The notes beneath the pieces were generated by a model. It worked only from the letters and a program-made list of their open reading frames with translations, was not told where the DNA came from and did no database searches. A program made the translations under genes and the position numbers. Shown here piece by piece: positions 1 to 27,451 of a stretch of DNA of 27,451 bases (position 1 is its first letter; each line of letters starts with the position of its first letter). Location of the stretch: positions 1-27,451 of the forward strand of contig JBGQJH010000001.1 of NCBI GenBank assembly GCA_041498935.1. Reading direction: 5' to 3'. Origin of the DNA: Pyrinomonadaceae bacterium. Lineage in GTDB: Bacteria > Acidobacteriota > Blastocatellia > Pyrinomonadales > Pyrinomonadaceae.

Positions 1-162
1 CATCGCGCCGCTGAAAACGACATTACAGTGGAAACGTGGAAGACGACGAGGTTTCGGCCGTCCTATCCGGGATTTGAAGTTGACGTCGTGGACGCGCGCG
101 GAAGATCGGTTCAGGGAAACACGAAGCTCGGCACGGTAAGGGGCAGCTACAAAAAGAAGTGA
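1..162 (+). CDS. 3' end of a hypothetical protein (partial, runs off the window start)
   Basis: Frame +1 is open from base 1 to TGA 160-162: HRAAENDITVETWKTTRFRPSYPGFEVDVVDARGRSVQGNTKLGTVRGSYKKK. Not in the ORF track because no start codon is in the window. Confidence 0.6.
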   Translation, partial: HRAAENDITVETWKTTRFRPSYPGFEVDVVDARGRSVQGNTKLGTVRGSYKKK

Positions 163-248
163 ATCGTAAATCGTAAATGGTGAATAGAAAAAGCAATCGT
201 GAGAGATTCGCGTGCTGCGCGCACCCTTTACGATTTACTATTTACGAT
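163..248. repeat. Intergenic inverted repeat built of 7-bp units (ATCGTAA)n ... (TTTACGA)n
   Basis: atcgtaaatcgtaaatggtgaa (163-184) is inverted against tttacgatttactatttacgat (227-248), between two convergent genes. A second heptamer run (ctgtttg/ctgtcta/ctgctta) follows at 251-287. Confidence 0.75.
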
Positions 249-285
249 ACGCTGTTTGCTGTCTACTGTTTGCTGCTTACTGCTT

Positions 286-1905
286 TTATTGCACTACAGT
301 AAATTTCGCCGAAGGCGCGAGCGCCTGGCCCGAGACGCGATCGCGAATGCGAATCGACAACTCATACTCACCGGGCGCCAACTGTCGCGTGTCGATCAGC
401 CGGGCCAGCGTCAGGCGTTGGCCTGAATCGCTCAGGCCGCGCCAATCTTCCGCTTGCTTGCCAAGCTCCTTGCCGTCTTTCAGTAATGCATATTCGACAT
501 CGACCGAAGGCCGCAGCGTCGTTTGATCAATCCCGGCGTTGTAAACTTGCAGGTAAACTCCGACCGGTTGCCCCTTCTGATAGACTCCCGAAACGTTCGG
601 AATCACTTTTGTCTGCCCGATGACGAATTGTCCTACGGCCGGTTGATCGATCAGACTTTCCAACTTAGCGGCCAGCACCAGGGTGGAGGTGGAAAGCTTC
701 TGGGCATCGTATCTGGGAACCGTAAAACCGACGTGTCGCACGCCAGTGGCACCGGAGGCGACATCGCGGACGATAACATCAACCTTGTAAGTTCCCGGCG
801 CGAGCGCCACAGCTTTCTGGTAAGCAGACTTGCGGTCTTTAGCATCGTTGAGTTCTTCAGTAGTTGCCGTCGTGATCACTGGGTCTTCAAACACACCGGC
901 ACGACGACCGGCCACTGATGTGATTCTTCCAAAGATGTTAATTCGGGCCTGCAATAGTCCACCGCTGTCCTGGAACACCAGATCCTTGTTCGAAGTTTGA
1001 ATAGTCAGCGCGGTGATGACCCGCTCGTCTGACTGGCGGAAGAAGTCGACGCGAACGTCGAAGTTGAGCGGATTGTCTTCGATGGTCGGGGTATTGACGT
1101 TCGATGCGAGGTCGTTAAATTTTACCTGCGGCGCCCGGCTGAGATCGGCCAGCAACTGCAAGCGCGAGAAGGGACTGTCTTGTTCGCGCTGATAATTTGC
1201 CGTCCCGACACCCCCGAGCCCGCTGATGCGATCGCCTTTATTAGACAGACCCAGTTGTTCTGAGAGCGTTAAGCCCGCTCCCGGAATATTTAGGAGCGCG
1301 TCTTTTTCATTCGGATTGCGCGCGATGCGATACTCGCCGCTGCCTGTCGGATCGACAAACTCGATCTCCACGCCGGAACCTACACCCGCAAGATAACGAT
1401 AGAACCAGGTTTCAAAAGGATAGGTTGAGGTGGAGCCGCCACCTTCGTAGGAGGGGCGATCGTATTGTCCGCCCATCGGGTGAGTTTCGCGTTCGTCAGG
1501 CTTGCCATACATGATCCAAATGCGTCCGCGATCGGATTTCCAACCCGGCAGCCCGGAAGCAAAGTGCTCATTGGCGTAGGCGATGCGCTCGTAGTATTCC
1601 TCTTTGAACTCATTTTCATCAGTGTCGGGGTCAGGATCGCGCCGGCGCCAGAATTCTTCAATAAACCTTTCCCGTTCGTCGTCGGTGGCGAGTTTCTTAA
1701 AAGCCTTTCGCTCTTCGTCAGTAATGATGTAAGTGACGTCCTTCTCCAGCCAGTCCTTGTAAGCCTTCTTAAGTTCCGGCTTCACATTGCGGGGTTTGTC
1801 CATAGGATCCTGGCTTTGCCGAGGGTCCTGCGCCACCCCAGGCAAGCTGGCGCCGACGAGAACGAAGGGGAAAATGGCCAAGCGAAGAGCGGCTTTGTAA
1901 GACAT
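286..1905 (-). CDS. GWxTD domain-containing exported protein
   Basis: Signal peptide (..SLPGVAQ). Helical N-domain with FIEEFWRRRDPDPDT..EYYERIAYANEHF and the signature GWKSDRGRIWIMYGKPDE. C-terminal beta-rich Ig-like region. Confidence 0.9.
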   Translation of the reverse strand: MSYKAALRLAIFPFVLVGASLPGVAQDPRQSQDPMDKPRNVKPELKKAYKDWLEKDVTYIITDEERKAFKKLATDDERERFIEEFWRRRDPDPDTDENEFKEEYYERIAYANEHFASGLPGWKSDRGRIWIMYGKPDERETHPMGGQYDRPSYEGGGSTSTYPFETWFYRYLAGVGSGVEIEFVDPTGSGEYRIARNPNEKDALLNIPGAGLTLSEQLGLSNKGDRISGLGGVGTANYQREQDSPFSRLQLLADLSRAPQVKFNDLASNVNTPTIEDNPLNFDVRVDFFRQSDERVITALTIQTSNKDLVFQDSGGLLQARINIFGRITSVAGRRAGVFEDPVITTATTEELNDAKDRKSAYQKAVALAPGTYKVDVIVRDVASGATGVRHVGFTVPRYDAQKLSTSTLVLAAKLESLIDQPAVGQFVIGQTKVIPNVSGVYQKGQPVGVYLQVYNAGIDQTTLRPSVDVEYALLKDGKELGKQAEDWRGLSDSGQRLTLARLIDTRQLAPGEYELSIRIRDRVSGQALAPSAKFTVVQ

Positions 1906-2059
1906 AACTAAACTCCTAATAACGCTAATGCGAACGTTTGCTGGAACTGAAACGAGACACGACCATGAATCTGGCTCGATGCGGAAACTAAAGGATTCTA
2001 GGGTTCCCAGGGGACACAGTCAAGATGCCGCAAATGCGGCCTCAAGTTGCCTTTTTTGA

Positions 2060-2084
2060 GATCTCAGATTTGGGATCTGAGATC
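2060..2084. repeat. Perfect 10-bp stem hairpin just downstream of tatC
   Basis: gatctcagat-ttggg-atctgagatc. It has no U-tract in the tatC direction, so it is a REP-like or stabilising hairpin rather than a canonical terminator. Confidence 0.6.
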
Positions 2085-2088
2085 TGAA

Positions 2089-3159
2089 TCAAACTGCCGT
2101 TCTGGGGCGGCTAAATATCCAGGCTACAAATATGGACACAATGTAGAGAACAATCATCGGCGCAGCGAACAAGAGCATGTTGGGAATATCGTTAGTGGGC
2201 GAAAGAACGGCCGCGGCGATCAGAATTACGATGAGCGCCGTCTTCCAAATCTTTATCAGAAACTTCGCGGTCACCAGGCCGATCCGTGCCAGCACATAAG
2301 TAATTGCCGGCATTTGAAAAACCACCCCCATGCCTAACATCACAATGATGATGAAATCGAAGTAGTCGTCTGCCTTTAACAAGAGCCGGAAATCCTGACC
2401 CAACCCGAGCAGATATTTCGCCGCCGGCGGAAAGATTATTTTGTAGGCGAACCAGGCGCCAACCACGAACGAGATCGAGGACAGAACTATGAAAGGGGTG
2501 ACGTAAGCGCGCTCGTGCGGATAGAGGCCAGGCGAAACAAACGCCCAGATTTGCCACAGCAGGAATGGTATCGACAAACAGACTGCCGCATATAGCGAAA
2601 CCTTAACGTAGAGAGAAAACGGCTCAATCGCGCTCGTGACGATTAGCTTGTCGTTAACACCGGTAATTGCCGCCGGCAACGCCGTGAAGTCGACCGGAAG
2701 TCGCACGCCTTTAGGAATGATAGTAGCGCCGGCATATAGCGGTTCGTCAGTAAAAAGTCCCAACACTCCCTGGGAATCTTTTGCGACTCGCGCCGCAACC
2801 GAAACGCCGGCAGGAATCACACTGGTTCCGAACTTTGTTTCCTCCGGAAAGATGTAGCGGCCGACGTCGTTCTCCTTAACGGAAGTCAACGGCAGGATCT
2901 TCTCGCTACCAGTCAAGCCGTTGATCGACACCTGGCGTCTTTGTGCTTGGGCAAGCGCGTGCTCGACCGGCAGAGCCAGAAAAGCGTAGATGCGATCGGA
3001 GACAAACCAGCAAACTGTGGCTGCCAGAAATACGAATGCGATCGAGCGAATCAGACGGCTACGGAGTTCGTCCAGATGTTCGAGGAAAGACATCTGGCCG
3101 CCGAGATCTTCTTCCTTGCCATCCCCTGTTGTGAGTGTTCTAAAAAACGTTGACATCAA
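2089..3159 (-). CDS. tatC: Twin-arginine translocase subunit TatC with a ~100-aa insertion in the first periplasmic loop
   Basis: MSFLEHLDELRSRL, EPFSLYVKVSL, QIWAFVSPGLYPHE, GVVFQMP and LSPTNDIPNM motifs, with multiple TM segments. Confidence 0.96.
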   Translation of the reverse strand: MMSTFFRTLTTGDGKEEDLGGQMSFLEHLDELRSRLIRSIAFVFLAATVCWFVSDRIYAFLALPVEHALAQAQRRQVSINGLTGSEKILPLTSVKENDVGRYIFPEETKFGTSVIPAGVSVAARVAKDSQGVLGLFTDEPLYAGATIIPKGVRLPVDFTALPAAITGVNDKLIVTSAIEPFSLYVKVSLYAAVCLSIPFLLWQIWAFVSPGLYPHERAYVTPFIVLSSISFVVGAWFAYKIIFPPAAKYLLGLGQDFRLLLKADDYFDFIIIVMLGMGVVFQMPAITYVLARIGLVTAKFLIKIWKTALIVILIAAAVLSPTNDIPNMLLFAAPMIVLYIVSIFVAWIFSRPRTAV

Positions 3160-3181
3160 TAGTTATCTTCGTCTAACTAAA

Positions 3182-3619
3182 TCATAACCAGTCGCGCTTG
3201 GACGACGATACAGGCTCGTCAGTTTTGCCATCAGCTTCGTCCAACGCTGAGCCATTCTGAATGGAAGCATGAAGCGCGTCCGACCCTATGGCGTGGCGCG
3301 CTACTGCGCGGTCCGGCGCTACGGCTTGAATGGTTGGCAGCGGTACGGGCTGGTCTGCTTTTTCACGCACTAATATCGAATTCTCCTCAGGCGCCAGGGC
3401 GCCATTAACGACCATCCCCGGGCCGTCAGACTGTTCGATACTAACTTCTCTGTCCCAGGTACGCTTGAAATCTTCAGATGCCCGGCGAAAGTCCGCGAGG
3501 TTTTTCCCCAGCGAACGACTGATCTGCGGCAGCTTGCGCGGGCCGAAAAAAACCAGCGCCATTACTAATATGAAAAGCAGCTCGGTACTGCCAAGTGACT
3601 CAAGAATTAGAAAAACCAC
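3182..3619 (-). CDS. tatB: TatA/TatB-family translocase subunit (TatB-like, long C-terminal tail)
   Basis: LGSTELLFILVMALVFFGPRKLPQISRSLGK = TM helix + GP hinge + amphipathic helix, directly upstream of tatC. GTG start at 3619 is preferred over the ORF-track start at 3718. Confidence 0.88.
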   Translation of the reverse strand: MVFLILESLGSTELLFILVMALVFFGPRKLPQISRSLGKNLADFRRASEDFKRTWDREVSIEQSDGPGMVVNGALAPEENSILVREKADQPVPLPTIQAVAPDRAVARHAIGSDALHASIQNGSALDEADGKTDEPVSSSKRDWL

Positions 3620-3872
3620 TTTCTCAAAATACCTTTCAGCCCTTCGTCTGGAAAAACTTCTATAAGGTTGAAGATTGTAACCCGTGGCCTGACAAACCAG
3701 AAGTAGCAGCCAGTTCAAGCTCCAATGACGCCAGTTAATCTTAAGCTTCGCTTCGCTTTCCCTGCCCCATTCGCTTGCTTGACACTGCTCTAGGTCTCCC
3801 GCAACCTTTTAGCCGGCGACAGTAATCCGAAATGAGTTTGAGGAACCGCAACAGCTTTTCGAAGGTGATTTT

Positions 3873-5570
3873 ATGGCAGCTCCAGTCGACCAGGAGGGAG
3901 TAGCAGCGTCATCGACAGACGCGGAGTCTGGTTCTCTTCAGCGATGGGCTGAAGTGGCGGAAGAAGTCGCTGCCACGACAAAGAAGCTCGAGAAAACTGC
4001 GGTCGTTGGAAATTATCTCCAGCAGCTTGGCGATGCCGACCTGGGACGTGCAGCTCGCTACTTCGCGGGTCACCAATTTGCTCAGCACGATGCGCGGACC
4101 ACTAATGTTGGCGGCAGCATCATCAGCACGGCTTTGAGCGAAGCCACTGGCCTGAGTTTCGCGGAGCTTGGGCCCCTCTATGTGCGGCTGGGAGATGCTG
4201 GCGAAGCGGCGCAGGAAGCTGTTAAAGCAGCGAAGCAATGCCATCGGCCCACAATAAGTCTTGCCGAAACCGAGTCAATCATTGCACGCTTAAGTGAAAC
4301 TCGCGGGATAAAGAATAAGATCGGCTTGTTAACGGCTGTGTTAAGTCGTGCTACGCCGCTCGAGGCGAAGTACCTTATCAAATTGCTGGCCGGAGACCTG
4401 CGCATCGGGCTTAGAGAAGGTCTGGTAGAAGATGCGATCGCGCGGGCTTTCGAGCGGCCGCTATCACAGATCGCGCAGGTAAACATGCTGCTTGGCGACC
4501 TTGGCGAAACTGCGGTGCGCGCGAGGGGGAACGCCTTGCAGGATGTCAACATGCGTCTGTTTCATCCCATTAAGTTCATGTTGGCAACTCCCGCCGCCGA
4601 TCTTGCAGACATCGCGCGGACGATGCCAGGCGAATTTTTCGTGGAGGATAAGTTTGATGGCATTCGGGCCCAGGCCCACACGAAAGACGGACGCGTCACC
4701 ATTTACTCGCGCACCATGGATGAGATCACGCATCGTTTTCCTGAGCTTGTCTTGCCGCTCAAAGATCTCGGGATCGAGGCTGTTATCGATGGCGAAATTG
4801 TGCCGGCTCGCGGCGAGCGAATCCTGCCCTTTAGCGAGCTACAAAAACGCCTGGGCAGAAAGACGATTGGCGAAGACTTGTTGCTTGAGGTTCCAGTGAT
4901 TCTCGTAGCCTATGATCTCCTGTACGTCGCCGGGCGCGTGTTAACCCAAGAATCGCTTGAAGATCGCCGCAAACTTCTGGAGCAAATGATTCCCACGGAA
5001 GGAGTTGTTCGAGTCTCACGGGCGAAGCGATTCGCCGAGGTTGCCGCTCTCGACGACGAATTCAATAACGCGCGTGCCCGAGGAAACGAAGGCCTGATGA
5101 TTAAGAGTCCGGCGTCTTTCTACAAACCGGGAAGACGCGGGCGCGAATGGCTGAAACTAAAGCGGGCGATCGCCACTCTCGATGTGGTTGTCACCGCGGT
5201 GGAAGTGGGTCACGGCAAACGCAGGAACCTACTTTCCGACTACACCTTTGCCGTTCGCCGGTCCGCAGAGGATGATGAGCTCCTGAACATCGGTAAGGCC
5301 TATTCAGGCTTGACTGACGCTGAGTTAAAGGAGATGACGGAGTGGTTTACCCGGCACACAATCAGGGAATTCGCACACGGGAGAGTCCGTCTGGTCGAAC
5401 CCCGGATGGTGATTGAAGTTACCTTTGACCGCGTTCAGGAATCCAAAAGGCACAAAAGCGGTTATGCCCTCCGCTTTCCCAGGATTCTCAGATTACGGCC
5501 AGACAAGAAGCCCAATGAGATTGATACGCTGGAGACGGTTGAAAAGCTGGTGGCAGCGAACACGAATTAG
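3873..5570 (+). CDS. ATP-dependent DNA ligase (DNA-binding + adenylation + OB domains)
   Basis: Motif I EDKFDGIRAQ (adenylated Lys), IDGEIV, YDLLY, EGLMIK, WLKLK, and C-terminal LRFPRILRLRPDK. Confidence 0.95.
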   Translation: MAAPVDQEGVAASSTDAESGSLQRWAEVAEEVAATTKKLEKTAVVGNYLQQLGDADLGRAARYFAGHQFAQHDARTTNVGGSIISTALSEATGLSFAELGPLYVRLGDAGEAAQEAVKAAKQCHRPTISLAETESIIARLSETRGIKNKIGLLTAVLSRATPLEAKYLIKLLAGDLRIGLREGLVEDAIARAFERPLSQIAQVNMLLGDLGETAVRARGNALQDVNMRLFHPIKFMLATPAADLADIARTMPGEFFVEDKFDGIRAQAHTKDGRVTIYSRTMDEITHRFPELVLPLKDLGIEAVIDGEIVPARGERILPFSELQKRLGRKTIGEDLLLEVPVILVAYDLLYVAGRVLTQESLEDRRKLLEQMIPTEGVVRVSRAKRFAEVAALDDEFNNARARGNEGLMIKSPASFYKPGRRGREWLKLKRAIATLDVVVTAVEVGHGKRRNLLSDYTFAVRRSAEDDELLNIGKAYSGLTDAELKEMTEWFTRHTIREFAHGRVRLVEPRMVIEVTFDRVQESKRHKSGYALRFPRILRLRPDKKPNEIDTLETVEKLVAANTN

Positions 5571-5682
5571 GGTTCCAAGCGGTCAACTCCAAACCTGCGC
5601 CGGACGGATCAGGGGGAGATTCACTCAATTTCTCTTGCCATCCCGAGCAATATGAAGGTAGCATGCGCCGTGTCATCGCCCC

Positions 5683-5715
5683 CTTGCCGGGCATACGACG
5701 ATGCAACCCGGCAAG
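5683..5715. terminator. GC-rich hairpin between the convergent ligase and peptide genes (possible terminator or 3' stabiliser)
   Basis: cttgccggg (5683-5691) pairs with cccggcaag (5707-5715), with an inner cat/atg pair. No clear U-tract. Confidence 0.4.
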
Positions 5716-5793
5716 TCGCGCACTAACTCAAAGGCAGCGCGTGACCCAGTCACGACAGATTTGAAATCTGGACTTGTTAGAGGTCGGCTTGTT

Positions 5794-6021
5794 CTAGAAG
5801 ACCGAAGCCAGCGCCCACATAATGTCCGCTAAGGCTGGGAGACCGATGTCCGTATCCAGTGCCGAAACTATGACAGCCGGTTCGGGCGTTATGTCCGGAG
5901 TATTACTGCCACCAGTGACTGGGCAAGGCTTCCCCGGCGTTTCGATGTCACCAGCATACGCTGGAACACTGAGTGCCAAAGCAAGAATTGCTGCGGTGCA
6001 GATCGCTTTCAGGGTTTTCAT
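5794..6021 (-). CDS. Small secreted peptide (75 aa; candidate signalling peptide precursor)
   Basis: MKTLKAICTAAILALALSVPAYA|GDIETPGKPCPVTGGSNTPDITPEPAVIVSALDTDIGLPALADIMWALASVF. Basic n-region, hydrophobic h-region, A-Y-A cleavage site. ATG 6021 has an upstream ggag and lies downstream of a predicted promoter, so it is preferred over the ORF-track start at 6177. Confidence 0.8.
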   Translation of the reverse strand: MKTLKAICTAAILALALSVPAYAGDIETPGKPCPVTGGSNTPDITPEPAVIVSALDTDIGLPALADIMWALASVF

Positions 6022-6112
6022 GGTTTGTTCTCCAAATTCAGTTTTGTAGGGTTGGTAAAGGCAGTTGATCACGAAGATGGAAGTCCAACTGCAGGCTCTT
6101 TTAACGAGGCGC

Positions 6113-6141
6113 ATAATAGCCGCCTCCCAGACTTCATGCAA
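6113..6141 (-). promoter_or_regulatory. sigma70-like promoter of the peptide gene
   Basis: Minus strand: TTGCAT (6141-6136), 17 nt, TATTAT (6118-6113). Confidence 0.6.
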
Positions 6142-6153
6142 GATTTCTTGCAT
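6136..6153. promoter_or_regulatory. 18-bp palindrome, candidate operator
   Basis: ATGCAAGA-TT-TCTTGCAT has perfect 8-bp arms. It overlaps the peptide-gene -35 and the CATAAT (6151-6156) possible -10 of the regulator gene. Confidence 0.55.
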
Positions 6154-6177
6154 AATACCTAAAGGGAGTGACCTCAC

Positions 6178-7740
6178 ATGAAATTAGCAGGCTCAATTCC
6201 ACCGTACGATAATGTGCTCGTTTCCAGCCTGAGCGATCGGGCGCTGGCGCTTTGCGCCCGAGCTAAGGATCTCGAGGAGGCGGGCGAGTTCGAAGATGCG
6301 CGGGCAACTATCAGTGAGTTCTGGCAGCGCATAGGCGAGCGTCCACGAGTGGAGGGACTAACCGCAATCGCGCAAGCGGAACTACTTCTCCGTGCCGGTG
6401 CTCTTTCCGGGTGGATAGGTAGTGCAGGCCAGATTTCAGGCGCGCAAGAGATCGCGAAGGACGTTATCTCAGAGAGCGCCGGAGCGTTTGAAAAACTTGG
6501 ACTGGTTGAGCGAGTCGCCGAAGCTCGGATCGACTTGTCGATCTGTTACTGGCGCGAAGGCGCTTTTGATGAGGCTCGCATAACTCTCGATGATGCGCTA
6601 CTGCGACTAGGCGATCTCGACAGCGAGCAGAGGCTCCGGGCTTTCCTGAATAAAGCCATTGTCGAAAAGGTCTCTAATCGATACAGAGAGGCTCTGCGAT
6701 TGCATCGCGAGGCTGCTCCTTTGTTTGAAGTCAGTCGCAACCATGCGCTCAAGGGCAAGTTTCATAATGCATACGCCCTGGTGCTGAAGAATCTGGGTTT
6801 GGCAGAGCACCGAGATGACTATCTGGATCGCGCCTTGATCGAGTTTTCAGCAGCGAGCTTCCATTTTGAGCAGGCAAGCCACCAGCGCTTTCATGGAGTG
6901 GTAGAAAACAACCTGGGCTTCTTGTTTGTTCATTTGGGAAGATTTCAGGATGCTCAAGAGCATCTAAATCGCGCCCGTGCCGTGGCTGTAGCTTTGAAAG
7001 ATCAAGGTTTGGTTGCGCAGGTTGATGATACGCGCGCCCGGGCCTTTATCGCTCAAGGTCAATTCTCCAAGGCAGAAACGATCGCGCAAAGTTCGGTGAA
7101 GGCCCTGGAGGAGGGCGATCAGTTATCTATGCTTGCCGAGGCGCTGACCACGCACGGCACCGCCCTCGCTCGTGTGGGTAGCTTTTCGAAAGCGCGCGCG
7201 GCGCTGGAAAAGGCAATCAGGCTGGCTCTTAACGCCGGGGATCCAGAAAGTGGCGGAGTGGCCGCACTTGCCCTCGCGGAAGAACTGGCAAGGCACCTTC
7301 CGTTCAGCGAACTGCTTGCATACTATCGAATCGCGGAATCGGAATTGATAAACTCGCAGCATCCGGAAATTCAGAATCGGCTCGGCAAATGTGCCAGGCT
7401 TCTTCTCTCAACCCAATCGCTCCAGGCCTCGGAGGACGTCAGCCGTGTTGCCTCTCGATCGAATGGGGGTGGATCGAGTCATTCGCAACTCTCTTCCGAG
7501 CAGGCTGACCCATCAACTTTTTCACTGGAAGCTTCGCTCGAAGCACAAGTGCTTCGTTACGAGGGCGAATTGATCAAGCGTGCCCTGGAGGCGTCTGAGG
7601 GCAGCATCACACGCGCAGCTCGCCTGCTGGGAGTCACTCATCAGGGACTCGCTTTTATTCTCAATGGCCGGCAAAAGAATTTGCTACCGTCGCGGAAGCC
7701 TGCGAAGCCACGCAGGCGAAGCATCATTCGTTATCATTGA
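6178..7740 (+). CDS. TPR-repeat protein with C-terminal Fis-type helix-turn-helix (putative transcriptional regulator)
   Basis: TPR-like helical repeats (VENNLGFLFVHLGRFQDAQEHLNRA; ALTTHGTALARVGSFSKARAALEKA). C-terminal EGELIKRALEASEGSITRAARLLGV is a Fis/HTH_8 signature. No receiver or AAA+ (GAFTGA) domain is visible. RBS aagggag. Confidence 0.85.
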   Translation: MKLAGSIPPYDNVLVSSLSDRALALCARAKDLEEAGEFEDARATISEFWQRIGERPRVEGLTAIAQAELLLRAGALSGWIGSAGQISGAQEIAKDVISESAGAFEKLGLVERVAEARIDLSICYWREGAFDEARITLDDALLRLGDLDSEQRLRAFLNKAIVEKVSNRYREALRLHREAAPLFEVSRNHALKGKFHNAYALVLKNLGLAEHRDDYLDRALIEFSAASFHFEQASHQRFHGVVENNLGFLFVHLGRFQDAQEHLNRARAVAVALKDQGLVAQVDDTRARAFIAQGQFSKAETIAQSSVKALEEGDQLSMLAEALTTHGTALARVGSFSKARAALEKAIRLALNAGDPESGGVAALALAEELARHLPFSELLAYYRIAESELINSQHPEIQNRLGKCARLLLSTQSLQASEDVSRVASRSNGGGSSHSQLSSEQADPSTFSLEASLEAQVLRYEGELIKRALEASEGSITRAARLLGVTHQGLAFILNGRQKNLLPSRKPAKPRRRSIIRYH

Positions 7741-7885
7741 GAGCCGAACCAGGTTCTAGTTTCCGTTCTACCCTCCTGGTATTCCCGTGCGCCAGCGCCC
7801 GGTCAGGGCAACCTCGCGGTGACGTTTGTGCTCTAATTGTCGCTTCAAATATCATTCGTTCGCCAAATCTTTCGGACAATAATCG

Positions 7886-9457
7886 ATGAAAACTGTAAAG
7901 ACTGTCTTCCTGGTGCTCCTTCTGTTATTTCTTGCCACTGAATCTCTGGCCCAGGGGGCCCGCCGCAGAGGAACCAGGCGTCCAGTTGTCGCGAAGCCCG
8001 CGAATACTCAGCAAGCCTCTCAACCGGAGCCAACTCCAGCGCCGGTTGCGGCGACGACCGCGCCAGCGAGCGCGCCTATTCCCTTAGCCACAGTCAACGG
8101 GCAAAGCATCACCACGGCGGATATTGATCCCAAGGTGCGTGAAGAGGTAGACGCGTTGGAAGGGAGAATTGCCGAGGCCCGCAGGCAGATTTTGGAACTC
8201 CAAATCAACACGCTATTGCTGGAAAGCGAAGCCGGCAAACGGAAGATGACTTCCCAGCAGTTGTACGATCTCGAAGTCGCCCGGAAAATTACCGAGCCAA
8301 CGGCAGCTGAAATCAATAAGTTCGTTGAGGACAACCGCGATCAGATCGATCAAAGTGATCCGGTCGCGGTGCGCCAACAGGTGGTGGCGTTTCTGAAGAG
8401 TGAGCGCGAAGCGAAGATAACAGATGAATTCATCAAGCGTCTAAGCACTTCGAATTCGGTTGTAAACGTGGCTGGGGCAAACGCTGCAAGCCTTCCACCA
8501 ACCGCGGTGATAGCAACTGTCGGAGGACGTCCCATAGCTGCGGGAACAATAAATGAGCGGCTCAAACCGATCGCTTACAAGCTGCGGCTCAACACTTATG
8601 ACCTTGCCAAACAGGCTTTGGATCTCACTATCAACGATCTGCTTCTGCTGGCTGAGGCCAACCACCGCAACGTTCCTCCCGAGGAAATTGTGCGCAAGGA
8701 AATAACAGAGAAGGTACGGGTGCCCACTGAGGCTGAGATCGCAACATTCTACGCGGAAAACAAGGCTAAGGTCCCAGGCGAGTTCGCGGCAGTCAGCGGC
8801 CAAATTGCGTCGTATTTGCAAGAGCAGGATCGGCAGCGTTTGGAGGAGGCCTTGTCCAAACGACTGCGAACCGGGGCCGACATTCGCTTGCTGATTTCTG
8901 AACCACCGTTGCCGGTGCAGGCGATAAGCGTAGATGACGATCCGGTTCAGGGAGATGCAAACGCGCCGGTAACGATCGTGGAGTTTACTGATTTCCAATG
9001 CCCTTCCTGCGCGGCAATGCAACCCATCCTCGAAGAGGTGCTAAAGACTTACGGCCCTAAAGTAAAGTTGGTCGTGCGGGACTTTCCGCTTCCCATGCAC
9101 GCAAATGCCCGCAAAGCGGCAGAGGCGGCGAATGCCGCGCAGGCGCAGGGAAAGTTTTTTGAATACACCGCATTGCTCTTCAAGCGACAGAATGCGCTGG
9201 ACGTTCCCTCACTAAAAAAATATGCGAGCGAACTGGGATTGGATCGGGCGCGTTTCGACGCCGCGCTGGATGGCGGGAAATTTGCGGCGGAGGTCAAGCA
9301 CGATATTGACGACGGCCAGCTCTATGGCGTCGACAGCACTCCTGCCATTTTTGTAAATGGGATAGCCCTCAGAGAGATGAGTATCGAGGCCTTGCGCGCG
9401 TTAATTGATCGCGGACTCGCCGGCGCCAACTCCCCTCCCAAAGTTTCCGCAAGATAG
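7886..9457 (+). CDS. Exported DsbA-family thioredoxin-fold protein with two tandem SurA-N-like domains
   Basis: Signal peptide. Two similar repeats beginning LATVNGQSIT and IATVGGRPIA. C-terminal GDANAPVTIVEFTDFQCPSC...RDFPL...GVDSTPAIFVNG (CxxC and cis-Pro motif). Confidence 0.88.
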   Translation: MKTVKTVFLVLLLLFLATESLAQGARRRGTRRPVVAKPANTQQASQPEPTPAPVAATTAPASAPIPLATVNGQSITTADIDPKVREEVDALEGRIAEARRQILELQINTLLLESEAGKRKMTSQQLYDLEVARKITEPTAAEINKFVEDNRDQIDQSDPVAVRQQVVAFLKSEREAKITDEFIKRLSTSNSVVNVAGANAASLPPTAVIATVGGRPIAAGTINERLKPIAYKLRLNTYDLAKQALDLTINDLLLLAEANHRNVPPEEIVRKEITEKVRVPTEAEIATFYAENKAKVPGEFAAVSGQIASYLQEQDRQRLEEALSKRLRTGADIRLLISEPPLPVQAISVDDDPVQGDANAPVTIVEFTDFQCPSCAAMQPILEEVLKTYGPKVKLVVRDFPLPMHANARKAAEAANAAQAQGKFFEYTALLFKRQNALDVPSLKKYASELGLDRARFDAALDGGKFAAEVKHDIDDGQLYGVDSTPAIFVNGIALREMSIEALRALIDRGLAGANSPPKVSAR

Positions 9458-9463
9458 CTCTCT

Positions 9464-10045
<582 letters not shown>

Positions 10046-10252
10046 TAGCAGACTCCTTTGGATTAAAACCTGGGCCACGTAGTCCGGAAAACGGGCAATC
10101 AGGCAGAGGCGTGATGGTTAAGCAAAACTTCCGTCCTCACCCTGACAAACAGCTCGCTTACAAATTGTGGAGCGCATGAACGCCGGAAGCATAAGCGTTA
10201 GCGCCCGGGGGAGCAAGTTCTAGTACAATCGGTTGACAAAGGACTCTATCGA

Positions 10253-11929
10253 ATGGTCTCGCTGAAACCCGAACGCCTGAAGCGATACAAGGACGTGGCC
10301 CTTCTGCTCGTGAAATACGGGCACTCGGATCTCGTGAAGCAGGCCGGCCTCGAAGACCATCTCGAGCTTGGCGAAACAACGCTCGCGGAAACCGCGCCCG
10401 AGGCGGCAGAGTTAGCTGCGGATCTCGAGAAGCTTGGTCCCACCTTCATCAAGTTGGGCCAACTGCTCTCGACGCGTGCTGATCTATTGCCGGCGCCTTA
10501 CCTGGAAGCTCTTTCCCGTTTGCAGGATCAGATCGAGGCATTCCCATACGAGGAAGTCGACCGAATCGTTTCCAGCGAGCTCGGGGTGCGTATCTCAAAA
10601 GCTTTCGCCGATTTCGATCCGCAGCCGCTCGCTGCTGCCTCGCTGGCCCAGGTGCATCTCGCGCATATGCGTGACGGCCGCGCAGTGGTCGTCAAAGTGC
10701 AGCGGCCAAACATTCGCGAACAGATTGTTGACGACCTCGAAGCGTTAGGCGAGATCGCGCACTTCCTGGACGCTCACACGGAACTGGGAAAGCGCTACGA
10801 TTTTGAAAATATGCTCAGGGACCTCCGCGCCAGTCTGTTGCGCGAACTGGACTTCAAACTCGAGGCCAACAATCTTATCACCTTCGCTGAAAACCTGCGG
10901 GAGTTTGACCGCATAATTATTCCCGAACCCGTCGAAGATTTTTGCACCTCGCGCGTCCTCACGATGGAATACATAACCGGCAAGAAGATCACTGAGCTGA
11001 GTCCGCTGCGACTAATGGAAATAGACGGGCCCGGCCTCGCTCGCGAGTTGTTTCGCGCTTACCTGAAACAGATACTGCTCGATGGTTTTGTGCACGCCGA
11101 TCCACACCCCGGCAATGTCTTTCTTACTGACGACGAGCAGATCGGGTTGCTGGATCTGGGAATGGTGGCGCGCCTGCTGCCCGGCTTTCGCGACAACGTG
11201 CTGCGCCTCTTGTTGGCCATCGCCGAGGGACGCGGTGAAGAGGCGGCTGAAGTCACCATTCGCATGGGCGAGCCGAAGCCTCGTTTTGATAAGACTGATT
11301 TTACCAAACGGATCGCCGAGCTGGTCGCCGAAAATGCGGATGCAAATCTCAGCAGGCTCAACTCCGGCAAGGTTGCCCTGGAGATAACCAGGATTTCCGC
11401 CGACTGCTGGTTCCGTCTGCCGTCTCAGTTCACGATGGTCGCCAAGGCGTTGCTGAATCTTGATCGCTCTGTCTTCACTCTTGATCCTAACTTTGAACCA
11501 GGCGTAATCATTCGCCAGCGCGCCATGGAGATCCTCCAACGCAACTTGATGCAGAGCATGGCTCCGGGAAACCTGCTCGGGGGCGTGGTCGAACTCAAGG
11601 AGTTTGTTGAAAAACTGCCGGGCCGCGTCAACAAGATTTTGGACACGCTGGGCAACAACGAGTTCAAAGTGGATATTAACCACGCTATCGACGAGAAGAT
11701 TGTGCTCGATGGACTTCAGAAAGTTGCCAACCGGATCACCCTCGGACTAATCCTGGCTGCACTGATCGTTGGCGCTGCGATGCTGATGCGTGTTGAGACG
11801 TCGTTCAAGATACTCGGCTACCCCGGCTTCGCGATGATCTTCTTTCTCCTGGCCGCGATTACGGGAATTAGCCTGGTCATCACCATCGTCATGAGCGACG
11901 TCAAGGCGCGGAAGAAATCCGATGAGTAG
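10253..11929 (+). CDS. ABC1/AarF/UbiB-family atypical protein kinase
   Basis: LGPTFIKLGQLLSTRADL, AAASLAQVH, VVVKVQRP, ELDFKLEA, VHADPHPGN, LLDLGMV, plus two C-terminal TM helices. Confidence 0.93.
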   Translation: MVSLKPERLKRYKDVALLLVKYGHSDLVKQAGLEDHLELGETTLAETAPEAAELAADLEKLGPTFIKLGQLLSTRADLLPAPYLEALSRLQDQIEAFPYEEVDRIVSSELGVRISKAFADFDPQPLAAASLAQVHLAHMRDGRAVVVKVQRPNIREQIVDDLEALGEIAHFLDAHTELGKRYDFENMLRDLRASLLRELDFKLEANNLITFAENLREFDRIIIPEPVEDFCTSRVLTMEYITGKKITELSPLRLMEIDGPGLARELFRAYLKQILLDGFVHADPHPGNVFLTDDEQIGLLDLGMVARLLPGFRDNVLRLLLAIAEGRGEEAAEVTIRMGEPKPRFDKTDFTKRIAELVAENADANLSRLNSGKVALEITRISADCWFRLPSQFTMVAKALLNLDRSVFTLDPNFEPGVIIRQRAMEILQRNLMQSMAPGNLLGGVVELKEFVEKLPGRVNKILDTLGNNEFKVDINHAIDEKIVLDGLQKVANRITLGLILAALIVGAAMLMRVETSFKILGYPGFAMIFFLLAAITGISLVITIVMSDVKARKKSDE

Positions 11930-11944
11930 CAGGTCCGTCAACTA

Positions 11945-11971
11945 ATCAGAACCGGAAGCGTTAGCGACCGG
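11945..11971 (+). repeat. Solitary left arm of the ATCAGAACCGG REP-like family
   Basis: atcagaaccggaagcgttagcgaccgg matches the arms at 23105, 24272 and 24368. Confidence 0.75.
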
Positions 11972-12130
11972 GTGCGAGCGCTCAGCTGTAGGTGCCTATT
12001 GGATGCAGCGGCTGCCGAAGGTCTACCTGCGATACTCGACGATAAGTGACATGTTCATCTGTCCTTCCCATCTGATTCCAACGTTATCGAGATTTACAGA
12101 ATGGATATTGCCTCCGGTTGGCCACGATCA

Positions 12131-12200
12131 GAAACCGTTTAAACGGTTTCCTGTTTCTCAACTTACCAATGATCACCGGGCTAAAGCCACGGTGCTAATG
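12131..12200. repeat. REP-like double palindrome
   Basis: Perfect 20-bp palindrome gaaaccgtttaaacggtttc (12131-12150) and hairpin caccgggctaaagccacggtg (12174-12194). Confidence 0.6.
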
Positions 12201-12290
12201 AGAAATTCCTAATGATTCAAACTGCACTAGCACGACTACTAGTTACCCTTTCGGTGATATTGTAAATCTGTCCTTCTCCGGTTTGAAGAC

Positions 12291-13109
12291 ATGTTCACTA
12301 AGGCAATCGTCCGACCGCCAGGCCCCAATCTTGCCGAAGGGTTGACCACAATGGATCTGGGCGCGCCAAACTATCGCCGGGCGCTTCAGCAACATGCGGC
12401 GTATTGCGAAGCGCTCGAAGAGTGTGGAGTGACGCTAACGCGTTTGGAAGCTGACGAGCAATATCCCGATTCGACCTTTGTGGAAGATACGGCGGTAGTG
12501 ACTAACCGTGGCGCGATCCTCACGCGACCGGGTGCGGCCAGCCGGGCGGGAGAAGTCGAACGTATCGCCGAAGTGCTTTCGCGGTTTTACTCTGAGTTAC
12601 ATTTCATTCATCCGCCGGGCAGGCTCGATGGGGGCGACGTCTGTGAAGCGGGGTGTGAAGCGGGGTGTGAAGCGGGGTATGAGGCGGAGCGCGGAGCGCG
12701 GAGTCATTTCTTCATCGGCATTTCTGAGCGCACGAATGAAGCGGGCGCCCAGCAATTGGCTGACTGGCTGGCCTCACACGGTTTCAGCTCAACCTTCGTC
12801 GACATAAGAGGCGTAAAGAACATGCTGCATTTGAAGAGTGGCCTTGCGTTTTTGGGCGATAACCGGCTGGTAGTAAGCGACGCGCTGGCCGACCGCGACG
12901 AATTCCGCGGCCATGAACTTGTGCGCGTGACTGCCGGAGAGGAGTATGCCGCAAACTGCGTGCGCGTTAATGATCGGGTCTTAGTGGCCGCTGGCTATCC
13001 TGGCTTTGCAGGAACCTTGCAAGACCTGGGCTACCAAACGATCACACTTGAGATGACAGAATTTCAGAAAATGGACGGTGGCTTGAGTTGTCTGTCGCTG
13101 CGGTTTTGA
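12291..13109 (+). CDS. ddaH: Dimethylarginine dimethylaminohydrolase (amidinotransferase superfamily)
   Basis: YPDSTFVEDTAVV, SRAGEV, LDGGDV, HLKSG (catalytic His), EFQKMDGGLSCLS (catalytic Cys). Confidence 0.9.
   Translation: MFTKAIVRPPGPNLAEGLTTMDLGAPNYRRALQQHAAYCEALEECGVTLTRLEADEQYPDSTFVEDTAVVTNRGAILTRPGAASRAGEVERIAEVLSRFYSELHFIHPPGRLDGGDVCEAGCEAGCEAGYEAERGARSHFFIGISERTNEAGAQQLADWLASHGFSSTFVDIRGVKNMLHLKSGLAFLGDNRLVVSDALADRDEFRGHELVRVTAGEEYAANCVRVNDRVLVAAGYPGFAGTLQDLGYQTITLEMTEFQKMDGGLSCLSLRF
12642..12689 (+). repeat. In-frame 12-bp tandem repeat inside ddaH
   Basis: TGTGAAGCGGGG x3 plus a degenerate TATGAGGCGGAG, encoding CEAG-CEAG-CEAG-YEAE. Confidence 0.9.
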
Positions 13110-13134
13110 AGGAGCAAAAGCGGGCAATGCAGTA

Positions 13135-13275
13135 GGTGGTGTTCTGGTTTGAACTAATCTCTGTGCGTCTCTGTGTTCTCTGTGACTCGGTGGTGAATCT
13201 TATTAGCGATTGCTCACCACAAAGACACAGAGAACCCGGAGGTTACACAGAGAAAACTGAAACCAGGACACTACC
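13135..13275. mobile_element. 141-bp MITE-like element with 16-bp terminal inverted repeats and a 9-bp target-site duplication
   Basis: Left TIR ggtggtgttctggttt and right TIR aaaccaggacactacc match at 14/16. Flanked by aatgcagta at 13126-13134 and 13276-13284. Internal ctctgtg/cacagag palindrome. No coding capacity. Confidence 0.72.
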
Positions 13276-13291
13276 AATGCAGTAGCCGTTG

Positions 13292-13591
13292 TTAAGTAAT
13301 TATTTCCCGGAGAGCTTGTTCTTCGTCGTCAGTTAGGAAAGTAAACAGAACTCCAAACCCGATACCCATCTGGTAAGCGGCCACTTCACCACGCAATTTC
13401 AGCCATTCGCCCGAAGGCAGCTTGATTTCCACGCCCACGACCTCGCCAACGTCAACACGTCCCGCAGTATTAACGAAACAGCCGCCGAGGCTCAGGTCTT
13501 CAATCCGGCCTTCGTGATTGCCGGCCAGACCGTCCCACCGGGCGGGCAGGTTTGTTGACACCCGTTCGTCTCTACGTCGATTTTCAGTCAT
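13292..13591 (-). CDS. Stand-alone PilZ domain protein (c-di-GMP receptor family)
   Basis: N-terminal RRRDER (RxxxR) and DLSLGGCF (DxSxxG) motifs. Confidence 0.88.
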   Translation of the reverse strand: MTENRRRDERVSTNLPARWDGLAGNHEGRIEDLSLGGCFVNTAGRVDVGEVVGVEIKLPSGEWLKLRGEVAAYQMGIGFGVLFTFLTDDEEQALREIIT

Positions 13592-14491
13592 TCAGGCGTG
13601 TTTCCCGTCTTGCCGGTTTCCAGACAAAAGCTCCGCGGTTAACGATTCTTTGTCTGGCGCCAGGTAGTAGTTTCCCGTTTCCTTAGCATAGAACCCATGC
13701 AAGAAGCGAATTCCTTCTTCAGGACTTAGCGAATGAAGAGCTTCCAGGTCGAGATTAGAAGCAAATCGCTCTTTGCGATCCTGCCGGTCGAGATAACCCT
13801 CCCGGTAGGCCAACTTTGCCTCGCGAAATTGGGCCGCTCCAATTTCCCTCGGCGCCAGGAATGCGTTGTTGTATTCCAGCCGTAGAATACCGTAATCGTG
13901 TTTTTCGCAAAGATCTCCAAGGGCCGCGATGGAGTAACCGTAGAAATGATAGCGCAGTTGAAAATCCGGATCGAACTTCACCACAAATCTGAGCGGCGGT
14001 GGGATGTTTTCATTAATCTCAGTAACCACCAAACCCGGCCGGAAGTTCGATAGGATTGCGTCCAGGACCCAGTAATCGTTCCCGTCAATATCCAGGCAAA
14101 GAACTCCAAAGCCTTTTTCGATGTCGAAATCCTTGAGCAGCATTCCGATGTTGTCTGGGTCTGCCCGCGTGTGGACGGCACGAGCGCGCGGAAACTTGCG
14201 ATAGGCCCTTGATAACAAAGCATATTTCTGAGAATCGGCTTCGATGCCTAACGCCTTCCAGCCCTCTAACAACAGAGCGTAGCTGTTTGACCAGCGCACA
14301 CCATTGCCTGCTCCGATGTCCACCACTGTCCTTGGCTGATCCTTTGAGAGTAGTTCTTCAATGTACCGGGCGAGGATCTGCTGCTCATTGGCGTGGGAAA
14401 AGCGTCCCCGGAGAGAATACTTAAGCCTTTGCAGGGTGAGTTCAATGATACTGCCGTAATGTTGGGCAGTTTTAGTCAGGTTAATTTCCAT
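13592..14491 (-). CDS. SAM-dependent methyltransferase-like protein (FkbM-like)
   Basis: VVDIGAGNG motif I, WKALGIEAD, LCLDIDGNDYWVLDAIL, RPGLVVTEIN. Confidence 0.7.
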   Translation of the reverse strand: MEINLTKTAQHYGSIIELTLQRLKYSLRGRFSHANEQQILARYIEELLSKDQPRTVVDIGAGNGVRWSNSYALLLEGWKALGIEADSQKYALLSRAYRKFPRARAVHTRADPDNIGMLLKDFDIEKGFGVLCLDIDGNDYWVLDAILSNFRPGLVVTEINENIPPPLRFVVKFDPDFQLRYHFYGYSIAALGDLCEKHDYGILRLEYNNAFLAPREIGAAQFREAKLAYREGYLDRQDRKERFASNLDLEALHSLSPEEGIRFLHGFYAKETGNYYLAPDKESLTAELLSGNRQDGKHA

Positions 14492-14620
14492 CCGAGGGTT
14501 AACTTAGAGCTGCTTTTGGCGGAAGCCGGACCATCAGGGGCTTGGAGCCCTTGCTTACGTGCGGGCTTCTGTTTCGGCTTTCGCGGCTAAGATACCAAAC
14601 TCGCCTTCTGATGCAAACCT

Positions 14621-14712
14621 AACCGCAAAGATCGCAAAGGCTTCGCCAAGAAACGCGCGAAGGTGGTTTCCCTCGAGCGTTCCTTTGCAAACTCTTTTGC
14701 GCACTGGCGGTT
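14621..14712. repeat. Degenerate intergenic palindrome (aaccgc...gcggtt)
   Basis: aaccgcaaagatcgcaaagg is loosely inverted against cctttgcaaactcttttgcgcactggcggtt. Confidence 0.45.
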
Positions 14713-15491
14713 TAGAAGTCTTGACTAATAGGATTCGTGAGGTGGCTGTAATAGATTCTGGTGTCGTACTCGAAGCTGATCATTCCCTCGCGTTTGTTGG
14801 CATTGAATATTTCTTCAAGTTTCGCAAACATTGGCTCGAAATTGGGATCTCCGGGCTCGGGTGTGTACGACGCCGAGCGAGTACGACCCCTGAGCGATCC
14901 GAAGTCAAAATGCTGAACGTTTTCGAGACTCTTTAACCGGAAAGTCTCAGGCGCGAAAAACTGCGCTATTTCCCCGGCCATATTCTCATGTCGCACCTTC
15001 TCATAATCGGTCCCGTAATGAAGCAGAAGTTTTTCATAGTCGCGCAGGAAAGGCGTCGAATCGAGGCGGCGTTCATTCCAAAGGAGTACGACCCAACCAC
15101 CAGGCTTTAGAATGCGCGCGAACTCCCTCCTGGCCTTTCCTCGTTCAAACCAGTGAAACGCCTGCCCGGCGGTAATAAAGTCAACGCTGGCCGGTTCCAA
15201 AGTGGTCGCCTCAGCCGTCGCGTCGATGCTTACGAATTTCGCAAATCGCGCCCGGAGACGTTCTGCCGCCTGGCGCATCGCCGCATTTGGTTCGATACCA
15301 ATTACAGGATTACGGTTTTTCAGAAACAGTTCGGACAGTATACCAGTGCCGGAACCGATATCGGCGATTGTTGCTGACTCCTTCAGGCCGCAGTCGGCCC
15401 TGAGAATATCGATCACCGCGGCGGGGTAGTTCGGACGATAGTTAGCGTAGTCGTCAGCTCGGTTCGAGAAGCGCGCAACCGTATCACTCAT
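14712..15491 (-). CDS. Class I SAM-dependent methyltransferase
   Basis: RFSNRADDYANYRPNYP, IADIGSGTGI, TAGQAFHWF, ILKPGG. Confidence 0.92.
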   Translation of the reverse strand: MSDTVARFSNRADDYANYRPNYPAAVIDILRADCGLKESATIADIGSGTGILSELFLKNRNPVIGIEPNAAMRQAAERLRARFAKFVSIDATAEATTLEPASVDFITAGQAFHWFERGKARREFARILKPGGWVVLLWNERRLDSTPFLRDYEKLLLHYGTDYEKVRHENMAGEIAQFFAPETFRLKSLENVQHFDFGSLRGRTRSASYTPEPGDPNFEPMFAKLEEIFNANKREGMISFEYDTRIYYSHLTNPISQDF

Positions 15492-15559
15492 GGCACGATT
15501 TTAGTCGAACTGCGGCAGAAATCCAGGCTTCGCGGGACCAATGCAAATTCTTCAAGTGA

Positions 15560-16183
15560 TCAATCGCGGGGCAGTAGGGTGGCTCGGGGCGCAGGATTAC
15601 CGGGCGGATAAAACTTCACAAAAAGACGATGTGTCAGCAGCAGCAACAGAACAAAGGCGAATGTAAGCGGCAGACGAGTATCAGACTTGACGAGCAGCCA
15701 GTAGTGAAGCGCTCCGGCGATGCCGGCCGCGTAAATGAGCTTGTGCAACTTGCTCCAGCGTTTTCCGCCCAGACGCTTGATCATCTTGTTGGTTGAAGTG
15801 ATCGCGAGCGGGATCATCAAGAAGAAAGCCGCCATCCCGAGGGCGATGAAGGGTCGCGAAGCGACATCGCCCGGCACACTCTTGAGATTGAAGTAACGAT
15901 CAAACCAGATATAGGTCAGGAAGTGAAGAAATCCGTAGAAGAACGCAAAAAGGCCGAACATGCGACGGAATTTTACCAGCCAGTTTAGTCCGGTAATCTT
16001 TCGCGCCGGCGTGACGGCGAGGGTAATCAGTAAGAAAACCAGGGTCAACATGCCGGTCGTGCGGGTGACAAACTCGAGCGGGTTAGCGCCGACGCGTTTG
16101 TGGTAAACGTCCCAGAGCAACAACCCGAGAGGTACCAGGGCGTTGGTGAAAAGCACGAATTTTGAGAAGCGAGCGTCTTTCAT
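15560..16183 (-). CDS. msrQ: Heme-binding membrane subunit of protein-methionine-sulfoxide reductase
   Basis: TLAVTP, RRMFGLFAFFYGFLHFLTY, LAITS, GGKRWSKLHKLIY..LHY. Lies downstream of msrP. Confidence 0.92.
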   Translation of the reverse strand: MKDARFSKFVLFTNALVPLGLLLWDVYHKRVGANPLEFVTRTTGMLTLVFLLITLAVTPARKITGLNWLVKFRRMFGLFAFFYGFLHFLTYIWFDRYFNLKSVPGDVASRPFIALGMAAFFLMIPLAITSTNKMIKRLGGKRWSKLHKLIYAAGIAGALHYWLLVKSDTRLPLTFAFVLLLLLTHRLFVKFYPPGNPAPRATLLPRD

Positions 16184-16191
16184 AACCAGGT

Positions 16192-16301
16192 GTCAGTAGT
16201 CCGTGGTCAGGTGCTAGTCATCAATGCCCGTCGTCAAATGGGTCCCAAGTCACCGCATCCAGGAAAAAATGACTACGGACCACGGGCAACTGACTACTGA
16301 C
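16192..16301. repeat. Heptamer-type loose inverted repeat between msrP and msrQ
   Basis: gtcagtagtccgtggtcag (16192-16210) versus gactacggaccacgggcaactgactactgac (16271-16301). Confidence 0.55.
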
Positions 16302-16306
16302 TTGCT

Positions 16307-17296
16307 TCAAAAATGCTTCCGCAAGTCCATTCCCTCATAAAGGTGCGCAACCTGTTCCGCATAGCCGTTGAAAAGCAACGTATCGCGCGCGGTAAAGCTC
16401 GATTCGCCTATCCGATGCTCTCTCGCCTGACTCCAGCGCGGGTGTGGCACATTCGGATTGACGTTCGAATAAAACCCGTATTCATTGGGGGCCTGAATAT
16501 TCCACGTTGTCGGCGGTTCCTCGGCGACAAGGCTGATCTTGACAATCGACTTGATGCTCTTGAATCCATACTTCCAGGGCACCACCAACCGAATGGGAGC
16601 GCCGTCTTGCGGGGGCAGAGTTTCCCCGTAAAGGCCTGTCGCCATTATGGACAGGGGATGCATCGCCTCATCGATGCGAAGCCCCTCAACGTAAGGCCAG
16701 TCGAGGACGCCGGTTGACTGATTAGGCATGCGCCTGGGATCAAGAAGCGTCTGGAAAGCAACGTATTTCGCCTGTGCGGTTGGCTCCACCTTTTCCAGAA
16801 GCCTGGCTAGCGGAAATCCGACCCACGGAATCACCATCGACCAACCTTCAACGCAGCGCAGGCGATAGATGCGTTCCTCAAGTGGGAACTTTAAAAGCTC
16901 CTCCAAACCAAAGGTTGTGGGTTTGTTTACCAGGCCTTCGACCGCAACAGTCCAGGGCCTGGTTACGAAGCCTTTTGACTGGTAAGCAACTGACTGCTTA
17001 TCGGTCGAGAATTCGTAGAAATTGTTGTAGTTGGTAATGTCCTCGATAGACGTGAGTTTTTCGTTTGTTGTAAAACCATCGCCCGCGCCATTGTCAACCG
17101 TAGGTCTTGCAACCGTTATGAGCTTATCGCCTTTTGGCTTTTCGGCCGGTGGCGGATTGAGCTTGCGATAAAGGAGCCCGGTCGCGGCGGTGGTCGCTGC
17201 CAGTGCCGCGCCACGCATGAACAGACGGCGGTTTAGATAAACTTGCTTGTCCGTGATTTCGCTGGACTTAATCTCGTCAGGTTTCTTGATTAACAT
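16307..17296 (-). CDS. msrP: Protein-methionine-sulfoxide reductase catalytic molybdoenzyme subunit (Tat substrate)
   Basis: [15 protein letters not shown], Tat motif [28 protein letters not shown] (Mo-ligand Cys), [27 protein letters not shown] 17296 is preferred. Confidence 0.95.
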
Positions 17297-17511
17297 TGCT
17301 GGTACACAAAAAGTCGTAATCGATTTCAACCTCGCTCATATCTACGAAGCCAAGGCAACAAGAGATTTTAGCCGCAGGCCGATCTGCGCCAAAACCAAAA
17401 AACTTGAGTTAACTGATCAGATGACGTAATAGTATCGCCCACTCTGGATCAGGCCTTCAATCCGCCGGACCTGAAGATTAGAAGCCCGGCACGTCAAAAA
17501 GGATTCACGAT

Positions 17512-18984
17512 TTGGAAGAAATCCCCCAACCCGCGAAAGTCATACATCCCACGAAGGTTGATTCCGATCAGAATCTGCCATTAAGAAGCCGGCTTATCCG
17601 TTGGGCCATCGTGCTGCTCGCGGCTCTCTTCGTTCTGGTAATCCCCATTCCGAGCGGCATAACCCCCAAGTCCTGGCATCTATTCGCAATCTTTGTCGCC
17701 ACAATCGTCGGGTTAATCGCGAGACCGATACCCGGAGGCGCGATGGTACTGCTCGGAGTTACCGCCCTGGCGCTAACCAGGACGCTGCCGGTCGAACAGG
17801 CTTTGGGGGGTTATGGCGATCCGATTGTTTGGCTGGTGCTTGCGGCCTTCTTCATGTCGCGCGGAATGATCAAGACCGGACTCGGAAGGCGAATCGCTTT
17901 TCTGTTTATCCGCGCGATCGGCCGGCACTCTCTCGGCCTGGGTTATGCACTCGTATCCACCGACATGCTGCTCGCCACTGTCATTCCCTCAAATGGCGCC
18001 CGGGCTGGCGGAATAATCTTTCCCGTAGCAAAAAGTCTTGCGGAAGCATACGACTCAAAGCCGGGCGAGACTGCCGGGCGGCTGGGCGCGTTCCTTATGA
18101 CGCTTACTTACCAATGCGACGTCATTGTCTGCGCAATGTTTCTGACCGGCCAGGCTTCAAACGTTCTGATTTCTAAATTCGCTCAACAAGTTACGGGGAT
18201 TGAGTTGACCTATGCTCGCTGGGCGCTGGCAGCAATTGTCCCCGGTCTGCTGTCGCTTCTGGCCGTTCCCCTGGTGCTCTACCGAATCTTTCCGCCCGAA
18301 GTCAAACACACGCCCGCCGCTGCTGAGTTCGCTGCCGGCGAGTTGAAGCGAATGGGGCGAATGAATTCCGGTGAGAAATTAATGCTCATCGTCTTTGCGC
18401 TCGTCGGGAGTTTGTGGATGACGAGCGCACTGCACAAAATCAACCCCGCGGCAGTCGCACTGTTGGGCATTTGCGTTCTCGTGTTGTTCGGCGTTTTGAA
18501 TTGGATAGACGTGATTAGCGAGCGTGGCGCGTGGGATGTTTTTATCTGGTACGGCGGGTTGGTCAGAATGGCAGAAGCGCTCGGCGAGACGGGAATCACC
18601 AAACGATTTGCCGAAACTGCCGCGAGTTTTACCGTTGGTTGGAAATGGTGGGCGGCGCTCGCGGTGCTTTTACTTGTTTACTTCTATGCTCATTATGGAT
18701 TTGCGAGCATCACGGCGCATGCAACGGCGATGTACACGCCCTTCCTGGTGGTAATACTCGCCGCCGGAGCCCCTCCATATCTTGCGGTGTTGTCGCTGGC
18801 GTATTTTTCCAACCTTGACGCGTCACTTACGCACTTCGGCACCACGCCCGCTCCCATCTATTTCGGGGCCGGGTACGTGAAGCAGCGCACCTGGTGGAAA
18901 CTGGGGCTAATCGTCTCGTTTATAACAATTCCCATTTGGGTGATCTTCGGCTTCATGTGGTGGAAGGTTTTGAAGTTGTGGTAA
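17512..18984 (+). CDS. DASS-family divalent anion (di/tricarboxylate or sulfate) transporter
   Basis: Highly hydrophobic. Motifs IKTGLGRRIA, IPSNGARAGG, MFLTGQASN, LTHFGTTPAPIYFGAGYV..WWKLG. Confidence 0.92.
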   Translation: MEEIPQPAKVIHPTKVDSDQNLPLRSRLIRWAIVLLAALFVLVIPIPSGITPKSWHLFAIFVATIVGLIARPIPGGAMVLLGVTALALTRTLPVEQALGGYGDPIVWLVLAAFFMSRGMIKTGLGRRIAFLFIRAIGRHSLGLGYALVSTDMLLATVIPSNGARAGGIIFPVAKSLAEAYDSKPGETAGRLGAFLMTLTYQCDVIVCAMFLTGQASNVLISKFAQQVTGIELTYARWALAAIVPGLLSLLAVPLVLYRIFPPEVKHTPAAAEFAAGELKRMGRMNSGEKLMLIVFALVGSLWMTSALHKINPAAVALLGICVLVLFGVLNWIDVISERGAWDVFIWYGGLVRMAEALGETGITKRFAETAASFTVGWKWWAALAVLLLVYFYAHYGFASITAHATAMYTPFLVVILAAGAPPYLAVLSLAYFSNLDASLTHFGTTPAPIYFGAGYVKQRTWWKLGLIVSFITIPIWVIFGFMWWKVLKLW

Positions 18985-19721
18985 GGAAGAGTTCAATATC
19001 AAGAAACTTGCGCCGAACTAAGACAAGAGAAATTCGCGGCCAGGAGATTAGCAGCCTCGAAAACGAGGTCGTTGCTCGTGTTGCTGCGCTGGCGGTGCAA
19101 GACACTGAGGCGATACGAGAGGTTCGGCGGAAATTTTCAACGCGACTCGCTAATGATCCACCTGAATTGATTGTCGGCCTGGCGCTGAAACTTACGCGCC
19201 GCTCCGACAGCTTTCCACGGTTCTTCGCTTACGAACTGGTTCAGCATCACCATGAGGCTCTTCGAGGCTTAAAAGCCAAGTCGTTGGAGGACTTAGGACA
19301 CGGCATCGATAACTGGGGAGCAGTTGACACTTTTGCCTGTTATCTTGCCGGGCCTGCATGGCGCGAGCGACAAGTCTCCAGTGCGCGGATTCAGCGCTGG
19401 ACTCGCTCGCACGACCGCTGGTGGAGACGCGCTGCCCTGGTCAGCACCGTAGCGCTGAATAACAAAGCCCGCGGAGGCGGCGGTGACGCCACCCGCACAT
19501 TGATGATTTGCGAAATGTTGCTCGAAGATCGCGATGATATGGTGGTAAAGGCTTTGTCCTGGGCCCTGCGCGAACTTTCCAAGCGCGATCCAGAAGCTGT
19601 GCGTAGGTTTTTGGACAAACATGACGACGCGCTGGCGCCGCGTGTTGTCAGAGAAGTAAACAGCAAACTTCAAACGGGTTTAAAGAATCCGCGCCCGGGA
19701 ACGGATTTGAAGGAAAGTTAG
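18978..19721 (+). CDS. DNA alkylation repair protein (AlkD-like HEAT repeat); start uncertain
   Basis: DNWGAVDTFA, WTRSHDRWWRRAALV, DRDDMVVKALSWALREL..PRVVREV. GTG 18978 overlaps the DASS stop; TTG 19008 is an alternative start. Confidence 0.82.
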   Translation: MVRKSSISRNLRRTKTREIRGQEISSLENEVVARVAALAVQDTEAIREVRRKFSTRLANDPPELIVGLALKLTRRSDSFPRFFAYELVQHHHEALRGLKAKSLEDLGHGIDNWGAVDTFACYLAGPAWRERQVSSARIQRWTRSHDRWWRRAALVSTVALNNKARGGGGDATRTLMICEMLLEDRDDMVVKALSWALRELSKRDPEAVRRFLDKHDDALAPRVVREVNSKLQTGLKNPRPGTDLKES

Positions 19722-19759
19722 ATCGCTGGCAGGAGCCTAATTTCGGAATTGCCTCAAAC

Positions 19760-20176
19760 ATGGCAGGTTACTCAGGAACACCACTGGCAAAGAAACTCGG
19801 CTTTAAGGAAGGCTTTCGCGCCGGCTTTGTGAATCCGCCCACAGGATTCCAGAAAGAACTCGACCCCCTTCCTGACAACCTGGAGATCATTGTTGGACGC
19901 TTCCCTAAACAGCTCGATCTAATCATTTTATTCACCGACTCGCAGCGAACTCTGAAAAGAGAGTTTAAGAAGCTCGCCCGGAAACTCGCCCGGAATGGGA
20001 TGCTTTGGATTGCGTGGCCAAAGAAAGCAGCGGGCGTAGCCACTGACCTTTCCGAGAATCACGTTCGCCAAATCGGACTCGAGGCCGGTCTGGTTGACGT
20101 AAAAGTTTGCGCGGTAAACGACATCTGGTCGGGTCTCAAGTTTGTTTATCGTCTGAAAGATCGCAAGTCGCGCTGA
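19760..20176 (+). CDS. DUF3052-family protein
   Basis: MAGYSGTPLAKKLG, GMLWIAWPK, GLVDVKVCAVNDIWSGLKFV. Confidence 0.85.
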   Translation: MAGYSGTPLAKKLGFKEGFRAGFVNPPTGFQKELDPLPDNLEIIVGRFPKQLDLIILFTDSQRTLKREFKKLARKLARNGMLWIAWPKKAAGVATDLSENHVRQIGLEAGLVDVKVCAVNDIWSGLKFVYRLKDRKSR

Positions 20177-20655
20177 AGATCGTTAGCAACCATTCGCCGT
20201 TCAACGCCGAGACGGGTTGTGGTTCCCTGTCGCTACTTTGTAATGCTATTGCGCCACAACCGCAAACCGTTCGCAAGCGCGGGACGCTCAAGTTCACCAC
20301 TAGAAAAATTTTCTCTTCTTCACTACAACTGAAATCGTAATTTGTGTTGCAGTTTGATCGTCACGAGGGCTACGGATAGTAGGACCACCCGGGAGCGTGT
20401 GGAAAGTGTTGCGCGATACAGACGGCGAACGCTTTGTAGCTATGAATAAAGGTTACGGTTTTTAAGGAGAATTTGCACGTTGCCAAAAAGTAGATTGACG
20501 CGCAACGATCTGTTTGATGATTGAGAATTTTCTTTAGGTGATCATCTATCCTCTCGCAATAGAGTTGTTTGCGTTTCAAAAAAATCGCTGCGCGCCGACA
20601 AACAGAATGAATTTCAGCGTTGTAAGAGATGGACCACCTAAGGTCGATTTAAGGG

Positions 20656-20683
20656 TTGCAAAAAAAATTTCGATCACTATAAT
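20656..20683 (+). promoter_or_regulatory. sigma70-like promoter about 340 nt upstream of the Zn-finger/wHTH gene
   Basis: TTGCAA (20656-20661), 16 nt, perfect TATAAT (20678-20683), in AT-rich DNA. Confidence 0.6.
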
Positions 20684-21024
20684 GCGACTCCCTCGCTGGA
20701 AGCGATTGATTGTCAGAAGTGAAGCGTTGAAGTCGGACCTGATTTTTTTTGATTGTGTGCGCAGGTTACTCGCTCTTATAAATTTTGCATGTCCCCCGCT
20801 GACCTGCTACGCAATTCTAATCAGGTGTTGTGAGCCCCCTTCATCAAAATGAAGAAGCTCAGGCAATCCCAGGCGATCTCCCTATTGCAGTAGGGCCTCT
20901 TCGCCAACAATCAACTCAACGCCAATCTTGCGGCCGGGAAAACAGTTCCGGAAGCCCGGACTACGGCATAGGTGTCTCTTCCAGGGAAGAAACTCTAAGT
21001 TAGAGGTTTGATTGGAGCGTTGAC

Positions 21025-21630
21025 ATGACTGACGAATCTGTTGTTTCCGGGAAGAACTGCCCCATTTGTTCCCAGCAGTTACCTTTATCTGAATTTGGAG
21101 TGTGCCGGGCCCGCAAAGACGGTAGAAATCTCTATTGCAAGAGCTGTATTCGTAAAAAAGTGACCGAAAGTCGCCGCGCCCTCAAGGAATATAGATCTGC
21201 TCGTAAACGATATGTCAGTCACCCTCTTTTGGAGACGTCTCCGCTCGACGGTGATTCGCCTTCTTCAGCAGGCTACACGCGACTTCTAAGCAAGTTGTCG
21301 CCCGTCGAACGCGTTAGAGAAGCGATCAGGAAAGGCGCGCGCACGCAAAAGGAAATCGCCCAGGAGACCCGGCTCGGCAAAGACGAAATTGGAGACGCCA
21401 TTGCGAACCTGCTACTGTGGACGCGCGAGATCAAGACCCAAATAGTCGACAACAACAGGTTGTATTTCATAAACGGGTCGGCAGACTTACCCATCCGTGA
21501 AGAGACGCTCAACATTCCGGGGCGTAAGGGAGACGTGCCCAGTTCCTTTAGCGCGGTTCAGGGTTTAATGCCGGGCAGGAATCCAGAGGGAGAAGAACCG
21601 GAAAAGCTTGGCGGCTGGGTGGCAGCCTAG
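21025..21630 (+). CDS. Hypothetical protein: N-terminal CxxC...CxxC Zn-binding motif + probable winged HTH
   Basis: CPIC-x23-CKSC (with RKDG), then VERVREAIRKGARTQKEIAQETRLGKDEIGDAIANL..IKTQIVDNNRLYF. ggag RBS. Confidence 0.72.
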   Translation: MTDESVVSGKNCPICSQQLPLSEFGVCRARKDGRNLYCKSCIRKKVTESRRALKEYRSARKRYVSHPLLETSPLDGDSPSSAGYTRLLSKLSPVERVREAIRKGARTQKEIAQETRLGKDEIGDAIANLLLWTREIKTQIVDNNRLYFINGSADLPIREETLNIPGRKGDVPSSFSAVQGLMPGRNPEGEEPEKLGGWVAA

Positions 21631-21658
21631 GCCGCCGGCGGGATTTGCGCGAGGCCTG

Positions 21659-22117
21659 TTAGTTCGCAAAGGCCTCAAGAACTTCTCGCGCGTGTTCTTC
21701 AGGTTTGACCTTTTCAAACACCTTCTTGATTTTGCCCTTTTCATCAATAAGGAAGGTTATCCGCTTAACGCCCATGTAAGTGCGGCCCATAAACTTCTTC
21801 TCGCCATAGACTCCGTAAGCGTCTGCGATTGAATGATCCGAGTCAGCCAGGAGCGTGAAGGGAAGCTTATACTTGGCGGTAAACTTCTTGTGAGAAACCT
21901 CACTGTCCACGGATACGCCCAGTACCTCGATGCCACGCTTTTTAAAGTCCGCGAACGCATCGCGAAATGAGCAGGCCTCTTTAGTGCATCCAGGCGTATC
22001 GTCTTTGGGGTAAAAATAAAGAACCACTTTTTGGCCTCGCAGATCCTTGAGCCGAACGGTTTCGCCGTTCGCGTTATTTGCGGTGAAGTTAGGCGCGGCA
22101 GTTCCTTCTTTGAGCAT
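21659..22117 (-). CDS. bcp: Thioredoxin-dependent thiol peroxidase Bcp/PrxQ
   Basis: YFYPKDDTPGCTKEAC, VLGVSVD, FTLLAD, RITFLIDEKG. ATG 22117 with RBS; the ORF-track extension to 22456 overlaps the EVE gene. Confidence 0.95.
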   Translation of the reverse strand: MLKEGTAAPNFTANNANGETVRLKDLRGQKVVLYFYPKDDTPGCTKEACSFRDAFADFKKRGIEVLGVSVDSEVSHKKFTAKYKLPFTLLADSDHSIADAYGVYGEKKFMGRTYMGVKRITFLIDEKGKIKKVFEKVKPEEHAREVLEAFAN

Positions 22118-22204
22118 TTTCCTACTCCCGTTCTTGCAAGTTACAAGGGCCGCACATTTTAGGCCTTTGCCACTCACGCGGCAAGAATCGAAAAGGCTAA
22201 AGAG

Positions 22205-22660
22205 ATGAAAAAGAAAACAAAAAGCAGCTACTGGATGGTAAAGCAAGAGCCGGAGAATTACTCCTGGAGCGATCTTGTCAAAGATGATGGAACAGATTGG
22301 ACGGGGGTTAGAAATTACCAGGCCCGCAACAACTTGCGCGAAATGAAGACAGGCGACCGTGTCCTGTTCTATCATTCCGGAAAAGACAAAGCAGTCGTCG
22401 GCCTGACGGAAGTGGTCAAGAGTGCCTACCCGGATCCAACTGCCGACGACCCGCAATGGGTGGCTGTTGATATAATGCCGATCAAGGCCCTCAAGAATCC
22501 GGTCCCGCTGGCCGCGATTCGCTATGACAAGCGACTAAGCCAACTGCCTTTAATCAGGCAATCTCAGCTTTCCGTAATGTCGTTGACCAAAGACGAGTTT
22601 GAGATAATCGTAGCCACGGGCGAGGGCAAGACCAGGAAACAGGTAGCGCGGAAAAAGTGA
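22205..22660 (+). CDS. EVE domain-containing protein
   Basis: YWMVKQEPENYSW, WTGVRNYQARN, GDRVLFYHSG, RQSQLSV. Confidence 0.93.
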   Translation: MKKKTKSSYWMVKQEPENYSWSDLVKDDGTDWTGVRNYQARNNLREMKTGDRVLFYHSGKDKAVVGLTEVVKSAYPDPTADDPQWVAVDIMPIKALKNPVPLAAIRYDKRLSQLPLIRQSQLSVMSLTKDEFEIIVATGEGKTRKQVARKK

Positions 22661-22706
22661 ATCTCGCCTGCAAATGCAGGGCGACAACTTGGGATGGAGG
22701 CTAAGA

Positions 22707-23102
22707 ATGTTTAAGCAGATCGACTATACGATGGTGGTCGTTTCAGATATGGAGCGCTCGGTGAGGTTTTATCGCGATAGTTTGGGAATACCTCTGAAGT
22801 TTCAATCGCCGGATTGGACTGAGTTTCAAACGGGACCAACTACGCTCGCACTGCACGGCGGTGGCGTCACGCCAACGAGTCCTCCGGCTGGGGATCCGAC
22901 CAAGCAGGCTGGCAGTTGTTCGATTGGTTTCAACGTCGAAGACGTCGACAAGACCTATGGGGAGCTGAAGGCCAAAGGTATTCGCTTCGTGATGCCGCCG
23001 ACGCAAAGAGAGGGCGAGGGGCTCAAATTGGCAGTTTGCATTGATCCGGATGGTTTGCCCATCGCTTTTGCCCAGACGATTGCCCAGACGGCGGCGAGTT
23101 AA
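22707..23102 (+). CDS. VOC (glyoxalase/bleomycin resistance) family protein
   Basis: VVSDMERSVRFYRDSLG, IGFNVEDVD, CIDPDG. ATG 22707 after a ggagg RBS. Confidence 0.9.
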   Translation: MFKQIDYTMVVVSDMERSVRFYRDSLGIPLKFQSPDWTEFQTGPTTLALHGGGVTPTSPPAGDPTKQAGSCSIGFNVEDVDKTYGELKAKGIRFVMPPTQREGEGLKLAVCIDPDGLPIAFAQTIAQTAAS

Positions 23103-23104
23103 AC

Positions 23105-23316
23105 ATCAGAACCGGGAGCGGTAGCGACCGGCCAAGCACTCAGTTTAAAAACTTAGTTAACACAGTTGGGTGTCGGGCCGGTCACTACCGTTCCCGGTTC
23201 TGATAACACAGCTTATTACCGTTGGGCATCGGGCCGGTCACTACCGTTCCCGGTTCTGATAGCACAGCTTATTACCGTTGGGCATCGGGCCGGTCACTAC
23301 CGTTCCCGGTTCTGAT
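23105..23316. repeat. REP-like palindromic element with a triplicated right arm
   Basis: Left arm 23105-23133 is inverted against right arm 23176-23204. Two further 56-bp direct copies ending in the right arm lie at 23205-23260 and 23261-23316. Confidence 0.9.
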
Positions 23317-23331
23317 GGTGGGCTTGCAGGT

Positions 23332-24231
23332 TTAACTAAAGAGCCTGGGCTCGGCTTCAGTCACCTCAGCCTCTGGTGTGGCTGAATCCATTAGCGCCGG
23401 ATACTTCTGAAACAACGGCGCGGGACCCACTACCCGTTTTTCGGTCAGTGTAGCCTTGATCTCAAGCGCATTTACCACCGCCTGGCCGCGAAAGTGGTTG
23501 TTCGTAATTACGTAAGACTCCTTCGTCTTCGCCGCAATCTCCTTAATCCGAGCAATCCACGGCTCCAACTCATCGAGTGAATAAAGATAATTGTAGCGGT
23601 CGTCTCGCGGCGCTTTTTCTCTGAACCAGTCCTGATAATTCCTGCCGTGTAGCCGCACATAGCCAACCTGAGAAGTGGACAGGGCCGCGGGTTTGATGGA
23701 TTTACTGAAGAGCGGTTGATCAACATTGCAAATTCCCACCCCCAACTCTTCCAGCCATTCGTAAATCTGTGGGTTGTTCCATGATGAATGCCTGACTTCG
23801 AGCGCCAACGGATAGTCTTTGAACCGGTCCAATAACTTAGACAAATAAGCACGTTCTTCATCAGTGTTCTTGAACGACCAGGGAAACTGAAGCAACACGG
23901 CGCCCAGCTTTCCCACATCCACCAGTGCGTCCATCCCTTCGCGCACAGTACGCTCGTCTTCGGCGGTCGCCCTGCCGCGTTCATGCGTGAAAACCCGGTG
24001 CAGTTTTGCCGTGAACATGAAATCAGCGGCCTCGGCAACGCGGCTCGCCCACGATTTTGCGGTGGAGGCCGTGAACGGTCGGTAGAAACTGCTATTGATC
24101 TCGATCGTGTTGAAGAAGCGCGCGAGATATTCGAGCGGATCAAACTTCGCGCCCGGCTTCTTCGGATAGACCGTGCCTTCCCAGTCTTTATAAGACCAGC
24201 CGGCAGGTCCAATTTTAACTTTGTTAGTCAT
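23332..24231 (-). CDS. DUF72 domain-containing protein
   Basis: IGPAGWSYKDW, FNTIEINSSFY, LLQFPWSF, ALEVRHSSW, YVRLHGRN, YLYSLDEL, NNHFRGQA. Confidence 0.93.
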   Translation of the reverse strand: MTNKVKIGPAGWSYKDWEGTVYPKKPGAKFDPLEYLARFFNTIEINSSFYRPFTASTAKSWASRVAEAADFMFTAKLHRVFTHERGRATAEDERTVREGMDALVDVGKLGAVLLQFPWSFKNTDEERAYLSKLLDRFKDYPLALEVRHSSWNNPQIYEWLEELGVGICNVDQPLFSKSIKPAALSTSQVGYVRLHGRNYQDWFREKAPRDDRYNYLYSLDELEPWIARIKEIAAKTKESYVITNNHFRGQAVVNALEIKATLTEKRVVGPAPLFQKYPALMDSATPEAEVTEAEPRLFS

Positions 24232-24258
24232 TGTCCCCTACAGCCTCGAGAATACGCC

Positions 24259-24469
24259 ACGCGCGCGCGCTATCAGAACCGGAAGCGGTAGCGACCGGCC
24301 AAGCGCTCAATTTGATGAGCGTAGTTGTTACAGTTGAGCATTGGGCCGGTCGCTACGCGCGCGCGCTATCAGAACCGGAAGCGGTAGCGACCGGCCAAAC
24401 GCTCAATTTGATGAGCGTAGTTGTTACAGTTGAGCATTGGGCCGGTTGCTACCGCTCCCGATTCTGATA
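24259..24469. repeat. REP-like element with a 96-bp tandem duplication
   Basis: Units 24259-24354 and 24355-24450 are near-identical and each starts acgcgcgcgcgctatcagaaccgg. Only the second has the full inverted right arm (24440-24468). Confidence 0.9.
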
Positions 24470-24487
24470 CCGCTGGGAGCCCCCAAC

Positions 24488-25471
24488 TTAATTTGGCGAC
24501 GGCGGCTGTTGTAGCTCGGGAATTTTCGCGATCGTAGCCGCGGGCAACGGCTTGAGTTTGAGCTGTTCCCTAAGAAAAGCAATGCGGTCGCGCCGAGCCG
24601 CAGCATTGAGCGCGTGCGGCGCGTCATACAACTCAAACCGTTTCGGCTCGCTAACGACGGCCGCCTGCAGGCGCGCTCGCTCTGGCGTTAAGAACTTCTC
24701 TTGCGTGGCGAACTGGAGAAATACAACAGCCGGCGCGGCGTGAGAAACGTACTTGCCCTGGTCGGTCCAGGAATACTTCTCGACAAACGCATCAAATTTT
24801 TCCGCGCCCACCTTCTGGCGATACTGCTGGTACTCTGGTGTTTTCATACTCATCTCATCCGACATGGTACCCGCCATCAGGACGAAGGCCTTGAACCGCC
24901 GCTCCACCCCGCTAAGGATCGCGCCCACCACCGCATTGTAGCTGTGACCGACGTAGGCAATGCGCTTCGGGTCAACATCCTTCCGCGCCAGCAGTAGGTC
25001 AACACCCCGGCGCATGTCAGTTACCTGTTGCACGAGGTCAACACTCTGTTGCTCATTCAGCGGGTCATCGTTTTCCACGTGACCCGGCCGCGCAATCGGG
25101 CCGTCGGTCAGCAATGACACCACACCCGCTGGCGCCAGCGCGACCGCTTCATCGAGAAACTCCTTACGATTGAGCATGGGCGAGTTGGGCCAGTACCAAT
25201 GTCCCCAGATTACCACGGCGAAAGGACCCTTCCCTTTCGGGACGACGAGATACGCAGGCACAACGCCGCCTTTCGGACTGACATAGGTAATGTCGTGGAT
25301 AGCAACGTCACCGCGACGCTCGACGCCGATTTCTTTGATCCCCAACGGCGCTTTTTGATCGTAATCAAAATGGCGCAACAGATCGGAATCCTGGGCACGG
25401 CCTGGCGAAGCGCTAAACAGAAGCGTTCCCAGCAAAAGAGTAATGTGAACCAGACGAAGTAGTGTTGGCAT
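24488..25471 (-). CDS. Exported alpha/beta hydrolase (dienelactone hydrolase / acetyl-xylan-esterase-like)
   Basis: Signal peptide ending ..GRA|Q. VPAYLVVPKGKGPF, DPKRIAYVGHSYNA (nucleophile elbow), YDAPHALN (catalytic His). ATG 25471 after a gaggag RBS. Confidence 0.82.
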   Translation of the reverse strand: MPTLLRLVHITLLLGTLLFSASPGRAQDSDLLRHFDYDQKAPLGIKEIGVERRGDVAIHDITYVSPKGGVVPAYLVVPKGKGPFAVVIWGHWYWPNSPMLNRKEFLDEAVALAPAGVVSLLTDGPIARPGHVENDDPLNEQQSVDLVQQVTDMRRGVDLLLARKDVDPKRIAYVGHSYNAVVGAILSGVERRFKAFVLMAGTMSDEMSMKTPEYQQYRQKVGAEKFDAFVEKYSWTDQGKYVSHAAPAVVFLQFATQEKFLTPERARLQAAVVSEPKRFELYDAPHALNAAARRDRIAFLREQLKLKPLPAATIAKIPELQQPPSPN

Positions 25472-25588
25472 AGTCGAATTGCTCCTCAAACTTCACGTTC
25501 CTTACGATAATTCACCAGGATTGACAATAGTGTATCGCGGATGCGACGCTGAGCCGCTTCAACAAACATCGCGAAAGGAGAACCGTTC

Positions 25589-26626
25589 GTGCGATTGACC
25601 GAAATGGTTTCGTGCTCTGGTTGAGCGGCTAAGCTGTCACCGAGCTTACTCGCTCAGGTGTTGAGCGGGCTACCACCACAGCCCAAGGACGAGAATGTCA
25701 TGGTTGGCTTCGACACGGCCGACGACGCCGGAGTGTATCGACTGCGCGATGACCTCGCGATTGTGCAAACAGTCGATTTTTTCACGCCGATCGTGGACGA
25801 TCCGTTTGTGTATGGTCAGATCGCCGCGCTCAACTCCATCAACGACGTTTGGGCGATGGCCGGCACGCCGCTGACTGCGCTCGCGATTACTTGCTTTCCG
25901 AAGACGGGCGTTGATCCGGCGATACTCGGCGAGATCATGCGCGGCGGATTGGAAACCCTGAACAAGTATGGCGTCACGCTAATTGGCGGTCACAGCGTCG
26001 ACAGCGCACAGATAATGTTTGGCTATGCAGTCACCGGTGTAATCGATCCAGGCAAGATTGCCACTAACGCCGGCGCGCGCCCCGGCGACGTGATTATTCT
26101 GACCAAACCAATCGGCACGGGCGTTATTTCCACGGGAATCAAGTTTGAAAAGACGACTCCTGAAGTCGCCGCTTCGTCGGTAGCAACGATGCTAACGCCC
26201 GGCAGATCTGCGGCTGAGGCGATGCGCGAATTTGGCGTGCGTGGAGCGACCGACGTAACCGGCTTCGCCCTACTCGGCCACGCCTGGGAGATGGCTCGCG
26301 CGAGTAACGTTACGATACAGATCGATCCCGGCGCCGTACCTTTGTTGGAAGGCGCGCTCGAGCTGGCGGCAGCTGGTGTAATCACCGGAGCGGACAGAAC
26401 GAATCGCGAATACGTCGGCGATGACATCGAGATCGATGAGTCGGTCAGCAAAGAGATGCGCCGGTTGCTTTACGATCCGCAGACTGCGGGTGGAATGTTG
26501 ATTTCTATTTCACCGGATTTATCCACTGCTTTGTTGCAACGATTGAAAGAAACCTATACACAGGCGGAGGTAATGGGACGAGTGGTTGCGCGAGCATCAC
26601 ACTCGATCCTGGTAAGATCTGGTTGA
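25589..26626 (+). CDS. selD: Selenophosphate synthetase (selenide, water dikinase), itself a selenoprotein (Sec at TGA 25622-25624)
   Basis: aaggag RBS and GTG 25589 give [18 protein letters not shown], in frame with the downstream ORF. Motifs [43 protein letters not shown]. Confidence 0.95.
25649..25669 (+). promoter_or_regulatory. Candidate SECIS hairpin of selD
   Basis: CUCGCUCA-[GGUGU]-UGAGCGGG: 8-bp stem with a G-initiated loop 32 nt after UGA. An alternative stem taagct/agctta lies at 25630-25648. Confidence 0.55.
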
Positions 26627-26726
26627 CTACACGGAGGTATGTACGGAGGTATGAGCTTGGGCTAGGCGGGAACGAGGCAGATCCCTACCCGGTGCGGCAC
26701 CTGCATGTGAAAGGAGATCGCTCAAC

Positions 26727-26936
26727 GAGCCATCGAAGATGGCGGCAGAGTGTAGCCCCGGGCGTAAGCCCGGGGTTCAGTCGCCCATGAATCCTGAGCC
26801 CGCTTTAGCGGGCGACAGACGGCTTGACCAAAGACGGATGTCCATTTTTTGTCGCCCCTCCGGGGCTTGGAATCATTTCAGGCTGTCCCCGGGCTTACGC
26901 CCGGGGCTACTTTCTTCCGCCCGCTCTCGCGGGCTC
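26727..26936. repeat. Composite REP/REPIN-like palindromic element
   Basis: Perfect 24-bp inverted repeat gtagccccgggcgtaagcccgggg (26752-26775) / ccccgggcttacgcccggggctac (26887-26910). Smaller gccc/gcc..ggc-type hairpins lie at both ends and inside. Confidence 0.85.
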
Positions 26937-27067
26937 GTTGAATGCCAGTCGTTTGAGTAGAGTCTTGCGTCGCGAGTATTCTGTAGTATCGGAAACTCTC
27001 CGAGCTCGGTCGTTCTGCAGGTTTGGCTCGCTCCTTCTTTGCAGATTCTTTTTTTGGAAAATTAGCG

Positions 27068-27451
27068 ATGGTCACCACAATCCAACAAGGCGCTGAATCA
27101 AAGATTCGCTTAATTATGAGGCTCTACCAGAGCGTTCGCGCGCGGACGATGCAGCTCGTCGCGCCGCTGGAGATTGAAGACTACGTGATTCAGACCGCGG
27201 AGTTTATGAGTCCGCCGCGTTGGCACATTGGGCACACGTCCTGGTTTTTTGAGACGCTGCTGCAAGCTCACCAACCCGGCTATAAAGTTTATTCCGAGGA
27301 GTATCTTTTTTATTTCAATTCGTACTATGAAGGGTTCGGCGAACGAATAGCGCGGCCCAAGCGTGGGACCCGTTCGCGGCCGACAGTTAAGGACACGGTC
27401 GCGTATCGCCAACACGTTGACGAACAGATGCTCGCGTTTCTCCAGTCACTC
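27068..27451 (+). CDS. egtB: EgtB-family sulfoxide synthase, N-terminal DinB-like domain (partial, runs off the window end)
   Basis: Open frame from ATG 27068 (alternative 27116): [73 protein letters not shown]. This matches EgtB SPxKWHLAHTTWFFE and FNSYY motifs. Missing from the ORF track because it has no stop. Confidence 0.85.

What the first reader, a model, noticed from the sequence alone, without database searches (positions are those of the whole stretch)
5794..7740. Candidate peptide-signalling module: secreted GDIETPG peptide divergent from a TPR + C-terminal Fis-HTH regulator
Seen: a 75-aa ORF with a clean Sec signal peptide (A-Y-A|G). Its 52-aa mature part starts GDIETPG, has a Pro/Thr-rich linker with a partial echo (PDITPEP) and ends in a hydrophobic helix (LPALADIMWALASVF). 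It lies head-to-head, 156 bp away, from a 520-aa TPR-repeat protein ending in a Fis-type HTH with no receiver or AAA+ domain. Established: in RRNPP/Rgg systems (PlcR/PapR, NprR/NprX, Rap/Phr, Rgg/SHP) of Bacillota, a TPR domain binds a re-imported processed peptide encoded next door; in DNA-binding members the HTH is N-terminal. Inference: this may be an architecturally distinct (HTH at C-terminus) peptide-receptor pair in a probable diderm Acidobacterium. Alternatively the peptide is the regulated output, such as an amphipathic effector.
Basis: partly seen in the sequence, partly recalled or inferred. Interest (0 to 1): 0.85.

Follow-up and report, generated by a model that had tools for sequence, protein, structure and literature searches.

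The report
Secreted repeat-peptide paired with TPR sensor
A soil and sediment Acidobacterium (family Pyrinomonadaceae) encodes a small exported peptide head-to-head with a cytoplasmic TPR-sensor regulator, and sequence co-evolution across about 150 related gene pairs suggests the peptide is the sensor's ligand, a peptide-signalling design so far described only in Gram-positive bacteria.

Summary
A 75-aa ORF (5794-6021, minus strand) has a Sec-type signal peptide and lies 156 bp head-to-head from a 520-aa TPR + HTH_8 protein with no receiver or AAA+ domain.

The pair is not an accident. A divergent peptide gene of the same build sits beside 95 of 107 homologous regulator loci and 58 of 59 histidine-kinase-type loci.

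The TPR module occurs in 52 of 60 Pyrinomonadaceae genera sampled. It was not found in 143 genomes of other Acidobacteriota families. It is fused to four outputs: HTH_8, HTH_8+receiver, sigma-54 AAA++HTH_8, and histidine kinase+receiver.

The propeptides carry 1-9 copies of a 7-8-residue unit (here GDIETPG) that starts right after the signal-peptidase site. Copies stay identical in protein while diverging at synonymous sites.

A complex prediction gave weak support only. It puts GDIE into the concave TPR groove. Those groove residues are frozen when the unit is unchanged and change when it changes.

Best reading: a peptide ligand-receptor (RRNPP-like) module of new build. Binding, processing and re-import are unproven.

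This scan has met the same family before on other DNA (e1-2985151, e1-3808598, e1-5287500). I found no publication describing it.

The parts
5794..6021 (-). Propeptide gene (75 aa; stop codon 5794-5796)
   Evidence: Homologues sit next to regulator homologues in 95 of 107 and 58 of 59 loci. A profile finds 603 protein clusters, those that carry a source name being almost all 'hypothetical protein'.
5953..6021 (-). Sec-type signal peptide, residues 1-23 (MKTLK / AICTAAILALALSV / PAYA)
   Evidence: Read from the sequence. A23 and G24 are near-invariant in alignment A2. The best 12-residue Kyte-Doolittle mean in the N-terminal 30 residues is 2.6. No dedicated predictor was run.
5932..5952 (-). 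Repeat unit 1, GDIETPG (residues 24-30): the first residues of the mature chain and the candidate ligand
   Evidence: The unit starts right after the cleavage site in 137 of 142 parsed propeptides. The complex prediction places residues 24-27 in the TPR groove. The unit co-varies with the groove residues.
5878..5898 (-). Degenerate unit echo PDITPEP (residues 42-48)
   Evidence: Read from the sequence. Relatives carry full second copies at comparable positions.
5833..5853 (-). Degenerate last unit TDIGLPA (residues 57-63), directly before the C-terminal helix
   Evidence: Orthologues have GDIGMPG, GEINTPG or GEMGTPG at this place.
5797..5841 (-). C-terminal hydrophobic/amphipathic tail LPALADIMWALASVF (residues 61-75); role unknown
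   Evidence: A tail of this kind ends every family member, and its sequence is class-specific. Its changes do not track groove changes.
6022..6177 (.). Shared divergent control region
   Evidence: Alignment A3 of 15 orthologous intergenic regions shows invariant blocks.
6136..6153 (.). Inverted repeat ATGCAAGA-TT-TCTTGCAT (core TGCAAG-N4-CTTGCA): candidate operator of the HTH_8 domain
   Evidence: The core is invariant in A3. It lies about 40 bp before the regulator ATG in most HTH-class loci, with class-specific variants. Only two perfect copies occur in the 2.79-Mb assembly.
6101..6113 (-). Invariant block GCGCATAATAGCC; on the minus strand it reads TATTAT, a -10-like hexamer for the peptide gene
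   Evidence: Invariance is. The promoter role is inferred only, and the consensus scan did not list it.
6178..7740 (+). Cytoplasmic TPR + HTH_8 regulator (520 aa)
6226..7467 (+). TPR sensor superhelix (residues about 17-430), 19 helices
   Evidence: The AlphaFold2 model has mean pLDDT 90.6. By structure it resembles phage phi105 Rap (Z 27.2), MalT domain III (Z 27.0), NprR (Z 23.6) and AimR (Z 22.1).
6658..7143 (+). Span holding the 19 predicted groove contact residues (161, 164-165, 197-198, 201, 204-205, 241, 244-245, 248, 278, 281-282, 284-285, 288, 321). It includes invariant N245 and near-invariant E243, N244 and Q281.
   Evidence: The contacts come, conservation and co-evolution with the unit.
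7561..7650 (+). Fis-type HTH_8 DNA-binding domain (residues 462-491)
   Evidence: Pfam PF02954, 29.9 bits against a cut-off of 22.

Best explanation
The two genes form a cognate peptide-ligand and receptor module.

Shown:
- The small gene encodes an exported precursor. Its mature chain begins with a 7-residue unit (GDIETPG), followed by degenerate repeats of it and a hydrophobic tail.
- The neighbouring protein is a soluble TPR superhelix fused to a Fis-type HTH.
- This peptide-plus-TPR pair is the conserved, duplicating unit across Pyrinomonadaceae, whatever output domain follows the TPR.
- The repeat unit and the concave-groove residues of the TPR domain co-evolve.

Inferred:
- The precursor is exported by Sec and cut by signal peptidase after AYA.
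- Further proteolysis releases short unit peptides. In the histidine-kinase class the units end in K or R, as in a polyprotein precursor.
- The peptide returns to the cytoplasm and docks N-terminus-first into the TPR groove, held by the conserved Asn pair.
- Docking changes how the HTH_8 dimer acts at the conserved inverted repeat TGCAAG-N4-CTTGCA between the two genes, and so controls the peptide promoter and the regulator's own promoter.

The biological role would be cell-cell signalling of the RRNPP kind. No such role has been shown.
For: 1. Conserved pairing. A divergent signal-peptide ORF lies 123-277 bp from 95 of 107 regulator loci and 256-535 bp from 58 of 59 histidine-kinase-class loci. 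Other genes of at least 250 aa in the same loci gave only 9 crude detector hits, none of this family. No third gene is conserved across paralogues.

2. The TPR module behaves as a portable input domain. It precedes HTH_8, HTH_8+Response_reg, Sigma54_activat+HTH_8, or HisKA+HATPase_c+Response_reg, and each type keeps a peptide gene.

3. In the bEBP class the sigma-54-type element lies after the regulator. It faces a receiver gene, mostly followed by an AraC-type HTH gene, never the peptide gene. There the peptide is therefore not the direct output.

4. Repeat units within one propeptide are identical or near-identical and paralogue-specific. Yet 86 of 143 identical-residue codon pairs and 801 of 1925 differ synonymously. 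These are old copies held to one sequence.

5. Complex prediction gave weak support: ipSAE 0.38 against a best control of 0.01. The mark was reached by 58 of 80 solved complexes and 2 of 110 mismatched pairs. The confident contacts are peptide residues 24-27 with 19 groove residues.

6. Co-evolution in 66 disjoint nearest-neighbour pairs. The groove-to-rest substitution ratio is 0.10 when the unit is identical, 0.82 for 1-2 changes and 1.14 for 3 or more. This contrast exceeds all 5000 random 19-column sets. At matched background divergence (10-25%) the groove differs by 2% when the unit is identical and by 20% when it differs at 3 or more positions (p = 0.004).

7. Fold. RRNPP receptors rank 2, 5, 8, 17, 23 and 29 among 48,161 chains.

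8. A conserved candidate operator lies between the genes.

9. Opp-type binding-protein genes exist in the genome.
Against: - There is no experimental evidence of secretion, processing, uptake or binding.
- The organism is presumably a diderm, so the peptide would have to cross the outer membrane twice. No dedicated exporter, protease or importer is linked to the pair.
- The complex score is only 'weak support'. The partner's pLDDT is about 35 and the three runs share only 23-34% of contacts. My two alignments were in the same row order, so the predicted interface may already draw on the co-variation that I then measured.
- The universally present C-terminal hydrophobic tail has no role in this model.
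- Seven regulator loci have no such peptide gene within 2.5 kb.
- TPR superhelices in general score high against one another, so the resemblance to Rap and NprR is not specific.
- Expression evidence is thin: contigs of a relative in a single soil metatranscriptome.
Confidence: 0.55

Rival explanations
1. The peptide is the regulated product, not the signal. The TPR regulator senses something else, such as a protein partner or a metabolite, and switches on the neighbouring gene for a small secreted amphipathic effector (a surface-active, adhesive or antimicrobial peptide).
For: - The divergent arrangement has a conserved inverted repeat at the peptide promoter.
- The conserved hydrophobic/amphipathic C-terminal tail is otherwise unexplained.
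- In one soil metatranscriptome the peptide region of a relative is covered while the regulator is hardly covered.
Against: - This reading does not explain why the groove residues of the sensor track the peptide's repeat unit.
- It does not explain why soluble histidine kinases and bEBPs keep the peptide gene, given that the bEBP's sigma-54 element points to other genes.
- Tail changes do not correlate with groove changes.
- An autoinduced signal gene would show the same promoter layout, so the layout does not discriminate.
Confidence: 0.18
2. Export-coupled switch. The TPR domain binds the repeat units of the still-unexported precursor in the cytoplasm. The regulator is held or released according to how fast the precursor is secreted, in the way FlgM export frees sigma-28. 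No re-import is needed.
For: - It explains the co-evolution of unit and groove and the multivalent tandem repeats.
- It avoids the need to cross two membranes on the way back.
- No importer is linked to the pair.
Against: - The first unit always starts exactly at the signal-peptidase site, and the prediction docks the free N-terminus. That N-terminus exists only after export.
- K/R-delimited units in the histidine-kinase class look like a processing precursor.
- No known precedent joins a Sec substrate and a TPR regulator in this way.
Confidence: 0.17
3. The small ORF is a chance open frame, or a conserved non-coding leader, with no peptide product.
For: The ORF is short, matches no Pfam or NCBIfam family, and has no proteomic evidence.
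Against: - The frame, the signal peptide, the unit motif and the tail are conserved in about 150 loci while the DNA diverges.
- The synonymous-only divergence between repeat units shows selection on the protein.
- A ribosome-binding site lies at the right distance.
Confidence: 0.02

Closest known systems
RRNPP/RRNPPA peptide quorum-sensing pairs of Bacillota and their phages and plasmids (Rap-Phr, NprR-NprX, PlcR-PapR, PrgX, Rgg-SHP, AimR-AimP)
   Same: - A cytoplasmic all-helical TPR-type receptor is encoded next to a small gene for a Sec-exported propeptide.
- Many diverged paralogous pairs occur per genome.
- Propeptides carry tandemly duplicated units, as described for RRNPPA in PMC11343458.
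- The presumed ligand is 5-10 residues long.
- The overall fold resembles phage phi105 Rap (8rte, Z 27.2), NprR (4gpk, Z 23.6) and AimR (5xyb, Z 22.1).
- A palindromic box sits between receptor and peptide genes, as for PlcR (from my own knowledge).
   Different: - There is no sequence homology.
- The DNA-binding domain is a C-terminal Fis-type HTH_8, not an N-terminal XRE-type HTH.
- The same sensor is also fused to a sigma-54 AAA+ domain, a receiver, or a histidine kinase.
- The candidate active unit is at the N-terminus of the mature chain, not the C-terminus.
- A conserved hydrophobic C-terminal tail is present.
- The host is an Acidobacteriota lineage. The RRNPP surveys I read cover Gram-positive bacteria and their mobile elements, and no paper in the library holds both 'RRNPP' and 'Acidobacteria'.
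Bacterial enhancer-binding proteins / NtrC family (sensor domain + sigma-54 AAA+ + HTH_8)
   Same: - The C-terminal HTH_8 is present.
- Paralogues of about 750 aa have the full Sigma54_activat + AAA_lid_14 + HTH_8 architecture, with a -24/-12-type element downstream.
- L094 retains only the AAA lid, which suggests the 520-aa form arose by loss of the ATPase.
   Different: - The window's protein has no AAA+ domain, so it cannot act on sigma-54.
- The input domain is a roughly 410-residue TPR superhelix rather than a receiver, GAF, PAS or V4R domain.
MalT domain III and LGN/Pins-type TPR superhelices that clamp extended peptides
   Same: These are among the best structural matches: MalT DIII with Z 27.0 and TM 0.62/0.72, and LGN/Pins at the top of the Foldseek list. 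LGN binds extended peptides along its concave face.
   Different: They are unrelated in sequence and context, have no adjacent peptide gene, and MalT senses maltotriose and ATP.
Tandem-repeat pheromone precursors such as yeast alpha-factor (from my own knowledge)
   Same: A signal peptide is followed by several identical short units separated by basic residues. This is clearest in the histidine-kinase class, for example GDITGKA x9 and (S/T)GTISTT(K/R) x5-7.
   Different: Alpha-factor is eukaryotic, is sensed by a surface GPCR, and has no evolutionary relation to this family.

Membership tests
RRNPP/RRNPPA quorum-sensing systems | Cytoplasmic receptor whose peptide-binding domain is a TPR-type helical array | tested here: met
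   Pfam TPR models match. There is no hydrophobic segment. The AF2 model is a 19-helix superhelix with pLDDT 90.6.
RRNPP/RRNPPA quorum-sensing systems | Sequence homology to known members (Rap, NprR, PlcR, PrgX, Rgg, AimR) | tested here: not met
   No RRNPP family appears in Pfam or NCBIfam. A profile search of all PDB sequences hits only kinesin light chain, consensus TPRs and MalT, and no RRNPP chain.
RRNPP/RRNPPA quorum-sensing systems | Structural similarity of the receptor to known members | tested here: met
   VIA-align gives phi105 Rap Z 27.2 (343 residues, 3.9 A), NprR 23.6, AimR 22.1, RapI 20.4 and PlcR 17.9. Other TPR superhelices score as high, so this is not specific.
RRNPP/RRNPPA quorum-sensing systems | Effector domain (XRE-type HTH or 3-helix bundle) at the N-terminus | tested here: not met
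   The HTH_8 is at residues 462-491 of 520, and the N-terminus goes straight into the TPR array.
RRNPP/RRNPPA quorum-sensing systems | Adjacent small gene for an exported propeptide | tested here: met
   Present in 95 of 107 and 58 of 59 loci.
RRNPP/RRNPPA quorum-sensing systems | Mature peptide binds inside the TPR groove of its cognate receptor | tested here: inconclusive
   The complex prediction gave weak support (0.38 against a best control of 0.01). There is a strong co-evolution signal between unit and groove. No binding measurement exists.
RRNPP/RRNPPA quorum-sensing systems | Extracellular processing and re-import by an oligopeptide permease | not testable with these tools
   SBP_bac_5 (Opp/Dpp-type) genes are present in the assembly. 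This shows only that such a route is possible.
RRNPP/RRNPPA quorum-sensing systems | Host among Bacillota or their mobile elements | tested here: not met
   All record titles name Pyrinomonadaceae, Blastocatellia or Acidobacteriota MAGs.
NtrC-type bacterial enhancer-binding proteins | Central sigma-54-interacting AAA+ domain | tested here: not met
   It is absent from the window's protein. It is present in 750-aa paralogues (195 bits).
NtrC-type bacterial enhancer-binding proteins | C-terminal Fis-type HTH_8 | tested here: met
   PF02954, 29.9 bits against a cut-off of 22.

The most novel reading that the evidence does not exclude
Pyrinomonadaceae, which are diderm soil Acidobacteria, run a family-wide peptide-pheromone system that arose independently of RRNPP. 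Sec-exported precursors yield multiple copies of a 7-8-residue peptide. Each peptide is read in the cytoplasm by its own co-evolving TPR sensor. That sensor is a plug-in input domain for four kinds of signalling output: a Fis-type repressor/activator, a sigma-54 enhancer-binding protein, a receiver fusion and a soluble histidine kinase. Up to 17 matches to the sensor were counted in one genome (G028).
Probability: 0.45. Interest if true: 0.9.

Novelty: new variant of a known kind. Interest (0 to 1): 0.8.

Why it matters
In the literature I read, genetically encoded peptide signals read by cytoplasmic TPR receptors are described in Bacillota and their mobile elements. Gram-negative communication is described there mostly in terms of small molecules.

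If this module signals as proposed, it would bring peptide quorum sensing to a major and poorly cultured soil phylum. It would show that the design evolved more than once. It would add a new sensory input domain for enhancer-binding proteins and histidine kinases.

It also gives directly testable pairs: a defined heptapeptide, a soluble domain that models with high confidence, and a defined operator. The many diverged paralogues are a natural specificity set for studying peptide recognition.

Tried and rejected
- **Paralogues in the window's own genome.** None were found. The MAG is 70% complete and holds one copy of each gene.
- **A sigma-54 promoter in front of the peptide gene.** My first strict pattern found nothing anywhere. 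A looser scoring then showed elements only downstream of bEBP-class regulators. The earlier 'none within 6 kb' result was an artefact of my pattern.
- **Plain mutual information between unit and TPR columns.** The split between classes dominated the result, so it was uninformative. I replaced it with disjoint nearest-neighbour contrasts.
- **First repeat-similarity statistic.** Identity of the N-terminal unit to later units was only modestly higher within a peptide than between peptides (3.8 against 3.0 of 7), because many peptides have a single clear unit.
- **Conserved third gene (protease, exporter, importer, modifying enzyme).** None is shared across paralogues. This argues against a RiPP cluster.
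- **PEP-CTERM or other sorting-signal reading of the tail.** Rejected on the sequence, because no basic cluster follows the hydrophobic stretch.
- **Expression.** Only DNA metagenomes hold the locus well. One metatranscriptome holds pieces of a relative, which is not enough to claim transcription.
- **Consensus promoter and terminator scan.** It did not list the proposed peptide promoter and found no terminator.
- **Complex prediction.** The verdict was weak support only, and I do not count it as proof.

Unpublished genomes: locus L013 (G032) is 1 of the 107 loci counted. G077, G092 and G170 are 3 of the 121 genomes in the family tally. No conclusion depends on them.
Full report
**1. What is there.**
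The window holds, exactly as described, a 75-aa ORF on the minus strand (5794-6021) and a 520-aa ORF on the plus strand (6178-7740), head-to-head and 156 bp apart.

The small protein has these parts:
- a classical Sec-type leader (MKTLK, a 14-residue hydrophobic core, then PAYA);
- a mature chain beginning GDIETPG;
- two weaker echoes of that unit (PDITPEP and TDIGLPA);
- a hydrophobic tail (LPALADIMWALASVF).

The large protein is a TPR array followed by a Fis-type HTH_8 at residues 462-491. It has no receiver and no AAA+ domain and no membrane-like segment. Neither Pfam nor NCBIfam knows the small protein. The flanking genes are housekeeping ones: ATP-dependent DNA ligase, a DsbA/SurA-like protein, TatA/TatC and an ABC1 kinase.

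**2. The pairing is conserved, and it is the unit of inheritance.**
The genome is a 70%-complete MAG. Record titles of its relatives place it in Pyrinomonadaceae (Blastocatellia, Acidobacteriota).

- All 36 same-genus genomes sampled hold homologues of the regulator, with up to 17 matches per genome.
- Nearly every tblastn hit of the peptide in those genomes lies 150-250 bp divergent from one of these homologues.
- A uniform detector was applied to 107 regulator loci with enough upstream DNA. It looked for a divergent ORF of 40-100 aa with a basic N-terminus, a hydrophobic core and a hydrophobic tail. It found one in 95 loci, and two more loci were positive with another filter.
- Seven loci have none within 2.5 kb.
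- The same detector on other genes of at least 250 aa in the same loci (287 scanned, but some of these were mis-tagged regulator ORFs) gave only nine unrelated hits. Eight of these were fragments of one TGA-interrupted peroxiredoxin.

Orthologues of the window's pair share its housekeeping neighbours. Paralogues sit elsewhere, and no third gene travels with the pair.

The TPR profile matches 98 of 121 Pyrinomonadaceae genomes, covering 52 of 60 genera. It matches none of 143 genomes from other Acidobacteriota families at E 1e-20. A profile of the peptides finds 603 protein clusters in the 5.8-billion-protein set; those that carry a source name are almost all called 'hypothetical protein'.

**3. 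The TPR domain is a portable input module.**
The roughly 410-residue TPR domain is followed by one of several outputs:

| Length | Architecture |
|---|---|
| 450-520 aa | HTH_8 alone |
| about 630 aa | HTH_8 + Response_reg |
| about 750 aa | Sigma54_activat + AAA_lid_14 + HTH_8 (a full enhancer-binding protein) |
| about 800 aa | HisKA + HATPase_c + Response_reg (a soluble hybrid kinase next to an NtrC-type regulator) |

One form (L094) keeps only the AAA lid, which suggests the 520-aa type is an enhancer-binding protein that lost its ATPase.

Every class keeps a divergent peptide gene. In the kinase class, 58 of 59 loci have one.

In the enhancer-binding class, a -24/-12-type element (TGGCCC(G/A)-N5-TGCA) lies 76-94 bp after the regulator's stop codon in 8 of 15 loci. 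In the loci examined it is followed by a single-domain receiver and/or a small AraC-type HTH gene. No such element faces the peptide gene. My first, too-strict pattern had missed these elements. So in that class the peptide gene is not the direct output of its neighbour.

**4. Anatomy of the propeptides.**
All of them share the same layout: a signal peptide ending in a small-x-small site, then a unit of the form G-[DENQT]-[IMV]-x-[TS]-[PG]-G.

- The unit is present in 1-4 copies in the HTH, receiver and AAA classes, often followed by a poly-proline run.
- A variable acidic Thr/Ser-rich stretch follows.
- A class-specific hydrophobic tail ends the chain.
- In the kinase class the units form long tandem arrays: GDITGKA x9, GNISGxx x6, (S/T)GTISTT(K/R) x5-7, GHIAGGRAA x5 and GNIGMRTT x5. 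These units mostly end in K or R, like a polyprotein precursor.

Within one propeptide the copies share the same unusual residues (GQTDTPPC x2, GDMAGPG x2, GEISGPG x2), while other paralogues use other units. These copies are not recent duplications. Of the codon pairs that encode the same residue in two copies, 86 of 143 differ synonymously in the first set (in L110 all 8 codons differ). In the kinase class the figure is 801 of 1925. Selection therefore keeps the copies of one precursor identical at the protein level. That is expected if they all have to fit one receptor.

**5. Structure and predicted contact.**
The TPR domain models confidently (pLDDT 90.6, 19 helices).

- By sequence, the only solved relatives are generic TPRs such as kinesin light chain.
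- By Foldseek, the top matches are LGN/Pins-peptide complexes and MalT domain III.
- An exhaustive structural comparison ranks the APPBP2 degron receptor first (Z 30.5). It is followed by phage phi105 Rap with its peptide (27.2), MalT domain III (27.0), NprR-NprX (23.6), AimR (22.1), RapI (20.4) and PlcR (17.9).

The fold is thus of the kind that clamps short extended peptides, and RRNPP receptors are among its nearest neighbours. Many TPR superhelices score similarly, so this is not specific.

The complex prediction of the TPR domain with the 52-residue mature chain gave 'weak support'. The score was 0.38 against a best control of 0.01. That mark was reached by 58 of 80 solved complexes and 2 of 110 mismatched pairs, but passes at 0.60 or under are more often wrong than right unless the guess was already likely. 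The partner's pLDDT was about 35 and agreement between runs was low.

The confident contacts are the first four mature residues (G24-E27) with 19 residues on the concave face, spaced one TPR repeat apart. They include invariant N245 and near-invariant N244 and Q281.

**6. Co-evolution test.**
I took 66 disjoint nearest-neighbour pairs of TPR domains from about 140 non-redundant TPR-peptide pairs. For each pair I compared substitutions at the 19 predicted groove positions with the rest of the domain, as a function of how many of the 7 unit positions differ.

| Unit positions that differ | Groove-to-rest substitution ratio |
|---|---|
| 0 | 0.10 |
| 1-2 | 0.82 |
| 3 or more | 1.14 |

- The contrast (1.04) exceeds all 5000 random 19-column sets, which have mean -0.01 and sd 0.21.
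- Eight of the 19 groove columns are among the 30 columns with the best contrast. About 1.5 would be expected by chance.
- At matched background divergence (10-25%), groove residues differ by 2.0% when the unit is identical (n=8), 12% for 1-2 changes (n=17) and 20% for 3 or more (n=11). The Mann-Whitney p is 0.004.
- Changes in the C-terminal tail do not track groove changes (rho -0.02).

One caveat applies. The interface set came from a predictor that saw my two alignments in the same row order, so the set may not be fully independent of the signal. The signal itself is in the sequences.

**7. Control region.**
The inverted repeat at 6136-6153 (core TGCAAG-N4-CTTGCA) is invariant among 15 orthologous intergenic regions. 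It lies about 40 bp before the regulator's ATG in most HTH-class loci. Class-specific variants are GCAAGGTTCCTTGC, TGCAAGAATTCTTGCA and TTGCAAA...TTTGCAA.

Only one other perfect copy exists in the assembly, upstream of an enoyl-CoA hydratase gene. This fits an operator for a dimeric HTH_8 that serves both divergent promoters, as another first-stage note (e1-5301742) proposed. The promoter assignments themselves are inferred, and the consensus scan did not list them.

**8. Reading.**
The evidence favours a cognate ligand-receptor pair in which the repeated N-terminal unit of the exported peptide is what the TPR groove recognises.

- The simplest mechanism is the RRNPP one: export, processing, re-entry, binding and a change in output. 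Opp-type binding-protein genes are present, but that is not specific.
- The peptide-as-output rival does not explain the co-evolution or the kinase and enhancer-binding classes.
- An export-coupled switch, in which the TPR domain binds the unexported precursor, remains a serious rival, because it removes the two-membrane problem.
- The role of the hydrophobic tail is unexplained in all readings.

**9. Known or new.**
By function the closest system is RRNPP/RRNPPA. By descent the module is not a member:
- there is no sequence homology;
- the DNA-binding domain is of another type and sits at the other end of the protein;
- the active part of the propeptide is at the other end of the chain;
- the phylum is different.

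The two RRNPP surveys I opened cover Gram-positive bacteria and their mobile elements. No paper in the library holds both 'RRNPP' and 'Acidobacteria'. The four papers that mention Pyrinomonadaceae together with quorum sensing are, by title and abstract, community or resistome surveys.

This scan has met the family before on other DNA:
- e1-2985151, a follow-up report on a secreted mini-protein paired with a TPR regulator in soil Acidobacteria;
- e1-3808598 and e1-5287500, first-stage notes on sister loci.

It is therefore new to the literature I could search, but not new to this project.

**10. Verdict.**
This is a new variant of a known kind, of high interest, and it awaits binding and peptidomics experiments.

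Noticed in passing
L111, L116, L120, L121, L122, L127, L134, L140: 76-94 bp after the regulator stop codon: In the enhancer-binding (AAA+) class a sigma-54-type element TGGCCC(G/A)-N5-TGCA follows the regulator gene. In the loci I annotated it precedes a single-domain receiver gene and/or a small AraC-type HTH gene. This is probably the real output operon of that class.
   Followed up: partly
L100:3361-5229 (minus strand) and about 10 orthologous loci: A CstA carbon-starvation transporter gene (PF02554, 723 bits) lies just downstream of the peptide gene on the same strand in one orthologous group. From my own knowledge, CstA has been linked to peptide or pyruvate uptake. This may be plain synteny.
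   Followed up: no
L094:5941-7671: A 577-aa relative has TPR + AAA_lid_14 + HTH_8 but no ATPase core and no nearby peptide gene. It looks like an intermediate between the enhancer-binding form and the 520-aa form.
   Followed up: partly
window about 6062-6096: A conserved inverted repeat GCAGTTG-N~19-CAACTGC lies in the presumed leader of the peptide gene. It is partly invariant in the intergenic alignment A3. It could be a leader hairpin or a second operator.
   Followed up: no
G000:C41:9555-9570 (locus L167:1501-1516): This is the only other perfect TGCAAG-N4-CTTGCA in the assembly. It lies in the gap between a secreted 353-aa protein gene and an enoyl-CoA hydratase gene and could be a second target site. 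About 0.2-0.3 perfect copies would be expected by chance.
   Followed up: partly
window 9464-10048 and orthologous loci (e.g. L066, L067, L071, L075): The small-ORF detector repeatedly caught signal-peptide fragments ending ...VLAFTGG at an in-frame TGA upstream of the ABC1 kinase gene. They are conserved in 8 loci. This fits the exported seleno-peroxiredoxin proposed in note e1-5301743.
   Followed up: no
L250 (record CAVSXG010000002.1): A kinase-class protein 82% identical to the Pyrinomonadaceae query, with its peptide gene, sits on a 2.3-Mb contig labelled 'uncultured Chloroflexia bacterium'. This is either a mislabelled bin or a transfer.
   Followed up: no
L148 (G028:C2:2423000-2429000) and L120:3907-9224: Two complete peptide-plus-regulator pairs lie in tandem, which shows that the pair duplicates as a unit.
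   Followed up: no
window 5947-6127, run X25: Contigs of a soil metatranscriptome from a relative cover the signal-peptide part and leader of the peptide gene at word depth about 8. They cover almost none of the regulator. One contig continues into the relative's own TGCAAGGTTTCTTG palindrome. DNA carry-over cannot be excluded.
   Followed up: partly
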